Source: Escherichia coli (GTDB taxonomy: Bacteria > Pseudomonadota > Gammaproteobacteria > Enterobacterales > Enterobacteriaceae). Taken from it: a DNA stretch of 64,000 nucleotides. Positions within the stretch are counted from its first letter, which is position 1. Each line of letters opens with the position of its first letter. The stretch is taken from the NCBI RefSeq assembly GCF_002854065.1, contig NZ_CP024147.1. One strand, 5' to 3'. A program made the translations under genes and the position numbers. Below the pieces are notes generated by a model. The model was given only the letters and a program-made list of their open reading frames with translations. It was not told the DNA's origin and ran no database searches. This document shows, piece by piece, positions 1 through 64,000 of this stretch.

Positions 1-132
1 AACTCTCTTTATATATTCAGCAGATAAAAATATAACTCATTAACAAAAATCATTTGTTTTTGCCCCGTTATATTCACCGTTACAGCGACTTACAAAATTA
101 AGTCATTCACTCACTGACGCCGATTAAATATT

Positions 133-141
133 CCTGTATCG
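133..141. repeat. Target-site duplication CCTGTATCG, left copy
   Basis: Identical 9-mer directly abuts both IS1 ends (133..141 and 910..918). Confidence 0.85.
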
Positions 142-156
142 GGTAATGACTCCAAC

Positions 157-660
157 TTATTGATAGTGTTTTATGTTCAGATAATGCCCGATGACTTTGT
201 CATGCAGCTCCACCGATTTTGAGAACGACAGCGACTTCCGTCCCAGCCGTGCCAGGTGCTGCCTCAGATTCAGGTTATGCCGCTCAATTCGCTGCGTATA
301 TCGCTTGCTGATTACGTGCAGCTTTCCCTTCAGGCGGGATTCATACAGCGGCCAGCCATCCGTCATCCATATCACCACGTCAAAGGGTGACAGCAGGCTC
401 ATAAGACGCCCCAGCGTCGCCATAGTGCGTTCACCGAATACGTGCGCAACAACCGTCTTCCGGAGCCTGTCATACGCGTAAAACAGCCAGCGCTGGCGCG
501 ATTTAGCCCCGACGTATCCCCACTGTTCGTCCATTTCCGCGCAGACGATGACGTCACTGCCCGGCTGTATGCGCGAGGTTACCGACTGCGGCCTGAGTTT
601 TTTAAATGGCGGAAAATCGTGTTGAGGCCAACGCCCATAATGCGGGCGGTTGCCCGGCAT
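157..660 (-). CDS. insB: IS1 InsB reading frame (167 aa); expressed as InsAB' transposase by -1 frameshift at the A6C motif (597..603, minus strand)
   Basis: ORF track 167 aa ending LNIKHYQ; reverse complement of 597..603 is AAAAAAC inside the insA/insB overlap. Confidence 0.93.
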
Positions 661-854
661 CCAACGCCATTCATGGCCATATCAATGATTTTCTGGTGCG
701 TACCGGGTTGAGAAGCGGTGTAAGTGAACTGCAGTTGCCATGTTTTACGGCAGTGAGAGCAGAGATAGCGCTGATGTCCGGCAGTGCTTTTGCCGTTACG
801 CACCACCCCGTCAGTAGCTGAACAGGAGGGACAGCTGATAGAAACAGAAGCCAC
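579..854 (-). CDS. insA: IS1 InsA (transposition repressor, 91 aa)
   Basis: ORF track 91 aa [37 protein letters not shown]..., recognised InsA. Confidence 0.95.
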
Positions 855-909
855 TGGAGCACCTCAAAAACACCATCATACACTAAATCAGTAAGTTGGC
901 AGCATCACC

Positions 910-918
910 CCTGTATCG
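910..918. repeat. Target-site duplication CCTGTATCG, right copy
   Basis: Identical 9-mer directly abuts both IS1 ends. Confidence 0.85.
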
Positions 919-992
919 TTCTTAATGAGCAGTCTACTTATATTCATATAATCAATGAATATTAATCAATATATAATACATAGGGAATGTAA

Positions 993-1160
993 ATGAACAA
1001 ATTTATTAAAGTTGCACTGGTAGGTGCAGTACTGGCTACGTTAACTGCATGTACTGGTCATATTGAAAACCGTGATAAGAACTGCTCTTACGACTACCTG
1101 CTGCACCCAGCAATTTCTATTTCTAAAATCATTGGCGGTTGCGGTCCTACTGCACAGTAA
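993..1160 (+). CDS. yhfL: Small lipoprotein YhfL (55 aa), MNKFIKVALVGAVLATLTAC lipobox signal; absent from the ORF track (below 60 aa)
   Basis: ATG at 993, TAA at 1158..1160; translation MNKFIKVALVGAVLATLTACTGHIENRDKNCSYDYLLHPAISISKIIGGCGPTAQ matches YhfL from memory. Confidence 0.85.
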   Translation: MNKFIKVALVGAVLATLTACTGHIENRDKNCSYDYLLHPAISISKIIGGCGPTAQ

Positions 1161-1201
1161 GTCTCTGACAGAAATCAGCTAACACCGGTTTAATTGCCCG
1201 A

Positions 1202-1236
1202 CGCCCTCTGGATTTTCCGAGGGCGTATTTGTTTCT
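1202..1236. terminator. Intrinsic terminator hairpin between convergent yhfL and yhfS (CGCCCTCTGG ... CCGAGGGCG then T-rich)
   Basis: GC-rich inverted repeat followed by TATTTGTTTCT. Confidence 0.6.
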
Positions 1237-1266
1237 GCATTCTTTTCGAAAACATCATTCACAAGA

Positions 1267-2352
1267 TTAAATACTGGCAATACTCTCACGCAAAATCCGC
1301 AGCACCGTCTCTTCACCGCTGCGATTCGGGTTAATGCGAATCGCACAATGTTCGAGTTGCGGATTCGCCTGGCGGAACGTTCCGGAAAGGCGATAAAAGA
1401 GCGGCGGGATTTCATATTTCGACTCTGCACCGACCGGGTAAGGCAACGCGCCACGCTTTTGCGCTTCTTCCAGCACCCTGGCGGCAATCGGCTGATGAAA
1501 CTCGACAATCAACACCTTCGACTGCGCATTGGCAATGACGGCGCTTTTCACTTCCGGCACTGCACCACCGTTGAGCAAAGCCAGCAACCGTTCAGATACC
1601 CCTGCCTGCACCGCGTGCATCACTGGCGCGAACACCAGCCCACGCAACACTTCCAGCGCCTGTGAGCCCTGGATCTGGCTGCCGCCGGAGTAAAGCGTGG
1701 CGCGAATCCGACTAATAACATCGGCATCGCCAACCACTGCACCAACGCCCTCCGGCCCAAACAGCTTGAAGCAGGAGAATGTCGAGACATTCGCGCCGCA
1801 TTCACAGCCGATTCGCGCCACCTTCATCACCGCATAGTTGTCATCGGTTAACGCTGGAACACCTGCCGCGCGCAACGTTGCCAGCACATCTGCCAGCACA
1901 TAGCTGTCCTGCGGCTGCTGGCGCGTATGCTGCACCAGCGCGGCATCAGGTTGTTGCTCGTCGACGACCTGCTTCAGTGCCGACAGGGCATTGAAATCAG
2001 CAGTAATAAGCGTCAGCCCCATCTGCTCAATAATAACCCGTGTCGTTGGGTAAACAGGCGCGTCATGCACCAGAAGACGCTGCCCCGGTTTGAGCAAAGC
2101 CGCCAGCCCGGCGCGAATCGCGCCAGTCCCCGCGCCCTGCACCAGCGCCGCCGCTGGTGCATGAAACGCATCTGCCAGCACCTGCTCCACCCGCTGGGTA
2201 ATGCGCGGTTGATTCAACCCTGGAGTTAACCCTAAATCACCGCCAGTAAGAAACTCGCTGCCGGGGAAATGGCGGCAGATGGTGTCCACCAGCGCAAACT
2301 GCTTTTGCTGCGCTTCATTAAGCGTCAGGCTTTGCAGAGGAAACGTCTTCAT
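1267..2352 (-). CDS. yhfS: YhfS, PLP-dependent enzyme family protein of unknown function (361 aa)
   Basis: ORF 361 aa, length and synteny match K-12 YhfS. Confidence 0.85.
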   Translation of the reverse strand: MKTFPLQSLTLNEAQQKQFALVDTICRHFPGSEFLTGGDLGLTPGLNQPRITQRVEQVLADAFHAPAAALVQGAGTGAIRAGLAALLKPGQRLLVHDAPVYPTTRVIIEQMGLTLITADFNALSALKQVVDEQQPDAALVQHTRQQPQDSYVLADVLATLRAAGVPALTDDNYAVMKVARIGCECGANVSTFSCFKLFGPEGVGAVVGDADVISRIRATLYSGGSQIQGSQALEVLRGLVFAPVMHAVQAGVSERLLALLNGGAVPEVKSAVIANAQSKVLIVEFHQPIAARVLEEAQKRGALPYPVGAESKYEIPPLFYRLSGTFRQANPQLEHCAIRINPNRSGEETVLRILRESIASI

Positions 2353-2363
2353 AGGTGCATTCC

Positions 2364-3668
2364 TTAAGCCGGAATAAACAGGCCAAACCAGTAAAGAACA
2401 TTCAGCAGGATGCCGGTGATCATTACTGCCACGACCGGTGCCGCCATTTTCTGTACCGGACGGCCCAGGGATTCGTTGAGGAAGTAAATGGCAACCGCGA
2501 TAGAGAATCCGGTATAACCCGCCATCTTAATTGCTGCGAAAATCGAACCGACCAGCAGCGCCACTTCCATCAGCATATTCATGGCGTTACGGATGTTATC
2601 CGACGCATTACGCACCGACGGGTAGCGTCCCAGCCATTTGCCGATAGAACGAAGCAGCAAGACTTCCGCCGAAATAACCACTGCGCCTAATACCGCTGCA
2701 ACCATCGGATTCGGCGAGAGATAGCCCACCGCATAAACAAAGGTAAAGCCCGCAACTGCATACACACCCGTTGCTAAGGCGGTGGTGGCAATCAACGGTA
2801 CAAAACCCAGCCCGCGCATAAATTCTGCCAGTGCCGCCTGGTTGATCAGCGTTTGCGATTGTTCCGGCGTTACGCCTGCGGAATATGCTTTCTCAAGGGT
2901 GAAGATCGACACTTCACTGCCAGCAAAAATCTTCATGCTGGCAACGGCGGCAATCAGCGCCCCTACAATAGCGATATACGGTAAGTTTTTGATAATCCGC
3001 GACGTGCGTTCTTCAAACACCGAAAGCCCGCTGGCATCGATGTCATTTTCATCACGATGACGCAGGTCGTGAGTTATCGCGATCCCCAGCAGCATCACCA
3101 TGCCAATAAAGATTTCGATGGATTCAGGGTTAAGATGTGGGAAATAGCGCACGACTACCACACGGGTCATCAGAACAACCACGGCGGCGACCAGACTTTG
3201 CTTCCAGCCAAACTGGTAGAAAATCGCCACCAGCGGGAACAGTGCAAAAGCAGAAACCACCGGCGAGCTTAATTCCCCGAGGCTACCTAATACATCCACC
3301 GGCAGCGCGGTCAGCAGCTGGTTTACTGGCAACAGGCAAGTAAGGATCAACACGCCCCAGATAGCGCCAAGACCAAACGCCATCAGGCTGTTTATCGCCA
3401 GTACGCCGAGGATATCGGTAGGAAGAAAGAGTAACCATGCGTTTAGCAGCCCGGTTTTCAGGGTAAAAGAGATCCCCACCGAGGCCACAAAACCAATGCT
3501 CAGACCAAAAGCGATACTCCCCGCCTCGCGACGGTTCATATAGCCTTCAATCAGTTGCGGCAGGATCGGGCGGATGCCGTCATGAAAAACAGCCGCCGAG
3601 CGATGCGCCAGAAGCGATGTCATACCCGTCAGGCACGCCACCACGATAATCTGAATATACAGATCCAT
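2364..3668 (-). CDS. yhfT: YhfT, multi-pass inner-membrane protein, putative transporter (434 aa)
   Basis: ORF 434 aa, highly hydrophobic; synteny. Confidence 0.85.
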   Translation of the reverse strand: MDLYIQIIVVACLTGMTSLLAHRSAAVFHDGIRPILPQLIEGYMNRREAGSIAFGLSIGFVASVGISFTLKTGLLNAWLLFLPTDILGVLAINSLMAFGLGAIWGVLILTCLLPVNQLLTALPVDVLGSLGELSSPVVSAFALFPLVAIFYQFGWKQSLVAAVVVLMTRVVVVRYFPHLNPESIEIFIGMVMLLGIAITHDLRHRDENDIDASGLSVFEERTSRIIKNLPYIAIVGALIAAVASMKIFAGSEVSIFTLEKAYSAGVTPEQSQTLINQAALAEFMRGLGFVPLIATTALATGVYAVAGFTFVYAVGYLSPNPMVAAVLGAVVISAEVLLLRSIGKWLGRYPSVRNASDNIRNAMNMLMEVALLVGSIFAAIKMAGYTGFSIAVAIYFLNESLGRPVQKMAAPVVAVMITGILLNVLYWFGLFIPA

Positions 3669-3679
3669 AGTCGTGCCTT

Positions 3680-4033
3680 TTATTTCAGATGGTTAATCAG
3701 CATCGGAATCGCGTGTTCGACGTGCTCAACGGAAAGGCCAAACGCCACTTTTCCTTCAGCGATCATTTTGGCGATATGCTCGTCTTTCGCTTTAATGCCT
3801 GGTTTGGCAATGGTGCAACTTTTGTTATAGCCAATCACCGCGATGGCAATCGACAATGCCGCGCCCGCACCGGTATTACACGCGCCGATGTAATAATCCA
3901 GTTGCCCGGATTTCACCTTCATTGCCGCTTCCATGTCGTTGTGAATGAAAACTTCAAAACAGCCAGGAGCCGTCGCTTCAATAGTTTTTTTAATCTGCTC
4001 ACGCTGTAAGCCTGCAACGCCAATCTTTTTCAT
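3680..4033 (-). CDS. yhfU: YhfU (DUF2620 family, 117 aa); ORF-track start at 4072 is probably an over-extension
   Basis: Internal Met MKKIGVAGL gives the K-12 length of 117 aa. Confidence 0.75.
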   Translation of the reverse strand: MKKIGVAGLQREQIKKTIEATAPGCFEVFIHNDMEAAMKVKSGQLDYYIGACNTGAGAALSIAIAVIGYNKSCTIAKPGIKAKDEHIAKMIAEGKVAFGLSVEHVEHAIPMLINHLK

Positions 4034-4043
4034 GAGTCTGTCC

Positions 4044-4922
4044 TTATTGGAAAAATTGAGAGGGATTTTCACGTAACATCACATCCACATCGGCCTGACT
4101 GAATCCTGACTGGCGCAATTGCGGAATAAAGGTGGTTAGTAAATAGTCATAGCCATAACCACCGTTGGCTTTTAAATGGGAGCGGCGCGTAATATCCATC
4201 GACAGCATGACGCGGTTCAGCAACCCACGGTCGCGTAGCGCATGAAGCATCGCAATACGCTTTTCGTCCGGGTAGTAACTGTTCTTACCAATGGTGTCGA
4301 ACTGCACATACGCGCCGAGATCGATCATCTTCAAAATGTTGTCGAGGTTGTCTTTCAGATCGCAGTGACCAACGGTGACGCGCGAAAGATCAACTCCGTG
4401 GGCTTGCAACAAAGCCAGTTGCTCCAGCCCCATCGTGCTGAACGACGTATGCGTGGAGATCGGGCGTCCGGTCTGGTTATGTGCCAGCGCGGCGGCAATA
4501 AATACCTTCTCTTCCAGCGGCGTAATCTTCCCTTCGCTGGAGCCGATCTCCGCGATGATCCCGGCTTTCAGTTCCGTGCCATCGATACCCTGCTCAATTT
4601 CATCGACCATCTCCTGCGCCAGTTCCTGCACGCTGCGGGTCGCCACATGTTCCGGGAAAAACGCGTCCTGGTAATAACCGGTACAGGCCACCACGTTGAT
4701 CCCCGTCTCGCGCATTACATCGAGCATAAATTGCGCATTGCGCCCCATGTAACGGTTGGTCATCTCAATCACATTACGCACGCCCCGGGCCATCAGGTCG
4801 TTCATCTCCTGGCAAATGAACGAATACTGATCAAGGCGGCAGTCCACGTTGTTTTTAAAGCCGGAGAGATCAATATGCAGATGCTCATGGGCGAGGGTGT
4901 AACCCGTCGGATCAAAACTCAT
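4044..4922 (-). CDS. php: Php, phosphotriesterase-homology protein (amidohydrolase superfamily, 292 aa)
   Basis: ORF 292 aa, HxH metal-binding start [20 protein letters not shown]; synteny. Confidence 0.9.
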
Positions 4923-6145
4923 AGGGTGTCTCCTGCAAACCGGAGGGAGGAAAGAAAAGAGCGACCATTTTGTGGCGGTGGCGCACGGAAAAATTCACAC
5001 ACGGTAGCCCCCACATCAGAAAGCGTGGTGCGCACACCGATCTGCGTAGTGACCAGCCCTTGCTGATAAACCAGCACTGGCACCACTTCACGGGTATGGT
5101 GGCTGTGACCAATGGTCGGATCGTTACCGTGATCCGCCATCACGACCAGGCAATCATCTGGCTGCATCGCCTCGACAAGCCGGGCAAGATTACGGTCAAC
5201 GACCTGCAAACGTTCGGCATAACTTGCGACGTCTTCTGCGTGACCAGCGAGGTCGGTTTCCTGAATGTTGGTGCAAATAAACGCTGTCTGATGGGTGATA
5301 AATTCGTCGAGGGTGATATCCATAATCCGCTGGCTATCCACCAGATTTTGCCAGCTCACGCCATAAGGATTGTTGACGATATCTGCCACCTTACCCACCA
5401 GCACGGTTGGCACGCCTGCTTCATACAGTTTTTGTGGCACCTGCACTTTTTCATCGACGCCATAGCCCATATGCACGACCTGGAAACCGTTGTCATAAGC
5501 GCCAGAACGCGGCGCATTAATACCAATAAAGCGCCCTTCTTTGCTTTCTGCGGCATCGAGAATACGCTGACTGTCGGTTAACAGGCCGCCAAATGTAATG
5601 ACCCGACCGACCTGTACCTGGTCACGCACGATACGACCAATTTTGATTGCGTCGTCAAAAGAGATCACAGAGAGATTGGCGGTAATGTTATAGACTTGGC
5701 CTAAATCCGCCTCGAGATTATCGCCAATCGCAACCGCCTGATTGACTCACAGAAATTGCAGTTCATCGCCACGGCGCTCCACCTGCCAACCGGCGGATAC
5801 TAATGCCTGCTCAACACGGTCAATCACATCGCGAAAGGGCATCCGCAGCGGCGGTAACGGGCGCGTGCCTAAAATTTCCTGATGCCCCATAAAGGTATCG
5901 CCACCTTCATGTTGCAGCTCTGCCACACCCCAGGTTGCGGAGTCTGACGGCTGCATATCACCTGGCGCATAACCCAATGCGTTGATTAGCCCCAGCTTCT
6001 CCAGCGTTGGTAGCTGCAAATGCGGCAGCTGGCTCAGGATGTGACCACAGGTATTCGCTCCGGCATCTTGCGGGCGCACCAGCGTGACATCTTTCATTGC
6101 ACCTACGCCAAAGCTATCAATCACTAACACCACAAATCGCGCCAT
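4919..6145 (-). pseudogene. yhfW: yhfW (phosphopentomutase-like, 408 codons) interrupted by an in-frame TGA at 5747..5749 (codon 133)
   Basis: ORFs 5747..6145 and 4919..5668 are in the same frame; the combined span of 1227 nt equals K-12 YhfW of 408 aa plus stop. Confidence 0.8.
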
Positions 6146-7308
6146 TACGCCTCCAGAGAGTTTCCAAGACTGTCATAACGACCGACAATTTCCGGTTCGC
6201 CACGCTGAATACCCGATACCAACACCACATCACTGCGGGTAACAAAAATCTGCGTACGAAAACAGAACACTACGGCACTACTCACCGGAAACTCGCCTGC
6301 TAACGGCAGGTAATAGTCGATACTGCTGTCATCCACAGTTTTGAGATTTGTTTCAGTAATCTTTTGATTTTCTGGCGTAAACACCAGCGCATGTTGCGCA
6401 TGACCACGACGGTAATAACCGCCGCCGTAGCAGTAGCTGTCGCCACGGAAATGGTGGGAAATTTCACTTAACCAAAGCATCGCGATACGTTCAGGCTGAT
6501 CGCCCTGCTGGTTTGCCGGAATTGTGCCCGTCAGCGCATGACCGGGTTCGGCATGAGTCACACCGTATTGCGCCAGCAATGGCAACGAAGTGCAGCTGGT
6601 CGCAGAAGGTGCGTTCAGTTGCTCAATCGCAATACCAGATTTCGCCAGTTGATCCCGTGCCTGTATCAGCGTGTGAAGATTCGGTGTCGGCAAAACTTTC
6701 CCGGCAGCCTCATCCCAAAGCAGGCAAGGGAAATGGGTTAGTCCGGCTAAATGCAGCCCCGGCAGTTTCTTAATTTCAGCAACCACCTCGTGCAGCGAAT
6801 GCTGTACAAAACCGCTCTCCTGCCCCGGATAAAGAAAATCATCGTCGCTATAAACTTTGAGCAGCACAGACTGGATTCGCCCGGCTTTCACCGCCGCCGC
6901 AGAAACTTCCCGCGCTTTGTCGAGAGTAAACACGGTGATGACGTCGGTGCCCTGTTCAACGGCGTCAGCAACCTGATGACAAGGGATTTGTACCAGATGC
7001 CCCTGATGCGCCACCGGCAAACCAGCGCGGCGCATGACTCGCGCCTCTTTGTAATCCACCGCCACAATGCCGCTGTAGCCCAACGCCAGCAGTTTTTCCG
7101 CCAGCCATGGGTTACGACCGAATTGTTTGGTCATCAGATACAGTTCAATGCCGTAAAGCCGCGCCGTCTCAATCTGCCGCTTACCGTTTTCCAGTATCTG
7201 ATCCACGTCGATCACCCAGCTGTCCGGGGCGATCTTGCCCTGCTGCCACAGACTTAAAGCGGCGGAAATCAGCGCCGGGTTCTGGCGTTTCAATGCTTCT
7301 ACAAACAT
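6145..7308 (-). CDS. yhfX: YhfX, alanine-racemase-fold (fold type III PLP) protein, 387 aa
   Basis: ORF 387 aa; synteny; 4-nt ATGA-type overlap with yhfW start. Confidence 0.85.
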
Positions 7309-7391
7309 CTTGTTGCCTCGTTTCTGTTCCTTGAATTAAATATTCATTTTTTTGAATATTTAGATTGTGCGACGTGGATTTGCCGAATGCC

Positions 7392-7754
7392 TCAGATACT
7401 TTCGTTAGCAGCCATCCATAATCCATAAAGGTTGGCCAGCAAATAGCCTTCTTCACACGGGTTAACTTCCAGTGCGAATTCCTTCAACAACACCTGATGC
7501 AATTGCACAACGGCTTGCCAGTGGCTGGATTGCGCCAGCTCTGCCAGCAACTCGTTATCCAGTGGCTCAATTTCTTCACCACGGCGACTGCGCATCAGTG
7601 CACTCGCCATATGTGTCATCGCCATCGTTCCTTGCTCACTGCGCACCGGCAGATGGCACTCTGTTTCCAGTACCTTGACGACCTGCATCATGCCTTTGCA
7701 GATGTCCTTATCAATAACGCCTGCATCGCAAAGCAGGTTGAGTCTGGTTTCCAT
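7392..7754 (-). CDS. yhfY: YhfY (120 aa); start taken at internal Met METRLNL
   Basis: K-12 length 120 aa; ORF-track start at 7796 would overlap yhfZ. Confidence 0.75.
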   Translation of the reverse strand: METRLNLLCDAGVIDKDICKGMMQVVKVLETECHLPVRSEQGTMAMTHMASALMRSRRGEEIEPLDNELLAELAQSSHWQAVVQLHQVLLKEFALEVNPCEEGYLLANLYGLWMAANESI

Positions 7755-7770
7755 ATCAGATGCCTTTCGT

Positions 7771-8676
7771 TTAATAACTCGGTTCCTGTTCCCCACTCAC
7801 CACCCGTTGTTGATGGGCGAGCAGGGCGTGTTTATCTACAACGGCACGCAGCAGTTGTTGCATTGGGTAATCATCGACTCGCGTCAGGACCACGGCTTCG
7901 GTGGCCTGTAAAAATCGCGGATCGTCTGTGAGCGGCGTCGCCTCTAATCCCAGCATGGTCAGTTCGTTTTCCGCCACCACGTTCCAGATAACCGCATCAA
8001 CATCGCCTTTAACAATGCGTTGTAAACTCTCGTGATAAGAGAGATCGACTCGTTCCACATCACTACCGCCAAAAAAGACATCAGTCATGATTTTCTGATC
8101 CGCCGAACGGTTATCCAGCCCCACGCGCTTCACGTTTGCGGACTCGCCTTTACGGCAAATCAACTGGTGCTCGCCAACGTAGGTGTGCGGCCCCAACTCC
8201 AGCGCGAGGCATAACCCTTTTTGCGTGAGATAACTTTCCGCCGCCAGTCGGGAAACCACCGCCATGTCATACACGCCGTTAAGTAAACACTCCACGCGAA
8301 TATCCGCGCCGCGCATATGCGCATAGTAAAAAGGAATGCCATCAAACTGGGCTTTCAATCCGCTCGCTAAACCTTCGTACAAGCGGGTATAGGGCAAAGG
8401 CATCGCACATACCACGTTGTTGATATCCACATGACTCAGCAATGCTTTGTTATCCATCTCGACCAGATAACTGCCATTGCGCCCACGGCGTTCAATCCGT
8501 ATCGCTCCGCTTGATTCCAGCGTTTTCAACGCGGCCTGCGTCAGGCCAACGGATGAACGGCATTCAGTGGCCAGTTCATCTATAGTTTTCAATCGGTTAC
8601 CGCACTTTTCACCCAACAAATAACGGGCCAGCGTCGTGATGACGACGCCTTCTTTTTTGATAAACGTTCGACGCAT
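7771..8676 (-). CDS. yhfZ: YhfZ, putative regulator with N-terminal HTH (301 aa)
   Basis: ORF 301 aa; synteny. Confidence 0.85.
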   Translation of the reverse strand: MRRTFIKKEGVVITTLARYLLGEKCGNRLKTIDELATECRSSVGLTQAALKTLESSGAIRIERRGRNGSYLVEMDNKALLSHVDINNVVCAMPLPYTRLYEGLASGLKAQFDGIPFYYAHMRGADIRVECLLNGVYDMAVVSRLAAESYLTQKGLCLALELGPHTYVGEHQLICRKGESANVKRVGLDNRSADQKIMTDVFFGGSDVERVDLSYHESLQRIVKGDVDAVIWNVVAENELTMLGLEATPLTDDPRFLQATEAVVLTRVDDYPMQQLLRAVVDKHALLAHQQRVVSGEQEPSY

Positions 8677-8834
8677 AATAAATTTTCAGTAAATTGAATA
8701 TTTATATCTTCAGGAATTTGAAGATAAGGCGCAACTGTGAGATGTGGAAACGGCGAGGCGCTTCACATTTTTTCGGATTATTGCAAATGAGGATAAAAAA
8801 ACCGGGTTTCCCCGGTTTTGGCATTAATGTTAAA

Positions 8835-9839
8835 TTACGGCTTCGCCACAAAACCAATCGCTTCGTACACCGCTTTTAGCGTACGGGAAGCGTGCGCGCT
8901 GGCTTTTTCTGCGCCGTCTTTCATCACCTGTTGCAGGAAGGCTTCATCGTTGCGGAAACGGTGGTAACGTTCCTGCAATTCAGTCAGCATACCGGAAACG
9001 GCATCAGCCACTTCACCTTTCAGATGACCATACATCTTGCCTTCGAACTGTTTTTCCAATTCCGGGATACTCTGGCCCGTTACCGCAGAAAGGATATCCA
9101 GCAGGTTGGAAACGCCCGCTTTGTTCTGCACATCGTAGCGAACTACCGGCGGCTCGTCGGAGTCGGTGACCGCGCGTTTGATTTTCTTCACTACCGATTT
9201 CGGATCTTCCAGCAGGCCAATAACGTTATTGCGGTTATCGTCAGACTTGGACATCTTCTTGGTCGGCTCCAGCAGCGACATTACGCGCGCGCCGGATTTC
9301 GGAATAAACGGCTCCGGCACCTTAAAGATATCGCCGTACAGCGCGTTGAAACGCTGGGCGATATCACGGCTCAGTTCCAGGTGCTGTTTCTGGTCTTCAC
9401 CCACCGGTACCAGATTAGTTTGATACAGCAGGATGTCCGCTGCCATCAGCACCGGATAGTCAAACAGACCAGCGTTGATGTTCTCGGCATAACGCGCAGA
9501 TTTATCTTTAAACTGCGTCATGCGGCTCAGTTCGCCGAAGTAGGTATAGCAGTTCAGTGCCCAGCCTAACTGCGCATGTTCCGGTACGTGGGACTGAACA
9601 AAAATGGTGCTTTTCTCAGGATCGATACCACAAGCCAGATACAAGGCCAGCGTATCCAGCGTCGCTTTACGCAGCTTCTGTGCATCCTGGCGCACGGTGA
9701 TCGCGTGTTGGTCAACGATACAGTAAATGCAATGGTAGTCATCCTGCATGTTTACCCACTGACGCAGCGCACCCATGTAGTTACCAATGGTCAATTCACC
9801 TGAGGGCTGTGCGCCACTAAAAACGATGGGCTTAGTCAT
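8835..9839 (-). CDS. trpS: Tryptophanyl-tRNA synthetase (334 aa), HIGH-like TIGN and KMSKS motifs
   Basis: ORF contains [10 protein letters not shown] and KMSKS. Confidence 0.97.
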
Positions 9840-10590
9840 TTTTCGATTCCTGATTTTCGCTATGCGGAAGCCCTAATGCGGGCAGAAGGTCATTTATAGA
9901 CTGATAAATTACATCAGGCTGGCTGAGATCGATAGCCTCGCCGTAGTTATATCCGTAGGTTAAGCCAACTGATGGGCAACCTGCCGCTTTTGCTGCCTGA
10001 ATATCATTGCGTGAGTCGCCAACAAACAGCATCTGTTGTGGAGCAATTCCCATCCGCTCAGCCACCAGTAACAGCGGGTCCGGATGCGGTTTTTTGTTTT
10101 GCACATCATCACCACCAATCACCACGCTGAAGTATTTGGCGATATCTAAGGCTTCGAGCAGCGGCGCGACGAACGGCGTCGGTTTGTTGGTGACCAGGCC
10201 TAGCGGCAGGCCTTTAGCCTGCAACGCGCCCAACGTATCGGCAACGTGCGGGAACAAAAACGTCCCCTCTTCGGCAACCTCGCCATAGTAGCGATCGAAC
10301 AGTTTACGCAGAATACGTACCTGTTCTTCTGCCGGAATGTCGTCATCAACGGGCGGTTTACCCATTGTTTTACGCAGAGTCGCACGTTCCTGACGCGCCC
10401 AGGTCAATGCGCGCTCCATCAGAACATCTGCGCCGTTACCAATCCAGGTAATAACGCGTTCTTCACCTGCGACGGGCAACTCCAGCGCATACAGCGCCAT
10501 ATCTACCGCAGCAGCAAGACCGGGAGCACTGTCCACCAGCGTACCGTCGAGATCAAAAGCGACGCCGCGAATATCTTCAAACTTACTCAT
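9832..10590 (-). CDS. gph: Phosphoglycolate phosphatase (HAD family, 252 aa)
   Basis: HAD motif FDLDGTL; overlaps trpS start by 8 nt. Confidence 0.95.
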
Positions 10591-11260
10591 GACTTACCTT
10601 TGCCAGTTCACTGCGCATTTCATCAATGACTTTTTTATAGTCTGGCTGGTCGAAGATTGCCGAACCGGCGACGAACATATCCGCGCCCGCCGCAGCGATT
10701 TCGCCAATGTTGTTCACCTTCACGCCACCGTCCACTTCCAGACGAATGTCAAAGCCAGACTCGTCGATACGACGACGTACTTCGCGCAGTTTATCCAGTG
10801 TTTGAGGAATGAAAGACTGACCGCCGAAACCAGGATTGACGGACATCAGCAGGATCACATCCAGCTTATCCATCACGTAATCCAGATAGCTCAGAGGTGT
10901 CGCCGGGTTAAATACCAGACCCGCTTTACAGCCATTTTCTTTAATCAGTTGCAGCGTGCGGTCAACATGCTCGGAGGCTTCTGGATGAAAGGTAATGATG
11001 CTGGCACCAGCGGCAGCGAAATCAGGCACAATGCGATCGACAGGTTTCACCATCAGGTGTACGTCGATAGGGGCGGTAATGCCATAGTTACGCAAGGATT
11101 TCAGCACCATTGGCCCAATCGTCAGATTGGGAACATAGTGGTTATCCATGACGTCAAAATGCACGACATCAGCGCCAGCTGCCAGGGCTTTTGCGGTATC
11201 TTCACCCAGGCGGGCAAAATCAGCCGACAGAATTGAGGGGGCAATCAAATACTGTTTCAT
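10583..11260 (-). CDS. rpe: Ribulose-phosphate 3-epimerase (225 aa)
   Basis: ORF 225 aa recognised; overlaps gph start. Confidence 0.95.
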
Positions 11261-11277
11261 CCGCTTCTCCTTGAGAA

Positions 11278-12114
11278 TTATTTTTTCGCGGGTGAAACGA
11301 CTCCTGGTTTGTACAAAGCCAGCAGTTCGTCCACCTTTTTACGTGTGCCGCCGTTGCTGCTTATACTGCGTCGAACTTTGACGACATGCAATTTTGCGCG
11401 CTGATACCACTCACGCGTTAACATCGTATCGTGATTGGAGATCAGCACAGGAATATGGCGATCAACCAGACCTTCGGCGATCTCCGCCAGATGCGCTTGT
11501 TGTTCAAGCGTAAAACTGTTTGTGTGATACGCCGTAAAGTTGGCGGTCGCAGACAGCGGTGCATAAGGCGGATCGCAATAGACGACGGATGCATCATCTG
11601 CGCGCGCCATGCTATCGGCGTAAGACTCACAATAGAAAAAGGCATTCTGCGCTTTTTCAGCGAAGTGATACAACTCTGCTTCCGGGAAATAGGGTTTTTT
11701 GTAGCGGCCGAACGGCACGTTAAACTCACCGCGCAGATTGTAACGACACAGGCCGTTGTAACCGTAGCGGTTCAAATATAAAAACAGTACCGCCCGACGG
11801 AACGGATCCTGGCTTTTGTTGAACTCTTCGCGGAACTGATAGTAAACCTCGGCGCAATTTGTTTCGGGAACAAACAGCTCGCGTGCGGCCTGTACGTACT
11901 CATCAGTACGCATCTTCACAATGTTATAGAGACTGATCAGGTCGCTATTGATATCGGCAAGGATATAACGAGAAAAGTCGGTGTTGAGAAACACCGACCC
12001 GGCACCTACAAAAGGCTCAACCAGACATTCGCCCTTGGGCAAATGCCGTTTAATATCATCAAGCAGGGGATACTTGCCCCCTGCCCACTTCAAAAAAGCG
12101 CGATTTTTCTTCAT
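11278..12114 (-). CDS. dam: DNA adenine methyltransferase Dam (278 aa), DPPY motif
   Basis: ORF contains [11 protein letters not shown]. Confidence 0.97.
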
Positions 12115-12220
12115 GCTGACTAACTAATTACACCTTCTCCGGCTGTGGAGAAAGCTCCGACAGCATCCAGCGCTTCAGGCAGCTCCCGCAACGATAAACC
12201 ATTGCGGGAGATAACCTTGA

Positions 12221-13507
12221 TTACTTCAGATCGGCCTGTACCTGACGCAGCGGTTTCGCCCACGGGTTTTTGGCCTGGACATCTGCTGGCAATGTAGATA
12301 CCGCTTTTTTCGCCTCTTCTTTCGAAGCGTACACGCCAGAAACCAGGACATACCACGGCTGACCATTACGCGTCGTTTCATAGACAACGTAGTTTTTCAG
12401 ATTCTCTTTCTTCGCCCAACCGTTCAGGTTGTCGTAGTTAGAGGAACTGCTCAGCTGCAGAGTGTAATGGCTGGACGGTGCCGATTTCAACGAACCCACA
12501 TTACCTGCGGTCTTCCCTCCAGCGGCTGGTGTTGCCGTGGTTTGCGCCGGGGATGCCGTCTGTACTGGAGCCGTAGTCGCCGTCTCTTTTGGTGCTGGCG
12601 TAGAAGTCGCAGCCGGTGCCTTCGTGCTCGCCACAGGAGCAGCTGGTTCAGTACGCTTCGGCGTCTGTGCTACCGGCTTCGGTTCCGTTTTCACGGTTGC
12701 TTGCGGTTTTTTCGGTTCAATCACCGCCTGCTGACGAGCTGGACGCGTAGTGGCCGGACGTTCAGCAGTTTGCGTTTTCGCCGTGTCACGCGATGCATTG
12801 CCATTGCGTACTGGCGCGACAGTTGCTGGTTCAGTCGGCAATGTAGAATTGACCGCCACATTGTTCAACTGTTGCTGATTTTGTGGCTGGGTCAGCGCAT
12901 TGTTCAGGTCACCCTGCACTTCAACACGTTGTTGACCATCCGTTGCCGCCGGGGTTTGCCCTTGAGTCGGCGTAGAAGAGATCGGCGGCAGAGAAACATC
13001 CTGCTGAGTATTTTCCGCAGACGTGGTTCCCGGCGCTGGCTGCACGCCATTCGCCTGATCGGTCGCATTGCCAGCAAGATCAATACTCTTCTCGCCAGAC
13101 GCGGTTTGATCGCTGGAAGTGGTCGAGGGGGCTTTTAGCGCAGAACCGATACCGATGATCAACAGCAGTAGAACCAGAATGCCGACGCCCATCATCATAT
13201 ACTGACGAGAAGCGGGTTTACTGGCTGCTTTTTTGCGCTTACGCGGACGACGCTCTACGCGCTCTTCATCCACGGTTTCATCTTCGGACTCGTCAATTTC
13301 TTCTTCGATTTCCGGTTCCTCATTGCGCTCTTTTTGCGCACGAGTCGGACGGCGATCGTCAGTGTCATCAAGTTCAATATCATCAAAATTGATCTGCGGT
13401 TCGCCACGTTCAGTACGCTCAGAACGTTCAGAAGATTGACGAGAACGACCAGTACGACGATCGCTGGGATCGGGTTTCAGCTCGTCTTCTGGTTTGAATT
13501 CATCCAT
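12221..13507 (-). CDS. damX: DamX, cell-division protein with C-terminal SPOR domain (428 aa)
   Basis: ORF 428 aa with acidic N-terminus and Pro/Thr/Ala-rich linker. Confidence 0.93.
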
Positions 13508-13598
13508 TTAACACCCCACTAAAAGGTTAATGCTTACCACGTTGCAATTAACCTGAAGCTAATAGACCGCTTGATAAGCGGCCTGACCTTTCTTGTTG

Positions 13599-14687
13599 TT
13601 ACGCTGATTGACAATCGGCAATGGCGTTAAGAACAAGCTCGTGCGAAACACCGCTGCGAACTTCACTCTTACCAATTGCCAACGGAAGAATTAAGCGCAT
13701 CTCTCCCGCAAGGACTTTCTTGTCACGCAGCATATGCGGTAAATACGCCTGCGCGGACATTTCGCGCGGCCCATTGACCGGTAACCCAGCCCGCGTGAGC
13801 AGAGTTATAATACGCTGCGTTTCGGCAGAACTAAACTGCCCGAGACGTTCCGACGTCCGCGCCGCCATCACCATACCCGCAGCGACCGCTTCACCATGTA
13901 ACCAATTGCCATACCCCATTTCAGCTTCAATGGCATGACCAAAGGTGTGTCCCAGATTCAGTAAAGCACGTAACCCGGTTTCGCGCTCGTCGGCGGCGAC
14001 AACTTCTGCCTTCAGTTCACAACAACGGCGAATACAGTACGCCATTGCCGGACCGTCCAGACGCAACAACGCATCCAGATTCTCTTCCAGCCAGTTGAAA
14101 AACGCACCGTCAAGAATAATGCCGTATTTGATGACTTCTGCCAGCCCCGACGCTAACTCACGCGGGGGAAGCGTTTTCAGACAGTCGAGATCCACCACCA
14201 CTGAAGCAGGCTGGTAGAACGCGCCAATCATGTTTTTACCGAGGGGATGGTTGACCGCAGTTTTGCCGCCAACGGAGGAATCGACCTGCGACAGTAACGT
14301 CGTCGGGACTTGAATGAAACGAACACCGCGCTGATAACTCGCCGCCGCGAAGCCGGTCAGATCGCCCACTACGCCGCCGCCAAGCGCCACCAGCGTAGTA
14401 TCGCGACCATGCGGCTTTTGTAACAACGCCGTAAAGACGGTATCGAGTACAGCCAGGCTTTTATACTGCTCGCCGTCAGGAAGGATAACGCTATCGACGT
14501 TAACACCCGCCTGTTCAAGTACGCCGCGGACCTTATCGAGATACAGAGGAGCCAGGGTTTCGTTGGTGACCAACATGACCTGCTCGCCCGATTTCAGCGG
14601 TAAGAATGAAGCTGGTTCATTAAACAAACCAGATGCGATGGTAATTGGGTAACTACGTTCCCCGAGAGTAACGACAATCCTCTCCAT
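13599..14687 (-). CDS. aroB: 3-dehydroquinate synthase (362 aa)
   Basis: ORF 362 aa recognised. Confidence 0.97.
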
Positions 14688-14743
14688 AACGCGACATCCA
14701 CCTTAATTACTGTACCCGCAGACGAGTGTATATAAAGCCAGAA

Positions 14744-15265
14744 TTAGTTGCTTTCCAGCATGTGAATAATCTGGTTTGCAACCACTTTAGCGCTTTGATC
14801 ATCAGTACGAATGGTCACGTCGGCAATCTCTTCATACAGCGGATTGCGTTCATTGGCCAACGCTTCCAGAACTTCACGTGGCGGTGTTTCAACGTGCAGC
14901 AACGGGCGTTTTTTATCACGCTGCGTGCGTGCAAGTTGCTTTTCGATGGTCGTTTCAAGATAAACGACAACGCCACGAGCGGAAAGACGGTTACGCGTTT
15001 CACGGGATTTCACAGAGCCGCCGCCAGTAGCCAGCACAATACCCTGTTTCTCGGTCAACTCATTGATGACCTTTTCTTCGCGATCGCGGAAGCCTTCTTC
15101 GCCTTCTAAATCGAAAACCCAGCCCACATCAGCTCCGGTTCGTTTCTCAATCTCTTGATCGGAATCGTAAAATTCCATATTGAGTTGTTGAGCTAACTGG
15201 CGCCCAATAGTGCTTTTTCCGGCACCCATAGGCCCAACCAGAAAGATATTGCGTTTCTCTGCCAT
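14744..15265 (-). CDS. aroK: Shikimate kinase I (173 aa); ORF-track start at 15466 is over-extended
   Basis: Start [19 protein letters not shown] (Walker A) at 15263..15265. Confidence 0.95.
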
Positions 15266-15665
15266 TTTTTCGGTACTACTAAGACTATTCGTTAATGATA
15301 AACCCGCTTCGCTCAGAGAGCGCCGCAGGACATGAACTGAAACCTCATAAGATATTGCGAGAGTCAGACTGAAAATTATCTCAATACTCCAGCGGGTTTG
15401 GCAACTGAATAAATCACCCATCCCTCTGCATATCTGGTCGCTGCAAGCGCGCTGCCTTGCTACCACCGCTCTGGCGATAAATCACCGGGTAAGATTAGCG
15501 TAAAAAAGACAGCAAAATGCCGCCTGAATGATAAATCATCATCATGGAACGCAGGCAGCGAAGAGCACCAACTCTCAAATCGGTACTCCTTGTATGCTAA
15601 ATACCTGCGCGCGTCAAATAGATGAAACACGTTCAGCGTAAAAACATTACCGCTTTTACGGCTGT

Positions 15666-16904
15666 TTACTCACTGGAAACCAGTCGTGGCGTGATAAACA
15701 CCACTAACTCGCGTCGTTCATCTTCTTTTCCGTCATGACGAAATAATTGCCCGAACCAGGGAATGTCGCCAAGCAACGGCACGCTATCCTGACCCGATTT
15801 ATTTTTACGGGTAAAAATGCCGCCCAGCGCCAACGTTTCTCCGCTTTTGACCTCGACCTGCGTTTCGATCTCCTGCTTATCAATCGCCAGCACTTCGCCA
15901 TCGGCCTGCTGTAGCACCTGCCCCGGAACGTTCTGGCTGATGTGTAATTTCAGCCGGATGCGACCTTTTTGTAACACCGTGGGCGTGACCTCCATCCCCA
16001 GGACTGCCTCTTTAAATTCCACCGACGTCGCGCCACTTTCCCCGCTGGAAACTTGATATGGAATTTCGCTCCCCTGTTTAATGCTGGCAGGCTGAAGATG
16101 TGAGGCCAGCAGACGCGGACTAGCGATAATATCCAGCTGCTGTTTTTGTTCGAGCGCAGAAAGCTCAAGATCCAGCAAACGTCCGTTGATGCGCCCAATG
16201 TTAAAACCGACATGCGTTGTCGCCGTCGCTACGGAGAGGTCGCTGCCAAGCGTGGTGACTTGCCCAACGCCACCAGCTTGTTGCGCATCGGCCAGCGTCC
16301 ATTTCACGCCTAACTCACGCAAACTTTTTTCATTAATGGTGACAATATGCGCCGACAGCTCAACCTGCCCGACCGGCAGATCCATTTGCGCTACCCACTG
16401 TTCAAGGGCGCTTAACGCCGTTTTGTTATCTCGTAGCAAAAGGCGATTGGTGCGTTTATCGACGGTCATACTCCCTTTGGCACTCAGTAGCTTTTCCCCA
16501 GCTTTCGCCAGCTCTCCGGCGTCGGCGTATTGCAGAGTAATATTGCGATTTTCCAGCGGCAGATTTGCCTGCGCCCGCGCCTGCTCCGCTTCCTGACGGG
16601 CGATATTGTCATTCTGCCAGGCAATGGAATGCACTGAGAGAATGTTGCCCTCCTGGCGCGTTATCAGTCCGGCGCTTTTCACTACAGTTTGTAGTGCCTG
16701 CTTCCAGGGAACATCTGTTAGATGTAACGACACCGTACCGCTGACGTCTGGCGACACCACCAGGTTCAACTTCTCCTGTTCAGCCAGCGCCTGCAACACC
16801 TGAGCTACCGGAACGTCATCCACCATCAGCGTCACTTTTTGCGGCTTTGCCGCCTGTACGCCGGGTATCAGCATCAACAGTAGTGCGGCTATCCATTGCT
16901 TCAT
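15666..16904 (-). CDS. hofQ: HofQ, secretin-family outer-membrane channel (412 aa)
   Basis: ORF 412 aa, signal peptide; synteny. Confidence 0.93.
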   Translation of the reverse strand: MKQWIAALLLMLIPGVQAAKPQKVTLMVDDVPVAQVLQALAEQEKLNLVVSPDVSGTVSLHLTDVPWKQALQTVVKSAGLITRQEGNILSVHSIAWQNDNIARQEAEQARAQANLPLENRNITLQYADAGELAKAGEKLLSAKGSMTVDKRTNRLLLRDNKTALSALEQWVAQMDLPVGQVELSAHIVTINEKSLRELGVKWTLADAQQAGGVGQVTTLGSDLSVATATTHVGFNIGRINGRLLDLELSALEQKQQLDIIASPRLLASHLQPASIKQGSEIPYQVSSGESGATSVEFKEAVLGMEVTPTVLQKGRIRLKLHISQNVPGQVLQQADGEVLAIDKQEIETQVEVKSGETLALGGIFTRKNKSGQDSVPLLGDIPWFGQLFRHDGKEDERRELVVFITPRLVSSE

Positions 16905-17220
16905 TTGTATCTCCTTGCCGTTGCCACAACCATTGTGGCGGTTCGCAGTTTGTCCCGGTACCCAGCGTTAGTACGTCTGGCGTCAGCTGTAAAATTGTCC
17001 AGCCGTTTTCCAGCACATCGTTTTGCTGCACCCGTCGCCATTTCTTTTGCCCGTCTTTTATTACACCGATGATGCGCTCGCCTCGCCCTACCATCCCCTG
17101 ATAGCGCCACTGGCTAAGTTCGCTAATCCGGCATAGATCTTCCGGCGGTTTAAAAGGGTCACGCATACCGGTTAAAAGGCACAATGCAATACCTGCCAAC
17201 AACCAGCGTTTAACCCTCAT
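16816..17220 (-). CDS. hofP: HofP (134 aa), start at MRVKRWLLAGIALCLL
   Basis: K-12 length; ORF track over-extended. Confidence 0.85.
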   Translation of the reverse strand: MRVKRWLLAGIALCLLTGMRDPFKPPEDLCRISELSQWRYQGMVGRGERIIGVIKDGQKKWRRVQQNDVLENGWTILQLTPDVLTLGTGTNCEPPQWLWQRQGDTNEAMDSRTTVDADTRRTGGKAAKSDADGG

Positions 17221-17650
17221 GCGGCGTCTCCAGTTGTAGGGTGAACAAAAGATCATCACCTTCCACGCTTAATGAAAAACGGCTCACGCTGACGTTGCGC
17301 TCTGCCAGCCGTGTAAATGCCGACGGCACTGCTTCCCACAGCGTTTTCAACGCCAACTCGCCTCCCTGCGCGGATGGATGCCAGGAAACCAGTTGCGCGC
17401 CGGATAACTGAAAATCCAGTGGCGAAAAGGGCAGCGTTTTTTCCTCGCTGAAGGGAGTGGTGTCTACCAGGCGATACAGTGCGGCCCACTGCTGGTGATG
17501 ACTTGCCCGTAGTCGAATTAATGCGTCGCTCTCTTCATGATGTGTCGATGACAGAAAAATGAGCGTAACTAACATCAGCAACCAGACTGCCCAGCAAAGC
17601 TGGCGGAGACGGGGTGATGTGGCGAACCACCAGTCAAAGAACATGTTCAT
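17210..17650 (-). CDS. hofO: HofO (146 aa)
   Basis: ORF 146 aa; synteny. Confidence 0.88.
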   Translation of the reverse strand: MNMFFDWWFATSPRLRQLCWAVWLLMLVTLIFLSSTHHEESDALIRLRASHHQQWAALYRLVDTTPFSEEKTLPFSPLDFQLSGAQLVSWHPSAQGGELALKTLWEAVPSAFTRLAERNVSVSRFSLSVEGDDLLFTLQLETPHEG

Positions 17651-18173
17651 CGCTAACCTTCCTTGTTAACTGATACTCAAATTGCCAGCGTCCCTGCGCA
17701 TCCTGCTGCGTGGCCCCCCGCTGATTGAGATGAAAAGACGCATCCTGGCGGAGTGACGTTTCCAGTGCGTTTAACGCGGTAATGCTTGTTGTCAGCCCCT
17801 TGATCTCCAGCGTTCCCTGCTGCCAGCTTATCGTTGTCAGCCAGGCGTGCTCGGGTAAAAGCGCCGCCAGTGCTTCCAGCGCAGATTGCCAGTCGCGGGT
17901 AAATTGTCGCTGGCGCTGCCGTTGCAAACGCTGTTCGCGTAACTGCTGTTGCTGCAGCAAACGTGGTTTCGTTATCTGTAAGCTGCGGGCGAGTTGTTGT
18001 TCCCCCTGAAGCAAAACGGCGTCTACGCGAGCTTCGGCGCTGCTTGTCAGACGCAGTATTAGCGTTATCCCGACGGCCAGCAGCAGAGGCGCAACGAACA
18101 TCAGCAACCAGAAACGAAGAAAAGCGGTCCGGCGTTGCTGTCGCCAGGGCAAAAAATTAATTGGCGGGTTCAT
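17634..18173 (-). CDS. hofN: HofN (179 aa)
   Basis: ORF 179 aa; synteny. Confidence 0.88.
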   Translation of the reverse strand: MNPPINFLPWRQQRRTAFLRFWLLMFVAPLLLAVGITLILRLTSSAEARVDAVLLQGEQQLARSLQITKPRLLQQQQLREQRLQRQRQRQFTRDWQSALEALAALLPEHAWLTTISWQQGTLEIKGLTTSITALNALETSLRQDASFHLNQRGATQQDAQGRWQFEYQLTRKVSDEHVL

Positions 18174-18952
18174 CAGTACGCCTTCCCAAGCGCCAGCCCC
18201 AGCGCGATGGCAAAGTCTCCACCTGGCGGCGGTAACGGCGGCTGACGAACAGAAACGGCCTCCCAGGGATCAAATCCGCCTTCGCCACATATCGCGACGC
18301 TTTCGGGATCAACGGATAACGCTGCCGCCAGCTCCTTCGCGCTAGTCATCCCCACCGCCAGTTTGCGCCCCCAGCGATAGCGCGTCGCCCACAGCCACTG
18401 TTCGTTATCACGCCAGGCCAGACATTGCTGATGAGAAGGTAAAAAAGGCAGGAATCGCTGTAATGCACTGGCATCCGGGGTGATCGCACTAACATGAACA
18501 CGCAACCTTTCTGCCAGAGTAAGCAGCGTTGCCAGCTCTTTGCTTTGCGCGGCAGTCACGTTATAGGCGGGACTGAGTGAGTCTTCGCTGTAATCGAAGC
18601 GCAGGGAGTCCGGATCCATATCCAGCTCGCGGGCCATCGTCCCGGAAAGCCAGGCCGTTTGCTCCCGCTCACCGAGGGACATCGGCGGGCGCGGAAATGA
18701 CCGCTGTAATGTGCGACTGGCGGGAAACGCCAACATGATGTGATGGCGCTGCGGCAGTTCGCGACTCCACGGTAACAACGTTTTAGCCAGCCGCTGCGCA
18801 TCAACAATCCGCCCATCTTTGATAATGTCGTGCGCCAGCGGCAACCGCCACCAGCGTTGCAAAAAGCATTCTTTTGCGCCCCGCACAATAGCAACCGCTA
18901 CCGCTTCTTGCTGTTGTAAATGCAAACCAATTTGCCAGATCTTAAATGCCAT
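18173..18952 (-). CDS. hofM: HofM (259 aa), start at MAFKIWQIGL
   Basis: K-12 length 259 aa; ATG at 18950..18952. Confidence 0.88.
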   Translation of the reverse strand: MAFKIWQIGLHLQQQEAVAVAIVRGAKECFLQRWWRLPLAHDIIKDGRIVDAQRLAKTLLPWSRELPQRHHIMLAFPASRTLQRSFPRPPMSLGEREQTAWLSGTMARELDMDPDSLRFDYSEDSLSPAYNVTAAQSKELATLLTLAERLRVHVSAITPDASALQRFLPFLPSHQQCLAWRDNEQWLWATRYRWGRKLAVGMTSAKELAAALSVDPESVAICGEGGFDPWEAVSVRQPPLPPPGGDFAIALGLALGKAY

Positions 18953-19071
18953 TGTGATGATCTCCTTATCACCCGTCACTCTGACGGGTATATCAATGCG
19001 TCTGGCTTGCCTTTATACTACCGCGCGTTTGTTTATAAACTGCCCAAATGAAACTAAATGGGAAATTTCCA

Positions 19072-21624
19072 GTGAAGTTCGTAAAGTATTTTTTGATCCT
19101 TGCAGTCTGTTGCATTCTGCTGGGAGCAGGCTCGATTTATGGCCTATACCGCTACATCGAGCCACAACTGCCGGATGTGGCGACATTAAAAGATGTTCGC
19201 CTGCAAATTCCGATGCAGATTTACAGCGCCGATGGCGAGCTGATTGCTCAATACGGTGAGAAACGTCGTATTCCGGTTACGCTGGATCAAATCCCGCCGG
19301 AGATGGTGAAAGCCTTTATCGCGACGGAAGACAGCCGCTTCTACGAGCATCACGGCGTTGACCCGGTGGGGATCTTCCGTGCAGCAAGCGTGGCGCTGTT
19401 CTCCGGCCACGCGTCACAAGGGGCGAGTACCATTACCCAGCAGCTGGCGAGAAACTTCTTCCTCAGTCCAGAACGCACGCTGATGCGTAAGATTAAGGAA
19501 GTCTTCCTCGCGATTCGCATTGAACAGCTGCTGACGAAAGACGAGATCCTCGAGCTTTATCTGAACAAGATTTACCTTGGTTACCGCGCCTATGGTGTCG
19601 GTGCTGCGGCACAAGTCTATTTCGGAAAAACGGTCGACCAACTGACGCTGAACGAAATGGCGGTGATAGCCGGACTGCCGAAAGCGCCTTCCACCTTCAA
19701 CCCGCTCTACTCGATGGATCGTGCCGTCGCGCGGCGTAACGTCGTGCTATCGCGGATGCTGGATGAAGGGTATATCACCCAACAACAGTTCGATCAGACA
19801 CGCACTGAGGCGATTAACGCTAACTATCACGCGCCGGAGATTGCTTTTTCTGCGCCGTACCTGAGCGAAATGGTGCGCCAGGAGATGTATAACCGTTATG
19901 GCGAAAGTGCCTATGAAGACGGTTATCGCATTTACACCACCATCACCCGCAAAGTGCAGCAGGCCGCGCAGCAGGCGGTACGTAATAACGTGCTGGACTA
20001 CGACATGCGCCACGGCTATCGCGGCCCGGCAAATGTGCTGTGGAAAGTGGGCGAGTCGGCGTGGGATAACAACAAGATTACCGATACGCTGAAGGCGCTG
20101 CCGACCTATGGTCCGCTGCTGCCTGCCGCAGTCACCAGCGCCAATCCTCAGGGAGCGACGGCGATGCTGGCGGACGGGTCGACCGTCGCATTGAGTATGG
20201 AAGGCGTTCGCTGGGCGCGTCCTTACCGTTCGGATACTCAGCAGGGACCGACGCCGCGTAAAGTGACCGATGTTCTGCAAACGGGTCAGCAAATCTGGGT
20301 TCGTCAGGTTGGCGATGCATGGTGGCTGGCACAAGTGCCGGAAGTGAACTCGGCACTGGTGTCGATCAATCCGCAAAACGGTGCCGTTATGGCGTTGGTC
20401 GGTGGCTTTGATTTCAATCAGAGCAAGTTTAACCGCGCCACCCAGGCACTGCGTCAGGTAGGTTCCAACATCAAACCGTTCCTCTACACCGCGGCGATGG
20501 ATAAAGGTCTGACGCTGGCAAGTATGTTGAACGATGTGCCAATTTCTCGCTGGGATGCAGGTGCCGGTTCTGACTGGCAGCCGAAGAACTCACCACCGCA
20601 GTATGCCGGTCCAATTCGCTTACGTCAGGGGCTGGGTCAGTCGAAAAACGTGGTGATGGTACGCGCAATGCGGGCGATGGGCGTCGACTACGCTGCAGAA
20701 TATCTGCAACGCTTCGGCTTCCCGGCGCAAAACATTGTCCACACCGAATCGCTGGCGCTGGGTTCAGCGTCCTTCACCCCAATGCAGGTGGCGCGCGGCT
20801 ACGCGGTCATGGCGAACGGCGGCTTCCTGGTGGACCCGTGGTTTATCAGCAAAATTGAAAACGATCAGGGCGGCGTGATTTTCGAAGCGAAACCGAAAGT
20901 AGCTTGCCCGGAATGTGATATTCCGGTGATTTACGGTGATACGCAGAAATCGAACGTGCTGGAAAATAACAATGTTGAAGATGTCGCTATCTCCCGCGAG
21001 CAGCAGAATGTTTCTGTACCAATGCCGCAGCTGGAGCAGGCAAATCAGGCGTTAGTTGCGAAGACTGGCGCGCAGGAGTACGCACCGCACGTCATCAACA
21101 CTCCGCTGGCATTCCTGATTAAGAGTGCTTTGAACACCAATATCTTTGGTGAGCCAGGCTGGCAGGGTACCGGCTGGCGTGCAGGTCGTGATTTGCAGCG
21201 TCGCGATATCGGCGGGAAAACCGGTACCACTAACAGTTCGAAAGATGCGTGGTTCTCGGGTTACGGTCCGGGCGTTGTGACCTCGGTCTGGATTGGCTTT
21301 GATGATCACCGTCGTAATCTCGGTCATACAACGGCTTCCGGAGCGATTAAAGATCAGATCTCAGGTTACGAAGGCGGTGCCAAGAGTGCCCAGCCTGCAT
21401 GGGACGCTTATATGAAAGCCGTTCTTGAAGGTGTGCCGGAGCAGCCGCTGACGCCGCCGCCGGGTATTGTGACGGTGAATATCGATCGCAGCACCGGGCA
21501 GTTAGCTAATGGTGGCAACAGCCGCGAAGAGTATTTCATCGAAGGTACGCAGCCGACACAACAGGCGGTGCACGAGGTGGGAACGACCATTATCGATAAT
21601 GGCGAGGCACAGGAATTGTTCTGA
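19072..21624 (+). CDS. mrcA: Penicillin-binding protein 1A (850 aa), GTG start
   Basis: Protein begins (V)KFVKYFLILAVCCILL as in K-12 PBP1a; ORF-track ATG at 19048 is 8 codons upstream. Confidence 0.95.
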   Translation: MKFVKYFLILAVCCILLGAGSIYGLYRYIEPQLPDVATLKDVRLQIPMQIYSADGELIAQYGEKRRIPVTLDQIPPEMVKAFIATEDSRFYEHHGVDPVGIFRAASVALFSGHASQGASTITQQLARNFFLSPERTLMRKIKEVFLAIRIEQLLTKDEILELYLNKIYLGYRAYGVGAAAQVYFGKTVDQLTLNEMAVIAGLPKAPSTFNPLYSMDRAVARRNVVLSRMLDEGYITQQQFDQTRTEAINANYHAPEIAFSAPYLSEMVRQEMYNRYGESAYEDGYRIYTTITRKVQQAAQQAVRNNVLDYDMRHGYRGPANVLWKVGESAWDNNKITDTLKALPTYGPLLPAAVTSANPQGATAMLADGSTVALSMEGVRWARPYRSDTQQGPTPRKVTDVLQTGQQIWVRQVGDAWWLAQVPEVNSALVSINPQNGAVMALVGGFDFNQSKFNRATQALRQVGSNIKPFLYTAAMDKGLTLASMLNDVPISRWDAGAGSDWQPKNSPPQYAGPIRLRQGLGQSKNVVMVRAMRAMGVDYAAEYLQRFGFPAQNIVHTESLALGSASFTPMQVARGYAVMANGGFLVDPWFISKIENDQGGVIFEAKPKVACPECDIPVIYGDTQKSNVLENNNVEDVAISREQQNVSVPMPQLEQANQALVAKTGAQEYAPHVINTPLAFLIKSALNTNIFGEPGWQGTGWRAGRDLQRRDIGGKTGTTNSSKDAWFSGYGPGVVTSVWIGFDDHRRNLGHTTASGAIKDQISGYEGGAKSAQPAWDAYMKAVLEGVPEQPLTPPPGIVTVNIDRSTGQLANGGNSREEYFIEGTQPTQQAVHEVGTTIIDNGEAQELF

Positions 21625-21629
21625 TTAAA

Positions 21630-21652
21630 AAGGCGCTTCGGCGCCTTTTCAG
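21630..21652. terminator. Bidirectional intrinsic terminator AAAGGCGCTTCGGCGCCTTTT between convergent mrcA and nudE
   Basis: Perfect hairpin flanked by A/T runs. Confidence 0.7.
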
Positions 21653-21678
21653 TTTGCTGACAAAGTGCACTTGTTTAT

Positions 21679-21775
21679 GCCGGATACGGGTGAACGCGTT
21701 ATCCGGCTAACAAAATCGTGAAAACTCAATATATTGCAGGAACCCCATAAGCCTGATAAGCGTTGTGCATCAGGC
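21679..21775. repeat. Two REP (repetitive extragenic palindrome) units, GCCGGATACGGGTGAACGCGTTATCCGGC and GCCTGATAAGCGTTGTGCATCAGGC
   Basis: Match enterobacterial REP consensus from memory. Confidence 0.7.
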
Positions 21776-21788
21776 AAACTTCACGCAT

Positions 21789-22349
21789 TTACACTCGCCC
21801 CTGCCCTTTCAACCATTCGCGCACGAGGAACAGCGCGCTGACATTACGCGCTTCGTTGAAGTCAGGGTCTTCCAGCAAATCCATCATATGCGCCAGCGGC
21901 CAGCGCACCTGTGGTAGCGGCTCTGGCTCATCGCCTTCCAGCGATTCCGGGTAGAGATCTTGCGCTACCACGATATTCATTTTGCTGGAAAAGTAAGACG
22001 GTGCCATGCTGAGCTTCTTCAAAAAAGTCAGATCGTTCGCACCAAATCCAACCTCTTCTTTTAGCTCGCGGTTAGCGGCTTCGAAGACGCTTTCACCCGG
22101 ATCAATTAATCCTTTCGAAAAACCTAATTCGTAGGATTCAGTTCCCACTGCATATTCGCGGATCAGGATCAGGTGATCGTCCACAATCGGCACAATCATC
22201 ACTGCTTCCCGGTTGGTTGGACGCATTCGTTCATAAACACGCCGCACGCCATTGCTGAACTCCAGATCCACGCTCTCGACGGTAAACAGTCGGGAACGGG
22301 CTACAGTTTCAACATTCAGAATGGTGGGTTTTTGTAATGATTTGCTCAT
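21789..22349 (-). CDS. nudE: ADP-sugar diphosphatase NudE (Nudix, 186 aa)
   Basis: ORF 186 aa with Nudix box. Confidence 0.93.
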   Translation of the reverse strand: MSKSLQKPTILNVETVARSRLFTVESVDLEFSNGVRRVYERMRPTNREAVMIVPIVDDHLILIREYAVGTESYELGFSKGLIDPGESVFEAANRELKEEVGFGANDLTFLKKLSMAPSYFSSKMNIVVAQDLYPESLEGDEPEPLPQVRWPLAHMMDLLEDPDFNEARNVSALFLVREWLKGQGRV

Positions 22350-22668
22350 CGTGGGATCTATGCTGTGAAATCAGCGGTTATTGTGCGATATCGGACACGC
22401 TTTCGGCAATGTGAATTGCATGTTATTTACATTTATGTAACTTAATAAATAATCGTCCTCAAATCAAATTAAAAGTCAATAGGTTGAAATAACTCCAGGA
22501 ATTTGCTGATATTCCGCCTTCAGAGGGTTTGCTATGATCAGCGGTTACTGTGATGTGCTTAATGATGCTCAAGTTAAACTCCACGCTTGCCGATAGCCAA
22601 CCGCAGAATCATGTATTGTGTCCGGTGCGACTGACCACGCCTGACAGACTAAGTAAGATGGGGAAAGC

Positions 22669-24804
22669 ATGAGCACCATTGTGATTTTTTTAGCTGCTTT
22701 GCTGGCCTGCTCACTACTTGCGGGATGGCTGATAAAAGTGCGATCCAGACGGCGTCAGCTGCCCTGGACCAACGCCTTCGCGGATGCGCAAACGCGTAAA
22801 CTCACACCTGAAGAACGTAGCGCCGTTGAAAATTATCTTGAGAGCCTGACGCAGGTATTACAGGTGCCTGGCCCAACGGGAGCCAGCGCGGCACCGATCT
22901 CTCTGGCGCTGAATGCCGAAAGCAACAACGTCATGATGCTGACACACGCTATCACGCGTTACGGCATCTCTACCGACGATCCGAATAAATGGCGTTACTA
23001 CCTCGATTCGGTAGAAGTGCACCTGCCCCCTTTCTGGGAGCAGTACATCAACGATGAGAATACCGTTGAATTGATTCATACCGATTCGCTGCCACTGGTT
23101 ATTTCACTCAACGGTCATACGCTGCAGGAGTACATGCAGGAAACGCGCGGCTATGCCTTGCAACCTGTTCCGTCCACGCAGGCGTCGATTCGCGGGGAAG
23201 AGAGTGAGCAAATCGAGCTACTCAATATTCGCAAAGAAACGCATGAAGAATATGCGCTGAGTCGTCCGCGCGGGCTGCGTGAAGCGTTGCTGATCGTCGC
23301 CTCCTTTCTGATGTTCTTTTTCTGCCTGATTACCCCGGATGTATTTGTTCCGTGGCTGGCAGGCGGCGCGTTACTGCTGCTGGGCGCAGGTCTGTGGGGG
23401 CTATTCGCCCCCCCGGCAAAATCCTCCCTGCGGGAAATTCATTGTCTGCGCGGTACACCCCGTCGTTGGGGATTGTTTGGCGAAAACGATCAGGAACAGA
23501 TCAACAATATTTCACTCGGTATTATCGACCTGGTCTATCCCGCACACTGGCAGCCATACATTGCTCAGGATCTCGGTCAACAAACCGATATTGATATCTA
23601 TCTCGACCGCCACGTAGTGCGTCAGGGACGATATCTTTCGCTGCATGATGAAGTAAAAAACTTTCCGTTACAGCACTGGCTGCGCAGTACGATTATCGCT
23701 GCGGGCTCGCTGCTGGTGCTGTTTATGCTGTTATTCTGGATCCCGCTGGATATGCCGCTGAAATTCACTCTCTCATGGATGAAAGGCGCGCAGACCATTG
23801 AAGCCACCAGCGTAAAACAACTGGCTGACGCTGGCGTGCGGGTAGGCGATACATTGCGTATTAGCGGTACGGGAATGTGTAATATTCGCACTTCCGGAAC
23901 CTGGAGCGCGAAAACCAATTCACCTTTTTTACCGTTTGACTGCTCGCAGATCATCTGGAATGACGCCCGCTCATTACCATTACCAGAATCTGAGCTGGTC
24001 AACAAAGCGACGGCATTGACTGAAGCAGTTAATCGCCAGCTGCACCCTAAACCGGAAGATGAATCTCGCGTCAGTGCCTCATTACGTTCAGCGATTCAAA
24101 AATCCGGCATGGTATTGCTTGATGATTTTGGCGACATTGTACTGAAGACAGCGGATCTGTGTTCTGCCAAAGATGACTGTGTGCGACTGAAAAATGCGCT
24201 GGTCAATCTCGGCAACAGTAAAGACTGGGACGCGCTGGTAAAACGCGCCAACGCCGGGAAGCTCGATGGCGTGAATGTGTTATTACGCCCGGTGAGTGCG
24301 GAATCGCTGGATAACCTGGTGGCAACCTCCACCGCGCCGTTTATCACGCATGAAACGGCACGAGCGGCACAATCACTAAACAGTCCGGCCCCCGGCGGAT
24401 TCCTGATTGTCAGCGATGAAGGCAGCGATTTTGTTGATCAGCCCTGGCCTTCGGCATCACTTTACGACTACCCGCCGCAAGAACAGTGGAACGCTTTCCA
24501 GAAACTGGCACAAATGCTGATGCATACGCCGTTTAACGCCGAGGGTATCGTCACAAAAATCTTCACTGACGCCAATGGTACGCAGCATATAGGCCTTCAT
24601 CCGATCCCGGATCGTTCCGGCCTGTGGCGCTATCTCAGCACCACACTGCTGCTACTGACGATGCTGGGTAGCGCCATTTATAATGGCGTACAGGCCTGGC
24701 GGCGTTACCAGCGTCATCGCACTCGCATGATGAAGATTCAGGCCTATTATGAAAGCTGCCTGAACCCGCAACTGATCACCCCTTCAGAAAGCCTTATCGA
24801 ATAA
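22669..24804 (+). CDS. igaA: IgaA (YrfF), inner-membrane negative regulator of the Rcs phosphorelay (711 aa)
   Basis: ORF 711 aa; synteny. Confidence 0.93.
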   Translation: MSTIVIFLAALLACSLLAGWLIKVRSRRRQLPWTNAFADAQTRKLTPEERSAVENYLESLTQVLQVPGPTGASAAPISLALNAESNNVMMLTHAITRYGISTDDPNKWRYYLDSVEVHLPPFWEQYINDENTVELIHTDSLPLVISLNGHTLQEYMQETRGYALQPVPSTQASIRGEESEQIELLNIRKETHEEYALSRPRGLREALLIVASFLMFFFCLITPDVFVPWLAGGALLLLGAGLWGLFAPPAKSSLREIHCLRGTPRRWGLFGENDQEQINNISLGIIDLVYPAHWQPYIAQDLGQQTDIDIYLDRHVVRQGRYLSLHDEVKNFPLQHWLRSTIIAAGSLLVLFMLLFWIPLDMPLKFTLSWMKGAQTIEATSVKQLADAGVRVGDTLRISGTGMCNIRTSGTWSAKTNSPFLPFDCSQIIWNDARSLPLPESELVNKATALTEAVNRQLHPKPEDESRVSASLRSAIQKSGMVLLDDFGDIVLKTADLCSAKDDCVRLKNALVNLGNSKDWDALVKRANAGKLDGVNVLLRPVSAESLDNLVATSTAPFITHETARAAQSLNSPAPGGFLIVSDEGSDFVDQPWPSASLYDYPPQEQWNAFQKLAQMLMHTPFNAEGIVTKIFTDANGTQHIGLHPIPDRSGLWRYLSTTLLLLTMLGSAIYNGVQAWRRYQRHRTRMMKIQAYYESCLNPQLITPSESLIE

Positions 24805-24868
24805 CACGTTTGCGCGGCAGGTTATGCTACCCTGTCGCGCAAATTGCTTCACTCTGGAGATTTCCCTC

Positions 24869-25537
24869 ATGCATATCAACATTGCCTGGCAGGACGTAGA
24901 TACCGTTCTGCTGGATATGGACGGCACGTTGCTCGACCTCGCCTTCGATAACTATTTCTGGCAAAAGCTGGTGCCTGAAACATGGGGCGCGAAAAACGGG
25001 GTTACGCCACAGGAAGCGATGGAATATATGCGCCAGCAATATCACGACGTACAGCATACGCTAAACTGGTACTGTCTTGATTACTGGAGTGAGCAACTGG
25101 GTCTGGATATCTGTGCGATGACCACCGAGATGGGACCGCGTGCCGTACTGCGTGAAGATACCATTCCGTTTCTTGAGGCACTGAAAGCCAGCGGTAAGCA
25201 GCGAATTTTGCTCACCAATGCGCATCCGCACAACCTGGCGGTAAAACTTGAGCATACCGGTCTGGACGCACACCTTGATTTATTACTTTCCACCCACACA
25301 TTTGGTTATCCGAAAGAGGATCAGCGGTTATGGCATGCGGTGGCCGAAGCTACGGGTCTGAAAGCTGAAAGAACGCTGTTTATTGATGACAGCGAAGCGA
25401 TTCTCGATGCTGCCGCGCAATTTGGTATTCGTTACTGCCTCGGCGTGACTAATCCTGACTCAGGGATTGCCGAGAAACAGTATCAACGCCATCCGTCACT
25501 GAATGACTACCGCCGCCTGATCCCCTCGCTAATGTGA
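24869..25537 (+). CDS. yrfG: YrfG, HAD-family nucleotidase (222 aa), start MHINIAWQDVDTVLLDMDGTL
   Basis: HAD DxDGT motif; K-12 length. Confidence 0.9.
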   Translation: MHINIAWQDVDTVLLDMDGTLLDLAFDNYFWQKLVPETWGAKNGVTPQEAMEYMRQQYHDVQHTLNWYCLDYWSEQLGLDICAMTTEMGPRAVLREDTIPFLEALKASGKQRILLTNAHPHNLAVKLEHTGLDAHLDLLLSTHTFGYPKEDQRLWHAVAEATGLKAERTLFIDDSEAILDAAAQFGIRYCLGVTNPDSGIAEKQYQRHPSLNDYRRLIPSLM

Positions 25538-25547
25538 AGGAGACGCC

Positions 25548-25949
25548 ATGAAAGAAAAACCTGCTGTTGAGGTTCGACTGGATAAATGGCTATGGGCTGC
25601 CCGTTTTTATAAAACCCGCGCGCTGGCCCGTGAAATGATTGAGGGCGGTAAGGTGCATTACAACGGGCAGCGCAGCAAGCCGAGCAAAATCGTCGAGCTG
25701 AATGCCACGCTCACTCTGCGCCAGGGAAATGACGAACGCACGGTGATTGTAAAGGCGATTACTGAACAGCGTCGCCCCGCCAGCGAGGCAGCCTTGCTGT
25801 ATGAAGAGACTGCGGAAAGTGTAGAGAAACGCGAAAAAATGGCGCTGGCACGTAAACTTAATGCCTTAACCATGCCGCACCCGGACCGACGCCCAGACAA
25901 AAAAGAGCGCCGCGACCTGTTACGATTTAAACACGGCGACAGTGAATAA
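25548..25949 (+). CDS. hslR: HslR / Hsp15 ribosome-associated heat-shock protein (133 aa)
   Basis: ORF 133 aa recognised. Confidence 0.93.
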   Translation: MKEKPAVEVRLDKWLWAARFYKTRALAREMIEGGKVHYNGQRSKPSKIVELNATLTLRQGNDERTVIVKAITEQRRPASEAALLYEETAESVEKREKMALARKLNALTMPHPDRRPDKKERRDLLRFKHGDSE

Positions 25950-25973
25950 CTGTTACCTGCAAGAGAGATGATT

Positions 25974-26852
25974 ATGCCGCAACATGACCAATTACATCGC
26001 TATCTGTTTGAAAATTTTGCCGTTCGCGGCGAACTGGTAACCGTTTCGGAAACCCTGCAACAGATCCTTGAGAACCACGATTATCCGCAGCCCGTTAAAA
26101 ACGTGCTGGCAGAACTGCTGGTTGCGACCAGCCTGTTAACCGCTACGCTGAAGTTTGATGGTGATATCACCGTACAGCTGCAAGGCGACGGTCCGATGAA
26201 TCTGGCGGTTATTAACGGTAACAACAACCAGCAGATGCGCGGTGTGGCGCGCGTGCAGGGCGAAATTCCAGAAAATGCCGACCTGAAAACGCTGGTCGGC
26301 AATGGTTACGTGGTGATCACCATTACCCCGAGCGAAGGTGAGCGCTATCAGGGCGTGGTGGGTCTGGAAGGAGATACCCTGGCGGCCTGCCTGGAAGATT
26401 ACTTTATGCGTTCTGAACAGCTGCCGACGCGCCTGTTTATTCGCACCGGCGACGTAGACGGCAAACCGGCTGCGGGCGGTATGTTGTTGCAGGTAATGCC
26501 TGCGCAAAATGCCCAGCAGGACGACTTCGACCACCTGGCGACGCTAACCGAAACCATCAAAACCGAAGAACTGCTGACCTTACCGGCAAACGAAGTGTTG
26601 TGGCGTTTGTATCACGAAGAAGAGGTGACGGTTTACGATCCGCAGGATGTGGAGTTCAAATGCACCTGCTCGCGTGAACGTTGCGCCGATGCGCTGAAAA
26701 CGCTGCCTGATGAAGAAGTCGATAGCATCCTGGCGGAAGATGGCGAAATTGACATGCATTGTGATTACTGCGGTAACCACTATCTGTTCAATGCGATGGA
26801 TATTGCTGAAATCCGCAACAACGCGTCTCCGGCAGATCCGCAAGTTCATTAA
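25974..26852 (+). CDS. hslO: Hsp33 redox-regulated chaperone (292 aa), C-terminal CxC...CxxC zinc centre
   Basis: Start [12 protein letters not shown]; CTCSRERC and CDYCGNHY motifs. Confidence 0.95.
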
Positions 26853-26859
26853 TGAGTAT

Positions 26860-26892
26860 GTCCGGCAGAGAGGGCTCTGCCGGATTTTACGA
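26860..26892. terminator. Intrinsic terminator hairpin CCGGCAGAG...CTCTGCCGG then ATTTT
   Basis: Inverted repeat plus T-run downstream of hslO. Confidence 0.6.
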
Positions 26893-26914
26893 CTAATACA
26901 CCTGATGCGCTTTG

Positions 26915-28639
26915 TCACTCATTCAGATTCACATCCAGCCTTTCACCATCCACTACAAGATCGCGCCACGCTTTAGGCTTCGTTCCCAGTTTTCCATCCT
27001 TCGCAGCTGTGAGTAATTTTTCTTTCGTTATATCACGCGGAAGTAAACTCATCGTAAGCTCTTGCCATTCTTTCTTGTCAGGATCAAAGCCATAGACAAT
27101 GTATCTTTCATCATCAAAGGCAAAGAGGATCCGCTCTGCCCTGCCATCACTATTCAGATCTTGCTCGACAAGTACGCAGGCGTCTTTTTCAATGCAGGTC
27201 ATCACGTTATAGCGATCCTGGATTAAGGCCGACCAGAATGTCGCATCCGGTTTACCAGAACCTGGGGCAATTAACACATTTTCGGCTAATACTTTTTCCG
27301 ATATCTGTTGCTGAAGATGTTGCTCTCCATCTAACGCCATCAACAGATCCCGCGCACGTTTCGGGTCTTTCATATACTCGGCATCGCTTTTCAGCGACTC
27401 AAGCGCCGCACGTCCATAGCGACCGCTCTGTTCGAGCATGTAGATAGTTACCTGGTCTGGCGTATTTTTGCCGCTCTGATAACGCGCCATATGACTGTTC
27501 ACACTAATGCGCATACTGTCCAGCACCGGAGAATTAAGAAGCACCAGTATTACCAACACCAATAACGAAACCGCAAGGTTCACTTTGCCCTGAAGAACAA
27601 GGGGATTTTGCCCTTTACGCCAGACGATGCTGACAAAATACCCCAGCGACCACACCAGTAACACCAGCACCGCCAGCACGCCCTGCAAGCGGTCGACAGT
27701 CCAGCCGTACTGAGCAACCCGCAGCCATAACGCCCAGGCGGCGACGAACACATACAGCGGAGCAACCAGCAAAGCGGTTTTAATCAGGCAACGCAACGGC
27801 CCCGTCCAGGGAAGAGACGCTTTTTGCGGATCGCGGACAATAGCCATTAAGATCAATTGCAAAAAGGCCAGCGTCAACAGCAACCCGGCGGCGGAGATGT
27901 GGCGAGAAATCGCGCTCAGGCCCGTAAACGGCAGGGTGATGATAAACATCAGGGTTAGCAATGATACTAACGGCAGCAACCCCGTGGCGATTAACGTGAA
28001 CAACTTTTGAATAGAGTCGATTAAACGTGACTGTGTTCGCGCGAGGATCACCGCCAGCGCGGTAACCAGACCTAATGTAAGATACATAAACCAGTCGGTT
28101 GCAAAAAAGAGCGTATTGAAAAACGTGATGCCAACAAGTTTAAACAACTCACCCCACAGTAAAAGCACCAGCCACGTCAGGCCATTGGCGAGAAAAATAA
28201 CCTGTAATATAAGTACGTTATGCCATACTGACTGGTAAAAATAGCGATAGCGGCTACTGCCATTGCGGATGCGAAGGCTTTGTTGTATCCACGGTAGCAA
28301 CAACATTGCCATCAGCAGCAGATAGCAGCCAAAATCCCAAAGCGCCTTTTCAGCTCTCCAGGGGTTCATGCCATCAGTTTGCCACTTCAGCCAACCGCTC
28401 ATCCCCAGCGTGGCAATAAACACCAGCGCCAGCCATCCCCAAAGGCGCTTCTGTTTAAAAGAGATCACGGAGAAGAGTAAAACGGATGAAAACGCGACGG
28501 TCGCAGGCACGCCATAAACAATCCAACTGTGATTTTTTCCGGAAAGCCAGGCGATCAGCAGGTAGCAAACCAGACCCTGAAGTAATCCGGTAGCAATCAT
28601 CCCCCAGCGTGTTGCGGGTGAAAGTTCAACGTTATCCAT
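26915..28639 (-). CDS. yhgE: YhgE, multi-pass inner-membrane protein (574 aa)
   Basis: ORF 574 aa; synteny. Confidence 0.9.
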
Positions 28640-28883
28640 GTTGGTTATCCAGAATCAAAAGGTGGGTTAATTATCGCATCCGGGCAGTAGTATTTTGCTT
28701 TTTTCAGAAAATAATCAAAAAAAGTTAGCGTGGTGAATCGATACTTTACCGGTTGAATTTGCATCAATTTCATTCAGGAATGCGATTCCACTCACAATAT
28801 TCCCGCCATATAAACCAAGATTTAACCTTTTGAGAACATTTTCCACACCTAAAATGCTATTTCTGCGATAATAGCAACCGTTT

Positions 28884-28899
28884 CGTGACAGGAATCACG
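28884..28899. promoter_or_regulatory. Putative CRP site in pckA promoter region (cGTGA-N6-TCACg)
   Basis: Near-consensus TGTGA-N6-TCACA half-sites upstream of pckA. Confidence 0.45.
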
Positions 28900-29017
28900 G
28901 AGTTTTTTGTCAAATATGAATTTCTCCAGATACGTAAATCTATGAGCCTTGTCGCGGTTAACACCCCCAAAAAGACTTTACTATTCAGGCAATACATATT
29001 GGCTAAGGAGCAGTGAA

Positions 29018-30640
29018 ATGCGCGTTAACAATGGTTTGACCCCGCAAGAACTCGAGGCTTATGGTATCAGTGACGTACATGATATCGTTTACAACCCAAG
29101 CTACGACCTGCTGTATCAGGAAGAGCTCGATCCGAGCCTGACAGGTTATGAGCGCGGGGTGTTAACTAATCTGGGTGCCGTTGCCGTCGATACCGGGATC
29201 TTCACCGGTCGTTCACCAAAAGATAAGTATATCGTCCGTGACGATACCACTCGCGATACTTTCTGGTGGGCAGACAAAGGCAAAGGTAAGAACGATAACA
29301 AACCTCTCTCTCCGGAAACCTGGCAACATCTGAAAGGCCTGGTGACCAAACAGCTTTCCGGCAAACGTCTGTTCGTTGTCGACGCTTTCTGTGGTGCGAA
29401 CCCGGATACTCGTCTTTCCGTCCGTTTCATCACCGAAGTGGCCTGGCAGGCGCATTTTGTCAAAAACATGTTTATTCGCCCGAGCGATGAAGAGCTGGCA
29501 GGTTTCAAACCAGACTTTATCGTTATGAACGGCGCGAAGTGCACTAACCCGCAGTGGAAAGAACAGGGTCTGAACTCCGAAAACTTCGTGGCGTTTAACC
29601 TGACCGAGCGCATGCAGCTGATTGGCGGCACCTGGTACGGCGGCGAAATGAAGAAAGGGATGTTCTCGATGATGAACTACCTGCTGCCGCTGAAAGGTAT
29701 CGCTTCTATGCACTGCTCCGCCAACGTTGGCGAGAAAGGCGATGTTGCGGTGTTCTTCGGCCTTTCCGGCACCGGTAAAACCACCCTTTCCACCGACCCG
29801 AAACGTCGCCTGATTGGCGATGACGAACACGGCTGGGACGATGACGGCGTGTTTAACTTCGAAGGCGGCTGCTACGCAAAAACTATCAAGCTGTCGAAAG
29901 AAGCGGAACCTGAAATCTACAACGCTATCCGTCGCGATGCGCTGCTGGAAAACGTCACCGTGCGTGAAGATGGCACTATCGACTTTGATGATGGTTCAAA
30001 AACCGAGAACACCCGCGTTTCTTATCCGATCTATCACATCGATAACATCGTTAAGCCGGTTTCCAAAGCGGGTCACGCAACGAAAGTTATCTTCCTGACC
30101 GCAGACGCCTTTGGTGTGCTGCCGCCGGTTTCTCGTCTGACTGCCGATCAAACCCAGTACCACTTCCTCTCTGGCTTCACCGCCAAACTGGCCGGTACTG
30201 AGCGTGGCATCACCGAACCGACGCCAACCTTCTCCGCTTGCTTCGGCGCGGCATTCCTGTCGCTGCACCCGACTCAGTACGCAGAAGTGCTGGTGAAACG
30301 TATGCAGGCGGCAGGCGCGCAGGCTTATCTGGTTAACACTGGCTGGAACGGCACTGGCAAACGTATCTCGATTAAAGATACCCGCGCCATTATCGACGCC
30401 ATCCTCAACGGTTCGCTGGATAATGCAGAAACCTTCACTCTGCCGATGTTTAACCTGGCGATCCCAACCGAACTGCCGGGCGTAGACACCAGGATCCTTG
30501 ATCCGCGTAACACCTACGCTTCCCCGGAACAGTGGCAGGAAAAAGCCGAAACCCTGGCGAAACTGTTTATCGACAACTTCGATAAATACACCGACACCCC
30601 TGCGGGTGCCGCGCTGGTAGCGGCTGGTCCGAAACTGTAA
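29018..30640 (+). CDS. pckA: Phosphoenolpyruvate carboxykinase (ATP), 540 aa
   Basis: Start [17 protein letters not shown]; GLSGTGKTT kinase motif. Confidence 0.97.
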
Positions 30641-30684
30641 TGATTTGAAGCTGGAGAATATCTATCCAGTATCTTATAGAAAGC

Positions 30685-30714
30685 AAAACGGGAGGCACCT
30701 TCGCCTCCCGTTTA
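30685..30714. terminator. Bidirectional terminator AACGGGAGGCACCTTCGCCTCCCGTT between convergent pckA and envZ
   Basis: Strong hairpin with flanking A/T runs. Confidence 0.75.
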
Positions 30715-30715
30715 T

Positions 30716-32784
<2,069 letters not shown>

Positions 32785-33011
32785 TGTTTGTACTCCCAAA
32801 GGTTCGCAACAATTTGTAAGCGTGTATTCTTAAAAAAGCTCACGTTCGTCACCAGCTAAATCTGGTATGAATTTCAGCCTAAATTGTTACAAAGCATATT
32901 AAACAGCAGCTTAAGTATACAATTTATTCGGCGAAACATTATTGATTCTGTTGATATGATCACGTTATACCCAATGTGCGCATTATCAAACAGACAAAGG
33001 GAATCAACGAG

Positions 33012-33488
33012 ATGAAAACGCCCCTGGTTACCCGGGAAGGGTATGAAAAACTCAAACAAGAGCTAAATTATCTCTGGCGTGAAGAACGCCCGGAGGTCAC
33101 AAAAAAGGTGACCTGGGCCGCAAGTCTGGGCGACCGCAGCGAAAATGCTGACTATCAGTATAATAAAAAGCGTCTGCGTGAAATCGACCGTCGCGTGCGC
33201 TATCTCACTAAATGCATGGAAAATCTCAAAATCGTCGATTACTCCCCTCAGCAGGAAGGCAAAGTCTTTTTTGGCGCGTGGGTGGAGATTGAAAACGACG
33301 ATGGCGTGACTCACCGTTTCCGTATTGTCGGCTACGATGAAATTTTTGGCCGTAAAGATTACATCTCTATCGATTCCCCGATGGCCCGCGCATTGCTGAA
33401 AAAAGAAGTCGGCGATCTGGCTGTGGTGAATACTCCTGCCGGGGAAGCGAGCTGGTATGTTAATGCTATCGAGTACGTGAAACCGTAA
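33012..33488 (+). CDS. greB: Transcript cleavage factor GreB (158 aa)
   Basis: Start MKTPLVTREGYEKLKQEL; ORF-track start over-extended. Confidence 0.95.
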   Translation: MKTPLVTREGYEKLKQELNYLWREERPEVTKKVTWAASLGDRSENADYQYNKKRLREIDRRVRYLTKCMENLKIVDYSPQQEGKVFFGAWVEIENDDGVTHRFRIVGYDEIFGRKDYISIDSPMARALLKKEVGDLAVVNTPAGEASWYVNAIEYVKP

Positions 33489-33584
33489 GGAAGAGTCTTA
33501 ACCTCCTGCCGATGGCTGGCATTTTTGCCAGCCAGTCCGTATAACTATCCCCTGATTTTTGATCCGAAAAGATGAACTCAAACC

Positions 33585-35906
33585 ATGATGAATGATTCGT
33601 TCTGCCGCATTATTGCGGGTGAAATTCAGGCGCGCCCGGAACAGGTTGACGCTGCCGTTCGCCTGCTTGACGAAGGGAATACCGTGCCGTTTATCGCACG
33701 TTATCGTAAGGAAATCACCGGCGGTCTGGATGACACGCAGCTGCGTAATCTGGAAACGCGTCTGAGCTATCTGCGCGAGCTGGAAGAGAGACGTCAGGCG
33801 ATCCTCAAGTCCATTTCCGAGCAAGGCAAACTCACCGATGATCTGGCGAATGCCATCAACGCCACCCTAAGCAAAACCGAACTCGAAGACCTCTACCTGC
33901 CCTACAAACCTAAACGCCGCACCCGCGGGCAAATCGCCATTGAAGCAGGGCTTGAGCCGTTGGCTAACCTGCTGTGGAGCGATCCGTCACACACGCCAGA
34001 AGTCGCCGCTGCGCAATATATTGATGCCGATAAAGGCGTGGCAGATACCAAAGCCGCGCTGGACGGCGCGCGCTATATCCTGATGGAACGGTTTGCCGAA
34101 GATGCCGCGCTGCTGGCGAAAGTGCGTGATTATCTGTGGAAGAACGCGCATTTGGTTTCTACGGTGGTGAGCGGTAAAGAAGAGGAAGGGGCGAAATTCC
34201 GCGACTATTTCGATCATCACGAACCGTTGTCCACGGTGCCTTCTCACCGCGCGCTGGCGATGTTCCGTGGGCGTAACGAAGGCGTACTTCAGCTTTCGCT
34301 GAATGCCGATCCACAGTTCGATGAGCCGCCGAAAGAGAGCTATTGCGAGCAAATCATCATGGATCACCTTGGCCTGCGCCTGAACAATGCCCCGGCGGAT
34401 AGCTGGCGCAAAGGCGTGGTGAGCTGGACGTGGCGCATCAAGGTGCTGATGCATCTGGAAACCGAACTGATGGGCACCGTGCGCGAACGTGCGGAAGATG
34501 AAGCAATCAACGTCTTTGCCCGTAACCTGCACGATCTGCTGATGGCGGCCCCTGCCGGACTGCGTGCAACGATGGGCCTCGATCCGGGTCTGCGTACTGG
34601 GGTAAAAGTGGCGGTGGTCGATGCCACTGGCAAACTGGTAGCGACCGATACCATTTACCCGCACACCGGACAAGCCGCAAAAGCAGCGATGACTGTTGCT
34701 GCGCTGTGTGAAAAGCATAACGTTGAACTGGTGGCGATCGGCAACGGTACAGCTTCCCGCGAAACCGAACGTTTCTATCTCGACGTGCAGAAGCAGTTCC
34801 CGAAAGTGACCGCACAGAAAGTGATCGTCAGCGAAGCTGGCGCGTCGGTTTACTCGGCTTCCGAGCTGGCAGCGCAGGAGTTCCCGGATCTCGACGTTTC
34901 GCTGCGTGGCGCGGTTTCTATCGCCCGCCGTTTGCAGGATCCGCTGGCGGAGCTGGTGAAAATCGATCCGAAATCTATCGGCGTAGGTCAGTATCAGCAT
35001 GACGTTAGCCAGACGCAACTGGCCCGCAAACTGGACGCAGTAGTAGAAGACTGCGTAAACGCCGTTGGCGTCGATCTCAACACTGCTTCTGTTCCGCTGT
35101 TAACCCGCGTGGCGGGCCTGACGCGCATGATGGCGCAAAACATCGTAGCCTGGCGCGATGAGAACGGCCAGTTCCAGAACCGTCAGCAACTGTTAAAAGT
35201 GAGCCGTCTGGGGCCGAAAGCCTTCGAGCAGTGCGCGGGCTTCCTGCGCATTAACCACGGTGATAACCCGCTGGACGCCTCTACCGTTCACCCGGAAGCC
35301 TATCCGGTGGTGGAACGCATTCTGGCAGCAACACAGCAGGCACTGAAAGATCTGATGGGTAACAGCAGCGAACTGCGTAACCTGAAAGCGTCTGACTTTA
35401 CTGATGAAAAATTCGGTGTGCCGACAGTAACTGACATCATCAAAGAGCTGGAAAAACCGGGTCGCGATCCGCGTCCGGAATTTAAAACCGCTCAGTTTGC
35501 CGATGGCGTCGAGACAATGAACGACCTGCAACCGGGTATGATCCTCGAAGGCGCTGTCACCAACGTCACCAACTTTGGCGCGTTTGTCGATATCGGCGTG
35601 CATCAGGACGGCCTGGTTCACATCTCTTCATTGTCGAACAAGTTTGTGGAAGATCCGCATACCGTGGTGAAAGCGGGCGACATTGTGAAGGTGAAAGTGC
35701 TGGAAGTGGATCTTCAGCGTAAACGTATCGCCCTGACTATGCGTCTGGACGAGCAGCCTGGCGAAACCAACGCTCGTCGCGGCGGCGGTAACGATCGCCC
35801 GCAAAACAACCGCCCGGCAGCCAAACCACGCGGTCGTGAAGCGCAGCCTGCCGGTAACAGCGCGATGATGGACGCGCTGGCGGCAGCAATGGGCAAAAAA
35901 CGTTAA
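33585..35906 (+). CDS. yhgF: YhgF, Tex-like RNA-binding protein with C-terminal S1 domain (773 aa)
   Basis: ORF 773 aa recognised. Confidence 0.93.
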
Positions 35907-35985
35907 ACGCCCGGACTGGCCCCTAAACCTGCGCGATAAGGCGTTCACGCCGCATCTGGCAACGAACGCCTTGCCTGACATAAAA

Positions 35986-36018
35986 GTGCCGGAGAATATC
36001 TCCGGCATATTTATTCCA
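35986..36018. terminator. Hairpin GCCGGAGAATATCTCCGGC then T-rich, downstream of yhgF; adjacent REP-like unit at about 35935..35960
   Basis: Inverted repeat plus ATATTTATT. Confidence 0.6.
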
Positions 36019-36140
36019 CAGCCAAACTCACAATATATTTCGTTAATATTTATCACTTCATTAACAACTGAAACCTTAATTAAACATTAGCCAGTCCTGG
36101 TAATTCGCTATTCGAATTATATTTTCGCTGCGATATAACC

Positions 36141-36154
36141 TTGAGCCACATCAA
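36141..36154. promoter_or_regulatory. Putative FNR box TTGAG-CCAC-ATCAA upstream of feoA
   Basis: Matches TTGAT-N4-ATCAA at 9 of 10 positions; feo is known to be FNR-activated. Confidence 0.5.
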
Positions 36155-36207
36155 CATTGAGTCAGATTATTATTCAAACCAACATTCGCACACATTTTAA
36201 GTATTGC

Positions 36208-36234
36208 TGATAGAAACCATTCTCATTATCATTG
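36208..36234. promoter_or_regulatory. Putative Fur box (GATAGAAACCATTCTCATTATCATT) upstream of feoA
   Basis: Resembles GATAATGATAATCATTATC; feoABC is Fur-repressed. Confidence 0.5.
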
Positions 36235-36343
36235 TACTGTTGATTATTTAATCTCTCCTTCGTTGGCAAATCATCTGGTCTCATGTCGCTGTCAAACGCC
36301 CCATGAGGTAGTTATCCAGTTAATGAGAAACAAGTAGGCACCT

Positions 36344-36571
36344 ATGCAATACACTCCAGATACTGCGTGGAAAATCACTGGCTTTTCCCGTGAAATCAGC
36401 CCGGCATATCGCCAAAAACTGCTTTCTCTTGGCATGTTACCTGGCTCCTCTTTTAATGTGGTGCGCGTCGCTCCACTCGGCGACCCCATTCATATCGAAA
36501 CCCGTCGTGTGAGCCTGGTATTACGCAAAAAAGATCTGGCCTTATTAGAAGTGGAAGCGGTTTCCTGTTAA
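36344..36571 (+). CDS. feoA: Ferrous iron transport protein A (75 aa)
   Basis: ORF 75 aa recognised. Confidence 0.95.
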
Positions 36572-36587
36572 TACGGTGATAACAACA

Positions 36588-38909
36588 ATGAAAAAATTAA
36601 CCATAGGCTTAATTGGTAATCCAAATTCTGGCAAGACAACCTTATTTAACCAGCTCACTGGCGCACGTCAGCGTGTAGGTAACTGGGCTGGCGTTACCGT
36701 CGAACGTAAAGAAGGGCAATTCTCCACCACCGATCATCAGGTCACGCTGGTGGACCTGCCCGGCACCTATTCTCTGACCACCATCTCATCGCAGACCTCG
36801 CTCGATGAGCAAATCGCCTGTCACTACATTTTGAGTGGCGACGCCGACCTGCTGATTAACGTGGTGGATGCGTCTAACCTTGAGCGTAACCTGTACCTGA
36901 CGCTACAACTGCTGGAACTCGGCATTCCCTGCATCGTGGCACTGAACATGCTCGACATTGCCGAGAAGCAAAATATTCGTATTGAAATTGATGCTCTGTC
37001 GGCGCGTCTTGGCTGCCCGGTGATCCCGCTGGTTTCAACCCGTGGTCGCGGTATTGAAGCGCTCAAGCTGGCGATTGATCGCTATAAAGCTAACGAGAAT
37101 GTGGAACTGGTGCATTACGCACAGCCGCTGCTCAACGAAGCAGATTCACTGGCAAAAGTGATGCCTTCCGACATCCCGCTGAAACAACGTCGCTGGCTGG
37201 GCCTGCAAATGCTGGAAGGCGATATCTACAGCCGCGCCTACGCCGGTGAAGCGTCGCAGCATCTTGATGCCGCCCTCGCCCGTCTGCGTAATGAGATGGA
37301 CGATCCGGCGCTGCACATTGCCGATGCGCGTTACCAGTGCATTGCTGCCATCTGTGATGTGGTAAGCAACACCCTGACGGCAGAACCCAGCCGTTTCACC
37401 ACTGCGGTAGATAAAATCGTGCTCAACCGTTTCCTCGGTCTGCCGATTTTCCTCTTTGTGATGTACCTGATGTTCCTGCTGGCTATCAACATCGGCGGGG
37501 CGTTACAGCCGCTGTTTGACGTCGGCTCCGTGGCGCTATTTGTGCATGGTATTCAATGGATTGGCTACACGCTCCACTTCCCGGACTGGCTGACTATCTT
37601 CCTCGCCCAGGGCTTGGGTGGCGGTATTAACACCGTGCTGCCACTGGTGCCGCAGATCGGCATGATGTACCTGTTCCTCTCCTTCCTTGAGGACTCCGGC
37701 TATATGGCGCGTGCAGCGTTTGTGATGGACCGCCTGATGCAGGCGCTGGGCTTGCCGGGGAAATCCTTTGTGCCGCTGATCGTCGGTTTCGGTTGTAACG
37801 TACCGTCGGTAATGGGTGCACGTACACTTGATGCACCGCGTGAACGTCTGATGACCATCATGATGGCACCGTTTATGTCCTGCGGCGCGCGTCTGGCTAT
37901 CTTCGCAGTATTCGCGGCTGCCTTCTTCGGGCAGAACGGTGCGCTGGCGGTCTTCTCGCTGTATATGCTCGGTATCGTGATGGCGGTGCTGACTGGCCTG
38001 ATGCTCAAGTACACCATCATGCGCGGTGAAGCGACGCCGTTTGTCATGGAGCTGCCGGTCTACCATGTACCACACGTTAAAAGCCTGATTATCCAGACCT
38101 GGCAGCGTCTGAAAGGCTTCGTTCTGCGTGCTGGTAAAGTGATTATCATCGTCAGCATTTTCCTGAGCGCTTTCAACAGCTTCTCGTTGAGCGGGAAAAT
38201 CGTCGATAACATCAACGACTCGGCGCTGGCTTCCGTCAGCCGGGTGATCACCCCGGTCTTCAAGCCGATTGGCGTGCATGAAGATAACTGGCAGGCAACA
38301 GTTGGCCTGTTTACGGGTGCAATGGCGAAAGAAGTGGTGGTGGGTACGCTCAACACCCTCTACACCGCAGAAAATATTCAGGACGAAGAGTTCAATCCGG
38401 CGGAATTTAACCTCGGTGAAGAGTTGTTCAGCGCGGTAGATGAAACCTGGCAGAGCCTGAAGGACACCTTCAGCCTTAGCGTACTGATGAACCCCATTGA
38501 AGCTAGCAAAGGCGACGGCGAAATGGGTACCGGGGCGATGGGCGTGATGGATCAGAAATTCGGTAGCGCAGCTGCCGCATACAGCTACCTGATTTTCGTC
38601 CTGCTGTATGTACCGTGCATCTCGGTGATGGGAGCCATCGCCCGTGAATCAAGCCGTGGCTGGATGGGCTTCTCCATCCTGTGGGGGCTGAATATCGCTT
38701 ACTCACTGGCAACATTGTTCTATCAGATCGCCAGCTACAGTCAGCACCCAACTTACAGCCTGGTGTGCATTCTGGCGGTTATCCTGTTTAACATCGTGGT
38801 TATCGGTCTGCTGCGCCGCGCGCGTAGCCGGGTGGATATCGAACTGCTGGCAACCCGTAAGTCGGTAAGCAGTTGCTGCGCAGCCAGCACCACCGGTGAT
38901 TGCCATTAA
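36588..38909 (+). CDS. feoB: Ferrous iron transporter FeoB, N-terminal GTPase plus permease (773 aa)
   Basis: Start [21 protein letters not shown] (G1 motif). Confidence 0.97.
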
Positions 38910-39145
38910 TGGCTTCACTTATTCAGGTGCGTGATTTGCTGGCGTTACGGGGCCGTATGGAAGCGGCCCAGATAAGCCAGACATTGAACACTCCACAGCC
39001 AATGATTAACGCCATGCTGCAACAACTGGAAAGTATGGGCAAAGCCGTGCGGATTCAGGAAGAACCTGACGGCTGCCTCTCCGGCAGTTGTAAAAGCTGC
39101 CCGGAAGGAAAAGCCTGTCTGCGCGAGTGGTGGGCGCTGCGTTAA
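38909..39145 (+). CDS. feoC: FeoC (YhgG), winged-helix protein with Cys cluster (78 aa)
   Basis: [11 protein letters not shown]...[15 protein letters not shown]; start overlaps feoB stop. Confidence 0.9.
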
Positions 39146-39165
39146 CCATACTCCATCGCCTGTTT

Positions 39166-39205
39166 TGAAAAGCCCGGTATGCGTTTGCATCCGGGCTTTT
39201 TTGCG
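39166..39205 (+). terminator. feoABC intrinsic terminator AAAAGCCCGG...CCGGGCTTTTTTG
   Basis: Hairpin followed by T6. Confidence 0.75.
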
Positions 39206-39347
39206 TGCGGCTTTCCATAAAAATGCAATTCTTGCAGCGCGACGTAAGTTCCTCTGAAAGCGTCTCGCAGGGATGAAAACTCGCTAATGCACAGGTGTGG
39301 AGTGGCGCATAGAGTCGCGGCATTCAAACAACAGGTGAAGGAGCGCC

Positions 39348-40226
39348 ATGAGCAAAAAGCAGAGTTCCACCCCACACGATGCGCTGTTCAAACTCTTTTT
39401 ACGCCAACCGGAGACGGCACGCGATTTTCTTGCGTTTCATTTACCGGCACCCATTCACGCGCTCTGTGATATGAAAACCCTCAAGCTGGAGTCGAGCAGC
39501 TTTATTGATGACGATCTGCGTGAAAGCTATTCCGACGTGCTGTGGTCGGTGAAAACGGAACAAGGACCAGGATACATCTATTGTCTGATTGAACATCAAA
39601 GCACCTCAAACAAACTGATCGCATTCCGCATGATGCGTTACGCCATTGCCGCAATGCAAAATCACCTTGATGCCGGATACAAAACGTTGCCGATGGTGGT
39701 GCCATTGTTGTTTTATCACGGTATTGAAAGCCCCTATCCCTATTCGCTGTGTTGGCTGGATTGTTTCGCCGATCCCAACCTGGCAAGGCAGCTCTATGCC
39801 TCTGCATTTCCGCTGATTGATATCACCGTCATGCCTGATGATGAAATCATGCAGCACCGACGCATGGCGCTGCTGGAGTTAATTCAAAAACATATTCGTC
39901 AACGCGACCTGATGGGGCTGGTAGAACAAATGGCCTGCTTATTAAGTAGTGGATACGCTAATGACAGACAAATCAAAGGGCTGTTTAATTACATACTGCA
40001 AACCGGCGATGCGGTACGTTTTAACAATTTTATCGACGGCGTTGCCGAACGATCACCGAAACACAAGGAGAGTTTAATGACTATTGCGGAAAGATTGCGG
40101 CAGGAGGGGGAACAATCCAAAGCCCTGCATATAGCCAAAATAATGCTTGAATCCGGAGTTCCTCTTGCAGACATCATGCGCTTTACCGGGCTGTCAGAAG
40201 AAGAGTTGGCTGCGGCGAGTCAGTAA
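39348..40226 (+). CDS. rpnA: RpnA (YhgA), recombination-promoting nuclease, transposase_31 family (292 aa)
   Basis: ORF 292 aa; synteny. Confidence 0.9.
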
Positions 40227-40252
40227 AGTTCTGTCTCGCCATTCAAAAGTGC

Positions 40253-41744
<1,492 letters not shown>

Positions 41745-41802
41745 AGCCTCGATGATGGGCGTATTATAACCAACTAAAATAGTCAACTATTAGGCCATTA
41801 CT

Positions 41803-42378
41803 ATGATCCGTATTTCCGATGCTGCACAAGCGCACTTTGCCAAACTGCTGGCAAACCAGGAAGAAGGGACACAAATCCGCGTATTTGTGATTAACCCTGG
41901 CACGCCTAACGCTGAATGTGGTGTTTCTTATTGTCCGCCGGATGCCGTGGAAGCCACTGACACTGCCCTGAAATTTGACCTGCTGACCGCGTATGTTGAT
42001 GAGTTAAGCGCTCCTTACCTGGAAGATGCAGAGATCGATTTTGTTACCGACCAGTTGGGTTCTCAGCTAACACTGAAAGCGCCTAACGCCAAAATGCGTA
42101 AAGTGGCAGATGATGCACCACTGATGGAGCGCGTGGAGTATATGCTGCAGTCGCAGATCAACCCACAGCTTGCTGGTCACGGTGGTCGCGTTTCACTGAT
42201 GGAAATCACCGAAGACGGTTACGCCATTCTGCAATTTGGCGGCGGCTGTAACGGTTGTTCCATGGTCGATGTGACGCTGAAAGAAGGGATCGAGAAGCAG
42301 CTACTAAACGAATTCCCGGAGCTGAAAGGTGTGCGCGATCTCACCGAACACCAGCGCGGCGAACACTCCTACTACTAA
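41803..42378 (+). CDS. nfuA: Fe-S cluster carrier NfuA (191 aa)
   Basis: C-terminal Nfu domain GGGCNGCSM. Confidence 0.95.
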
Positions 42379-42435
<57 letters not shown>

Positions 42436-42562
42436 CGTTGAACATGTGCCAGACGTTGGCGCAGCATTGCTTTGGCAAATCCCTCCCTTCGTTTCCCCGC
42501 GATAATATGACCAACCTCTCATAATTTAAATTTACCCCGCTCTGGTGATTCTCAAACGCCAG

Positions 42563-42584
42563 ATGTTACCCGTATCATTCACAT
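42563..42584. promoter_or_regulatory. Putative GntR operator 1 of gntT (ATGTTACCCGTATCATTCACAT)
   Basis: Resembles GntR operator core TGTTACCCGTAACA. Confidence 0.45.
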
Positions 42585-42701
42585 GAGTACCAAACATACC
42601 CCTGACATCTGACTACAATAATTAGTTTTAGTGGGTATCAGTCGTGGTGCCGCAATATCTCTGTTCCCGATTGGGATAATTAGAGTTTGTCGTCAGAAAA
42701 T

Positions 42702-42719
42702 TGACGTTACCCATAACAA
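42702..42719. promoter_or_regulatory. Putative GntR operator 2 of gntT (TGACGTTACCCATAACAA)
   Basis: Second GTTACCC-ATAAC-like element just upstream of the gntT start. Confidence 0.45.
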
Positions 42720-42738
42720 ATGAAAGGCCAGGTAAATC

Positions 42739-44055
42739 ATGCCATTAGTCATTGTTGCTATCGGTGTAATCTTGTTGTTGCTCCTGATGATCCGCTTCAA
42801 AATGAACGGCTTCATCGCTCTCGTCCTCGTGGCGCTTGCTGTTGGATTAATGCAAGGAATGCCGCTGGATAAAGTTATTGGCTCCATCAAAGCCGGTGTC
42901 GGCGGGACGCTCGGTAGCCTTGCCCTGATCATGGGTTTTGGCGCAATGCTGGGCAAAATGCTGGCAGACTGCGGTGGCGCACAACGTATCGCCACCACGC
43001 TGATTGCCAAATTTGGTAAAAAACACATCCAGTGGGCGGTGGTACTGACCGGTTTTACCGTTGGTTTTGCCCTGTTCTATGAAGTGGGCTTTGTGCTGAT
43101 GCTGCCGCTGGTGTTTACCATCGCGGCTTCTGCGAATATTCCACTGCTGTATGTTGGTGTACCAATGGCAGCTGCACTGTCTGTGACCCACGGCTTCCTG
43201 CCACCGCATCCGGGTCCGACTGCGATTGCCACCATTTTCAATGCCGATATGGGTAAAACCCTGCTGTACGGTACTATTCTGGCAATCCCGACCGTGATTC
43301 TCGCCGGTCCGGTTTACGCTCGCGTGTTGAAAGGTATCGATAAGCCGATCCCGGAAGGTCTGTACAGCGCGAAAACCTTCAGCGAAGAAGAGATGCCGAG
43401 CTTTGGCGTCAGCGTCTGGACCTCTCTGGTGCCGGTAGTGCTGATGGCGATGCGTGCGATTGCCGAAATGATCCTGCCGAAAGGTCACGCTTTCCTGCCG
43501 GTAGCGGAGTTCCTCGGTGACCCGGTAATGGCTACGCTGATTGCCGTGCTGATTGCGATGTTCACCTTTGGCCTGAACCGTGGTCGTTCAATGGATCAGA
43601 TTAACGACACGCTGGTTTCTTCCATCAAAATCATTGCGATGATGCTGTTGATCATCGGTGGTGGCGGTGCGTTCAAGCAGGTGCTGGTAGACAGCGGCGT
43701 GGACAAATACATTGCTTCCATGATGCACGAAACCAACATTTCTCCGCTGCTGATGGCCTGGTCGATTGCTGCCGTACTGCGTATCGCGCTGGGTTCCGCA
43801 ACCGTTGCGGCAATCACTGCGGGTGGTATCGCGGCACCGCTGATTGCAACGACGGGTGTTAGCCCGGAGCTAATGGTTATTGCGGTGGGTTCCGGTAGTG
43901 TGATTTTCTCTCACGTGAACGATCCAGGCTTCTGGCTGTTCAAAGAGTACTTTAACTTGACTATCGGCGAGACCATCAAGTCCTGGTCGATGCTGGAAAC
44001 CATTATCTCGGTGTGCGGTCTGGTAGGCTGTCTGCTGCTGAATATGGTGATTTGA
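42739..44055 (+). CDS. gntT: High-affinity gluconate permease GntT (438 aa)
   Basis: ORF 438 aa recognised. Confidence 0.95.
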   Translation: MPLVIVAIGVILLLLLMIRFKMNGFIALVLVALAVGLMQGMPLDKVIGSIKAGVGGTLGSLALIMGFGAMLGKMLADCGGAQRIATTLIAKFGKKHIQWAVVLTGFTVGFALFYEVGFVLMLPLVFTIAASANIPLLYVGVPMAAALSVTHGFLPPHPGPTAIATIFNADMGKTLLYGTILAIPTVILAGPVYARVLKGIDKPIPEGLYSAKTFSEEEMPSFGVSVWTSLVPVVLMAMRAIAEMILPKGHAFLPVAEFLGDPVMATLIAVLIAMFTFGLNRGRSMDQINDTLVSSIKIIAMMLLIIGGGGAFKQVLVDSGVDKYIASMMHETNISPLLMAWSIAAVLRIALGSATVAAITAGGIAAPLIATTGVSPELMVIAVGSGSVIFSHVNDPGFWLFKEYFNLTIGETIKSWSMLETIISVCGLVGCLLLNMVI

Positions 44056-44064
44056 TAACACTGA

Positions 44065-44092
44065 CTGCCGGATGCATCGCATCCGGCATCAA
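44065..44092. repeat. Palindrome GCCGGATGCATCGCATCCGGC between convergent gntT and malQ (terminator / REP-like)
   Basis: Perfect inverted repeat. Confidence 0.55.
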
Positions 44093-44099
44093 CCGCACT

Positions 44100-46184
44100 C
44101 TACTTCTTCTTCGCTGCAGCTCTGCGCCGTCTGTCCAAATCCTTCAGCAACTTGTTCACGCCATCATCGGCAAACATCGTCTCAAGCGTTGCGGAAAGCT
44201 TGCGTCGCCAGTTTTTATACTGGTAACTGGTGCCAGGAATATTCACCGGTTCGGCCATATCCAGCCAGTCTTCCGGCTGTAGTCCTAACAGAGCACTGTT
44301 ACTGTCGGCAATGTAGCGCTGCAAACCACGGTTCAGCGTCGGCGTCATCGACATCAACGATGCCTTATGCCCGGCACGTTTTGGCAGACAACCATATTTA
44401 TGCAGTGCATCCAGCAGCCCTTGCTTCGCCAGTTCGCGATCCTGATACAGACCGCGCAGTACCACTTCATCCGGATACAGCCCCAGGGTTTTGCCCAGCG
44501 TTAGATCCCCGCTCTCCCAGTAGCCGCGTAGCGTAGGCAGGTCATGTGTCGCCGCAACCGCCATCGACTGCTCCGGATACGCTTTCGGTGCACGGAACGT
44601 CTTCTCGTGGTCGTTTTCGAAATAGAGCACTTTGTAGGAGTACACACCGCTGCTGCGCAGCTTACCGACAATCTCTACCGGTACGGTACCGAGATCTTCA
44701 CCAATCACCATACAGCGATGACGTTTACTTTCGAGTGCCAGAATCGAGAGCAGATCATCCACCGGATAGTGAACATACGCGCCCTGATCTGCCGTCTCGC
44801 CATACGGTATCCACCACAAACGCAGCATCGACATCACATGGTCAATTCGTAATGCGCCGCAGTTTTGCATATTGGCACGCAACAGCTCGATAAACGGTTC
44901 ATAGGCACGCGCGGTGATGATATGCGGGTCCATTGGCGGCAATCCCCAGTTCTGCCCCAACGGGCCGAGGATATCCGGCGGCGCGCCAACCGACGCTTTC
45001 AGGCAATACAGTTCACGGTCGCACCAGGTTTCCGCCCCACCTTCCGCTACGCCAACCGCCAGATCACGATACAAGCCAATCGGCATTTCATAGCCCTGGC
45101 TTATCTCCCAGCAGGCGGCAAACTGGCTGTAAGCCAGCCACTGCAGCCAGAGATAAAAATCAACGTCATCGCGATGTTCTTCGCAGAACTGACGCACTTC
45201 TGGTGAATCCACGTTCTGATACATCTCTGGCCATGCAGGCCAGCCCCAGCGCATTTCGTCCTCTTTCACTTGCTGGGCATGTAGCGCATCAAAGGCTGCC
45301 TGCCAGAACAGGCTGTCGCCTTGATCTGCAACAAACTGGCGAAACGCGGCCATCTGCTCATCATCACGTTGCGCGAAACCTTTCCACGCCATTCGTAATG
45401 CTGTCATTTTTAGGGCGGTAACCGTGGAGTAATCGACCCAGTCGGCATCCCGCGCCTGTTGCAGCGTCTGTTGCGTGGTCGGCAACTGCCACCAGGCCTG
45501 AGCCTCTTCGCTAAGATGGAAATCTTCGACGGCGTTAACGTCGATATAAATCACATTCAGCCAACGGCGAGAAGACGGGCTGTATGGGCTGGCGCTCTCC
45601 GGATTTGCCGGATAGAGCGCATGAATCGGGTTCAGGCCGATGAACGACCCGCCACGTTTTGCCACATCCACCAGCATCGCTTTGAGATCGCCAAAATCCC
45701 CAATACCCCAGTTTTTTTCCGATCGCAGCGTATAAAGCTGGACGCAGGCACCCCACAGCTTTTGTTTATTCAGCAACGCCTGCGGTTCGTAACAGCGTTT
45801 CGGGGCGACAATCACCCTGCAATGCGCGCGCTGGTCTTCCTGGGTAAGCGTCAGCGTGTGATAACCTTCCGGCAGCTTCGTCGGTAGATTGAACGCTTTG
45901 CCCCCAGTTACATGGCCTTTGTACTGCGTTCCTTCTTCGGTGGTCAGCAGCCAGCTATATTCGCCGCTGCCCTCCACCACCATCGGCATTTTTTTGCCGC
46001 TGGTATAAACCATGACATTCGGGACTGGCGTTACCGCCACTTTCGTGGCGGTACGTTGATGCATCGCGTCAAGCAAACGCCGTTTGGTTTCGGCGCTAAT
46101 CGACTGCGGTTTACCGTGGGCATTGATGTAATTGGGGCTAATCCCCGCCGCCAGCGCGGCATTATCCAGACGTTTGCTTTCCAT
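44100..46184 (-). CDS. malQ: 4-alpha-glucanotransferase (amylomaltase), 694 aa
   Basis: ORF 694 aa recognised. Confidence 0.97.
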   Translation of the reverse strand: MESKRLDNAALAAGISPNYINAHGKPQSISAETKRRLLDAMHQRTATKVAVTPVPNVMVYTSGKKMPMVVEGSGEYSWLLTTEEGTQYKGHVTGGKAFNLPTKLPEGYHTLTLTQEDQRAHCRVIVAPKRCYEPQALLNKQKLWGACVQLYTLRSEKNWGIGDFGDLKAMLVDVAKRGGSFIGLNPIHALYPANPESASPYSPSSRRWLNVIYIDVNAVEDFHLSEEAQAWWQLPTTQQTLQQARDADWVDYSTVTALKMTALRMAWKGFAQRDDEQMAAFRQFVADQGDSLFWQAAFDALHAQQVKEDEMRWGWPAWPEMYQNVDSPEVRQFCEEHRDDVDFYLWLQWLAYSQFAACWEISQGYEMPIGLYRDLAVGVAEGGAETWCDRELYCLKASVGAPPDILGPLGQNWGLPPMDPHIITARAYEPFIELLRANMQNCGALRIDHVMSMLRLWWIPYGETADQGAYVHYPVDDLLSILALESKRHRCMVIGEDLGTVPVEIVGKLRSSGVYSYKVLYFENDHEKTFRAPKAYPEQSMAVAATHDLPTLRGYWESGDLTLGKTLGLYPDEVVLRGLYQDRELAKQGLLDALHKYGCLPKRAGHKASLMSMTPTLNRGLQRYIADSNSALLGLQPEDWLDMAEPVNIPGTSYQYKNWRRKLSATLETMFADDGVNKLLKDLDRRRRAAAKKK

Positions 46185-46193
46185 CGAGCTTCC

Positions 46194-48611
<2,418 letters not shown>

Positions 48612-48653
48612 TCAACACAACGTTATCGCTAGTTTGCCAGGCTCGATGTTGAC

Positions 48654-48705
48654 CTTCCTCATCCTGCGGGGGATTAGGCAGGGAGGAGTTGCGGGGATGA
48701 GCAAG
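48654..48705. promoter_or_regulatory. malPQ promoter MalT boxes (CAGGATGAGG on the malP sense strand; GGGGATGAGC on the opposite strand)
   Basis: Match MalT box consensus GGGGA(T/G)GAGG. Confidence 0.5.
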
Positions 48706-49192
48706 GAAATGTGATCTCGACCACTTAAAGCTAGTGCAAACCACAGGATTAGCAGCAAATCAATGCCATACAGCGCAGAAAATCTGTATCTAAGTGCAAA
48801 AAATGGCCGTTGCGTATTTTCAAAAAGCGGAAGGTAACTCTATAAATTAAGTAAAGGAGTGAAACAGTTTCACAAGTAAAATATCCAGTGTGCTCCATCT
48901 CATTCTTAATAGATTTATTAAGATCATCTTTTTAGATAGCACTTTCATCAGGAATGAAGAAGAAACCCTTGCTTAAATGAATCTGATGAACATAAGGGAA
49001 ACCAGTATTCACGCTGGATCAGCGTCGTTTTAGGTGAGTTGTTAATAAAGATTTGGAATTGTGACACAGTGCAAATTCAGACACATAAAAAAACGTCATC
49101 GCTTGCATTAGAAAGGTTTCTGGCCGACCTTAGAACCATTAATTACGAAGCGCAAAAAAAATAATATTTCCTCATTTTCCACAGTGAAGTGA

Positions 49193-51904
<2,712 letters not shown>

Positions 51905-51964
51905 GTTTGTATAGCGTTTTTATGTACACTCTTTATACTGTATATAAAATCGCACTACAGGCTC

Positions 51965-52249
51965 ATGAATATGAAACCGGAAAGCAAAGAAGCGCCAATC
52001 AATATCAGAGCGAAAGCCTCACAGCGTGACCTGATTGATATGGCAGCGAATCTGGTCGCAAAATCGCGCACTGATTTTATGCTGGATGCCGCATGCCGTG
52101 AAGCGCAAGACATCTTATTAGATCAACGACTATTCATCCTTGATGACGAGCAATACGATGCGTTTCTCGCTGCCCTGGACGCCCCCATCACTGCTGAGCG
52201 TCAGGCCAAAATTAACGCGTTGATGAATCGTAAATCGCCATGGGAATAA
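51965..52249 (+). CDS. DUF1778 (TacA/AtaR-like) ribbon-helix-helix antitoxin, 94 aa
   Basis: INIRAKASQRDLIDMAANLVAKSRTDFMLDAACREAQDILLDQRLF...DEQYDAFLAALDAP resembles the DUF1778 antitoxin family; stop overlaps the toxin start (ATGGGAATAA). Confidence 0.75.
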   Translation: MNMKPESKEAPINIRAKASQRDLIDMAANLVAKSRTDFMLDAACREAQDILLDQRLFILDDEQYDAFLAALDAPITAERQAKINALMNRKSPWE

Positions 52250-52725
52250 CGGCTCCTACTCCCCTAACGTCTGAACATAATCTGGCTGACTTTTGCTGTT
52301 CCGATCACGGGATGAATGAATGGCTAAAAAAGAAAGCATTAAAAAATCACAGCTCCGGTCTGTCTCGTGTTTACGTTATCTGTATTGCCAATACCCGCCA
52401 GGTAATCGGCTATTACTGCCTTTCTACAGGCAGTATTCAACGTAATTTGGCCCCTGGAGCCATGCGACGTAATGCTCCCGAATCGTTGCCTGTTGTCGTA
52501 TTAGGCAGACTGGCAATTGATCAAGCCTGAGCAGGTAAAGGGTTGGGCGTCGCATTGTTGAAAGATGCAGTCTATCGCACAATGTCCATAGCTCAACAGG
52601 TAGGGGTTCGTGCGCTCATTGTTCATGCCTTAGACGATTCAGTACGCAATTTCTATCTGAAGTATGCCTTTGTACCTTCACCATTCCAGTCACTTACCTT
52701 ACTGTATCCCATTACTCTGGAGTAA
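52240..52725 (+). pseudogene. GNAT-family acetyltransferase toxin (TacT/AtaT-like), 162 codons, broken by in-frame TGA at 52528..52530
   Basis: ORFs 52240..52530 and 52543..52725 share a frame; the stop falls in LGRLAIDQA*AGKGLGVALL, immediately before the GNAT acetyl-CoA-binding G-x-G motif. Confidence 0.75.
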
Positions 52726-52774
52726 TTTACCTCTACCGGATAGTCACACTGATGAGTCTGATCCGGGAGGGATT

Positions 52775-53806
<1,032 letters not shown>

Positions 53807-55033
53807 TTATCCTTTTACGCACACCACCTGACGCAGGGTGTAGATAACTTCCACCAGATCGCTTTGTGCCGCCATCACCGCATCAATATCTTTATACGCC
53901 ATCGGGATTTCGTCGATCACTTCGGCATCTTTACGGCATTCCACATGCGCGGTAGCACGAATTTGATCTTCCACGCTGAACAGTTTTTTCGCTTTAGTAC
54001 GGCTCATTACCCGCCCGGCACCGTGGCTGCATGAACAGAACGACTCTTCATTTCCCAGCCCACGGACGATAAAGCTTTTCGCTCCCATCGACCCTGGAAT
54101 AATTCCATATTGACCAGCACGCGCAGACACCGCGCCTTTACGCGTCACGTAGATCTCTTCACCAAAGTGCTGTTCTTTTTGCACATAGTTGTGGTGACAG
54201 TTGATCTCTTCCATCGCCAGCGTTTGTGGCTGTCTGACCGTTTTCTGCGTAATGCTCTGCAACGCCGTTACTACGTTTTCCATCATCGCATCGCGGTTAA
54301 GGCTGGCAAAAAGCTGCGCCCAGGCCACGGCTTTCAGGTAATCATCAAAGTATTCCGTACCTTCCATAAAGTACGCCAGATCACGCGACGGCAATGTTTC
54401 AAGCGTTTCCTGCATCTCTTTTTGCGCCAGATCGATAAAGTAAGTCCCGATGGCATTACCAATTCCGCGTGAACCGGAGTGCAGCATAATCCACACCTGG
54501 TCCGACTCATCAAGGCAGATTTCAATAAAGTGGTTACCCGTTCCCAGCGTTCCCAGGTGTTTATAGTTGTTAGTGTTAAGGAAACGCGGATATTTTTGCG
54601 TTAACCACTGATAACCGGCCTCCAGCTCAGCCCATTTCGCATCGACGTTAACAGGCGGGTTTTCCCATGCGCCTTTATCACGTTTACAACGTCCGGTAGT
54701 ACGCCCGTGCGGCACGGCCGTTTCAATCGCCTGACGCAGCTCCGCCAGGTTTTCAGGCAGATCTGCCGCCGTTAACGCGGTACGCAGCGCGTTCATTCCA
54801 CAGCCAATATCCACGCCCACCGCCGCCGGAATAATCGCCCCTTTGGTCGGGATCACGCTACCAATGGTGGAACCTTTACCCAGGTGTACATCAGGCATTA
54901 CCGCAATATGTTTGAAAATAAACGGCATCTTCGCCGTATTAATAAGTTGCTGACGCGCATCGGCTTCTACCGGCACGCCTTTGGTCCACATTTTTACCGG
55001 GGCATTTTCAGTGGTCAGTAATTCGTAATTCAT
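53807..55033 (-). CDS. rtcB: RNA-splicing ligase RtcB (408 aa)
   Basis: ORF 408 aa recognised. Confidence 0.95.
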   Translation of the reverse strand: MNYELLTTENAPVKMWTKGVPVEADARQQLINTAKMPFIFKHIAVMPDVHLGKGSTIGSVIPTKGAIIPAAVGVDIGCGMNALRTALTAADLPENLAELRQAIETAVPHGRTTGRCKRDKGAWENPPVNVDAKWAELEAGYQWLTQKYPRFLNTNNYKHLGTLGTGNHFIEICLDESDQVWIMLHSGSRGIGNAIGTYFIDLAQKEMQETLETLPSRDLAYFMEGTEYFDDYLKAVAWAQLFASLNRDAMMENVVTALQSITQKTVRQPQTLAMEEINCHHNYVQKEQHFGEEIYVTRKGAVSARAGQYGIIPGSMGAKSFIVRGLGNEESFCSCSHGAGRVMSRTKAKKLFSVEDQIRATAHVECRKDAEVIDEIPMAYKDIDAVMAAQSDLVEVIYTLRQVVCVKG

Positions 55034-55068
55034 TTTGTTTTTCTCTTTTCGTTGGTATGTCCTGATAA

Positions 55069-55085
55069 TTGCAACCGTCGTGCCA
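55069..55085 (-). promoter_or_regulatory. sigma54 promoter of rtcBA (minus strand TGGCAC-GACGG-TTGCA)
   Basis: Matches -24/-12 consensus TGGCAC-N5-TTGCA upstream of rtcB. Confidence 0.8.
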
Positions 55086-55219
55086 GAAAATTAAATAAGC
55101 AGATTAATTTTTTAATTCATTGTTTTAAAAAAGATTATATCTTTACGTCCGTAACCGGAGATTTCCCGCAAAGCCGATTTACCGATAATGAAATATCGTC
55201 TTTTATAAGGATATCTAAG

Positions 55220-56818
55220 ATGCGTAAAACAGTGGCTTTTGGCTTTGTCGGAACGGTGCTGGATTATGCCGGGCGCGGCAGTCAGCGCTGGTCGAAATGG
55301 CGTCCGACGCTTTGTTTATGCCAGCAAGAATCGTTGGTCATCGATCGACTGGAATTATTGCATGACGCCCGCTCGCGCTCGCTATTTGAAACGCTTAAAC
55401 GCGATATCGCCAGCGTTTCGCCAGAAACAGAAGTGGTGAGCGTTGAGATTGAACTGCATAACCCGTGGGATTTCGAAGAGGTTTACGCCTGCCTGCATGA
55501 TTTCGCCCGTGGTTACGAGTTTCAACCAGAAAAAGAAGACTATTTAATTCACATCACCACCGGCACCCACGTCGCGCAGATTTGCTGGTTTCTGCTGGCG
55601 GAAGCGCGTTATCTACCCGCCCGGTTGATACAATCTTCACCTCCGCGCAAAAAAGAACAACCGCGCGGCTCAGGTGAAGTGACGATTATCGATCTCGATC
55701 TAAGCCGTTATAACGCCATCGCCAGCCGCTTTGCCGAGGAACGCCAGCAAACGCTTGATTTTCTTAAGTCCGGCATTGCCACGCGTAACCCCCACTTCAA
55801 CCGCATGATTGAGCAGGTTGAAAAAGTGGCGATTAAATCCCGCGCACCGATCCTGCTTAACGGCCCGACCGGTGCGGGTAAGTCGTTTCTGGCACGACGC
55901 ATTTTCGAATTAAAACAGGCGCGGCATCAGTTTAGCGGCGCGTTTGTGGAAGTGAACTGCGCCACCTTGCGTGGCGATACCGCCATGTCGACGCTGTTTG
56001 GTCATGTAAAAGGCGCGTTTACCGGGGCGCGGGAATCCCGTGAAGGATTATTACGTAGCGCCAACGGTGGAATGTTGTTTCTTGATGAGATTGGCGAACT
56101 GGGCGCAGACGAACAGGCAATGCTGCTGAAAGCCATTGAAGAGAAAAACTTTTACCCGTTTGGCAGCGATCGCCAGGTGAGCAGTGATTTTCAGCTCATC
56201 GCCGGAACGGTGCGCGATTTACGCCAGCTGGTTGCCGATGGCAAATTCCGCGAAGATCTATACGCGCGGATCAATCTCTGGACCTTCACCCTGCCGGGGC
56301 TACGCCAGCGTCAGGAAGATATTGAACCTAACCTGGATTATGAAGTGGAGCGCCACGCTTCACTCACCGGCGACAGCGTGCGTTTTAACACCGAAGCGCG
56401 GCGCGCCTGGCTGGCCTTTGCGACATCTCCCCAGGCAACATGGCGCGGTAACTTTCGCGAGCTTTCTGCCAGCGTCACGCGAATGGCAACCTTTGCCTCT
56501 AGCGGACGCATTACTCTGGACGTGGTTGAAGATGAGATAAACCGTCTGCGCTATAACTGGCAGGAGAGCCGCCCCTCCGCGCTTACGGCGTTGCTGGGCG
56601 CAGAGGCAGAAAACATCGATCTCTTCGACCGTATGCAACTGGAACACGTTATCGCTATCTGCCGCCAGGCAAAGTCGCTTTCCGCAGCCGGACGCCAGCT
56701 TTTTGACGTTTCGCGCCAGGGCAAAGCCAGCGTCAATGACGCGGATCGGCTACGCAAATACCTGGCGCGTTTTGGTCTGACGTGGGAAGCATTGCAGGAT
56801 CAGCACAGCTCCAGTTGA
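55220..56818 (+). CDS. rtcR: RtcR, sigma54-dependent activator with N-terminal CARF-like domain (532 aa)
   Basis: Start [18 protein letters not shown]; AAA+ Walker A GPTGAGKS; ORF track over-extended by 56 codons. Confidence 0.93.
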
Positions 56819-57558
56819 ATATGGTGGTCCGTCAGCACCTGCATCACGCTTACTGGCGGCGGGGCGTCGGTGTAGACGGCATCTACCATGCTGATGCTGC
56901 CCATATTGACCATCGCGTTACGGCCAAATTTGGAGTGATCGACAACCAGCATAACGTGGCGCGAGTTCTCAATAATGGCGCGTTTGGTGCGAACTTCGTG
57001 GTAATCGAACTCCAGCAGCGAGCCGTCGCTATCGATGCCGCTTATCCCCAGAATGCCGAAATCAAGGCGGAACTGGGAGATAAAATCGAGCGTCGCTTCG
57101 CCAATGATCCCGCCATCGCGGCTGCGTAATTCGCCACCGGCGAGAATAATGCGGAAATCTTCTTTTACCATCAACGTGTTAGCAACATTGAGATTGTTGG
57201 TGACAATGCGCAAATTGCTGTGATTGAGCAGCGCGTGCGCCACCGCTTCCGGCGTGGTGCCGATATCGATAAACAGCGTCGAGCCGTTGGGGATTTGCTC
57301 CGCCACTTTACGGGCAATCCTCTCTTTTTCTTCGGTCTGGGTGGCTTTACGATCGTGCCACGGCGTGTTAACCGAACTGGAAGGCAGCGCCGCACCGCCA
57401 TGATGGCGCAGGATCAGGTTTTGCTCTGCCAGTTCGTTGAGGTCGCGGCGAATAGTCTGCGGGCTGACGGAGAAGTGCTCCACCAGCTCCTCGGTACTGA
57501 CATAACCCTGCTGTTTAACCAGTTCGATAATACCGTTGTGACGTTGTGTTTGTTTCAT
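56800..57558 (-). CDS. glpR: Glycerol-3-phosphate regulon repressor GlpR (DeoR family, 252 aa)
   Basis: Start MKQTQRHNGIIELVKQQGYVSTEEL. Confidence 0.95.
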   Translation of the reverse strand: MKQTQRHNGIIELVKQQGYVSTEELVEHFSVSPQTIRRDLNELAEQNLILRHHGGAALPSSSVNTPWHDRKATQTEEKERIARKVAEQIPNGSTLFIDIGTTPEAVAHALLNHSNLRIVTNNLNVANTLMVKEDFRIILAGGELRSRDGGIIGEATLDFISQFRLDFGILGISGIDSDGSLLEFDYHEVRTKRAIIENSRHVMLVVDHSKFGRNAMVNMGSISMVDAVYTDAPPPVSVMQVLTDHHIQLELC

Positions 57559-57574
57559 TTCTAAATCCCTGGAA

Positions 57575-58417
<843 letters not shown>

Positions 58418-58449
58418 TTATTCCACACAAAAGGGGACAGTATAAAGCG

Positions 58450-58854
<405 letters not shown>

Positions 58855-58965
58855 TTATACATATCACTCTAAAATGTTTTTTCAATGTTACCTAAAGCGC
58901 AATTCTTTGCTAATATGTTCGATAACGAACATTTATGAGCTTTAACGAAAGTGAATGAGGGCAGC

Positions 58966-60471
58966 ATGGAAACCAAAGATCTGATTGTGATAGGTGGCGG
59001 CATCAATGGTGCTGGTATCGCGGCAGACGCCGCTGGACGCGGTTTATCCGTGCTGATGCTGGAGGCGCAGGATCTCGCTTGCGCGACCTCTTCCGCCAGT
59101 TCAAAACTCATCCACGGTGGCCTGCGCTACCTTGAGCACTATGAATTCCGCCTGGTCAGCGAGGCGCTGGCTGAACGTGAAGTGCTGCTGAAAATGGCCC
59201 CGCATATCGCCTTCCCGATGCGTTTTCGCCTGCCACATCGTCCGCATCTGCGCCCGGCGTGGATGATTCGCATTGGTCTGTTTATGTACGATCATCTGGG
59301 TAAACGCACCAGCCTGCCGGGATCAACTGGTTTGCGTTTTGGCGCAAACTCAGTGTTAAAACCGGAAATTAAGCGCGGATTCGAATATTCTGACTGTTGG
59401 GTAGACGACGCCCGTCTGGTACTCGCCAACGCCCAGATGGTGGTGCGTAAAGGCGGCGAAGTGCTTACTCGTACTCGTGCTACTTCTGCTCGTCGCGAAA
59501 ACGGCCTGTGGATTGTGGAAGCGGAAGATATCGATACCGGCAAAAAATATAGCTGGCAAGCGCGCGGCCTGGTTAACGCCACCGGCCCGTGGGTGAAACA
59601 GTTCTTCGACGACGGGATGCATCTGCCTTCGCCTTATGGCATTCGCCTGATCAAAGGTAGCCATATTGTGGTGCCGCGCGTGCATACCCAAAAGCAGGCC
59701 TACATTCTGCAAAACGAAGATAAACGCATTGTGTTCGTGATCCCGTGGATGGACGAGTTTTCCATCATCGGCACCACCGATGTGGAATACAAAGGTGATC
59801 CGAAAGCAGTGAAGATTGAAGAGAGTGAAATCAATTACCTGCTGAAAGTGTATAACACGCACTTTAAAAAGCAGTTAAGCCGTGACGATATCGTCTGGAC
59901 CTACTCCGGTGTGCGTCCGCTGTGTGATGATGAGTCCGACTCGCCGCAGGCTATTACCCGTGATTACACCCTTGATATCCATGATGAAAACGGCAAAGCA
60001 CCGCTGCTGTCGGTATTCGGCGGTAAGTTGACCACCTACCGCAAACTGGCGGAACATGCGCTGGAAAAACTGACGCCGTATTATCAGGGCATTGGCCCGG
60101 CATGGACGAAAGAGAGCGTGCTGCCGGGTGGTGCCATTGAAGGCGACCGCGACGATTACGCAGCTCGTCTGCGCCGTCGCTATCCATTCCTGACTGAATC
60201 ACTGGCGCGTCATTACGCACGCACTTACGGCAGCAACAGCGAGCTGCTACTCGGCAATGCGGGGGCGATAAGCGACCTCGGGGAGGATTTCGGTCATGAG
60301 TTCTACGAAGCGGAACTGAAATACCTGGTGGATCACGAATGGGTCCGCCGCACCGACGATGCCCTGTGGCGTCGCACAAAACAAGGCATGTGGCTGAATG
60401 CGGATCAACAATCTCGTGTGAGTCAGTGGCTGGTGGAATATACGCAGCAGAAGTTGTCGCTGGCGTCGTAA
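58966..60471 (+). CDS. glpD: Aerobic glycerol-3-phosphate dehydrogenase GlpD (501 aa)
   Basis: Start METKDLIVIGGGINGAGIA (FAD fold). Confidence 0.97.
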   Translation: METKDLIVIGGGINGAGIAADAAGRGLSVLMLEAQDLACATSSASSKLIHGGLRYLEHYEFRLVSEALAEREVLLKMAPHIAFPMRFRLPHRPHLRPAWMIRIGLFMYDHLGKRTSLPGSTGLRFGANSVLKPEIKRGFEYSDCWVDDARLVLANAQMVVRKGGEVLTRTRATSARRENGLWIVEAEDIDTGKKYSWQARGLVNATGPWVKQFFDDGMHLPSPYGIRLIKGSHIVVPRVHTQKQAYILQNEDKRIVFVIPWMDEFSIIGTTDVEYKGDPKAVKIEESEINYLLKVYNTHFKKQLSRDDIVWTYSGVRPLCDDESDSPQAITRDYTLDIHDENGKAPLLSVFGGKLTTYRKLAEHALEKLTPYYQGIGPAWTKESVLPGGAIEGDRDDYAARLRRRYPFLTESLARHYARTYGSNSELLLGNAGAISDLGEDFGHEFYEAELKYLVDHEWVRRTDDALWRRTKQGMWLNADQQSRVSQWLVEYTQQKLSLAS

Positions 60472-60534
60472 ATTAACGTAAGGTGATCAGGTCAGATTTC
60501 AATCTGGCCTGAGACTGATGACAAACACAAAATT

Positions 60535-60630
60535 GCCTGATGCGCTACGCTTATCAGGCCTACGTGGTTTATGCAATATGTTGAATTTGCATGATTTTGT
60601 AGGCCTGAGAAGGCGTTCACGCCGCATCAG
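60535..60630. repeat. BIME: two REP units in inverted orientation (GCCTGATGCGCTACGCTTATCAGGCCTAC and GTAGGCCTGAGAAGGCGTTCACGCCGCATCAGG)
   Basis: REP consensus recognised downstream of glpD. Confidence 0.75.
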
Positions 60631-60684
60631 GAATGAACAAAGTGCACTTTGTCAACAATCTGACCTACTTTTTGAGTCAGAGAA

Positions 60685-61287
60685 TTACCGCAAAGCCCAC
60701 GCCATCATACCCAACGTAACAAAACTCAGGCACGTTCCCCACTCACTCCACTTCCGTATCTGGCTTCTATTTTTGCTACGCCACTGGCAATAATATCCCA
60801 ACGCAAAACCAAGCTGTGCGCTTATTGGACCGATAAAATCCGTCCACGGCTGAGGCCAAAATGGCGAAAAATTCAGGGGTAGCCAGACAACAAGCAGAAA
60901 GAAATTGCGGATACTTTCCAGCAACGCAATTTTCGCTGGCGCGATGTAAAAAATGATATTCCAGAGGATCAACCATAAATAGACCGGTGCGAATACCAAC
61001 CAACAATGGAGCCTGCTTTTCAATTCAGATTGAGTTCTACGAGTAAATTGCCAACCAACGCAACACATTACACAGAAGAAAAGCGCATATTCAGCCGATA
61101 ACCAAAGTTGTAATTGCAGAAGTGAAATACGCCTGATCATGAGCGGGATTGAGAACAGCATTTCCCCCAGAAAACTCAGCGTGATAATACAAGCAGCCAG
61201 CGCAACCACCATCGGCCACACCAACAACGGCACAATAACAAAGCCGAGAAATAACGGATAAATATAAAGTCTGATTATATTCATCAT
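60685..61287 (-). CDS. Uncharacterised multi-pass membrane protein (200 aa), paralogous to the N-terminal domain of the 505-aa protein upstream
   Basis: ORF 200 aa, mostly hydrophobic; start ATG overlaps upstream stop (TAATG); shared segments with 62305..63822 N-terminus. Confidence 0.75.
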   Translation of the reverse strand: MMNIIRLYIYPLFLGFVIVPLLVWPMVVALAACIITLSFLGEMLFSIPLMIRRISLLQLQLWLSAEYALFFCVMCCVGWQFTRRTQSELKSRLHCWLVFAPVYLWLILWNIIFYIAPAKIALLESIRNFFLLVVWLPLNFSPFWPQPWTDFIGPISAQLGFALGYYCQWRSKNRSQIRKWSEWGTCLSFVTLGMMAWALR

Positions 61288-62279
61288 TATTGTCCTGATG
61301 ATTCGGGGGATGCTTCATACAGCAGCACATACCCCACATCCTCTACCAACTGTTGCCCCTGCTGACTTATAAACCAGTCAACAAATTTCTGCGTTTCCGG
61401 CGTGGGATTTTCACGCGTCACCATATAGGCATCCACAATGTATGGATAAGTGCCGTTGCGGATATTTTCCTCGGTAGGCGCAACGCCATTTATAGCCAAA
61501 AGTTTAATCTGCTTGCGCATTTTGAGCATATTGTCATTCATACGAGTGACGTAATAGTGGAAGGTGTACCCAATGGAAGATGGCGTGTTTTGATAGTCGG
61601 CAACTTCAGTAATTAAACCGCCCATAAGATCAATCACAGTAGATTTTTTAGCTGGCAGCATTGGGGTGTCTTGCATAACCAATCCCTTCATAATCGTTTG
61701 GCTTCCAGAATCTTCAGGGCGCTGCCAGACTTTTATATGTTCGTCACTACCACCTACTTTATTCCAGCGGCTAGTTTTGCTGCTAAAAATATCTTTAACC
61801 TGGTGCTCAGAGAGAGAATTTACCGGGTTATTAATATCAACGATAAAGACAAAGGCTTCGCGGGCGAAAGCGGTATATTTCAGTTTAACACCCGCTTCTT
61901 CTGCACGTTTTTTCTGTCCTTCCGACGGTTGTGCAACAAAAATAACCGTCGCGGAACCTTTAATCAGACTATCGTAGGCTTCAGCTGTTCGGGTTTGCTG
62001 CAAACCATACGCCTGCCAGGCCAGCGAGGTTCGATCCTTATCTTTTGGCTCGGGTACTAATTTATAATACGCGGAGGCATACAGCGGGTATAAGGCTGTA
62101 GCGCCGTACACTCTCGGCCATCTTGACCAATCATCGCTGTAACGTAATGCAGGTTGCCCCCGCAGAGACGTCAGTCCATGGCTCTCTTCTTCCCTGACGC
62201 TGTTATAGTACCCTTCCCGGTCGACACATCCCGCCAGTAACGCCGTGCCTAATAGTAAAACACCGGTGAATTTATTCAT
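61287..62279 (-). CDS. Uncharacterised lipoprotein with PstS-like (PBP_like_2) phosphate-binding-protein-family domain, about 330 aa; start at MNKFTGVLLLGTALLAGC
   Basis: Lipobox LLAGC; motifs QRPEDSGSQT, IGYTFHYY, APTEENIRNG resemble PstS DGSGTSF / GAIGYVEY / SPTEENF; ORF-track start at 62342 would overlap the upstream gene. Confidence 0.8.
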   Translation of the reverse strand: MNKFTGVLLLGTALLAGCVDREGYYNSVREEESHGLTSLRGQPALRYSDDWSRWPRVYGATALYPLYASAYYKLVPEPKDKDRTSLAWQAYGLQQTRTAEAYDSLIKGSATVIFVAQPSEGQKKRAEEAGVKLKYTAFAREAFVFIVDINNPVNSLSEHQVKDIFSSKTSRWNKVGGSDEHIKVWQRPEDSGSQTIMKGLVMQDTPMLPAKKSTVIDLMGGLITEVADYQNTPSSIGYTFHYYVTRMNDNMLKMRKQIKLLAINGVAPTEENIRNGTYPYIVDAYMVTRENPTPETQKFVDWFISQQGQQLVEDVGYVLLYEASPESSGQ

Positions 62280-62304
62280 CTCGCTGATTCCTTTCTCTCG
62301 AGCG

Positions 62305-63822
62305 TTATTCCATTGTTGGATACAGCGGCACATATCCCACATCTTCTACCAGACTCTGCCCCTGCGGCGTTAAAAACCATTCGACCAGTTTTTGTGTTTC
62401 TGACGTTGTATTTTCCCTCGTTACCATAAAGGCATCGACGATATAGGGATATTTGCCGTTGCGAATATTTTCCGCAGTCGGTGTAATACCGTTAATCGCT
62501 AGCAGTTTTATATTTTTATCAGCATTCATTTGCGTCGCGTAATAGCGGAAGGTATAGCCTATTGCGTTGTTTGTATTACGGTATTCGGCAACGACTTTAA
62601 TCATTCCCTCCATCACGCTTGCCACTTCCATTTCCTGCGGCGAGATCATGCGGACATTTTTCATGACCTGTGATTGCATCACTGTCTGGCTGCCAGAGTC
62701 TTCCGGGCGCTGCCAGGTCTGGATCTCCTGATCGTTACCGCCAACAGTACGCCAGTTGGTAATTGCACCACTGAAAATGTCACGCACCTGTTGTTCAGTC
62801 AGGGAATTAACCGGATTATCCGCATTGACGATGAAAACGAATGCTTCACGGGCAAAGGGGGTGTACAGCAAAGTGACACCAGATTCCTTTGCACGTTTTT
62901 TTTGCCCACCGGAAGGTTGCGCCACGAAAATAATATCAGCATCGCCCTTAACGATTTTGTTATATGCTTCTGGCGTACGAGAGTTTTCCAGATAATCCCA
63001 AACGTGAAAATCCTCTGGTATTACACTTAATGCATAAAATGCAGAAGCATAAATTGGGTACGCAGCCGTGGCGCCATCGATTCGCGGCCAGTTTTGCCTA
63101 AACTGAATTTGCGGTTTGCCACGCAGCGGCGTCAGTCGATTATTGAGTTTATCGGGTTGCCAGGCCCAGATATCAATATTTTCGCGTACACCGACACCAG
63201 GATTGAGCTGTTTATATAAATAACCCTGATAACCAGCGACAAAACCAAGCATGAGAAGGATAAACAGGAGGGAATTACGGCAACGTAGCCCGGATGTACC
63301 GGTTAAAGGATGTCTGGTTGGCCGGCCGTACCCCAGCGAAAAACTGATATGCGCGCCAACGGGTATAATGACTATCCACCAGTACTCACCTCCGACTACT
63401 GAGACTAACAAAACGCCCAGCCAGGGGAGCATAAGATCAGCCAACCAACCCGATCCCATCTGGTGAAATTGATAATCTGCCAGATGCAGCGCGATTATCC
63501 AGCCAACCAGGATTAATAAAGCGGGTACTAAAAAAAGACATTGTCGCCAGACGGCTATTTCTCTTTTTTCTGGTGCACTATCGCCTGCCCATACTCGCCC
63601 CGAGAAAAATAGCATTAATGCGCCCAGCGCCAGCATAAAAATGTTGAGCAGAAGGTAAATTGTTGGCGTGATAAGGATATTACAAACTTCAATAATACCG
63701 GCAAGTCCGACACCCAGCATAGCAACAACCGCCGCCAAAAATTGCGTCAGTATGGGGATGCCGAAAAAAGTCATTACCAGCGAGGACAAAATCCATTTTC
63801 TGTTTTGCATTATTCTTTCCAT
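62305..63822 (-). CDS. Uncharacterised fusion protein (505 aa): N-terminal multi-pass membrane domain plus C-terminal PstS-like periplasmic binding domain
   Basis: First about 215 aa hydrophobic; C-terminal domain paralogous to the downstream lipoprotein (QRPEDSGSQT, IGYTFRYY, TPTAENIRNG); -10-like TATAAT 18 nt upstream. Confidence 0.8.
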   Translation of the reverse strand: MERIMQNRKWILSSLVMTFFGIPILTQFLAAVVAMLGVGLAGIIEVCNILITPTIYLLLNIFMLALGALMLFFSGRVWAGDSAPEKREIAVWRQCLFLVPALLILVGWIIALHLADYQFHQMGSGWLADLMLPWLGVLLVSVVGGEYWWIVIIPVGAHISFSLGYGRPTRHPLTGTSGLRCRNSLLFILLMLGFVAGYQGYLYKQLNPGVGVRENIDIWAWQPDKLNNRLTPLRGKPQIQFRQNWPRIDGATAAYPIYASAFYALSVIPEDFHVWDYLENSRTPEAYNKIVKGDADIIFVAQPSGGQKKRAKESGVTLLYTPFAREAFVFIVNADNPVNSLTEQQVRDIFSGAITNWRTVGGNDQEIQTWQRPEDSGSQTVMQSQVMKNVRMISPQEMEVASVMEGMIKVVAEYRNTNNAIGYTFRYYATQMNADKNIKLLAINGITPTAENIRNGKYPYIVDAFMVTRENTTSETQKLVEWFLTPQGQSLVEDVGYVPLYPTME

Positions 63823-63892
63823 TCTTTCTGAATGGCGAAATTATACTCCCCGAGTCCCCTTGCCCCTTCTGGACACTTTTCCGAAATGATGG

Positions 63893-63921
63893 CGAAAAAA
63901 ACGGGACCCTTTGGCCCCGTT
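63893..63921 (-). terminator. glgP intrinsic terminator (minus strand AACGGGGCCAAAGGGTCCCGTTTTTTT)
   Basis: Hairpin followed by T7 immediately downstream of the glgP stop. Confidence 0.7.
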
Positions 63922-63937
63922 CTATTTATTGGTGAAA

Positions 63938-64000
63938 TTACAATCTCACCGGATCGATATGCCAGATATGATCAGCGTACTCTTTGATAGTACGGTCAGA
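63938..64000 (-). CDS. glgP: Glycogen phosphorylase GlgP, 3' end only (…SDRTIKEYADHIWHIDPVRL)
   Basis: Partial ORF running off the window; C-terminal sequence recognised. Confidence 0.8.
   Translation of the reverse strand, partial: SDRTIKEYADHIWHIDPVRL

Follow-up and report, generated by a model that had tools for sequence, protein, structure and literature searches.

Upstream of yhfL, the Escherichia coli chromosome studied here carries an IS1 element between two copies of one 9-mer. This arrangement raises the questions of how and when the element arrived, whether it can still move, and what it does to the gene beside it. The window, that is, the whole stretch of 64,000 nucleotides (64 kb; NCBI RefSeq assembly GCF_002854065.1, contig NZ_CP024147.1) that was analysed, contains the element close to its left end. 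The best explanation, which we hold with high confidence, is a recent and simple transposition of an IS1R-type element into the cysG-yhfL spacer, after the split of this strain from its closest sequenced relatives.

Anatomy, isoform and likely activity of the element

All the defining features of the IS1 family that can be read from sequence were present in the element (Table 1). The matches to the two terminal inverted repeats were each unique within the window, with a chance expectation of 0, and both ends of the element matched exactly the IS1 ends of K-12 and of plasmid R100. In a repeat scan, the inverted arms at 141-164 and 887-910 were 79% complementary. The Pfam search of the InsAB' translation returned PF03811 (E = 7.9e-21), PF12759 (E = 6.3e-28), and PF03400 (E = 3.7e-78), and the domains Zn_ribbon_InsA, HTH_Tnp_IS1, and DDE_Tnp_IS1 were all full-length, with DDE_Tnp_IS1 covering profile positions 1-131 of 131.

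Table 1. Features of the insertion and its surroundings (positions are those of the window)
Feature	Position	Strand	Remarks
Left copy of the target-site duplication (TSD), 9 bp, CCTGTATCG	133..141		abuts IS1
Complete IS1, IS1R type	142..909	-	768 bp
IRR, right terminal inverted repeat, insB-distal end, GGTAATGACTCCAACTTATTGAT	142..164	+	exact 23-nt match, 0 mismatches
insB frame, 167 aa, open	157..660	-	DDE_Tnp_IS1
InsAB', 232 aa, via -1 shift at A6C	854..157	-	predicted translation
insA, 91 aa, GTG start, repressor and DNA-binding protein	579..854	-	Zn_ribbon_InsA, HTH_Tnp_IS1
A6C (AAAAAAC), -1 programmed frameshift site	597..603	-	IS positions 307-313
insA promoter (PIRL), CTGCCA-16-TATGAT, partly within IRL	875..902	-	sigma-70-like scan; predicted
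IRL, left terminal inverted repeat, yhfL side, GGTGATGCTGCCAACTTACTGAT	887..909	-	exact 23-nt match, 0 mismatches
Right copy of the TSD, 9 bp, CCTGTATCG	910..918		abuts IS1
Proposed yhfL core promoter, TTAATG 922-927, 19-nt spacer, TATAAT 947-952	922..952	+	predicted; aligned to K-12
yhfL, 55-aa DUF4223 lipoprotein gene, intact	993..1160	+	Pfam DUF4223, E = 5e-38

A standard promoter and terminator scan of positions 1-1300 gave the inward insA promoter as the sole sigma-70-like match, and its placement agrees with the report that this promoter partly overlaps IRL (Smith et al. 2025, PMC12428005). The same study describes the role of A6C in frameshifting and an InsAB' length of 232 aa, as in the window copy. 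An earlier note, made from the letters of this DNA, had described the element as complete with intact inverted repeats, insA, insB, and A6C, and the exact ends, the open frames, and the 232-aa InsAB' confirm this description. In an Rfam scan that covered the whole window, no match fell within or close to IS1; the only one at the gathering threshold was the ES036 (CssrF) sRNA at 60556-60598 on the minus strand (39.3 bits vs a cut-off of 37.6).

Alignment to a reference IS1, a check that the earlier note had proposed, identified the isoform. The window copy and the IS1 of plasmid R100 (IS1R, NC_002134.1, 21225-21992) were the same at 767 of 768 nt, with the same inverted repeats, insA, A6C, and insB, and the single difference was a synonymous base at IS position 127 (T instead of C). 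The InsAB' proteins of the two copies were identical (WP_095033700.1), and this accession is the annotated transposase both of the R100 copy and of an identical copy in strain CUWW06. The two differ in their setting: the R100 IS1 flanks the r-determinant, whereas the window copy is chromosomal and lies upstream of yhfL.

The IS1 copies of K-12 fall at different distances. The type II copies IS1B and IS1C were also identical to the window copy at 767 of 768 nt, with the same inverted repeats and frameshift site, but they carry a private 704T>A change (InsB L152Q, InsAB' L217Q), where the window copy has Leu, like IS1A and IS1R. IS position 704 corresponds to window position 206. The type I copies IS1A and IS1E have their architecture, length, and inverted repeats in common with the window copy and were identical to it at 760 of 768 nt. 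The eight substitutions lie at positions 127, 262, 298, 301, 304, 393, 396, and 444, and they give InsA F81 in place of L81 and change five residues of the InsB frame (5, 17, 18, 19, and 65). IS1D had three differences from the window IS1, with private changes 50G>T and 631C>T.

These comparisons bear on activity. According to Smith et al. (PMC12428005), who name the type I elements IS1A and IS1E 'consensus', only these two transpose in K-12, and IS1B, IS1C, IS1D, and IS1F are nearly inert. The window copy has eight of the nine differences that separate IS1B and IS1C from the active IS1A and IS1E, so that a shared backbone could lower its activity. It might then look intact but be inert like the K-12 copies, having been mobilised in trans or having reached a dead end. 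We regard this as improbable. The ninth difference, 704T>A (InsB L152Q), is private to K-12 IS1B and IS1C and absent from the window copy, whose InsAB' is that of the R100 IS1. Copies with the same protein were found inserted separately in at least eight genomes (CUWW06, FDAARGOS_1284, EC14, AL.H8, 1283, S30, PSJ-07, and HCP6S3_I1), indicating that the backbone of the window copy is evidently mobile. The identical DNA is also widely spread, the exact 768 nt being found at 100% identity on plasmids of Escherichia, Klebsiella, Enterobacter, Salmonella, Citrobacter, and Shigella. Since CUWW06 carries a 768/768-identical IS1 elsewhere in its genome, this variant has been mobile in the lineage of the window strain itself. 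The window copy is thus probably still active, as the earlier note had proposed, a reading supported by the R100-identical transposase and by the identical copy at a different site in CUWW06. The private changes of K-12 IS1B/C and IS1D, and not the differences from IS1A that they share, may explain the inertness of those copies.

Target-site duplication, empty sites, and age of the insertion

Other exact 9-mer repeats arose by chance in the same 1.3 kb in the repeat scan. The identity of the two flanking 9-mers is therefore weak evidence by itself, and the empty site was tested directly. The query consisted of window positions 1-141 joined to 919-1300, with one copy of CCTGTATCG; the left flank inside the window amounts to 141 nt only. 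This query was matched at 523 of 523 positions in four E. coli genomes (XJ34, XJ6-3, 100416, and CUWW06), and a contiguous version of the empty site was present in 5,357 of the 5,426 complete E. coli genomes. K-12 also has a single copy of CCTGTATCG at the site. The presence of one copy in the empty sites indicates that the duplication is a genuine TSD produced by a simple insertion.

The earlier note had read the 9-bp duplication as the mark of a simple insertion that had not been rearranged, and had named the empty site of related strains as the comparison that could overturn this reading if their flanks were different. The sister strains have exact empty sites with one CCTGTATCG, both flanks are colinear, and the flanks of the empty-site strains are not different, so the reading stands. 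A composite transposon or a rearrangement was also considered and rejected: there is one IS1 in the window, and both flanks are colinear with those of the empty-site relatives. The site has a GC content of 31% (about 50 nt on each side), compared with 52% for the window. IS1 is reported to prefer AT-rich targets and to make duplications of 8-9 bp (PMC5009759), and the AT-rich site with its 9-bp duplication fits this preference.

The age of the insertion was judged from CUWW06 and 100416, the two closest relatives found. Over 61,908 bp, CUWW06 differed from window positions 910-62817 by seven substitutions, with no gaps, and on the left side of the site this strain was identical to the window for all 141 nt; 100416 differed by 18 substitutions across 63,091 bp. 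At yhfL, both strains are empty. Two of the seven CUWW06 substitutions lie 14 nt apart, at 42586 and 42600 in the nfuA-gntT intergenic region, and the others are at 13289, 27716, 33689, 55525, and 55817. The occupied junction was absent from all 5,426 complete E. coli genomes, in which IS1 in this region was always at another position, and a search of metagenome contigs with the exact 35-nt right junction gave 0 matches. Because the occupied junction was found in no other genome or metagenome contig, the insertion is recent and lineage-specific. The description 'relatively recent' in the earlier note is thereby borne out, both closest relatives being empty. Precise excision of IS1 in the relatives was rejected, considering that 5,357 genomes are empty and that both closest relatives would have needed an exact excision.

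IS1 is a multicopy repeat that is often misplaced by short-read assemblers, and the element might accordingly be an assembly artefact; or else the occupied allele might have been imported by homologous recombination. Together we consider these explanations very improbable. A misassembly would not create such exact junctions, at which 9 bp present once in relatives are perfectly duplicated. The flanks on both sides are 100% identical to those of the closest relatives, and a donor is lacking, as the same occupied allele was found in no complete E. coli genome and no metagenome contig.

The 768/768-identical IS1 of CUWW06 lies 62 kb away from the yhfL site, at the window equivalent of 62809-62817, with the TSD AACCGGATT. 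It splits a PstS-family gene (502 aa, window 62305-63813, minus strand). In the window strain and in 100416 this gene is intact and its site at 62809-62817 is empty. The simplest reading is that each of the two sister lineages gained an IS1 independently once they had split, which indicates that IS1 is moving now in this group. Sister genomes are thus set apart by two different new IS1 insertions in a stretch of 64 kb, and the insertion at yhfL is a clean lineage marker against relatives that differ by about one substitution per 10 kb.

Two interrupted genes elsewhere in the window were observed in passing. yhfW (phosphopentomutase-like; 4919-6145, minus strand) has an in-frame stop at codon 133, and the annotations of CUWW06 and 100416 also give it as a pseudogene. 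The second, a GNAT-family (TacT-like) toxin gene (52240-52725, plus strand), which adjoins a DUF1778/TacA antitoxin gene between malT and rtcA, has an internal stop at codon 97.

In the mechanism that we propose, an IS1R-type IS1 would have transposed into the AT-rich cysG-yhfL spacer through a staggered 9-bp cut at CCTGTATCG. InsA would act as repressor of the insA promoter in IRL, and the InsAB' DDE transposase would arise through rare -1 frameshifting at A6C. An insertion at about -50 of the inferred yhfL start would keep the core promoter and shift the upstream spacer.

The proposed yhfL promoter beside the insertion

The product of yhfL is annotated in relatives as YhfL WP_001031834.1. 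The earlier note had placed the element 84 bp upstream of this gene. The two do adjoin, with IS1 next to the yhfL ATG at 993, but 83 nt intervene, and 84 is the offset count.

Shimada et al. (2014, PMC3946193) reported a constitutive RpoD promoter, TTAACG-19-TATAAT, in the cysG>yhfL spacer of K-12, and the spacer carries the flag 'HNS' in that study. The yhfL promoter of the window is predicted from sequence and from this genomic SELEX work rather than from a mapped transcription start. The standard scan of positions 1-1300 missed any yhfL promoter, and a more lenient scan recovered the published one. The end of IS1 at 909 lies 12 nt upstream of the proposed -35 hexamer, at approximately -50 from an inferred start near 959. 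The core -35, the -10, and the ribosome-binding region of yhfL were untouched by the insertion, and the spacer DNA further upstream was displaced by 777 bp. The earlier suggestion that the element disrupts the native yhfL promoter is therefore not favoured by the sequence, as the proposed core promoter is whole.

Outward promoter activity had been suggested as another route to yhfL. Since IRL faces yhfL, the insA promoter fires away from the gene. IS1 also carries an outward -35, TTGGCA, at 896-901 on the plus strand, and such a -35 forms hybrid promoters when a -10 is suitably spaced (PMC8764528, PMC9330008). At the yhfL junction, the hexamers 16, 17, and 18 nt past TTGGCA were GTTCTT, TTCTTA, and TCTTAA, all of them poor -10 candidates, so that no -10-like hexamer was found at this spacing. 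The lenient scan likewise found no hybrid promoter starting in IS1 with a score of at least 8 of 12. With only poor -10s past TTGGCA, outward promoter activity on yhfL is not favoured by the sequence either. Like the IS1 insertions with regulatory effects at bgl, afaA, osmB, and acrEF, this one lies in AT-rich regulatory DNA within a few tens of bp of a downstream promoter, in a spacer flagged for H-NS; it forms no usable hybrid promoter.

Published insertions show how variable the outcome may be. In one study, an IS1 insertion raised the transcription of afaA by about 7 log2, another upstream of osmB cut its transcript by about 2 log2, and ugd was unchanged (PMC8764528). With one gene up, one down, and one unchanged, the effect on yhfL is not predictable from sequence. 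Judging by the features above, a small change or no change in yhfL expression is the most likely outcome, and an effect through displacement of the upstream AT-rich, H-NS-flagged DNA is possible.

Expression of yhfL might be raised if the insertion separates the promoter from upstream H-NS-bound AT-rich DNA or if a hybrid promoter is formed. The spacer combines the 'HNS' flag with a constitutive RpoD promoter (PMC3946193), and PMC9678765 describes a precedent in which an IS insertion upstream of Pbgl activates the H-NS-silenced bgl operon. For the hybrid promoter there is the outward TTGGCA together with the strong increase of afaA. We nonetheless consider a rise rather unlikely, in view of the poor -10 candidates, of a hybrid score that never reached 8 of 12, and of the lowered osmB and unchanged ugd (PMC8764528). 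A fall in yhfL expression seems to us about as unlikely as a rise. It could follow from the loss of an UP element or of activator sites above -50, or from blocked read-through from nirBDC-cysG. All DNA upstream of about -50 has been replaced by IS1, but the insertion has spared the core hexamers (-35 and -10) as well as the ribosome-binding region, and in the alignment a terminator-like hairpin already stands 3' of cysG. We know of no activator of yhfL. The precedent for a fall is osmB, with the decrease of about 2 log2 given above (PMC8764528). Little or no change in yhfL expression thus remains the preferred expectation.

Recurrent IS1 insertion around cysG, yhfL, and yhfS

Among the complete genomes, the same 0.3-kb AT-rich region in the cysG-yhfL-yhfS neighbourhood has been struck by IS1 in many other strains. 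A junction probe found at least 22 genomes with an IS1 IRL end near yhfL, and more with the opposite orientation; these counts of IS1 in the spacer are lower bounds, with one place per record, among the matches listed. The 9-mer GGGAATGTA (window 984-992), in the ribosome-binding region before the yhfL ATG, is an exact-site hot spot. It holds IS1 in the minus orientation in FDAARGOS_1284 (an IS1R-type copy) and in 2020S05-235 (a 93%-divergent IS1), while AL.H8 and strain 1283 have it there in the plus orientation. The insertion at GGGAATGTA in HCP6S3_I1 is accompanied by an adjacent deletion into frlA.

Further targets were used in other strains: TATATAATA in EC14, GTAGGTGCG inside yhfL in GPEC1446, and the 8-bp variant target TGCTAATG in PSJ-07. 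The target CTAATGGGT, in the K-12-type spacer, holds IS1R-like copies (S30) and IS1A-like copies (HH194M, 2018-01-1CC, and others). IS1 also lies inside yhfS in the ST131 isolate 86, with the 8-bp duplication AAAGAGCG, and in E. coli B REL606. These hits in ST131 and E. coli B show that the yhfL-yhfS neighbourhood has been struck in several unrelated lineages. The site of the window insertion is not among the reused targets, and CCTGTATCG served as an IS1 target in none of the 5,426 complete genomes.

The neighbourhood itself varies among strains. In the window, yhfS follows directly after yhfL (1161-1266), and, as in several other strains, the fructoselysine operon frlABCDR that separates the two genes in K-12 is missing. 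Towards cysG (window 1-66), the spacer exists in two divergent haplotypes, one of the window and CUWW06 type and one of the K-12 and S30 type, which are nearly identical downstream of approximately position 67.

The repeated use of a single 9-mer, by more than one IS1 type and in either orientation, far exceeds the expectation under uniform targeting, and the pattern points to a local IS1 target preference in this region. A stronger interpretation, namely that the spacer is a recurrently selected site at which IS1 hits retune or silence YhfL, as parallel adaptation beyond target preference, appears to us improbable.

IS1 is a textbook element of known behaviour, and the copy described here is IS1R apart from one silent base; the sole new thing is an insertion site private to this lineage. 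By itself, the finding matters little, being that of an ordinary, intact IS1 that the earlier note had described correctly. It opens two modest leads. The exact-site hot spot at the yhfL ribosome-binding region belongs to a natural allele series, to which the window insertion adds a site, and in which the effects of IS1 position and orientation on a simple promoter could be followed. The gap between the inert IS1B and IS1C of K-12 and the widespread mobile variant is a single amino acid, which offers a testable explanation of the result of Smith et al. (PMC12428005).

Follow-up and report, generated by a model that had tools for sequence, protein, structure and literature searches.

A frl-negative allele of the yhfL-yhfS locus in Escherichia coli, probably an ancestral site never occupied by the fructoselysine operon

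The window analysed here, a 64-kb stretch of Escherichia coli DNA, starts inside the cysG-yhfL spacer, where an IS1 copy occupies positions 142-909, and continues through yhfL into the convergent gene yhfS. The latter is the first gene beyond the junction and the last of the yhfZ-yhfS cluster, which follows in the order yhfS-T-U-php-W-X-Y-Z-trpS (span 2364-8676 without yhfS), with trpS adjoining yhfZ. The names yhfL and yhfS are those annotated in the genomes XJ34, CUWW06 and 100416, each 100% identical to the window over this stretch. Coordinates of the genes beyond yhfS are taken from the CUWW06 annotation. The features of the locus are the following.

142-909, minus strand: IS1 (insA/insB), 768 bp, or 133-918 with its target duplications; in the cysG-yhfL spacer and not part of the frl junction
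993-1160, plus strand: yhfL, coding for a small lipoprotein-like protein of the YhfL family (55 amino acids), from the open reading frame list
1172-1191, plus strand: first small stem-loop of the yhfL 3' region, with an 8-bp stem (1172-1179/1184-1191) and the loop TAAC
1201-1236, plus strand: predicted yhfL intrinsic terminator, stem 1201-1211/1216-1226 followed by the T-run ATTTGTTTCT (1227-1236), from folding and alignment
1237-1265, no strand: empty-site-specific segment of 29 bp, GCATTCTTTTCGAAAACATCATTCACAAG, from breakpoint mapping against K-12
1267-2352, minus strand: yhfS, coding for a PLP-dependent aminotransferase-fold enzyme (361 amino acids), from the open reading frame and annotation
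2364-3668, minus strand: yhfT (CUWW06 is 100% identical here)
3680-4033, minus strand: yhfU
4044-4922, minus strand: php
4919-6145, minus strand: yhfW, a pseudogene with a stop at codon 133
6145-7308, minus strand: yhfX
7392-7754, minus strand: yhfY
7771-8676, minus strand: yhfZ

The YhfL protein is identical to WP_001031834.1, and its gene is annotated as yhfL in XJ34, CUWW06, 100416, K-12 and O55:H7. yhfS is 94.7% identical to its K-12 counterpart and 100% identical to that of XJ34. By the open reading frame coordinates, the two genes converge on a gap of exactly 106 bp (1161-1266), the length given in the preliminary description. That description had stated that the fructoselysine operon frlABCDR separates these genes in K-12, and the K-12 order is indeed cysG-yhfL-frlA-frlB-frlC-frlD-frlR-yhfS. 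Within the neighbouring cluster, the phosphopentomutase-like gene yhfW carries an in-frame stop (between DELQFL and VNQ) that is also found in CUWW06 and 100416, whereas XJ34 and K-12 have an intact copy; the yhf cluster beside the junction may therefore be decaying in the lineage of the window.

Two stem-loops lie in the gap. The first (1172-1191; AAATCAGC-TAAC-(A)CCGGTTT) sits between the yhfL stop codon and the terminator; 93% of its cells are paired, two of its pairs have changed on both sides, and one A-C pair is broken in the window. The terminator stem consists of eight invariant GC-rich pairs and three variable inner pairs with compensatory changes, and 96% of its cells are paired across nine Escherichia sequences. 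Taken together, the two stems have 94.7% of cells paired in these nine sequences, against 32-46% when the partners are slid. A consensus terminator scan, which accepts only loops of 3-8 nt between contiguous stems, returned a weak site inside yhfL and nothing else; it missed the hairpin because the eight contiguous GC-rich pairs enclose 10 nt, and folding and covariation were used instead. On the yhfL strand, the GC-rich stem-loop, the U-rich tract and the conserved structure are those of a predicted intrinsic terminator. The preliminary description had taken this hairpin for a terminator shared by the two convergent genes. Its presence in the gap stands, and its sharing is not supported by the sequence: on the yhfS (minus) strand no U-tract follows the stem, where the sequence reads CGGGCAAUUAAACC, and no A-tract precedes it on the plus strand, whereas a bidirectional terminator has a U-rich tract after the stem on both strands. 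The same hairpin also occurs in the frl-positive genomes K-12, O55:H7 and E69, where yhfS is 5.3 kb away. On these two grounds, the hairpin is best read as the predicted Rho-independent terminator of yhfL itself, retained in both alleles. Its GC-rich stem, the T-run after yhfL and the conserved structure resemble the Rho-independent terminators found between convergent genes. The missing A-tract and minus-strand U-tract set it apart from the hairpins of the A7-stem-T6 type, which have both and which occupy the corresponding position in Citrobacter, Superficieibacter and Enterobacter and also lie beside trpS in the window.

The operon itself is missing from the window. Neither blastn nor tblastn finds a match to frlA, frlB, frlC, frlD or frlR in the 64 kb (E<=1e-3), and the search with the K-12 island (blastn) and the five Frl proteins (tblastn) reveals no remnant or paralogue, as the preliminary description had stated. 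On the left, window positions 1101-1236, which comprise part of yhfL and the 76 bp after it, correspond to positions 2623-2758 of the K-12 locus with 134 of 136 bases identical. On the right, the match resumes at window position 1266, equivalent to K-12 position 8001, one base before the yhfS stop codon. Between the breakpoints 1236/1237 and 1265/1266, the window has 29 bp where K-12 has an island of 5,242 bp, the segment of about 5 kb that had been expected. The K-12 insert is made up of the frlA promoter region, frlABCDR and a tail of REP/boxC-type repeats, and these repeats are the sole part of the island with matches in frl-less genomes. The 29-mer has no significant similarity to the ends of the K-12 island.

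Both states of the locus are common. Among 5426 complete E. coli genomes, 2105 have the contiguous yhfL-yhfS junction and 3297 have at least 80% of the frl island. frlB is found anywhere in 3299 of the 5426 (3300 places, single-copy in all but one genome); no carrier has it on a plasmid, and 3293 of the 3299 carriers show the canonical yhfL-frlA junction. The alignment of frl-less genomes to the K-12 junction breaks off at one and the same base in every case. Because the abutting junction is recurrent and frlB lies nearly always at the canonical site, yhfL-yhfS is a single site with two cleanly distinct alleles, which bears out the presence/absence polymorphism first proposed, and the window, by its flanks, its lack of frl and the recurrence of its junction, carries the frl-negative allele of this accessory locus.

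Comparison with other genera bears on the direction of the change. Using YhfL as an anchor and mapping marker genes by tblastn, we compared at least 39 loci from species-representative genomes; the loci listed are without E. fergusonii, E. marmotae, E. ruysiae and Salmonella. Among them, yhfL and yhfS are immediate neighbours, and frl is absent, in E. albertii, the divergent Escherichia L024, Citrobacter werkmanii, Citrobacter sp. FP75, Superficieibacter electus, Buttiauxella agrestis and Enterobacter sp. ENT03. In at least about 16 further loci (in Citrobacter, Enterobacter, Leclercia, Hafnia, Cedecea, Lelliottia, Pseudocitrobacter, Superficieibacter and Buttiauxella), trpS is the immediate neighbour of yhfL, and both the frl and the yhfS-Z cassettes are missing. 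The frl genes are present in only one of the 39 loci listed, that of E. coli E69. E69 and L024, judged solely by the 6-10% nucleotide divergence at this locus, would represent separate species-level lineages. The 29-mer aligns to the spacers of the frl-less strains S21EC (phylogroup B2), E5 and O145, of L024 and of E. albertii, diverging more with phylogenetic distance across these frl-less lineages, and it is absent from all three frl-positive alleles examined (K-12, O55:H7 and E69). Since a deletion of frl could not recreate an orthologous 29-mer, we infer that the frl-less allele is the ancestral empty site and that frl is a gain. The lack of any frl remnant would then follow from nothing having been deleted.

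A hairpin of another type marks the far end of the cluster. In the yhfZ-trpS spacer (8677-8834), an A-tract, a CCGGG stem and a T-tract (AAAAAAACCGGGTTTCCCCGGTTTT) form a hairpin near 8795-8820, beside trpS; the corresponding K-12 spacer has an extra 131 bp of REP elements. In genera with neither cassette, a hairpin of the trpS type is all that separates yhfL from trpS; in Citrobacter, Superficieibacter and Enterobacter ENT03, it is found between yhfL and yhfS. This distribution suggests that yhfL and trpS were originally a convergent pair with a bidirectional terminator, and that yhfS-Z and, at a later time, frl nested into this pair.

Two other accounts of the missing operon can be weighed against an ancestral empty site. 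One is that frlABCDR was precisely deleted from a K-12-like chromosome, for example by illegitimate recombination or through IS1. No frl remnant is visible, as such a deletion would predict, and an IS1, an element that can cause adjacent deletions, lies 84 bp upstream of yhfL. The junction, however, is not what remains when a K-12-like allele loses its island: it holds 29 bp foreign to K-12, O55:H7 and E69 and conserved out to E. albertii, and the same junction type recurs in the 2105 genomes counted above. The IS1 is a poor agent as well, as it is 327 bp from the frl junction and flanked by an intact, perfect 9-bp target duplication, CCTGTATCG (133-141 and 910-918), recognised by the overlap of the flank alignments. 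The genomes XJ34, CUWW06 and 100416, moreover, have no IS1 at 142-909 and share the identical frl-less junction, so that the IS1 is a recent simple insertion unrelated to it. A deletion is accordingly very improbable, and we consider it effectively refuted. The other account, which the preliminary description had itself raised as a finding that would overturn its claim, is that frl has moved elsewhere in the genome. The part of this genome open to inspection is the 64-kb window, and the lack of frl from the rest is inferred from population data. In the species as a whole, relocated frl is essentially unseen, because frlB is chromosomal and, in all but six of its carriers, located at the yhfL site; it is also single-copy in all but one genome. 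FDAARGOS_1295, a genome with the abutting junction, has a 42-bp REP repeat as its best match to the island and no other part of it. A copy of frl outside the window is thus extremely unlikely, even more so than a deletion.

The IS1 copy is of interest in its own right. The window differs from CUWW06 by 7 SNPs in 61.9 kb and by two reciprocal IS1 differences; CUWW06 carries its IS1, 100% identical in sequence, within a PstS-family gene that it interrupts at the point equivalent to window 62809-62817. IS1 at different sites in near-identical genomes indicates ongoing transposition in this lineage. An IS1 is also present in the same cysG-yhfL spacer of about 12 unrelated E. coli genomes, which suggests that this spacer is a recurrent IS1 target. 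In the frl-positive E. coli B lineage (B, BL21, REL606) and strain C, IS1 is annotated beside a split yhfS ('hypothetical protein' and 'aminotransferase'), which suggests an independent insertion inside yhfS in those strains. Elsewhere in the window, at about 52,000-52,800 (CUWW06 locus 41480-42234), a DUF1778 protein and a GNAT acetyltransferase are encoded downstream of malT in a TacA/TacT-like toxin-antitoxin arrangement; the GNAT gene has an internal stop, and the window is identical to CUWW06 here, the SNPs being elsewhere.

The frl insertion appears to be a single, old event. Diverged frl-positive alleles have the same boundaries, with the left breakpoint common to K-12, O55:H7 and E69 and the right one common to K-12 and E69, which argues for one insertion. 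The frl genes of K-12 are 97-98.7% identical to those of O55:H7 and 91-95.7% identical to those of E69, for which cysG gives 94.5% for comparison; frl genes as diverged as the flanking core genes would make the insertion old. The K-12 insert does not have the marks of a mobile genomic island, namely an integrase or transposase, direct repeats, a tRNA target or deviant composition. It contains only frlABCDR and the REP/boxC-type repeats, with no integrase and no direct repeats, and its GC content is 53.8% against 52.4% in the flanks. A search of the two island ends for direct repeats and microhomology gave only the 6-mer TTAAAT, at chance level. A resemblance noticed by eye, in which the left end of the island would be a diverged copy of the 29-mer and the end of yhfS, was discarded, as its alignment score of 12 lies below the shuffle mean of 14 and better local alignments are found elsewhere in the island.

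A plasmid-like source for the cassette is suggested by its relatives outside Escherichia. The nearest non-Escherichia FrlB homologues, at 86-88% identity, are encoded on Pantoea plasmids within frlA-frlB-frlD-regulator clusters without frlC; the next ones, at 83-84%, are from Serratia and Sodalis. The Pantoea cassette (frlA-frlB-frlD-GntR, on the LPP-1 megaplasmid and on plasmids of ~108 kb) matches the E. coli island in gene order and orientation, and differs from it in the lack of frlC, the plasmid location and the other flanks. It is a relative of the element missing from the window rather than of anything present there. The trait is mentioned in the LPP-1 paper as well (PMC3505739). Salmonella 'FrlB' was rejected as a source, as it belongs to a different, PTS-based pathway. 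With a related cassette plasmid-borne in Pantoea, the frl cassette probably arrived by horizontal transfer, and its source may have been plasmid-like.

The empty allele of the window has a mosaic setting. Over 24 kb of core genes, the window is ~100% identical to CUWW06 and 100416 and ~99.3% identical to XJ34, O55:H7 and O157:H7; its core genes are closest to those of the frl-positive O55:H7 and O157:H7 (99.3-99.8%). The hairpin lies only 10 bp away from where frl inserted, and its alleles are not linked to frl state: one variant is common to the frl-positive K-12 and the frl-negative window, and another to the frl-positive O55:H7 and the frl-negative O145 and L024. The 76 bp after yhfL are 98.7% identical to K-12 and 90.8% identical to O55:H7, while yhfL and trpS are 99.6-100% identical to O55:H7. 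XJ34 matches the window at 99.8-100% from the cysG-yhfL spacer through yhfY (100% from yhfL to yhfY), and then at 95.7% in yhfZ (7771-8676) and 98.4% in trpS; this sharp step in identity at yhfZ resembles the boundary of a recently recombined tract that takes in the whole yhfL-yhfY haplotype. A third haplotype is found in O55:H7 RM12579, whose locus 9074-15546 corresponds to window 993-9839, with flanking core genes 99.6-100% identical. The O55:H7/O157:H7 haplotype has the same left frl breakpoint and the same flanking core genes; its gene content is the reciprocal of that of the window, with the order yhfL-frlABCDR-trpS, yhfS-yhfZ absent and, in RM12579, frlD a pseudogene. In O55:H7, the boundary consists of 14 unique bp between a boxC-like repeat and the trpS stop. 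A loss of yhfS-Z in O55:H7 through repeats common to both K-12 spacers was considered and rejected, as the yhfZ-trpS spacer has REP and no boxC and the junction carries the 14 unique bp; no repeat-mediated mechanism was found. From these mosaic identities in hairpin alleles, in XJ34 and in O55:H7, we conclude that the interval has been exchanged by homologous recombination, by which the two alleles would also have spread.

The same mosaic raises the question of whether the immediate ancestor of the window lineage had frl. That ancestor may have been frl-positive. Homologous recombination with a frl-less donor would then have exchanged everything between the yhfL terminator and trpS for the donor's empty-site, yhfS-Z-bearing haplotype, and the operon would have been lost through this allelic replacement. 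The O55:H7-like core genes on both sides of a K-12-like spacer, the reciprocal content of O55:H7 and the 100% identity of XJ34 from yhfL to yhfY at 0.6% core divergence, ending in the sharp drop in yhfZ of a recent transfer tract, all speak for such a secondary loss. The change could, however, equally fall on the O55/O157 branch, and frl-less O145 has the O55-type hairpin allele, so that frl-less alleles are not foreign to related backgrounds. Vertical retention of the empty site is equally compatible with the data. We therefore hold a secondary loss to be a real possibility, if one we would rate slightly below even; whichever branch the change falls on, the allele itself would be the ancestral empty site and not a deletion derivative.

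Taken as a whole, the locus is best explained, with high though not complete confidence, by a window that carries the ancestral, never-occupied allele and by frl as a single old insertion. At the earliest stage, trpS would have been the next gene after yhfL. In the ancestor shared by Escherichia and several related genera, the convergent yhfS-yhfZ cluster would have stood immediately beside yhfL. A cassette of 5.2 kb, consisting of the frlA promoter region, frlABCDR and the REP/boxC-type repeat tail, would then have entered the spacer a single time, in one Escherichia lineage; it would have landed 10 bp past the terminator stem of yhfL and displaced 29 bp of spacer. Both alleles would then have persisted and moved among lineages by homologous recombination in the flanking core genes, and the strain of the window would have inherited the empty allele or received it by recombination, leaving it without the transporter FrlA, the kinase FrlD, the deglycase FrlB and the epimerase FrlC. 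More speculatively, and with somewhat less conviction than we give to a secondary loss, the frl-positive/frl-negative pair could be an ancient polymorphism older than the diversification of E. coli. It would span species-level Escherichia lineages, be kept by niche- or diet-dependent selection and be recombined as a cassette so frequently that linkage has decayed to within ~10 bp of the insertion point. On this view, the region after yhfL would be a hotspot for nested insertions, taken up by yhfS-Z before frl, and all four combinations of these modules would occur across Enterobacteriaceae.

The presence or absence of frl at yhfL-yhfS is ordinary and already known. The lack of frl in phylogroup B2 and ExPEC has been reported before (PMC5996543; bioRxiv 10.1101/2025.09.14.675865) and has been called a hallmark of B2 (bioRxiv 10.1101/2025.09.14.675865), with predicted growth on the substrate in 0-3% of B2 strains against 69-91% in other groups (PMC5996543); frl is also missing from a B1 mouse isolate (PMC12021133). 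The frl-less B2 and ExPEC strains have the same site and the same two alleles, and the junction of the window is found in B2, for example in S21EC. The window differs from B2 in its core genes, which are of the O55:H7/O157:H7 type (~99.3%), and in its junction region, which matches that of B2 strains at only ~92% identity. The literature found covers gene presence and predicted phenotype, and does not address the polarity of the change, the breakpoints or the 29-bp empty-site segment. To the published absence we add the direction of change, with the empty site as the ancestral state.

For the strain of the window, the lack of FrlA, FrlD, FrlB and FrlC predicts that it does not use the dietary Amadori compounds fructoselysine and psicoselysine. 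This growth phenotype is a prediction from the pathway described by Wiame et al. 2002 and 2004 and from genome-scale models, in which frl-less B2 strains are not expected to grow on fructoselysine (PMC5996543). The frl trait separates B2/ExPEC from most other E. coli and is under diet-dependent selection during evolution in the mouse gut, where frlR, frlA and the yhfL-frlA spacer are recurrent, diet-driven adaptive targets (bioRxiv 10.64898/2026.05.27.728231). The practical relevance of the present finding extends little beyond strain typing and metabolic prediction, for which the 29-bp segment offers a simple marker that tells a never-occupied site from a deletion. B2 strains are often said to be 'missing' or 'dispensing with' frl; the comparison made here argues that the empty site is ancestral and that frl was gained.

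Follow-up and report, generated by a model that had tools for sequence, protein, structure and literature searches.

The window analysed here, a stretch of 64,000 nucleotides of Escherichia coli DNA, carries the known E. coli locus yhfZYXW-php-yhfUTS at positions 1267-8676. The first-pass annotation had described eight co-directional, tightly packed genes, and the ORF listing of the window bears this out: the interval is filled by eight minus-strand genes, which at six of their seven junctions either overlap by 1-4 bp or stand 10-16 bp apart; at the seventh, yhfY and yhfX are separated by an 83-bp spacer. All family assignments made at first pass were likewise recovered with Pfam and NCBIfam profiles. 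The gene order yhfZ-Y-X-W-php-U-T-S beside trpS is that of annotated E. coli records. At the DNA level the locus is 100% identical to two genomes and 97-99.5% identical to other annotated E. coli, with the same order and neighbours. Genes, order and trpS-side neighbour are shared with the yhfZY and php-yhfSTUWX units of E. coli K-12/B (b3376-b3383), and an operon table groups php, yhfS, yhfT, yhfU, yhfW and yhfX into one unit (PMC4448311). The cluster was found in 5059 of 5426 complete E. coli genomes and is thus ordinary for the species.

On the upstream side the yhf unit is bounded by a terminator-like hairpin after trpS (8798-8819, minus strand), a nine-pair stem followed by a T-run; the trpS-yhfZ spacer measures 158 bp here versus 289 bp in BL21. 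On the downstream side lies the convergent yhfL (993-1160, plus strand; 55 aa, Pfam DUF4223 at 5e-38), which is separated from the yhfS stop codon by 106 bp containing no frl genes. The cluster therefore directly abuts yhfL, as had been claimed, while BL21 carries frlABCDR at that place. This direct junction is common (~2097 of 5426 E. coli genomes, about 39%). Compared with the K-12/B units, the allele in the window differs by the absence of frlABCDR between yhfL and yhfS, by an IS1 element upstream of yhfL and by a stop codon, W133*, in yhfW.

yhfW (4919-6145, minus strand) belongs to the Metalloenzyme/PRK12383 family (Pfam, NCBIfam) and encodes a phosphopentomutase-like metalloenzyme. It is a pseudogene in this strain: codon 133 (5747-5749) is changed from TGG to TGA, and the in-frame TGA at 5749-5747 replaces a codon that BL21 reads as TGG. 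The nonsense codon reported at first pass was confirmed by sequence and translation as well as by the RefSeq entry for the identical allele, a pseudogene annotated ‘internal stop’. The two fragments cover PRK12383 positions 1-132 and 134-408. When YhfW was considered as a phosphopentomutase DeoB equivalog, the fragments gave 49.5 and 98.6 bits against TIGR01696 (cut-off 341), and PRK12383 was matched instead. W133* would cut YhfW off before most of the catalytic domain, and polarity may in addition lower php-yhfUTS expression; impairment of the pathway in this strain is therefore probable. In our locus survey yhfW was naturally missing from several Yersinia species, and loss of YhfW thus need not abolish all function.

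We wondered whether the cluster might be a decaying, non-functional remnant in this strain, and regard this as possible though doubtful. Besides the yhfW stop codon, there is an IS1 element 358 bp away from the cluster, and lesions occur independently elsewhere: BL21(DE3) carries IS1 in yhfS, Citrobacter koseri shows no more than partial-length matches for YhfZ, YhfW, YhfT and YhfS, and Trabulsiella shows partial-length matches for YhfT and YhfS. However, the other seven of the eight reading frames are intact and their differences from BL21 are mostly synonymous: the 32 nucleotide differences in yhfT yield 4 amino-acid changes, and the 25 in yhfZ yield 2. The candidate operators before yhfX and yhfZ are intact as well. 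The stop allele is rare (2 of 5035 genomes), and its confinement to two near-identical genomes indicates that it is recent.

The regulator gene yhfZ (7771-8676, minus strand; 301 aa) lies at the upstream end and encodes a GntR-like HTH domain (HTH_41, 7e-19) followed by a solute-binding-protein-like C-terminal domain (YhfZ_C, 3e-84). The protein scored 374 bits against NF041241 YhfZ_full (cut-off 260). As expected of a GntR-type regulator, HTH and effector domain go together with a conserved candidate palindrome at its own and its target promoters. This 24-bp palindrome, AAATATTCA-N6-TGAAWATTT, was found in the window solely before yhfX and yhfZ and represents a candidate YhfZ operator. The site before yhfX (7338-7361) is a perfect palindrome, AAATATTCA-N6-TGAATATTT, located 30 nt upstream of the start codon, and has the highest PWM score of the window (36.8). 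Two tandem candidate operators precede yhfZ (8680-8703 and 8704-8727; PWM 34.4 and 20.6), the first ending 4 nt before the ATG. The next-best site in the 64 kb scored 8.7; shuffled sequences gave no matches, and none are expected by chance. The position of the yhfX site is conserved across Enterobacterales, and the tandem sites before yhfZ recur in Citrobacter, Buttiauxella and Cedecea. Other genera carry the palindrome at corresponding positions, and PWM matches numbered 99 in 190 kb of intergenic DNA versus 18 in coding sequence totalling 1.3 Mb. In three Firmicute-type loci a related palindrome (ATATWCA-N6-TGWATAT) stands before yhfZ, yhfU or the PRD gene. Three Enterovibrio yhfUTXW loci that lack yhfZ contained no operator sites.

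yhfY (7392-7754, minus strand) encodes a small stand-alone PRD-like protein of 120 aa. Its matches to Pfam PRD (8e-4, 20.1 bits, gathering score 23) and to TIGR03582 (1.6e-6, under the cut-off) are weak; distant orthologues are labelled PRD in precomputed Pfam annotation. In a set of 68 sequences, T47-H48, R55, D66, E101 and N108 reach at least 95% conservation. Position 108, where sequence reading as opposed to a PRD alignment would place the second histidine of canonical PRDs, is this conserved Asn.

YhfT (2364-3668, minus strand; 434 aa, PF10797) is a polytopic membrane protein and the presumed transporter. Its structural model is confident (pLDDT 95.8), yet no solved structure matched. Its partner YhfU (3680-4033, minus strand; DUF2620, 117 aa) is a shortened RpiB/LacAB-like protein. 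A structural test for the RpiB fold was positive, and YhfU keeps a Cys-x-Thr motif that aligns with the C-G-T-G of PDB 2PPW. C52, T54 and G55 of YhfU show no variation among 34 sequences and reach at least 95% conservation in a set of 75. Pfam LacAB_rpiB gave no matches for YhfU, and sequence matches in the PDB had E values of 0.4 or worse. In contrast to the matched RpiB/LacAB chains of 148-212 residues, YhfU ends at residue 117, about 30 residues short of these isomerases, and thereby lacks their C-terminal phosphate-binding helix. In RpiB this helix carries phosphate-binding Arg and His residues. Also unlike RpiB/LacAB, to which it has no significant sequence match, YhfU has a genetic link to a membrane protein: yhfU and yhfT stand side by side in all 81 loci surveyed.

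We also considered a new PTS-like group translocation, in which YhfT would act as EIIC-like permease and YhfU as Cys phosphocarrier, uptake would go along with phosphorylation of the substrate, and YhfY would sense the phosphorylation of YhfU through its PRD. We consider such a system improbable. YhfT did not display an EIIC fold, and the combination sought for a PTS EIIB, namely an EIIB fold with a phospho-accepting Cys and a cognate EIIA, was not found for YhfU.

Comparison across taxa strengthened the label ‘catabolic-looking’ given at first pass. A core of yhfY, yhfU, yhfT, php, yhfX and yhfW, usually with yhfZ, is clustered in Enterobacterales, Vibrionaceae and Firmicutes, with YhfT identity falling to 27%; metagenomic and Firmicute loci contain the same gene set at 27-47% identity. 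Among the 81 loci php was present in 72, yhfW and yhfZ in 70 each, yhfY in 66-68 and yhfX in 58. In about ten Vibrionaceae loci the cluster is flanked, in varied orientations, by a cellobiose/chitobiose-family PTS with DUF7916 and by a gene for a secreted protein with a chitin-binding module, and operator sites also precede the flanking PTS genes. In Vibrio comitans a bona fide nagB (411 bits, cut-off 237) sits inside the cluster, with yhfW and yhfU on either side, and operator sites are additionally found before a sulfatase-maturase operon. These PTS, nagB and sulfatase neighbours may reflect lineage-specific substrates.

Php (4044-4922, minus strand; 292 aa) is a binuclear-metal hydrolase of the phosphotriesterase family (Pfam PTE, 9e-147). 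It scored 654 bits against NF007373, the generic ‘phosphotriesterase-related protein’ (cut-off 486), and matched PDB 4LEF and 1BF6 with E values of about 1e-196. The best sub-threshold NCBIfam equivalogs were organophosphate hydrolase OPH (100.2 bits) and phospho-furanose lactonase (100.0 bits). These 100-bit scores fall far below the cut-offs of 500 (NF041153) and 630 (NF045706), respectively. Phospho-sugar lactonases of the Lmo2620/PDB 3PNZ type (NF045706) and PTER share the binuclear-metal TIM-barrel family with Php. The matches of Php to 3PNZ and to lactonase-like PLLs had E values of 5e-33 and about 1e-38, respectively; the NF045706 cut-off was far from reached. PTER is an N-acetyltaurine amidohydrolase, and the family thus also cleaves amides beside an anionic group (PMC11374699).

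The families of Php and of YhfW, a member of the alkaline-phosphatase superfamily, would fit scavenging of an organophosphate, phosphodiester or phosphonate with Php as esterase and YhfW as phosphatase or mutase. So would the phosphatase genes that recur beside the cluster, which in several taxa encode HAD enzymes and periplasmic acid phosphatases (PhoC-like, class B). We regard such scavenging as very unlikely: the organophosphate hydrolase score of Php is low, neither a pho-box nor any phosphonate gene turned up, and two PLP enzymes and an isomerase would be idle.

These PLP enzymes are YhfX and YhfS. YhfX (6145-7308, minus strand; 387 aa) is of fold-type III (Ala_racemase_N, 5e-21; YhfX-like_C, 2e-39), and its residues 1-386 match PDB 4KBX (E 5.1e-252), an entry titled ‘Uncharacterized protein YhfX’. 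YhfS (1267-2352, minus strand; 361 aa) is of fold-type I and encoded by the last gene of the operon (Pfam YhfS-like_C at 4e-45, Aminotran_1_2 and Cys_Met_Meta_PP). It matches PDB 4J8L, titled ‘Uncharacterized protein YhfS’, across its full length (E 3.8e-229). yhfS was found in 33 of the 81 loci; it is missing from Yersinia and Vibrionaceae and present in five of six Firmicute-type loci. A short amidase-signature gene also occurs in five of these six loci.

Two PLP enzymes could also serve a non-sugar substrate, an amino-acid-derived amide or lactam or a D-amino-acid compound that Php and the amidase would open, YhfX would racemise and YhfS would transaminate or eliminate. The best, though weak, NCBIfam equivalog of YhfX is ornithine racemase, YhfS resembles Cys/Met gamma-lyases, and the Firmicute amidase gene and the amidohydrolase activity of PTER point the same way. 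However, the conserved phosphopentomutase-like YhfW and RpiB-like YhfU would be left without explanation, as would the ties to PTS, nagB, sulfatase and chitin-binding protein. We therefore judge a non-sugar substrate unlikely.

Known systems offer partial parallels. The Salmonella dgaABCDEF D-glucosaminate and frl/gfr glycated-lysine operons are repressor- or activator-controlled routes of gut catabolism, in which a sugar acid or sugar amine is taken up, loses its amino group to a PLP-dependent enzyme or a deglycase, and ends up as central sugar phosphates. They employ mannose-family PTS or APC transporters, SIS deglycases, a SelA-like lyase and an aldolase; genes of these types are absent from the yhf cluster, and frl itself is missing from the entire window. 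The EF_0829/AHA_3910 cluster (TIGR03576-TIGR03582) resembles yhf in being a rare function-less cluster common to Firmicutes and Proteobacteria. YhfY weakly matches its PRD model TIGR03582 (28.5, cut-off 69) and YhfS weakly matches TIGR03576 (17, cut-off 304), while the remaining members were not seen at the yhf locus. A search of about 8 million freely searchable full-text papers yielded no pathway assignment for yhfS/T/U/W/X/Y/Z, yhfV, DUF2620 or Php, in agreement with the initial view that substrate and pathway are unassigned. YhfW is still termed ‘uncharacterized’ (PMC7730263) and YhfZ a ‘putative transcription factor’ (PMC12147183).

On balance we favour, with some reserve, the view that yhfZY/yhfXW-php-yhfUTS is a repressor-controlled catabolic operon for a nitrogen-containing sugar-type compound and is probably impaired in this strain. 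The tightly packed or overlapping genes and the sensor-domain regulator at the upstream end speak for such operon logic. A sugar or amino sugar is suggested by RpiB/LacAB-fold YhfU, phosphopentomutase-like YhfW, the sub-threshold lactonase match of Php and the nagB, sulfatase, PTS, chitin-binding protein and phosphatase neighbours; nitrogen chemistry is suggested by the two PLP enzymes and the Firmicute-type amidase genes. The likeliest candidates for the substrate are amino sugars, amino-aldonates and sugar-amine or sugar-amide conjugates.

We propose that YhfZ, a predicted winged-helix dimer with a solute-binding-like sensor, binds the candidate palindromes and would keep both yhfZY, the unit that encodes it, and yhfX-to-yhfS repressed until substrate or an intermediate is bound, and that YhfY, as a one-histidine PRD-like module, may link this switch to the PTS phosphorylation state. 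The catalytic steps are each deduced from family membership. YhfT would import the compound, YhfU might perform a Cys-dependent isomerisation of the aldose-ketose type, Php might open or deacylate a lactone, lactam or amide bearing an anionic group, YhfW might move phosphate between hydroxyls, and YhfX and YhfS might racemise or eliminate the amino group. The route would end in a central sugar phosphate, for instance GlcN-6-P or Fru-6-P. Counting against this model, the E. coli yhf cluster contains no kinase or phosphorylase gene, which leaves the origin of the phosphate moved by YhfW without explanation. The missing C-terminal helix of YhfU and its lack of a significant RpiB sequence match also count against it.

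More tentatively, YhfT may found a structurally new class of membrane transporters that is obligately paired with a minimal RpiB-like cysteine enzyme, YhfU. A nine-gene ancestral operon (PRD, YhfU, YhfT, amidase, Php, YhfS, YhfX, YhfW, YhfZ) might then represent an undescribed catabolic route for an amino-sugar conjugate of relevance to both gut and sea, such as an oxidised product of chitin or a hexosamine that is sulfated or otherwise modified. Control of the entire system would lie with a regulator and operator that Firmicutes and Proteobacteria have both conserved.

Eight co-directional, tightly packed genes had been described at 1267-8676 in the first-pass annotation, and the six-frame ORF list and its translations recovered exactly this arrangement on the minus strand. 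Pfam and NCBIfam likewise agreed with the family proposed for every gene. At the upstream end, yhfZ (7771-8676) carries HTH_41 and YhfZ_C (NF041241, 374 bits, cut-off 260) and is followed by yhfY (7392-7754), which has a weak PRD match, and yhfX (6145-7308), with Ala_racemase_N and YhfX-like_C. For the product of yhfW (4919-6145), the hits were to the Metalloenzyme family and to PRK12383, a 'phosphopentomutase' model, and php (4044-4922) encodes a phosphotriesterase-family protein (NF007373, 654 bits, cut-off 486). Downstream lie yhfU (3680-4033, DUF2620), yhfT (2364-3668, PF10797) and yhfS (1267-2352), a fold-type-I PLP enzyme with a YhfS-like_C domain according to Pfam and NCBIfam. At six of the junctions, neighbouring genes are separated by 10-16 bp or overlap by 1-4 bp; at the seventh, yhfY and yhfX stand 83 bp apart.

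On the downstream side, yhfL (993-1160, plus strand) and the stop codon of yhfS are 106 bp apart and enclose no gene, so the direct yhfL-yhfS abutment without the fructoselysine (frl) operon holds; BL21(DE3) carries frlABCDR at the same position. An 8-bp perfect inverted repeat, ACGCCCTC...GAGGGCGT, with a T-rich run (1196-1228) sits between the convergent yhfL and yhfS; it is absent from the list of the consensus scan and is probably the yhfL terminator. The upstream side of the cluster is bounded by a terminator-like hairpin 3' of trpS (8819-8798). The trpS-yhfZ spacer (8677-8834) measures 158 bp compared with 289 bp in BL21(DE3). A BIME-type repeat has been described upstream of yhfZ in K-12 (PMC2965389), and the segment missing here is probably this repeat. 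An Rfam search of positions 1-9000 at E values up to 1, covering the leaders and the yhfY-yhfX spacer, returned no riboswitch or other known RNA element; mentions of a 'riboswitch' and a 'BIME attenuator' in the literature (PMC4448311, PMC2965389) concern no yhf-specific element and were set aside.

The yhfY-yhfX spacer contains a perfect palindrome, AAATATTCA-N6-TGAATATTT (7338-7361), 30 nt before the yhfX ATG, and a near-identical site (8680-8703) ends 4 nt before the yhfZ ATG. These two were the sole matches in 64 kb at up to 2 mismatches, and 100 shuffles gave none. A position weight matrix (PWM) built from orthologous sites scored them at 36.8 and 34.4, respectively, and scored a tandem third site (8704-8727) at 20.6, with the next-best position in the window reaching 8.7. 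Over the loci fetched for comparison, the PWM gave 99 matches in intergenic DNA (190 kb) versus 18 in coding sequence (1.3 Mb); of the intergenic matches, 51 are found in front of yhfZ and 30 in front of yhfX. No site was present in the three yhfUTXW loci of Enterovibrio, from which yhfZ is missing. In three Firmicute-type loci (L088, L087 and L090), a related palindrome, ATATWCA-N6-TGWATAT, precedes yhfZ, yhfU or a PRD gene. The simplest reading of these patterns is that the palindrome is the YhfZ operator. YhfZ would then control two units, an autoregulated yhfZY and yhfXW-php-yhfUTS, the latter in agreement with an operon listed previously (PMC4448311).

An operator-like palindrome, AAATCCTCA-N6-TGAAAATTT, is also conserved within php of Vibrionaceae, roughly 180 nt into the reading frame (for example L066 9271-9294, L071 9270-9293 and L084 9272-9295). 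Vibrionaceae php accounts for 12 of the 18 coding-region matches. The palindrome could be an operator within the gene, or it could simply reflect conservation of the protein-coding sequence.

The YhfT family is small, with 303 of 1.84 billion cluster representatives matching at E <= 0.001. Scanning one genome per species across 100,044 species for the DUF2620 motif yielded 270 loci; the 80 that were fetched belong to Enterobacterales, Vibrionaceae and one Aerococcaceae MAG. Genes were counted across 81 loci by tblastn and ORF clustering. The adjacent pair yhfU-yhfT was present in 81/81, php in 72/81, yhfW and yhfZ in 70/81 each, yhfY in 66-68/81, yhfX in 58/81 and yhfS in 33/81. Yersinia and Vibrionaceae loci lack yhfS, and several Yersinia species also lack yhfW. 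Metagenome loci with 27-36% YhfT identity retain PRD-php-yhfU-yhfT-yhfX-yhfW, and the full set including yhfS and yhfZ was found in five of six Firmicute-type loci (L085, L087-L091); the contig of L091 starts at the PRD gene, hence yhfZ is not seen there. Five of these six loci additionally carry a short amidase-signature gene, recognized in four by context look-ups and in L085 by a Pfam scan. Taken with the Firmicute-type gene set, the amidase suggests that the ancestral unit probably comprised nine genes, of which the amidase was lost in the E. coli form and yhfS in Vibrio and Yersinia.

Sub-modules occur as well: in Enterovibrio, one locus holds yhfZ-Y-php-U-T and a second holds yhfU-T-X-W. 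On one contig of Photobacterium lipolyticum, a full cluster and a yhfZ-php-yhfU-yhfT cluster (L057/L058) lie 12.8 kb apart, separated by a PTS-DUF7916 operon and a gene for a secreted chitin-binding protein.

We considered whether YhfT and YhfU might be PTS-like. The AF2 model of YhfU (pLDDT 96.8) has an RpiB-like fold, the next fold class scoring 8.6 and PTS EIIB domains about 7.3, and in alignments its invariant C52-N-T54-G55 corresponds to the C-G-T-G loop found in the RpiB family. YhfU falls short of RpiB by about 30 residues and does not match it significantly in sequence; we therefore describe YhfU as RpiB-like in fold and catalytic loop and not as a demonstrated family member. For YhfT (AF2 pLDDT 95.8), Foldseek against solved structures found no relative (best E 0.088, TM-scores <= 0.22); from its topology and context we infer that YhfT is a transporter. 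The PTS-like assignment was rejected on this fold evidence and is retained as a rival of low probability. YhfY contains one near-invariant histidine (T47-H48), and, judged from its sequence alone, a conserved Asn108 would occupy the position of the second histidine of canonical PRDs.

The genes that accompany the cluster elsewhere bear on its substrate. In Vibrionaceae, candidate operator sites are also located in front of a PTS of the lactose/cellobiose family (IIB-IIC-IIA) that is accompanied by a DUF7916 gene. V. maritimus (L076) has a perfect match, and L059 and the distant L003 likewise carry sites. About 10 loci have this module beside the yhf genes, in orientations that vary, and it is often joined by a secreted protein (about 730 aa) with a chitinase-type chitin-binding module at its end. 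Neither the DUF7916 protein nor the N-terminal portion of this secreted CBM5/12 protein had an informative PDB match by sequence. Sites in Vibrio comitans (L067) are located ahead of an operon for a sulfatase and a radical-SAM maturase and ahead of yhfY and yhfU; at this locus nagB lies between yhfW and yhfU (411 bits, equivalog cut-off 237). HAD, class-B and PhoC-type phosphatase genes recur next to the cluster. In some Enterobacterales without yhfS, acid phosphatase genes (PhoC-like PAP2, class-B, periplasmic) follow yhfT in the same orientation (L049 11705-13408, L061 2803-3648, L064 11712-12527).

These accessory genes, the RpiB-like YhfU, the phosphomutase-like YhfW, both PLP enzymes and the amidase of the Firmicute loci jointly point to a nitrogen-bearing sugar-type compound that would be processed to a central sugar phosphate, a prediction at the level of class and not of an exact molecule. 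The E. coli cluster encodes no kinase that would account for this phosphate.

We also analyzed the state of the locus in this strain. The predicted nonsense codon in yhfW is real: an in-frame TGA (5749-5747) occupies codon 133, which is TGG in BL21. The stop (W133*) deletes about two thirds of YhfW, including the match to Metalloenzyme profile positions 72-250, and RefSeq annotates yhfW as a pseudogene ('internal stop') in two genomes with the identical allele. A 61-bp probe centred on the TGA was 100% identical in 2 of 5035 genomes, strain 100416 (Gambian stool) and CUWW06 (wastewater), which are also the sole genomes 100% identical across the entire cluster. Judged by this distribution of the allele, W133* is recent and limited to one lineage. 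The message downstream of the stop, 1.1 kb that would go untranslated, could also exert polarity on php-yhfUTS. As some Yersinia species naturally lack yhfW, the other genes may retain some function. The other seven genes look constrained in sequence; relative to BL21, amino-acid changes per nucleotide differences were 4/32 for YhfT, 2/25 for YhfZ and 0/1 for YhfU.

Near its C-terminus, YhfW contains a RAPP ribosome-stalling motif (residues 388-391, FRAPPPQ, about 4970-4990), reported as the sole RAPP of the MG1655 proteome (PMC12992588). We rejected it as a conserved regulatory device, as it occurs in 2 of 70 YhfW orthologues, both from Escherichia; E. albertii YhfW has RASPP in its place.

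Independent lesions exist elsewhere. The yhfS of BL21(DE3) bears an IS1; this IS1A splits the gene in E. coli B/BL21 (L002, 6198-8060), making a common expression host a natural yhfS mutant. YhfZ, YhfW, YhfT and YhfS matches are only of partial length in Citrobacter koseri NCTC10786 (L016), as are those of YhfT and YhfS in one Trabulsiella strain (L037). In the window, a complete 768-bp IS1 (142-909; insB ORF 157-660, minus strand) lies in the cysG-yhfL intergenic region, flanked on both sides by the 9-bp direct repeat CCTGTATCG (133-141, 910-918). The two genomes with the identical yhf allele have no IS1 at this site, so the insertion is specific to this strain.

Among 5426 complete E. coli genomes, 5059 (about 93%) carry the cluster at a coverage of at least 80%, and about 2097 of the 5426 have the frl-less yhfL-yhfS junction, which is thus a common polymorphism. 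We discarded a functional tie to the adjoining frl operon of K-12/B because frl is missing here and in those genomes. No frl-like gene was seen among recurrent cluster neighbours in other genera, and we treat the adjacency in K-12/B as coincidental.

That substrate and pathway are unassigned was borne out by full-text searches of the open-access literature, which gave neither. YhfW was an 'Uncharacterized protein' in 2020 (PMC7730263) and YhfZ a 'putative transcription factor' in 2025 (PMC12147183). Structures have been solved for three cluster proteins, Php (1BF6, 4LEF), YhfS (4J8L, 'Uncharacterized protein YhfS') and YhfX (4KBX, 'Uncharacterized protein YhfX'), and none has led to a function assignment. 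Two literature hits were dismissed: in PMC9396866, 'b3379' designates a plasmid and a strain and is irrelevant to the cluster, and the yhfW entry of the iJO1366 gap-filling paper is a guess at E = 0.47.

The locus is an already-known, near-universal E. coli cluster, and its strain-specific traits (no frl, the yhfW stop, the nearby IS1) are ordinary, minor polymorphisms. It is among the larger gene blocks of E. coli without an assigned function. The candidate YhfZ operator and regulon, the YhfU fold and the orphan YhfT fold make that function easier to test, and the accessory genes (cellobiose-type PTS with DUF7916, nagB, sulfatase, amidase, phosphatases) narrow the substrates worth screening. 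If the substrate is a host- or chitin-derived amino-sugar derivative, the cluster would add a nutrient niche common to gut Enterobacterales, enterococci and marine vibrios.

Follow-up and report, generated by a model that had tools for sequence, protein, structure and literature searches.

The yhfW gene of Escherichia coli contig NZ_CP024147.1, within the 64,000-nucleotide stretch of DNA analyzed here (the window), is interrupted by a single in-frame TGA at codon 133, and the interrupted gene is very probably a loss-of-function nonsense allele inherited clonally within one E. coli lineage. The allele is already known, the same W133 TGA being annotated as a pseudogene in RefSeq, and it is a case of ordinary gene decay. 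In the history that we propose, a G:C to A:T transition would have converted Trp133 from TGG to TGA at the root of a single lineage, after which the TGA allele would have been inherited clonally. Translation would stop after 132 residues. The product would keep no more than the first Asp of the metal site and the motif with the Thr nucleophile; having neither the cap region nor the C-terminal Asp/His metal ligands, it would be inactive as an enzyme.

The yhfW locus and its reading frame

The features of the locus that bear on this reading are as follows.

4919..6145, minus strand: yhfW pseudogene, a full-length frame with one interruption as judged by translation, colinear with K-12 b3380
5747..5749, minus strand: premature TGA, codon 133 of yhfW; the mutated base is window position 5747 (plus strand T, ancestral C)
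5750..6145, minus strand: predicted 132-aa N-terminal product of yhfW, with only the Asp10 and Asp83-Thr84 motif of the metalloenzyme core
4922..5746, minus strand: yhfW coding sequence 3' of the stop (~825 nt), predicted to be untranslated, encoding the cap region and DLAGH, ADHGND and HHTRE
4919..4922, minus strand: ATGA overlap of the yhfW terminator and the php start codon (sequence CAGGAGACACCCTATGAGT), with AGGAG upstream, a translational-coupling junction
6145..7308, minus strand: yhfX (PLP-dependent enzyme), intact; its TAA shares one base with the yhfW ATG
4044..4922, minus strand: php (phosphotriesterase-related protein), intact, a 292-aa ORF and the first gene downstream of the yhfW stop

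The initial annotation had described two ORFs in the same frame that together span 409 codons and are interrupted by one TGA at codon 133, and translation of the minus strand bears out the coordinates, the codon number and the length. ORFs 5747..6145 (132 aa) and 4919..5668 (249 aa, GTG start) lie in a common frame of 408 sense positions plus the terminator, and its sole internal stop is that at codon 133. The pattern is not one of chance, and 4919..6145 is best annotated as one pseudogene, not as two separate ORFs.

The identity of the gene is given both by its sequence and by its place. Aligned to yhfW of K-12 MG1655 (b3380, "putative mutase YhfW", named phosphopentomutase by PGAP), the window copy is equal in length and matches at 1227 of 1227 nt with no gaps and 36 substitutions, remaining colinear across the stop. 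The gene order of the window is also that of K-12 (trpS, yhfZ, yhfY, yhfX, yhfW, php, yhfU, yhfT, yhfS), with the operon yhfZYXW-php-yhfUTS placed between trpS and yhfL/cysG. Full-length colinearity with b3380 and the conserved operon position beside trpS thus identify the window copy as the yhfW orthologue. The operon comprises eight genes, whose products include a GntR-type regulator, a PRD protein, two PLP enzymes, the mutase, the amidohydrolase-fold Php and the membrane protein YhfT. By megablast with the 1227-nt query, yhfW, annotated under that name, is present in 5074 of 5426 complete E. coli genomes, with at least 80% of the query covered at 90-100% identity in 5072 of them, while the remaining 352 genomes (6.5%) gave no match.

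YhfW had been described as phosphopentomutase-like and a member of the metalloenzyme superfamily, and profile and structure comparisons agree. Residues 3-388 of the intact protein match the Pfam Metalloenzyme family (PF01676) with 186.4 bits (cut-off 24.3; E=8.5e-55), and solved phosphopentomutases match YhfW at E about 1e-30 (e.g. PDB 3m8w, E=2.5e-30). The Bacillus cereus phosphopentomutase (PPM; PDB 3m8w) and DeoB share the Metalloenzyme domain with YhfW, and the DS..G, GDT..GH, D..GH, ADHGNDP and HTRE motifs are conserved; the relationship of YhfW to B. cereus PPM is nonetheless distant, with two separate matched stretches. A separate deoB gene exists in E. coli. The PGAP name "phosphopentomutase" for YhfW denotes the family rather than an activity that has been assayed, and our literature search found only gene-list mentions of yhfW and its operon, with no assigned function.

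The ancestral codon and the age of the mutation

Codon 133 is TGG (Trp) in the yhfW alignment of K-12, TUM13936 and XJ34, and the window copy, with TGA at this codon in an otherwise full-length frame, is by comparison with K-12 a pseudogene. The mutation is G399A in yhfW coordinates, corresponding to C-to-T on the plus strand of the window at 5747, and is a G:C to A:T transition. Among the intact alleles the closest is that of XJ34, which matches the window at all but 2 of 1227 nt, the nonsense base itself being one of the two. Since the nearest intact relative thus differs at only one other base, the W133 TGA mutation is recent, and the pseudogene is at an early stage. The same youth explains the state of the frame downstream of the TGA, which is fully open on translation and carries no second lesion.

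At gene position 149 of yhfW the alignment also shows C in K-12 against A in the window and in all seven other tabulated copies; this C looks like a K-12-specific substitution.

Distribution of the TGA allele and other nonsense alleles

Carriers of the allele were sought among 5426 complete E. coli genomes with a 31-mer centered on the variant, for which megablast needs an exact 28-base word and so reports only carriers. The TGA version was found in three genomes, versus 4917 genomes for the TGG version. Two of the three, strain 100416 (NZ_CM128593.1; human stool, Gambia) and strain CUWW06 (NZ_CP182139.1; wastewater, Thailand), are complete genomes with a yhfW 100% identical to that of the window, which RefSeq/PGAP labels "pseudo, internal stop" in both. 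In strain 100416 the identity to the window extends by local BLAST over a 13-kb locus at 100%, apart from a 768-bp insertion (IS1) in the window, and points to clonal inheritance.

The third carrier, "isolate 12" (NZ_CM194533.1), is a Hungarian food-container isolate whose yhfW is likewise flagged "pseudo, internal stop". Its yhfW differs from that of K-12 at 2 sites and from that of the window at 34, and at the polymorphisms nearest to the stop, yhfW positions 384 and 450, it has the K-12 base. So K-12-like a gene implies an independent origin of the TGA, unless a conversion tract of less than 66 bp carried the mutation. The 132-aa product of the NZ_CM194533.1 type is found on 37 contigs. A third background carries TAG at codon 133 through G398A; its representatives, GCA_000805835.1 and FDAARGOS_944, share one and the same yhfW sequence. 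The initial annotation had offered a strain-specific nonsense mutation as one reading: the nonsense mutation and the ancestral TGG stand, but the allele is not confined to a single strain, being that of a lineage and also recurrent.

We extended the survey to each possible single-base nonsense change in yhfW on the window and K-12 backgrounds, using 159 concatenated 31-mers against the 5426 genomes. Nonsense alleles were found in 39 complete genomes (~0.8% of the complete genomes having yhfW) in nine combinations of site and allele.

Q113 TAG: 6 genomes
Q121 TAG: 1 genome (ATCC 8739)
W133 TAG: 1 genome (FDAARGOS_944)
W133 TGA: 3 genomes, on two backgrounds
E145 TAG: 4 genomes
Q150 TAG: 5 genomes
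Q235 TAG: 1 genome
Q272 TAG: 15 genomes, the commonest in complete genomes (e.g. strain 203740)
C291 TGA: 3 genomes

The three alleles that were inspected (ATCC 8739 Q121, FDAARGOS_944 W133 and 203740 Q272) are all flagged "internal stop" and have intact neighboring genes. Truncated YhfW proteins are also present on public contigs: a form ending before Q130 and named Shigella sonnei is found on at least 1000 contigs, one ending before W120 on 20, and one ending before Q272, from S. boydii, on 169. The Q121, W133 and Q272 TAG alleles of these three strains and the S. sonnei pre-Q130 fragment resemble the window allele in being single-base stops; they differ from it in position or in stop codon and lie on other genetic backgrounds. 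As judged from these genomes and contigs, loss or inactivation of yhfW recurs across E. coli and Shigella, and the stop in the window is one of many independent knock-outs.

ATCC 8739 (NZ_CP043852.1) is a widely used reference strain, and its own yhfW nonsense allele is annotated as pseudo.

Recurrence of stops at codon 133

Given three stops at one codon, codon 133 could be a mutational hot spot, or the loss of YhfW could be positively selected, a reading that we consider very improbable. It would draw on the occurrence of TGA on two backgrounds 34 sites apart, the second with flanking SNPs of K-12 type at 384 and 450; on the TAG on a third background; on codon 133 accounting, in the unbiased survey, for 3 out of 10 or more independent origins of a nonsense allele; and on one isolate of the TGA lineage in which two of four SNPs create additional stops in operon genes. 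A Trp codon, however, can become a stop by either of two transitions, as no other codon can, and when 8-10 transition events were distributed in a neutral simulation over 36 transition-nonsense sites, it was to be expected that one base would be struck twice (P=0.57-0.75). A codon struck three or more times is somewhat more than this simplest neutral model predicts (P about 0.06-0.12); the value is not significant, the less so as the test is post hoc. The mutated codon is not part of a CCWGG site for Dcm (local sequence CTGTGGGTC). Only 3 of 5426 genomes carry the allele, and extra disruptions are to be expected once a first knock-out has relaxed selection. The three independent stops at codon 133 are probably due to chance.

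It is likewise very improbable that Trp133 is a preferred target of inactivation, whether as a local hot spot or through selection against YhfW or the whole yhf pathway. If this were true, it would account for the three independent stops at codon 133 together with the yhfX and yhfU knock-outs in the TGA lineage, and the TGA alleles, UGA being occasionally read as Trp, would be leaky rather than null.

Predicted effect of the stop on YhfW

Under the preferred reading of a clonally inherited loss-of-function allele, the product should be unable to function, and the position of the stop is consistent with this. The TGA splits a single Metalloenzyme domain, with the 132-aa product covering profile positions 2-67 and the rest of the gene positions 72-250; the 132-aa product scores 24.0 bits against the Pfam Metalloenzyme cut-off of 24.3. 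Alignment with B. cereus phosphopentomutase (3m8w) places Asp10 and the GDT84 motif before the stop, and DLAGH (298-302), ADHGND (337-342) and HHTRE (349-353) after it. We take these motifs to provide the ligands of a two-metal site and the phosphorylated Thr, as in the B. cereus phosphopentomutase structures. With the metal-ligand motifs divided by the stop, neither fragment alone could form the active site. The truncated product is without motifs needed for function, as seen from both the domain split and the alignment, and we infer that the truncated YhfW enzyme would be inactive and the allele a loss of function.

Recoding, read-through and restart

Functional recoding of the TGA, by selenocysteine insertion or by efficient Trp read-through, or a split enzyme of two assembling fragments is extremely improbable. 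The frame 3' of the TGA is still fully open, and Trp, the residue that read-through would insert, is the ancestral one. UGA is read at low frequency in E. coli by Trp-tRNA(Trp), which competes with RF2 (PMC10570021). TGG is nevertheless the ancestral and overwhelmingly common codon (4917 genomes), so that a recoding element is not expected here, and relatives do have TGG rather than TGA at the site. A scan of positions 5400-6000 against Rfam returned no family, SECIS included, at E up to 10; no SECIS-type stem-loop was found, and this empty scan rules out SECIS-directed recoding.

Restart within the frame was considered as a source of a useful C-terminal fragment. All ATG, GTG and TTG codons 3' of the stop were scanned for anti-SD pairing, and no in-frame restart with a Shine-Dalgarno sequence was found. 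Pairing at the in-frame candidates is weak or absent, ranging from +1.9 to -3.9 kcal/mol, with the GTG of the 249-aa ORF at +1.9; at a best value of -3.9 kcal/mol, a restart yielding such a fragment is ruled out.

Traces of normal YhfW may still be made. Basal read-through amounts to a small fraction of translation. If Trp-tRNA(Trp) now and then read the yhfW UGA, it would insert the ancestral residue, and the protein made would be exactly wild type.

Carriers outside the complete genomes

Exact copies of the 132-aa product, for which the index lists 294 blocks, are found on 187 public contigs, and those of the 249-aa ORF 3' of the stop on 164; the count of 187 pools the TGA and TAG alleles, as both yield the identical 132-aa protein. 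The gene arrangement of the window is seen in 22 of 24 contigs examined, the remaining two being of the TAG type, and TGA was confirmed in three of those 22, the three whose yhfW was checked. Of the five displayed occurrences of the 132-aa product, three are in independent assemblies of sequencing runs, one is in an NCBI assembly and one in a metagenome scaffold from ENA. That the TGA is a sequencing or assembly error over a true G in an intact yhfW, the alternative raised in the initial annotation, is scarcely conceivable and can be excluded as a general explanation, for although a single-base substitution is the sort of difference that error could make, the same base is present in two identical, independently sequenced complete genomes and the same allele recurs in NCBI, Logan and ENA assemblies of separate samples.

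Flanking differences within and beyond the lineage

The window carries an IS1 element of 768 bp at 142-909, with typical IS1 ends (GGTAATGACTCC...GGCAGCATCACC) and a 9-bp target duplication (CCTGTATCG) at 133-141 and 910-918. The insertion point is in the cysG-yhfL interval, 5' of yhfL and about 75-83 bp from its start. Strains 100416 and CUWW06, which are otherwise identical to the window, lack IS1 at this site, and the window therefore represents a further isolate of the lineage. A second difference sets the lineage apart from K-12, in which yhfL and yhfS are separated by the fructoselysine operon frlABCDR; this operon is missing from the lineage of the window (window about 919-1266), and in strain 100416 no more than about 106 bp separate yhfS from yhfL, with cysG next in order. 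Unlike the lineage of the window, the Hungarian TGA carrier NZ_CM194533.1 retains frlR and frlD.

Consequences for the rest of the operon

Beyond YhfW itself, the ~825 nt of ribosome-free mRNA and the lost coupling at the ATGA junction may lower the expression of php, yhfU, yhfT and yhfS, and Rho-dependent polarity or uncoupling from php to yhfS is plausible on sequence grounds. A crude C-minus-G scan, which is no proof of Rho action, finds one C-rich, G-poor stretch, with the strongest excess of C over G ~431-510 nt after the stop. The php gene, whose annotated start in K-12 and the other genomes compared falls at this same overlap, is preceded by its own AGGAG Shine-Dalgarno sequence, which would make independent translation possible, and the polarity could thus be slight.

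The other operon genes in the window are intact. Full-length frames are present in the window for yhfZ, yhfY, yhfX, php, yhfU and yhfT. In strains 100416 and CUWW06 the protein accessions of yhfY, yhfX, php, yhfU, yhfT and yhfS, yhfZ being left aside, are those of XJ34, whose yhfW is intact; the php protein WP_028132032.1, for example, is common to XJ34 and a window-identical genome. As the other genes are intact and share accessions with strains having an intact yhfW, the operon has not been visibly abandoned by the lineage.

Two assemblies of the TGA lineage show additional damage. In SRR29091354, yhfX W279 is changed to TGA and yhfU K16 to TAA, at its positions 2674 and 5158, corresponding to 6472 (yhfX) and 3988 (yhfU) of the window; across 6.4 kb this assembly and the window differ at four positions, two of which are these stops. 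In ERR9384437 a 1-nt indel affects yhfX near position 2552 of that assembly. Either the yhf operon has gone on decaying since yhfW was hit, as these changes suggest, or the two assemblies contain errors; damage of this kind fits the lineage because relaxed selection after the first knock-out predicts such hits.

Significance of the allele

The TGA lineage would have lost one enzyme of an uncharacterized eight-gene operon, a loss of little weight beyond annotation, and the TGA allele is usable as a clonal marker of the lineage. Taken across the survey, the nonsense alleles, the genomes with no match and the truncated Shigella copies indicate that yhfW is dispensable in nature, a pattern that would fit a catabolic pathway tied to a particular niche and selected only intermittently.

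Follow-up and report, generated by a model that had tools for sequence, protein, structure and literature searches.

Positions 8835-15265 of the window (the whole stretch of Escherichia coli DNA that was analysed, 64,000 nucleotides) correspond, with a probability that we put at about 0.97, to the ordinary, intact and long-known dam-containing superoperon of E. coli, which extends from aroK to trpS (Table 1). The seven co-directional genes recorded there by the sequence-only reading have exactly the coordinates of the ORF list, and its term "superoperon", for a locus that it took to be well known, is the one that the literature already applies to the dam cluster (PMC4213855; PMC4981707). Because all seven genes lie on the minus strand, transcription reads aroK > aroB > damX > dam > rpe > gph > trpS; hence the order trpS to aroK given in that reading is right along the plus strand but reversed as a direction of transcription. 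The observation is thus confirmed, though already known, and nothing contradicts the identification.

Table 1. Features of the dam-containing cluster and its flanks (window coordinates).
Feature	Coordinates	Strand	Description and evidence
aroK-aroB-damX-dam-rpe-gph-trpS cluster	8835-15265	minus	seven intact genes; ORF list
Distal promoter-like block	15589-15617	minus	TTGACG, 17-nt spacer, TACAAG; consensus and conservation
Terminator-like hairpin and U run	15501-15559	minus	E. coli-type insert between two promoter-like blocks; terminator scan
Promoter-like site upstream of aroK	15375-15404	minus	TTGCCA, 18-nt spacer, (TG)A GATAAT; best regional match, 10/12 with TG
Conserved aroK leader	15266-15368	minus	about 100 nt; alignments across Enterobacterales
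aroK	14744-15265	minus	shikimate kinase I, 173 aa, first gene; NF003456, 359 bits (cut-off 195), matched 1-173/173
AroK Walker A / P-loop	15212-15235	minus	GPMGAGKS, residues 11-18; motif search on translation
aroB	13599-14687	minus	3-dehydroquinate synthase, 362 aa; TIGR01357, 408 bits (cut-off 305)
damX	12221-13507	minus	SPOR-domain cell-division protein, 428 aa; NF008153, 851 bits (cut-off 256)
Promoter-like site inside damX	12461-12490	minus	TTGAAA, 18-nt spacer, TACACT; scan, 9/12
Structured damX-dam spacer	12115-12220	minus	106 nt; MFE -46.1 kcal/mol, z -4.6
dam	11278-12114	minus	DNA adenine methyltransferase, 278 aa; NF008152, 582 bits (cut-off 441)
Hairpin inside dam	11975-12000	minus	motif I codons G-S-V-F-L-N-T-D; 11-pair stem, -14.9 kcal/mol
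Dam catalytic motif	11563-11574	minus	DPPY, residues 181-184; motif search
rpe	10583-11260	minus	ribulose-phosphate 3-epimerase, 225 aa; TIGR01163, 320 bits (cut-off 213)
rpe stop / gph start overlap	10583-10590	minus	ATGAGTAA, 8 nt; sequence
gph	9832-10590	minus	phosphoglycolate phosphatase, 252 aa; NF009694, 557 bits (cut-off 415)
gph stop / trpS start overlap	9832-9839	minus	ATGACTAA, 8 nt; sequence
trpS	8835-9839	minus	tryptophan--tRNA ligase, 334 aa, last gene; TIGR00233, 392 bits (cut-off 177)
Intrinsic-terminator-like hairpin and T run	8791-8819	minus	predicted operon end; 9 pairs, then TTTTTTTAT; terminator scan

Gene content of the cluster

The seven products are largely unrelated in their jobs: AroK and AroB are shikimate-pathway enzymes; DamX is a SPOR-domain division protein; Dam is the GATC methyltransferase; Rpe is the pentose-phosphate epimerase; Gph is the phosphoglycolate phosphatase; and TrpS is the tryptophanyl-tRNA synthetase. 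The ORFs, the profiles and the RefSeq annotation place the seven genes on one strand, flanked by hofQ and yhfZ. All seven ORFs start with ATG and stop with TAA. Their translations have no internal stop (0 among the seven genes) and the lengths of their K-12 counterparts, as expected from the claim that all frames are intact, and no frameshift, premature stop or rearrangement was found in any of them. All seven proteins score above the curated NCBIfam equivalog cut-offs in full-length profile matches. Pfam agrees with these assignments, namely SKI in AroK, SPOR in DamX (PF05036, at the C-terminal residues 345-418) and D12 methyltransferase in Dam (PF02086, MethyltransfD12).

AroK scored only 123 bits against the AroL model (cut-off 161). 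The mechanical ORF call runs open to a GTG at 15466, and the ATG at 15265 is the start that RefSeq uses and that fits the profile end to end. The two motifs singled out by the sequence-only reading, the Walker A motif of AroK and the DPPY motif of Dam, are both present. The CDPPYAPL DNA pattern has a single match in the window (11555-11577; 0 expected by chance), and the AdoMet motif FxGxG occurs in Dam as FVGAG (residues 35-39). Judged by these features, Dam is a member of the orthologous group of D12 class N6-adenine DNA methyltransferases. Further motifs were found in Gph (the HAD motif DLDGT, residues 13-17) and in TrpS (TIGN at 17-20, the HIGH-type position, and KMSKS at 195-199). The strong AT skew of damX between 12250 and 13000 is consistent with a Q/P/T/A-rich linker, and rpe is preceded by the Shine-Dalgarno sequence AAGGAG, 6 nt ahead of its ATG.

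Promoter-like sites and RNA structures

Upstream of aroK, both hexamers of the proximal promoter-like site are identical across 12 Enterobacteriaceae genera. Of the 25 Enterobacterales upstream regions inspected, 24 have a recognisable site (the exception being one MAG), although the two Photorhabdus carry TTGCAA instead of TTGCCA. The distal block, whose TTGACG and TAGCWTACAAGG stay conserved across an alignment of 17 Enterobacterales, was not listed by the promoter scan because its -10 element lacks the final T; this promoter-like block may be a second promoter. The site within damX, about 350 nt upstream of dam, fits the literature that places dam promoters within damX (PMC4981707). Which of the promoter-like sites are likely to be real promoters we infer from the sequence, their number in the region showing no excess (6 found versus 6.5 expected in shuffled sequence).

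As a side observation, we noticed three unannotated, conserved features that resemble RNA structures, namely the aroK leader, the damX-dam spacer and a hairpin inside dam, all of which are predictions only. They would be of modest importance if true, given the need for tight control of Dam abundance.

The aroK leader has no Shine-Dalgarno sequence before the aroK ATG. Its 5' hairpin 1, which buries a GAGG, is invariant, and its middle hairpin 2 varies in sequence and length, yet folds in 23/23 species. Hairpins 1 and 3 showed no significant covariation; these two hairpins and the start-codon helix give no such signal because they are conserved in sequence. K-12 Term-seq data place an RNA 3' end at the equivalent of window position 15337, 72 nt upstream of aroK (PMC7815308). 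Further upstream, the terminator-like hairpin (-27.6 kcal/mol, z -2.8) coincides with a strong "orphan" RNA 3' end, reported in two listed conditions at K-12 position 3519310, i.e., window 15511 (PMC7815308 supplement 1). That the distal promoter-like block is followed by a terminator at this orphan 3' end suggests that the E. coli arrangement may give rise to an attenuated leader or to a short transcript of some 70 nt. No Rfam family matched at the gathering threshold within 8600-15800, where the only hit at E<1 was a chance-level match to HIV-1 SL4 (E = 0.35).

In the damX-dam spacer, conservation among Enterobacteriaceae covers the proximal 65 nt, and a AUGCUGUC box complements the dam start region (GU)CAGCAU. 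The spacer showed no true covariation, and its pairing with the dam start codon is a prediction. In Enterobacterales, synonymous third positions of the hairpin inside dam change in a complementary manner. Its third-position pairs exceed shuffled sequences in complementarity (0/500), though such shuffle tests ignore phylogeny, and these pairs fall within the top 2-5% of a null distribution drawn empirically from the same gene. The amino-acid sequence forces 6/9 of the hairpin; the hairpin gave no signal in Vibrionales, and the K-12 Term-seq data contain no RNA 3' end in dam.

The level of Dam is notoriously low, and mismatch repair, replication timing and phase variation all require that it be kept low and under tight control. 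To our knowledge, the post-transcriptional side of the control of Dam abundance is poorly described. From these features one may tentatively extend, rather than replace, the reading of the region as the known operon, and consider that unannotated cis-acting RNA (the leader, the spacer and the dam hairpin) shapes the expression of this operon, a possibility that we regard as doubtful. It draws on the leader, which is conserved across Enterobacterales with a hairpin 2 that changes its sequence and always folds; on K-12 RNA 3' ends that fall in the leader region; on the low z-score of the spacer with its conserved box; and on the third-position complementarity of the dam hairpin, which exceeds the shuffles and ranks high in the same-gene null. 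Against it stand the silence of leader hairpins 1 and 3 and of the start-codon helix in covariation tests, the disregard of phylogeny by the shuffle tests, the amino-acid constraint on a dam hairpin that is silent in Vibrionales, and the lack of both an Rfam family and a Term-seq 3' end in dam. It is rather unlikely, in our view, that the operon carries undescribed cis-acting RNA elements (the leader, the distal promoter-terminator, the spacer and the dam hairpin) which together could set the low Dam level post-transcriptionally.

Junctions, transcription and conservation in other species

The 8-nt overlaps reported at trpS/gph and gph/rpe can both be read directly from the sequence. In a gene-order scan that took in 120 species, this -8/-8 geometry is typical of Enterobacteriaceae: the rpe/gph junction is -8 in 19/19 other species sampled from this family, and the gph/trpS junction in 15 of 17. 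In the other Enterobacterales, rpe/gph is -8, -11 or -17 in 18 of 21, the remaining three being -1, +1 and +2. The rpe, gph and trpS genes are packed in such a way that each later start codon lies 8 nt within the preceding gene, with Shine-Dalgarno-like sequences for gph and trpS placed in the 3' end of the gene before. This geometry favours translational coupling from rpe to gph and from gph to trpS, which we infer for both overlaps. Because these junctions overlap, neither of them has room outside coding DNA for a terminator or a promoter.

The terminator scan found no strong terminator-like site between the genes of the cluster, the only clean one being the hairpin that follows trpS, 15 nt past the stop codon (-14.2 kcal/mol, z -2.8), which has no matching 3' end in the K-12 Term-seq list. 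The cluster has been described as an operon, with co-transcription and internal promoters (PMC4981707; PMC4213855). Published work also describes RT-PCR or long-read RNA-seq reads that cross every junction. We propose that a single nested set of transcripts is produced from the minus strand: transcription would start at promoters upstream of aroK, promoters within the cluster would feed the distal genes, and transcription would end at the intrinsic terminator just past trpS. Not all transcripts are full-length, as indicated by the K-12 Term-seq RNA 3' ends inside aroK and damX (PMC7815308) and by a weak Rho-dependent termination region in aroB in the K-12 Term-seq data.

Enterobacterales, Vibrionales, Aeromonadales and most Alteromonadales share the gene order hofQ-aroK-aroB-damX-dam-rpe-gph-trpS. 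The word "conserved" used by the earlier reading applies both within E. coli and across several gammaproteobacterial orders. In Citrobacter and Enterobacter, the nearest non-Escherichia sequences compared, the Dam proteins are 83-87% identical and the junctions are likewise -8/-8. By its published description, the "dam-containing superoperon" of Salmonella enterica comprises the same seven genes (PMC4213855). In Salmonella, a dam mutant transcribes rpe, gph and trpS at lower levels than the wild type (PMC4213855), and transposon insertions in the aroK-hofQ, damX-aroB and dam-damX spacers produce phenotypes resembling those of insertions in dam and damX (PMC7242855).

In Vibrionales, Aeromonadales and Shewanella, the cluster has the same order and strand, after a pilQ-like hofQ, whereas rpe/gph and gph/trpS mostly do not overlap: the rpe/gph spacer is -1 to +14 nt in most (101 nt in two and 405 nt in one Vibrio; Aeromonas has a 14-nt overlap), and the gph/trpS spacer is 5 to 250 nt. 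In these groups DamX is recognisable in its C-terminal SPOR part only, the aroK leader has a different sequence, and in Shewanella 760-920 nt separate dam from rpe. In Pasteurellales, aroK, aroB and dam adjoin on one strand as in E. coli, but damX is absent (aroB-dam spacer of -11 to 55 nt), and, wherever the locus is long enough to tell, dam is not followed by rpe, gph or trpS.

These data bear on the view that the seven genes are mere neighbours with their own promoters and terminators, the overlaps being compaction without functional consequence. Such a view can invoke the unrelated gene functions, the promoter-like sites inside the cluster and the internal RNA 3' ends that K-12 Term-seq locates in aroK and damX. 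It is nevertheless very improbable in the face of two overlapping junctions, a sole clean intrinsic terminator after trpS, a gene order kept across several orders, the lowered rpe, gph and trpS transcription of the Salmonella dam mutant (PMC4213855) and the published description of the cluster as an operon (PMC4981707). The arrangement is non-accidental, because 5424/5426 complete E. coli genomes contain at least 80% of the cluster DNA and the overlap geometry is steady in Enterobacteriaceae.

Comparison with K-12 and other E. coli genomes

The alignment to K-12 MG1655 that had been proposed as a check (NC_000913.3, 3512634-3519064, b3390-b3384) gave 98.97% identity over 6868 nt, and the operon itself is free of indels. 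K-12 has the same seven genes in the same order, strand relation and lengths, both 8-nt overlaps and equal spacers (56, 91, 106 and 17 nt); a hofQ-aroK spacer of 400 nt and the terminator hairpin after trpS are also common to both. The 71 substitutions in these 6868 nt cause 8 amino-acid changes, which are, from K-12 to the window, E170D in TrpS; N2S and Q72L in Gph; E218D in Dam; V187A, S252A and A331G in DamX; and K298T in AroB. The AAT to AGT change behind Gph N2S leaves the protein encoded by the overlapping rpe frame unaltered (GAA to GAG). The Rpe and AroK proteins are unchanged, aroK differing by 1 nt.

The sole structural difference is a 131-bp REP/BIME that K-12, but not this strain, carries between the trpS stop and the terminator, so that the same hairpin is pushed off from trpS in K-12. 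This element occurs at the trpS-downstream site in 1735 of 5426 complete E. coli genomes, the others lacking it or having a different insert. The cluster DNA is 100% identical in E. coli CUWW06 and 100416, where RefSeq gives the identical seven genes and boundaries, and 1067 records are at least 99% identical to it. That the locus bears a strain-specific change altering function (a pseudogene, an insertion, a recombinant segment or lost Dam activity) has next to no chance of being true, since the eight residues that differ from K-12 (Dam E218D and Gph N2S among them) and the 131-bp difference after trpS are outweighed by intact frames of K-12 length, unchanged catalytic motifs, full-length profile matches above cut-off, identical DNA in two other isolates, the 1067 near-identical records and the position of the REP/BIME outside genes, where it varies among the 5426 genomes.

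The superoperon is therefore ordinary E. coli core chromosome, and this strain has intact genes for Dam, the shikimate enzymes and TrpS. The cluster also anchors the organism, the strand and the K-12 offset for the rest of the window: right of trpS, the K-12 coordinate equals the window coordinate + 3,503,799.

Gene content, order and identity of the operon

The six-frame ORF listing, which covered window 7500-17500, returned seven co-directional genes at exactly the coordinates assigned to them from sequence alone (8835-15265). The sequence-only reading named the right set of genes, in the reverse of their order of transcription: since the seven genes are all encoded on the minus strand, the operon is read towards decreasing coordinates, with aroK first and trpS last. 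Its statement that all frames are intact was borne out, each of the seven genes starting with ATG and ending with TAA with no internal stop. All seven proteins passed the curated NCBIfam equivalog cut-offs in the profile search, and Pfam placed a SPOR domain at residues 345-418 of DamX, a D12 methyltransferase domain in Dam and an SKI domain in AroK. The Dam DPPY and AroK Walker A motifs that the same reading had pointed out were found by motif search at residues 181-184 and 11-18 (GPMGAGKS), respectively, along with FVGAG in Dam (35-39), KMSKS in TrpS (195-199) and DLDGT in Gph (13-17).

Table. Genes and other features of the aroK-trpS region (window positions)
Feature	Position	Strand	Description
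yhfZ	7771-8676		cluster neighbour, trpS side
trpS terminator	8819-8798		predicted intrinsic terminator followed by a T run, −14.2 kcal/mol
REP/BIME site	8819-8834		compare K-12 3512487-3512631
trpS	8835-9839	minus	ORF; NCBIfam equivalog score 392, cut-off 177
gph	9832-10590	minus	ORF; NCBIfam equivalog score 557, cut-off 415
rpe	10583-11260	minus	ORF; NCBIfam equivalog score 320, cut-off 213
dam	11278-12114	minus	ORF; NCBIfam equivalog score 582, cut-off 441
dam-internal hairpin	12000-11975	minus	9-11 pairs; codons G-S-V-F-L-N-T-D of Dam motif I
damX-dam spacer	12115-12220	minus	predicted structure, −46.1 kcal/mol, z −4.6
damX	12221-13507	minus	ORF; NCBIfam equivalog score 851, cut-off 256
promoter-like site in damX	12490-12461		weaker than the aroK site
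aroB	13599-14687	minus	ORF; NCBIfam equivalog score 408, cut-off 305
aroK	14744-15265	minus	ORF; NCBIfam equivalog score 359, cut-off 195
aroK promoter-like site	15404-15375	minus	TTGCCA, 18-nt spacer, TGAGATAAT
distal promoter-like block	15617-15589	minus	TTGACG, 17-nt spacer, TACAAG; conserved across Enterobacterales
hofQ	15666-16904		cluster neighbour, aroK side

The start of aroK is ATG 15265, as indicated by the end-to-end fit of the AroK profile (1-173/173), the RefSeq annotation and all orthologues inspected. A longer aroK starting from GTG 15466 (240 aa) was ruled out: the profile and all orthologues begin with MAEKRN, and the upstream stretch has no protein-level conservation. Long plus-strand ORFs occur antisense to trpS (8892-9569, 225 aa), rpe (10589-11236, 215 aa) and damX (12467-13138, 223 aa); they are taken to arise mechanically from the coding strand.

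Comparison with K-12 and other E. coli genomes

The check proposed with the sequence-only reading, an alignment to K-12 MG1655, was gap-free from trpS to beyond aroK, with 71 substitutions in 6868 nt (98.97% identity), equal lengths for all seven genes and eight amino-acid changes. One of them, N2S in Gph (AAT to AGT), lies where rpe and gph overlap and leaves the Rpe residue unchanged (GAA to GAG). The sole structural discrepancy concerns the stretch separating the trpS stop codon from the terminator hairpin, where K-12 carries 131 extra bp with a REP/BIME element and the window has none. The K-12-type insert occurs at this site in 1735 of the 5426 complete E. coli genomes, and a third allele after trpS exceeds the window in length by about 110 bp (spanning 7211 nt). 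In O157:H7, the match ends at the trpS end.

Window 8600-15700 is 100% identical to strains 100416 and CUWW06, and the RefSeq annotation of CUWW06 has the same boundaries for all seven genes. At least 80% of this segment is present, with 95-100% identity, in 5424/5426 complete E. coli genomes; it matched 5429 places, one of them on a plasmid record, and a single genome of the 5426 had no match at all.

Overlapping junctions and conservation beyond E. coli

Both junctions that had been described as 8-nt overlaps read as such. The rpe/gph junction is ...GTAAGTC ATGAGTAA GTTTGAA..., with the rpe stop TAA within the gph start, and the gph/trpS junction is ...CGAAAA ATGACTAA GCCC..., with the gph stop within the trpS start. 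At the two overlaps, the preceding gene carries Shine-Dalgarno-like AAGG and AGGA within its 3' end. Judging from this geometry, translation may be coupled across both of them.

We surveyed a species-representative genome collection for the Dam peptide pattern CDPPYAPL (at least 120 loci) and established the gene order at these loci by tblastn with eight E. coli proteins, the start codons at the junctions being picked heuristically. The order hofQ-aroK-aroB-damX-dam-rpe-gph-trpS was found, among the matches listed, in Enterobacteriaceae, other Enterobacterales, Vibrionales, Aeromonadales and most Alteromonadales.

Table. Spacing at the two junctions among the matches listed (nt; negative values, overlaps; counts in brackets)
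Group	rpe/gph	gph/trpS
Enterobacteriaceae	−8 in 19/19	−8 in 15/17
Other Enterobacterales	−8 (9), −17 (6), −11 (3), −1, +1 and +2 (1 each)	−8 (4), rest mostly −4 to +24
Aeromonadales	−14 in 5/6	+9 to +251
Vibrionales and Alteromonadales	mostly −1 to +14; 101-405 in three Vibrio	−4 to +184

The description of the cluster as a conserved superoperon with overlapping junctions is accurate, the exact 8-nt form being found mainly in Enterobacteriaceae, and also in Yersinia and Rahnella. The observation is confirmed and its interpretation supported; the feature is already known. Among the matches listed, the overlap lengths are all of the form 3k+2, and therefore the relative frame of rpe and gph is kept while the junction moves by whole codons. 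Outlying values (−681, −684, −101, −92 and −71) were excluded, as they most likely stem from tblastn matches that read through a stop codon or from a start picked wrongly by the heuristic.

The six Pasteurellales loci retain just aroK-aroB-dam, with rpe, gph and trpS not following dam in the loci that reach far enough. In Pasteurellales and in the two Idiomarinaceae loci, aroB and dam directly adjoin (−11 to 55 nt), and damX is therefore missing from the cluster. The dam-rpe spacer is 760-920 nt long at eight Shewanella loci, as compared to 14-70 nt in most Enterobacteriaceae, which leaves room for an additional gene; in the gap of about 1500 nt that separates aroB from dam in Shewanella there is probably a DamX that has diverged beyond the reach of tblastn. 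Among the matches listed, tblastn detected no other operon gene on the same strand beside dam in Legionella, Neisseria and the remaining groups.

Transcription signals

Five dam promoters were reportedly mapped by Løbner-Olesen et al. in 1992, the major ones upstream of aroK, and a 1995 paper by Lyngstadaas et al., cited in PMC4981707, is said to have classed rpe, gph and trpS as the distal genes. The sole clean intrinsic terminator predicted in the sequence lies after trpS, and the best promoter-like site lies upstream of aroK; it does not vary among 12 Enterobacteriaceae genera and can be recognised in 24 of the 25 upstream regions listed for Enterobacterales. Since 6 promoter-like matches were found where shuffled sequence would lead one to expect 6.5, the aroK site stands out by its conservation alone. 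A second, weaker site lies within damX.

In Salmonella, rpe, gph and trpS are among the genes transcribed more in the wild type than in a dam mutant (PMC4213855), and transposon insertions in the aroK-hofQ, damX-aroB and dam-damX spacers resembled dam and damX insertions (PMC7242855). Control of aroK by GcvB was discarded, as GcvB is reported to have no effect on aroK (PMC11878033).

Structure-like features of the aroK leader and the dam region

The hofQ-aroK spacer (15266-15665) contains two blocks kept across Enterobacterales, namely the aroK-proximal promoter-like site and the distal promoter-like block. In E. coli, the approximately 110 nt between them hold a terminator-like hairpin, and 15501-15617 (minus strand) comprises two hairpins and a U run after the distal block. 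A strong unassigned ("orphan") RNA 3' end found in K-12 by Term-seq at 3519310, i.e. window 15511 (PMC7815308), falls exactly at this terminator-like hairpin. These data suggest that 15501-15617 encodes either a short RNA (about 70 nt) that is unannotated, or an upstream leader of aroK that undergoes attenuation. The same dataset (PMC7815308) has a further 3' end at 3519136 (window 15337), which lies 72 nt upstream of aroK, is not Rho-dependent and has an intrinsic terminator score of 2.68. Within genes, it records 3' ends in aroK (+59) and damX (+544) and, in aroB, a weak Rho region.

The roughly 100-nt aroK leader (15266-15368, minus strand), downstream of the aroK-proximal promoter-like site, is kept across Enterobacterales. 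Its 5' hairpin 1 is invariant (CUGAcUCUCG...UGAGGuuUCAG), with GAGG buried in the predicted fold. Hairpin 2 varies by family in sequence and length and folds in 23/23 species (−9.5 to −20.3 kcal/mol), each sequence being folded separately because RNAalifold on MAFFT alignments misaligns this variable hairpin. The third feature is a conserved segment ending GAAAAAAUG, which lacks a Shine-Dalgarno sequence. An upstream small ORF in the leader (GAGG, 9 nt, ATG; MSCGAL* in E. coli) was rejected: its ATG is missing from Rahnella, Brenneria, Hafnia, Edwardsiella, Photorhabdus and Pantoea, and a 2-nt indel between E. coli and its relatives alters the frame.

The damX-dam spacer is strongly structured in prediction and includes an 11-pair hairpin found only in E. 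coli and E. albertii. The bases of its conserved AUGCUGUC box (window about 12150-12160) complement the start-codon region of dam, and the modelled box can pair with either this region or the loop of the neighbouring hairpin. Because the columns of the dam start-codon helix and of leader hairpins 1 and 3 are almost invariant, the covariation test is uninformative for them.

Amino acids dictate six pairs of the dam-internal hairpin, and in 42 Enterobacterales its three third-position pairs are complementary above expectation. First, the Ser3-Thr3 pair is formed in 32/42 and occurs in all four Watson-Crick types, and Val3-Asn3 pairs in 34/42. Second, the whole-helix covariation score is 0.186, versus 0.096 in shuffled alignments, and none of 500 shuffles reaches 0.186. 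Third, against an empirical null made of every third-position pair that is separated by 2-12 codons in this alignment, the rank is 27th of 1527 for Ser3-Thr3 and 47th of 997 for Val3-Asn3, Gly3-Asp3 being unremarkable. Support for complementary synonymous change across Enterobacterales is moderate, phylogeny not being corrected for; Vibrionales gave no such signal. A role of this hairpin as a working terminator is not supported, the K-12 Term-seq data having no RNA 3' end within dam and the U run being confined to a few genera.

We regard the structure-like features of the aroK leader and spacer, the damX-dam spacer and the dam hairpin as leads, not findings, which leave the verdict on the operon unchanged. 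That they would amount to conserved RNA elements, as yet undescribed, which control the expression of aroK and dam is conceivable and, in our estimation, rather unlikely. Neither the region nor the aroK leader matched an Rfam family at the gathering threshold, nor did they at the limit of E<1, apart from a chance-level HIV-1 SL4 hit (E = 0.35). The sole Rfam match above gathering score in the whole window is the ES036 (CssrF) sRNA, at 60556-60598 on the minus strand (39.3 bits versus 37.6).

Follow-up and report, generated by a model that had tools for sequence, protein, structure and literature searches.

The window analysed here is a 64,000-nucleotide stretch of Escherichia coli DNA, in which five consecutive minus-strand genes overlap at every junction. 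An earlier note had taken these genes for an intact hofMNOPQ operon, of the PilMNOPQ/ComABCDE kind and used for DNA uptake, and had read the overlaps as a sign of tight translational coupling. The question raised by this locus is how far that identity, that role and that reading of the overlaps hold. The operon comprises the following features:

18173..18952, minus strand: hofM, 259 aa; cytoplasmic PilM-like actin-fold protein, ~100 aa below PilM length
17634..18173, minus strand: hofN, 179 aa; PilN-like bitopic inner-membrane protein
17210..17650, minus strand: hofO, 146 aa; PilO position, HofO family
16816..17220, minus strand: hofP, 134 aa; PilP-like periplasmic β-domain protein whose tail is predicted disordered
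15666..16904, minus strand: hofQ, 412 aa; outer-membrane secretin (a short PilQ)
16816..16904, minus strand: hofP/hofQ dual-coding overlap, 89 nt; HofP residues 106-134 over HofQ residues 1-30
15649..15662, minus strand: terminator-like hairpin and T-run from a consensus scan, 4 nt past the hofQ stop

Comparison with the ORF list and the sequence showed that the five minus-strand genes, the overlaps of 1, 17, 11 and 89 nt and all of the coordinates claimed for them are exact. At the first junction, A18173 belongs to both the hofM TGA (18175-18173) and the hofN ATG (18173-18171). The hofO ATG is read from 17650 and the hofN stop ends at 17634; the hofP ATG is read from 17220 and the hofO stop ends at 17210; and the hofQ ATG is read from 16904, with the hofP stop TGA at 16818-16816. 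The K-12 start adopted for hofP (ATG 17220) is also the conserved start across ~75 species. The same gene models are found in the PGAP annotation of strain 100416, which is 100% identical to the window, and in that of K-12 MG1655. The longest-ORF starts, GTG 18979 for hofM and GTG 17259 for hofP, were rejected in favour of the ATGs at 18952 and 17220, which are conserved in ~75 species.

The operon is colinear with K-12 MG1655 b3395-b3391 (old names yrfD, yrfC, yrfB, yrfA and hofQ), with a nucleotide identity of 97.8-100%, and the two loci have equal gene lengths, start and stop codons and overlaps, as well as the same neighbours, namely mrcA, which is divergent, and aroK-aroB-damX downstream. 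Aligned with K-12, every gene keeps its start and stop codon, and neither an indel, a frameshift nor an internal stop interrupts any of the five, which bears out the view that all of them are intact. The ~2% nucleotide divergence is synonymous-rich and includes 16 amino-acid substitutions (five in HofM, five in HofN, three in HofO, none in HofP and three in HofQ). The locus is almost certainly the chromosomal E. coli hofMNOPQ operon (formerly yrfDCBA-hofQ), which encodes a type IVa pilus/competence alignment subcomplex and an outer-membrane pore and is switched by Sxy and CRP. This operon is already known, named, annotated and experimentally studied, and the copy described here is a normal intact allele; as a discovery it matters little, being correct but ordinary, and its annotation value lies in the confirmation of the K-12 start codons and of the operon as part of the E. 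coli core. The terminator-like hairpin after hofQ has a 5-bp stem, the total count from the scan did not exceed that in shuffles, and conservation of its sequence between species was looked for and not found; it probably marks the operon end, a weak assignment.

The assignment of the five products to the PilMNOPQ/ComABCDE kind was borne out by family, profile and fold tests, with HofO matching its own Pfam family only. Gene order and roles in the PilMNOPQ systems of Pseudomonas aeruginosa, Myxococcus xanthus and Thermus thermophilus are as in hofMNOPQ, HofN carrying the PilN domain and HofQ the PilQ secretin core. HofQ gives the clearest matches. The Pfam STN (36.6 bits) and Secretin_N (45.2 bits) domains both score above cut-off, Secretin PF00263 scores 161.5 bits (cut-off 27.5), and the NCBIfam models PRK10560 HofQ and TIGR02515 IV_pilus_PilQ give 856 bits and 448 bits (cut-off 284), respectively. 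The six best matches in the PDB are PilQ chains, headed by 6w6m, a type IV pilus secretin of the PilQ family (E 2e-74, with HofQ residues 23-409 aligned), and HofQ residues 27-182 match 2y3m, the HofQ periplasmic domains. The translation reads a signal peptide at the N-terminus, MKQWIAALLLMLIPGVQA. HofQ is, however, only 412 aa long compared with 714-745 aa for PilQ, and aligns to the C-terminal part of PilQ without the N-terminal extension: the alignment begins at residue 158 or later of PilQ chains of 571-745 aa, the N-terminal ~155 residues of the 571-aa 6w6m chain have no HofQ counterpart, and no AMIN domain was found in HofQ with Pfam. HofQ is a short secretin of the competence type.

The relationship between HofM and PilM was less apparent. 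No PilM family in Pfam was matched by HofM at E <=0.01, the only match being T2SSL at a sub-cut-off 17.2 bits, and no NCBIfam model matched; a profile built from 73 sequences reached PilM 3jc8 with an E-value of 3.4e-5. The AF2 model of HofM (pLDDT 91, pTM 0.89) adopts an actin/FtsA-like two-domain fold, for which Foldseek returned P. aeruginosa PilM as the best match (E 1e-13, TMq 0.71), followed by cyto-EpsL/GspL and T. thermophilus PilM, and the model superposes on PilM 5eoy, 2ych and 3jc8_M. At the level of profile comparison, the homology of HofM with PilM is remote. HofM is ~100 aa shorter than PilM and nearer in size to cyto-GspL, and it lacks the Asp of the nucleotide-binding phosphate-1 motif: in the profile alignment ‘GLHLQQ’ pairs with PilM ‘GLDIGS’, so that His replaces this Asp, and His11 is invariant among the 73 orthologues. 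HofN matches Pfam PilN PF05137 with 39.1 bits (cut-off 22.8), and its translation begins with MNPPINFLPWRQQRR, which contains INFLPWR and precedes a hydrophobic helix. The INLLPxR-type N-terminal peptide of PilN is the PilM-binding element, as seen in the PilM:PilN structures 2ych and 5eou.

HofO matched a single family, Pfam PF25319 ‘HofO EspM-like domain’ (89.6 bits), and is not recognisable as PilO by sequence, since a 76-orthologue profile found neither PilO nor any other sequence match in the PDB; its place between HofN and HofP and its N-terminal TM helix fit the PilO position. HofP matches Pfam HofP PF10748 (266.7 bits). Its β-domain, at approximately residues 38-101 of the AF2 model, has pLDDT values of 84-92 and superposes on PilP; the best 11 Foldseek matches are all PilP or GspC/LspC HR domains (PilP 3jc8_P, 2ivw, 2lc4 and 2y4y), and the top sequence match of the HofP profile is PilP 3jc8_P (E 0.02). 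Together, the model and the profile support a PilP-like β-sandwich (HR) domain in HofP, which may contact the HofQ N0 domain. In contrast to PilP, HofP shows no conserved lipobox Cys in the signal-peptide region among 79 orthologues, whose N-termini follow the consensus MxxKxxxLxxxxLxLLTGMRDPF; the Cys residues that never vary are C30 and C92. E. coli HofP carries IALC, where the -1 residue is Leu; we do not read this as a canonical lipobox. For the specialist, the point is that three of the proteins, HofM, HofO and HofP, differ from the canonical PilM, PilO and PilP in traits by which the latter are defined.

In the literature the operon is tied to control by Sxy/CRP, to the uptake of DNA and to the assembly of pili (PMC1635313, PMC3330819, bioRxiv 10.1101/856302). 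The proposed role in DNA uptake agrees with the published K-12 work, in which Sxy-dependent uptake requires hofQ (PMC3330819); growth on DNA requires homologues of competence genes. In the mechanism that we propose, HofM would be cytoplasmic, HofN and HofO bitopic in the inner membrane, HofP periplasmic and HofQ the outer-membrane pore; together with ppdD-hofBC, ppdAB-ygdB-ppdC and gspO, which lie elsewhere, these proteins would assemble PpdD pili and pass DNA across the outer membrane. The orthologous operon of Haemophilus influenzae is comABCDE, which belongs to the CRP-S (Sxy-dependent) regulon and has gained comF (PMC1635313); H. influenzae is naturally transformable, whereas E. coli displays only Sxy-forced, hofQ-dependent uptake (PMC3330819).

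It could instead be that the operon serves mainly, in nature, to make adhesive pili of the PpdD/HCP type with which a host is colonised, rather than to capture DNA for nutrition or competence. Uropathogenic ΔhofQ strains are defective in kidney colonisation at day 7, and plasmid-borne hofQ rescues them, although neither adhesion nor invasion was impaired when the mutants were tested on cultured cells (PMC2649431). Moreover, a plasmid built to express and assemble PpdD pili in E. coli carries a hofM-hofQ fragment, and the closest relatives of the window come from human stool and wastewater. Against this stands the hofQ requirement for Sxy-dependent DNA uptake (PMC3330819); the same machine serves both roles without mutual exclusion, and the sequence discriminates neither way. 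A predominantly adhesive role is possible, if on the unlikely side, and the dual function in pilus assembly and DNA uptake is the reading retained here.

Control of the operon has been studied in K-12, where transcription is poor or undetectable in ordinary laboratory culture and yrfD (hofM) is induced 16-fold by Sxy, an effect abolished in crp and cyaA backgrounds, such that CRP and cAMP are needed (PMC1635313). The relevant upstream features are:

18962..18967, minus strand: hofM Shine-Dalgarno AAGGAG, 9 nt before the ATG; GATAAGGAGATC conserved in nearly all species
18972..18988, minus strand: leader hairpin CCCGTCA-GAG-TGACGGG, directly 5' of the hofM Shine-Dalgarno
18990..19136, no strand: conserved divergent control region with the hofM leader, mrcA promoter/5'UTR and mrcA codons 1-22
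19105..19228, no strand: yrfD (hofM) promoter EMSA stretch, to which primers yrfDF and yrfDR map; identical to K-12
19118..19139, no strand: candidate proximal CRP-S, hof sense TAAATCGAGCCTGCTCCCAGCA; mrcA codons 16-23; among 22-mers at the proximal end of the EMSA fragment, the best CRP-S-like one
19199..19220, no strand: candidate distal CRP-S, hof sense ATCTGCATCGGAATTTGCAGGC; inside mrcA; C6 and G17

The earlier note had pointed to 18953-19071 as the place for a CRP-S site. No CRP-S-like site is present there; the published sites lie farther upstream, inside the mrcA coding sequence, and it is in mrcA rather than in the intergenic spacer that Sxy/CRP-S sites are to be sought. The K-12 yrfD EMSA fragment, amplified with primers yrfDF and yrfDR, binds CRP weakly (PMC1635313), and the upstream region from 18930 to 19282 is identical between the window and K-12 MG1655. 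The proximal candidate has C6 in one half-site and G6 in the second, in agreement with the published description (PMC1635313), and is near-invariant across 75 species. The distal candidate sits at the opposite end of the EMSA fragment, and its proximal edge lies 246 nt from the hofM ATG, equal to the ‘E.c. -246’ of the published figure (PMC1635313, Fig. 4 legend); synonymous-site conservation at this candidate (0.55) equals background. No CRP-S match with two or fewer mismatches was found near hofM. Both candidates have three mismatches to the TGCGA-N6-TCGCA core and the window shows no enrichment of matches of this kind, and the CRP-S assignment therefore rests on the K-12 experiments together with the primer and -246 mapping. 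With that basis, the Sxy-dependent CRP-S sites are placed as candidates inside the divergent mrcA coding region, 19118-19139 and 19199-19220 being the best. CRP-cAMP and Sxy would turn the operon on at these weak sites in the 5' mrcA coding region. In H. influenzae there is one CRP-S site, which also overlaps an upstream ORF, as against two predicted in Enterobacteriaceae, and no CRP-S-type motif was found in Pseudomonas pilM-Q promoters (PMC1635313).

Between these candidates and hofM, the 18990..19136 block has a mean identity to the window of 0.94, with 80% of its columns at >=95% across 75 species, and no stable RNA fold was found in it. It is very doubtful that this ~150-bp block, which includes the proximal CRP-S candidate, acts as a bidirectional switch linking PBP1a synthesis to hof expression; one form of such a switch could be a pair of mutually exclusive face-to-face promoters on the quasi-palindrome TTTATAAAC...TATAAA at 19039-19012. 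In the leader hairpin, 76% of cells are paired compared with at most 56% when the hairpin is slid, and there are 31 double-sided changes compared with 18±4 in shuffles; RNAalifold over the hofM leader gave no consensus structure, and the hairpin is missing in some genera.

The overlap pattern is conserved in ~80 Enterobacteriaceae species. The hofO/hofP overlap is 11 nt in 65 of 79 species and the hofN/hofO overlap 17 nt in 45 of 79, while the hofM/hofN overlap is 1 or 4 nt in 59 of 78. The hofP/hofQ overlap was scored in 76 species; it falls within 77-98 nt in 62 of these and is exactly 89 nt in 35. These overlaps are kept although the HofM-HofP proteins are only 30-55% identical in genera other than Escherichia and Citrobacter. 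Judged from this comparison of sequences, the pattern is not due to chance.

One explanation would be that all four overlaps, including that of 89 nt, are selected coupling devices that fix subunit stoichiometry. The striking conservation of overlap length (11, 17 and 89 nt, in the proportions given above) speaks for this, as does the fact that PilMNOPQ components act as a stoichiometric complex. However, every hof gene has its own Shine-Dalgarno sequence, each downstream one lying inside the preceding gene: those of the hofN, hofO, hofP and hofQ starts are GGAAGG, AAGGAAGG, GGAG and AAGGAG, 6-7 nt upstream, and AAGGAG, the best consensus match, is common to the hofQ start (spacing 6 nt) and the hofM start. 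Moreover, the 89-nt overlap cannot act by termination-reinitiation, because a ribosome that terminates at the hofP stop is already 89 nt past the hofQ start. The hofP/hofQ overlap is also variable: 10 of the 76 species have only 4, 38 or 59-62 nt, and together with those at 122-140 nt they make 13.

The HofP tail itself gives no sign of selection in the hofP frame. Residues 113-134 have AF2 pLDDT values below 50, predicting disorder, and dN in the tail (0.09-0.12) exceeds dS (0.02-0.08). The evolution of the tail follows the demands of the hofQ frame. hofQ third-position conservation is 0.54 inside the overlap compared with 0.50-0.51 downstream, indicating no extra constraint. The hofP TGA stop is formed by hofQ codons D29-D30 (GAT GAC), and its conserved position is explained by the conservation of these hofQ codons. 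Selection of all four overlaps as coupling devices is, on this evidence, unlikely. The earlier claim of tight coupling from all overlaps is plausible only for the 1-, 17- and 11-nt junctions, where the cistrons follow without spacers and translation from hofM to hofN to hofO to hofP is probably linked; at the 89-nt junction, with its unconstrained tail, it fails. To the specialist, this long overlap behaves as, and from sequence and model looks like, a neutral by-product rather than a coupling device. The C-terminus of HofP would read through the hofQ signal-peptide codons and end at the Asp29-Asp30 TGA, most likely neutrally, and the tail could be an unselected overprint on hofQ whose length is set by synonymous codon choice at hofQ Asp29.

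Selection on the operon as a whole is uneven. Compared with K-12, dN/dS is 0.05-0.23 for hofM, hofN, hofO and hofQ, and hofP is identical; compared with other Escherichia species it is 0.02-0.35. The hofMNOP values are 3-5 times higher than those of hofQ or flanking genes, which indicates weaker constraint than on hofQ. Nonsense or frameshift lesions are present in representatives of E. albertii and C. koseri; in the type strain of E. albertii, hofO and hofP contain nonsense codons. Although these lesions, the raised hofMNOP ratios, the poor or undetectable laboratory transcription (PMC1635313) and the finding of natural transformation in no tested E. coli (PMC3330819) might suggest a relic that is becoming a pseudogene cluster and is functionless in this strain, such a reading is scarcely credible given five intact reading frames with dN/dS <=0.35, an architecture and control region conserved in ~75 species, published hofQ phenotypes (PMC3330819, PMC2649431) and retention of the locus in 5425 of 5426 complete E. 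coli genomes. Identity to the window of at least 99% over the operon stretch is confined to 28 of these 5426 records.

The earlier note identified this region as the hofMNOPQ operon. This proved correct, as PGAP names hofQ, hofP, hofO, hofN and hofM on the identical sequence, with aroK-aroB-damX as neighbours at one end and the divergent mrcA at the other, and the five gene models recur unchanged in K-12 MG1655, displaced by a constant 13200. The description of five serially overlapping minus-strand genes was likewise exact in both coordinates and overlap lengths when compared with the ORF list and the sequence.

Genes (from the ORF list and sequence) and Shine-Dalgarno (SD) motifs (read from the sequence)
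18173-18952, minus strand: hofM; SD AAGGAG, 9 nt 5' of hofM
17634-18173, minus strand: hofN; SD GGAAGG, 7 nt 5' of hofN, within hofM
17210-17650, minus strand: hofO; SD AAGGAAGG, 6 nt 5' of hofO, within hofN
16816-17220, minus strand: hofP; SD GGAG, 7 nt 5' of hofP, within hofO
15666-16904, minus strand: hofQ; SD AAGGAG, 6 nt 5' of hofQ, within hofP

The TGA stop codon of hofM (18175-18173) has one base in common with the hofN ATG. The other junctions overlap by 17 nt (hofO ATG at 17650, before the end of hofN), 11 nt (hofP ATG at 17220, before the end of hofO) and 89 nt (hofQ ATG at 16904, before the end of hofP). The longest-ORF starts, GTG 18979 for hofM and GTG 17259 for hofP, had no conservation support and were rejected, as was an in-frame upstream ATG at 19048 for mrcA, which is unconserved; the GTG at 19072 is conserved instead.

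The window carries an ordinary allele of a hof operon that was already known, and nothing in it is new in kind. Gene-by-gene comparison with K-12 revealed zero indels and zero internal stops, and every start and stop codon is the same, which bears out the claim that all five genes are intact. Nucleotide identity per gene is 97.8-100%; there are five amino-acid changes in HofM, five in HofN, three in HofO, none in HofP and three in HofQ, and dN/dS values are 0.05-0.23 for hofM, hofN, hofO and hofQ. A megablast search with window 15500-19200 against 5426 complete E. coli genomes found the stretch in 5425 of them. Strains 100416 and CUWW06 are 100% identical to the window over this interval, only 28 records reach at least 99% identity, and the remainder lie at 95-99%. 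One complete E. coli genome is without the hof locus altogether, and one of the 5428 matching places is in a record classed as a plasmid. The dS relative to K-12 is 0.04-0.07 for hofM, hofN, hofO and hofQ, higher than the 0.01-0.04 of aroK, aroB and mrcA, with hofP 100% identical.

The likeness to the PilMNOPQ system is clearest for HofQ. This protein carries STN, Secretin_N and Secretin domains, all over the Pfam cut-offs, and reaches 856 bits with the NCBIfam model ‘DNA uptake porin HofQ’; with TIGR02515 PilQ (cut-off 284) it reaches 448 bits. Its nearest solved structures in a PDB search are PilQ secretins (first 6w6m, 2e-74), and the HofQ periplasmic domains, 2y3m, were likewise matched. 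Since HofQ is short (412 aa) and its alignment is confined to the C-terminal two-thirds of PilQ, it is without the long N-terminal extension of the latter. HofN is above the Pfam PilN threshold, and its translated N-terminus, MNPPINFLPWR, is a PilN-type N-terminal peptide. No NCBIfam model was matched by HofM, HofN, HofO or HofP.

HofM did not reach the Pfam PilM threshold, its only match being T2SSL, below threshold, and a single-sequence PDB search gave nothing meaningful. A profile built from 73 orthologues of the related loci matched only PilM chains in the PDB (3jc8_M, E 3.4e-5; 2ych, 0.032), and the AlphaFold model of HofM (pLDDT 91) has P. aeruginosa PilM as its best fold match (E 1e-13, TMq 0.71), followed by cyto-EpsL/GspL and FtsA. 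PilM is, however, ∼ 100 residues longer than HofM, and in the profile alignment its ‘GLDIGS’ stands against ‘GLHLQQ’ in HofM, where His11 is invariant among orthologues. HofP matches its own Pfam family, and its model comprises a confident β-domain (approximately residues 38-101) and, at 113-134, a disordered tail; its top fold matches are PilP, from three organisms, along with the HR domain of GspC. HofP orthologues have no conserved lipobox cysteine. HofO matches the Pfam ‘HofO EspM-like domain’ alone. Because a 76-sequence HofO profile gave no PDB match, PilO included, we infer PilO homology from the position and topology of the protein.

Published evidence on function indicates that the hof machine is real. 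Sxy-dependent DNA uptake in E. coli needs hofQ (PMC3330819), growth on DNA needs competence-gene homologues (Palchevskiy and Finkel, as described in a citing paper), and ΔhofQ UPEC strains show poorer kidney colonisation (PMC2649431); the machine is thus usable for pili and for DNA entry alike. Purifying selection acts on hofM, hofN, hofO and hofP (ω 0.08-0.35), although more weakly than on hofQ (ω 0.02-0.04). In the E. albertii type strain NBRC 107761 (locus L005), nonsense codons interrupt hofO at codon 70 and hofP at codon 34; neither gene has indels when aligned to the window, and hofM, hofN and hofQ remain open. The operon seems to be decaying in this particular lineage. The C. koseri NCTC10786 assembly (L039) has many hof frameshifts, which may be real or may be assembly errors. 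On the basis of these two cases the operon can decay in some lineages, but there is no decay in the window or in E. coli generally. Within Escherichia (L003-L007), HofN, HofO and HofP are far more divergent than HofQ; in the E. albertii, E. whittamii and cryptic-clade representatives HofN is 77-88% identical, compared with 97% for HofQ.

A HofQ scan of species-representative genomes gave 80 Enterobacteriaceae loci, in each of which the five hof genes were called by similarity and the nearest conserved start.

Commonest overlap at each hof junction, with the species showing it
M/N junction: 1 or 4 nt, 59 of 78 species
N/O junction: 17 nt, 45 of 79 species
O/P junction: 11 nt, 65 of 79 species
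P/Q junction: 89 nt, 35 of 76 species

The P/Q overlap is 77-98 nt in 62 of the 76 species scored. Across these loci HofM, HofN, HofO and HofP fall to 30-55% identity, while HofQ remains at 67-88%, and the overlaps are kept nonetheless. Translational coupling had been proposed for every junction. From the gene arrangement it may reasonably be expected at the three short overlaps (M/N, N/O and O/P), but termination-reinitiation cannot operate at P/Q, where the stop lies 89 nt beyond the next start. The hofQ SD (AAGGAG, 6-nt spacing) ties for the best consensus match within the operon.

The results indicate that the 89-nt hofP/hofQ overlap is a by-product, for several reasons. The hofP TGA spans hofQ codons Asp29-Asp30 (GAT GAC), where the conserved N0 domain begins, and so the stop is set by these codons. 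Third positions of hofQ, which are first positions of hofP, show no excess conservation (0.54 within the overlap versus 0.50-0.51 downstream). The HofP tail is predicted to be disordered. Past the W-x-W-x-R-x-G motif HofP tails are poorly conserved, except for residues fixed by the hofQ frame, and comparison with other Escherichia species gives dN of 0.09-0.12 and dS of 0.02-0.08 for the tail, versus 0.02-0.04 and 0.20-0.34 for the core. Finally, the length varies: hofP ends earlier in ten species, with an overlap of 4 nt (ATGA; L049 and L052), 38 nt (L044-L046) or 59-62 nt (five other species), and ends later in three, with 122 or 140 nt.

The earlier note proposed looking for a CRP-S (Sxy-dependent CRP) site in 18953-19071. 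This was the wrong location, as that interval contains zero 16-mers within three mismatches of TGCGA-N6-TCGCA; loose CRP-N-like three-mismatch matches at 18950-18971 and 18977-18998 were rejected, being without C6/G17 and overlapping the SD and a hairpin. Cameron & Redfield (2006; PMC1635313) found that a promoter fragment of yrfD (the former name of hofM) is weakly bound by CRP and has two CRP-S sites at its ends, with the distal E. coli site at -246 (their Fig. 4 legend). The primers for this fragment map to window 19228-19105, within the mrcA coding sequence, and its two ends hold the best CRP-S-like 22-mers.

Candidate CRP-S sites
19199-19220: distal candidate, ATCTGCATCGGAATTTGCAGGC, C6 and G17, three mismatches to the core
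19118-19139: proximal candidate, TAAATCGAGCCTGCTCCCAGCA, one half with C6 and the other with G6, three mismatches to the core

Exactly 246 nt separate the proximal edge of the distal candidate from the hofM ATG, and the C6/G6 pattern of the proximal one agrees with the description of the Enterobacteriaceae site in PMC1635313. Both stay candidates because each has three mismatches to the core. In K-12, Sxy induces yrfD 16-fold, an effect that requires CRP and cAMP, and transcription of yrfD without induction is poor or undetectable (PMC1635313). Since window 18930-19282 is identical to K-12, these results should apply here too.

The proximal candidate is almost invariant and falls within a near-invariant block, 18990-19136, whereas the distal one lies in a stretch of background-level conservation. 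In the alignment of 75 species the block, which extends from the hofM leader through the mrcA 5'UTR and over mrcA codons 1-22, has a mean identity of 0.94, with 80% of columns at 95% or above; identity at mrcA third positions is 0.86-0.93 over the first 20 codons, versus ∼ 0.55 deeper in the gene. A 57-aa minus-strand ORF (19013-19186) was rejected as the cause, only mrcA 3-periodicity being seen upstream of 19136. The block shows no unusually stable RNA fold (MFE z-score -0.75 in the hof sense and +0.21 in the mrcA sense), and Rfam at gathering thresholds gave nothing in the hofM upstream region. Nor is the block exceptional: as a control, the aroK promoter/leader (15266-15404) and first aroK codons are equally conserved. 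Such conservation is therefore usual for a housekeeping promoter and 5' end in Enterobacteriaceae, and that of 18990-19136 probably reflects ordinary promoter constraint. Inside the block a quasi-palindrome, TTTATAAAC...TATAAA at 19039-19012, reads by hand as -35 TTTATA, 16 nt and -10 TATAAA on both strands.

A hairpin, CCCGTCA-GAG-TGACGGG (18972-18988, minus strand), lies directly 5' of the hofM SD. Its covariation is modest (76% paired, compared with no more than 56% when slid; double changes number 31, versus 18±4 in shuffles), and RNAalifold did not predict it. Klebsiella-type loci are without it, and three species have insertions of ∼ 30-125 nt exactly at this spot.

Downstream of hofQ, the otherwise variable spacer before aroK contains a 45-nt patch, TTGACGCGCGCAGGTATTTAGCATACAAGGAGTACCGATTTGAGAG (15570-15615, minus strand), conserved in ∼ 70 species, with AAGGAG and then TTG inside it. 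K-12 annotation has nothing at the matching position; the patch may be either an upstream element of the aroK promoter or a very short ORF. Further on, a strong promoter-like TTGCCA-18-GATAAT with a TG extension (15375-15404, minus strand; 10/12), upstream of aroK where conservation is high, is presumably an aroK promoter. Elsewhere, the sole Rfam gathering-level match in the whole window is the ES036 (CssrF) sRNA at 60556-60598, minus strand, which scores 39.3 bits (gathering score 37.6).

Follow-up and report, generated by a model that had tools for sequence, protein, structure and literature searches.

The feoABC control region of an O157:H7-type Escherichia coli chromosome segment probably combines oxygen and iron signals through FNR, ArcA, OmpR and Fur

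The window, by which we mean the whole 64,000-nucleotide stretch of DNA that was analyzed, is a chromosome segment of the E. coli O157:H7/O55:H7 type that carries ompR-greB-yhgF-feoABC. Gene coordinates were taken from the annotation of a matching O157:H7 record that is collinear with the window base for base. In that record, frlD (window 7088-7873) is a pseudogene with an internal stop. The genes around the regulated operon (feoABC, 36344..39145) are as follows.

32065-32784, minus strand: ompR
Between ompR and yhgF: greB
33585-35906: yhgF, with its stop at 35906
36344-36571, plus strand: feoA, first gene of the regulated operon, ATG at 36344
36588-38909, plus strand: feoB, same operon
38909-39145, plus strand: feoC, same operon
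After feoC: rpnA and bioH, also annotated in the collinear record

The yhgF-feoA spacer measures 437 bp, a length exceeded among the about 44 spacers of the first 50 kb only by malP-malT (611 bp), and is long yet not extraordinary. GC content is 0.29-0.38 across 36000-36300 compared to 0.5-0.65 in the flanks. A preliminary description of this DNA, made from the sequence alone, had noted an unusually long, AT-rich leader of about 440 bp. While the AT-richness and the length are borne out, the segment is an intergenic spacer rather than a leader. It consists of about 100 bp of repetitive extragenic palindromic (REP) sequence and yhgF terminator, about 230 bp of upstream regulatory DNA and a 5' UTR of about 106 nt, and contains the following features.

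35935..35967, plus strand: REP-type repeat, GATAAGGCGTTCACGCCGCATCTGGCA, just past the yhgF stop codon
35986..36008, plus strand: terminator-like hairpin with a 10-pair stem (6 GC pairs) and a T-rich tail, ATTTATT
36047..36067, minus strand: ArcA direct-repeat site, overlapping an OmpR/RstA-like motif, TTATCAcTTCATTAACA, at 36050-36066
36141..36154, no strand assigned: FNR site TTGAG-CCAC-ATCAA, TTGAGCCACATCAA, centered at about -90.5 relative to the transcription start
About 36156..36174, no strand assigned: weaker upstream Fur cluster, immediately past the FNR box on its 3' side
36204..36209, plus strand: putative -35 element TTGCTG, 17 bp upstream of TATCAT, deduced from the literature start
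36206..36239, no strand assigned: main Fur operator, overlapping Fur sites arrayed across the -35, spacer, -10 and +1
36227..36232, plus strand: -10 element TATCAT, a 5/6 match to TATAAT that fits a start at 36238
36238..36343, plus strand: transcription start and 5' UTR of about 106 nt, with a ribosome-binding site (RBS), AAGTAGG, at 36331-36337

The REP-type repeat is outside the feoA control logic, and the hairpin is likely the yhgF terminator. When 35800-36700 was scanned against Rfam by E value, only sub-threshold REP-like matches were returned (35901-36023), including a weak match to the REP-derived naRNA4 at 35930-35967 (E=0.048), and the control region and leader were empty. A structured leader or riboswitch was rejected, the fold of 36238-36360 not being significant (z=+0.27).

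We determined how far this spacer is shared within the species. A match is found in 5,425 of 5,426 complete E. coli genomes, with 100% identity to the window in O157:H7 and O55:H7 strains; identity of at least 99% is reached by the 111-bp control region in 4,060 of the 5,426 genomes and by the whole spacer in 399. The feoA promoter (feoAp) of K-12 is the same locus, with Fur clusters, ArcA site and transcription start that all correspond one-to-one. In the alignment with K-12 MG1655, the spacer is identical to the window over 36130-36235. The O157/O55 sequence differs from K-12 by the loss of 19 bp in the REP region (near 35922-35940), a substitution in the ArcA/OmpR site and AC for GT at 36236-36237, with a few substitutions in the upstream part of the spacer. 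Since the control-region sequence is identical, experimental data from K-12 can be transferred to the window. The K-12 coordinates for FNR, Fur and ArcA sites given below refer to an older release, are shifted by 1,978 bp and were verified by sequence.

The FNR consensus match that had been noted upstream of feoA lies exactly at 36141-36154, where TTGAGCCACATCAA agrees with TTGAT-N4-ATCAA at 9 of 10 positions. Searching for this consensus with one mismatch is unconvincing by itself, with 6 matches in the window versus 2.3 expected. We scanned the window with a symmetrised position weight matrix (PWM) built from 62 ChIP-seq-bound sites (Myers et al. 2013, Table S6), from which feoA was left out. 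The feoA box scored 15.5 bits and ranked first in the 64 kb, which compares with a median of 15.6 bits for the 62 training sites. Matches as good occurred 0.30 times per window in dinucleotide shuffles, and when the 437-bp spacer was shuffled, 0.4% of the shuffled sequences had one (P=0.004). The prediction also agrees with the mapped site, as the same 14-mer is listed under an FNR ChIP-seq peak upstream of K-12 feoA (PMC3688515, Table S6; K-12 3537982, PatSer 14.6 bits, ln p -13.13, threshold -10.75), with no nucleoid-protein overlap listed, and it sits 203 bp before the feoA ATG both in K-12 and in the window. That study reports no FNR-dependent change in feo expression with ample iron, which its authors explain by Fur masking. 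The second-best PWM match in the window, TTGATCTGCAACAA at 45321-45334 (14.4 bits), falls within the malQ coding sequence and is probably due to chance.

A Fur box had been suspected in the AT-rich element at 36208-36234 (TGATAGAAACCATTCTCATTATCATTG). The best 19-mer matches to the Fur consensus GATAATGATAATCATTATC are 13/19 at 36212 and 36218, and 12/19 at 36206. A single 13/19 match has P=0.21 by chance in DNA this AT-rich, and since the score of a single box is thus uninformative, we replaced it with a statistic for arrays of registers 6 bp apart. The three registers at 36206, 36212 and 36218 sum to 38 (12+13+13), the highest array score in the window (P=0.007 relative to composition-matched shuffles of the AT-rich 344 bp). 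In K-12, a Fur ChIP-exo peak detected with ample iron only (P104, K-12 v2 3538047-3538080; Fur pan-regulon, PMC10164565) converts to window 36206-36239 and encloses the element. Using information theory, Chen et al. 2007 (PMC2189734) found Fur sites of 10.9 and 13.4 bits, above their 10-bit genome-scan cutoff, which center on window 36218 and 36224. A third site of 10.5 bits (K-12 v2 3538006, window 36165), covering one of the two Fur boxes of Kammler et al., falls in the upstream cluster next to the FNR box, which was absent from the preliminary description. With 412 sites genome-wide at that cutoff, we estimate that about 0.04 would be expected in 437 bp, compared to the three observed. These findings show that the Fur element is genuine and that it is built from several weak, overlapping sites instead of a single strong one. 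Second in the window by the 6-bp array statistic is the Fur-like sequence TCTGATTATATTCATCATTATTGTC at 61261-61300, at the junction of two minus-strand open reading frames encoding a 200-residue membrane protein and a 351-residue protein, where AT-rich coding DNA may have produced it by chance. The upstream Fur cluster also contains a degenerate FNR-like repeat, TTGAGTCAGATTAT (36157-36170, 8.4 bits), 16 bp from the main FNR box.

The position of these sites relative to the promoter depends on a start at 36238 (K-12 v2 3538079), which is second-hand, being obtained by arithmetic on the ArcA numbering in Table S6 of PMC3798270. No start-site entry for feoA was found in the Kim 2012 supplements as covered here. 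In the O157 strain, the start would lie at about 36238; AC replaces GT there at -2/-1 (36236-36237), a change that could shift the start nucleotide. A simple promoter scan found no promoter because the -35 has just three of six matches. Read from this second-hand start, TTGCTG-17-TATCAT has 8/12 sigma-70 matches, below the scan threshold, and is strongly conserved. Counted from the literature start, -90.5 is the center of the FNR box and the Fur ChIP-exo footprint spans -33 to +2, so that the array at 36206-36239 overlaps the -35, the -10 and +1.

A further site lies upstream at 36047-36067, beyond the region first described (36130-36240). In Park et al. 2013 (PMC3798270), the ArcA site TTGTTAATGAAATGATAAATA scores 17.6 bits, is covered by a ChIP peak and is numbered "-191 to -171" (K-12 v2 3537888-3537908; window position verified by sequence), and feoABC is down 3.7-fold in an arcA mutant. 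Purified OmpR gave a gel shift only with the fragment carrying the motif now at 36050-36066 (PMC7315122). Conservation of this ArcA/OmpR site across related loci is moderate. O157/O55 differ from K-12 at one position in it, an A-to-G change at 36056, K-12 TTGTTAATGAAaTGATAAATA becoming ...AAgTG... in O157/O55; in context, the O157/O55 lineage has ...ATGAAgTGATAA... and K-12 ...ATGAAaTGATAA... A second OmpR/RstA-like motif, CCAACATTCGCACACA (36179-36194), was discounted, as the fragment containing it gave no OmpR shift (PMC7315122).

We then looked at the control region across Enterobacteriaceae. Scanning for FeoA with one genome per species gave 80 related loci, from genera including Escherichia, Salmonella, Citrobacter, Klebsiella, Kluyvera, Raoultella, Enterobacter, Kosakonia, Cedecea and others. 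The orthologous FNR box is the best FNR-PWM match within 450 bp before feoA in 78 of the 80 loci, in the shared form TTG(A/C)(G/T)-N4-(A/G)TCAA, with the central four bases free to vary (CCAC, CCAT, GAAT, TCAT, CAAG and others). The exceptions are two Cedecea loci (L070 and L080), where a consensus FNR box is 234-244 bp from the Fur/-10 core. These Cedecea boxes are near-perfect (TTGATCTAAATCAA or TTGATTTAAATCAA, 21 bits) and lie upstream of the conserved core, which may represent a different arrangement or an FNR site that belongs to another promoter. When 79 distinct sequences were aligned, conservation was highest in the FNR half-sites, in the block 36204-36233 that holds the -35, Fur array and -10, and in the RBS. 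The -35 consensus in the family is TTGATG, with TTG kept in at least 95% of the 79 sequences. The 56 gapless sequences carry, per position, 1.8 bits of information in the FNR half-sites and 1.0 in N4; the DNA separating FNR box and core has 0.96, the -35 1.71, the -10 1.84, the Fur array 1.57 and the sequence past the start 0.84. Conserved half-sites around a widely varying N4, as seen in these 56 orthologs, are what selection on an FNR operator predicts. The upstream Fur cluster keeps only its GATTAT core across genera, and the 5' UTR, apart from the RBS, is weakly conserved and variable in length.

The distance between the FNR box and the core AAACCATTCTCATTATCATT is nearly constant, with 73 bp in 56 sequences, 72 bp in 22 and 63 bp in one; spacing is thus 72-73 bp in 78 of 81 sequences, and the 63-bp variant is shorter by exactly 10 bp, one helical turn. 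The DNA in between is about 59% identical on average, the core lies anywhere from 57 to 259 bp from the ATG, and the flanks of the FNR-promoter module have gained or lost tens of bases. In the Enterobacter group (Enterobacter, Leclercia, Lelliottia, Huaxiibacter and Silvania; loci L040-L042, L048, L056, L060, L063, L069, L072, L073, L076-L079 and L081), the module is unchanged but about 70 bp nearer the feoA ATG, with a much shorter leader, while in Klebsiella indica (L071) an equally unchanged module is about 130 bp further away. A spacing that stays fixed while the sequence drifts suggests a link between FNR and the promoter that depends on distance or helical phase. From these sequence comparisons, we consider the odds about even that feoAp relies on a phase-locked, long-range contact between FNR and RNA polymerase at about -91. 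If so, feoAp could be a natural model for distal class I activation by FNR and for its override by a promoter-proximal Fur array. We found no statement of a fixed-spacing rule in the literature covered, a scope outside which the key 1993 and 2017 papers fall. This family-wide comparative evidence for a fixed FNR-promoter spacing is the only new element of the present follow-up, and a modest addition.

Taken together, these findings lead us to propose, with a probability of about 0.9, that the feoABC control region integrates oxygen and iron signals by means of a weak sigma-70 promoter that is activated by FNR, ArcA and OmpR and repressed through a Fur array. The promoter (TTGCTG, TATCAT, start at about 36238) would depend on activators. 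Under anaerobic conditions, a [4Fe-4S]-FNR dimer would bind TTGAG-N4-ATCAA at 36141-54, around -90.5, and activate at a distance from the correct face of the helix in a class I-like manner, presumably via the C-terminal domain of the RNA polymerase alpha subunit, with phosphorylated ArcA and OmpR at 36047-67 (near -181) contributing extra activation. In iron-replete cells, Fe2+-Fur dimers would fill the overlapping array from -33 to +2 (36206-39) and exclude RNA polymerase, and the weaker Fur cluster beside the FNR box (about 36156-74) may assist repression. Site occupancy in this scheme would be that of the cited in vivo work in K-12, carried over to the O157 sequence.

That FNR would make a class I-type contact is suggested by its position and spacing. 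On synthetic promoters, FNR activates from -92.5. Measured from a start that is second-hand, the feoA box at -90.5 occupies an uncommon activating position, 1-2 bp away from this value. The likeness to class I FNR/CRP-type distal activation lies in an upstream activator site at a fixed distance compatible with helical phase, and the differences in its position (about -90.5 versus -92.5) and in an alpha C-terminal domain contact that is presumed for feoAp. The regulation expected from the preliminary description, i.e., anaerobic induction and iron repression of feoABC, matches published reports, since a feoA-lacZ fusion shows both Fur repression and anaerobic induction (PMC4676285). Since the promoter has hardly any activity in air, Fur repression is visible chiefly under anaerobic conditions (PMC4676285).

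Other readings of these sites were considered, among which the most serious, although we regard it as unlikely, is that FNR acts chiefly as an anti-repressor, countering Fur or H-NS at AT-rich DNA rather than directly recruiting RNA polymerase. ArcA and FNR reportedly antagonize Fur repression in part (Beauchene and colleagues, PNAS, 2017). A Fur cluster adjoins the FNR box (PMC2189734), H-NS is flagged in the yhgF-feoA spacer in the SELEX study of Shimada et al., and effects of FNR and ArcA are visible only in interplay with Fur (PMC4676285, PMC3688515). However, the 72-73 bp spacing, with a lone variant one helical turn shorter, is better explained by a contact with RNA polymerase on one face of the helix than by displacement alone, the upstream Fur cluster shows poor conservation, and the FNR peak is equally high in the wild type and in an hns stpA mutant, with no nucleoid-protein overlap (PMC3688515). 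Anti-repression and direct activation by FNR are compatible with each other. The genuine promoter could instead be the one predicted by RNA polymerase SELEX, where the entry of Shimada et al. for the yhgF-feoA spacer is TTATCA-15-TTTAAT, 20 bp downstream; with the -35 at 36226-31, the -10 at 36247-52 and transcription starting at about 36259, the -35 and the DNA upstream of it would lie under the Fur array and FNR would be near -111. We find this improbable, since TTATCA-15-TTTAAT is a motif pick inside a SELEX peak rather than a mapped start and has a poor 15-bp spacer, TTTAAT is conserved far less than TATCAT, the TTG at 36204-06 that is at least 95% conserved would be left with no role, and Park et al. 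place the start at 36238.

Very low odds are given to the possibility that the FNR box belongs to another promoter, of class II and unmapped, starting at about 36189. Most natural FNR-activated promoters are class II, with FNR most commonly activating from -41.5, which is where the box would then be. Yet 36177-36182 reads AACCAA, which is unusable as a -10, this stretch is among the least conserved, and a start at about 36189 is not in use in the literature examined; lacking both a -10 and conservation, this arrangement was rejected. Least credible of all is that chance produced both matches in this AT-rich intergenic sequence and that control is indirect. Although a single 13/19 Fur match is expected at this composition and one-mismatch FNR matches exceed expectation across the window, chance is ruled out by in vivo ChIP occupancy in K-12 and by cross-genus conservation of half-sites but not of the spacer between them, in addition to the PWM and array statistics.

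The FNR and Fur sites of E. coli feo were reportedly described by Kammler, Schoen and Hantke in 1993. The feoA sites are thus real and already known, with later confirmation on a genome-wide scale, and their value here is that of a positive control, two real operators having been located to within a few bases by reading raw sequence. The operon itself provides ferrous iron where oxygen is low, for example in the gut, and plays a part in colonization and virulence. Like the Fur-repressed promoters of fhuF, fepA and cirA, feoAp has overlapping Fur sites spaced by 6 bp over the -35 and -10, the usual occlusion design, but its sites are weak (10.5-13.4 bits), while strong clusters of the fhuF, fepA and cirA type have a site above 17 bits. 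In Yersinia pestis, feoABC similarly has a Fur site over a promoter and predicted Fnr and ArcA motifs. It differs in that its authors report two promoters and no DNA similarity to the E. coli region, mutations in fnr, arcA and rstAB have no effect, and iron repression is seen only under low oxygen.

A last observation concerns ompR. Another K-12 Fur ChIP-exo peak, present in both iron conditions (PMC10164565), converts to 32917-32950 in the ompR-greB spacer when a 19-bp indel is allowed for, and contains ATTATTGATTCTGTTGATATGATCA. This Fur peak is of note because OmpR itself activates feoABC.
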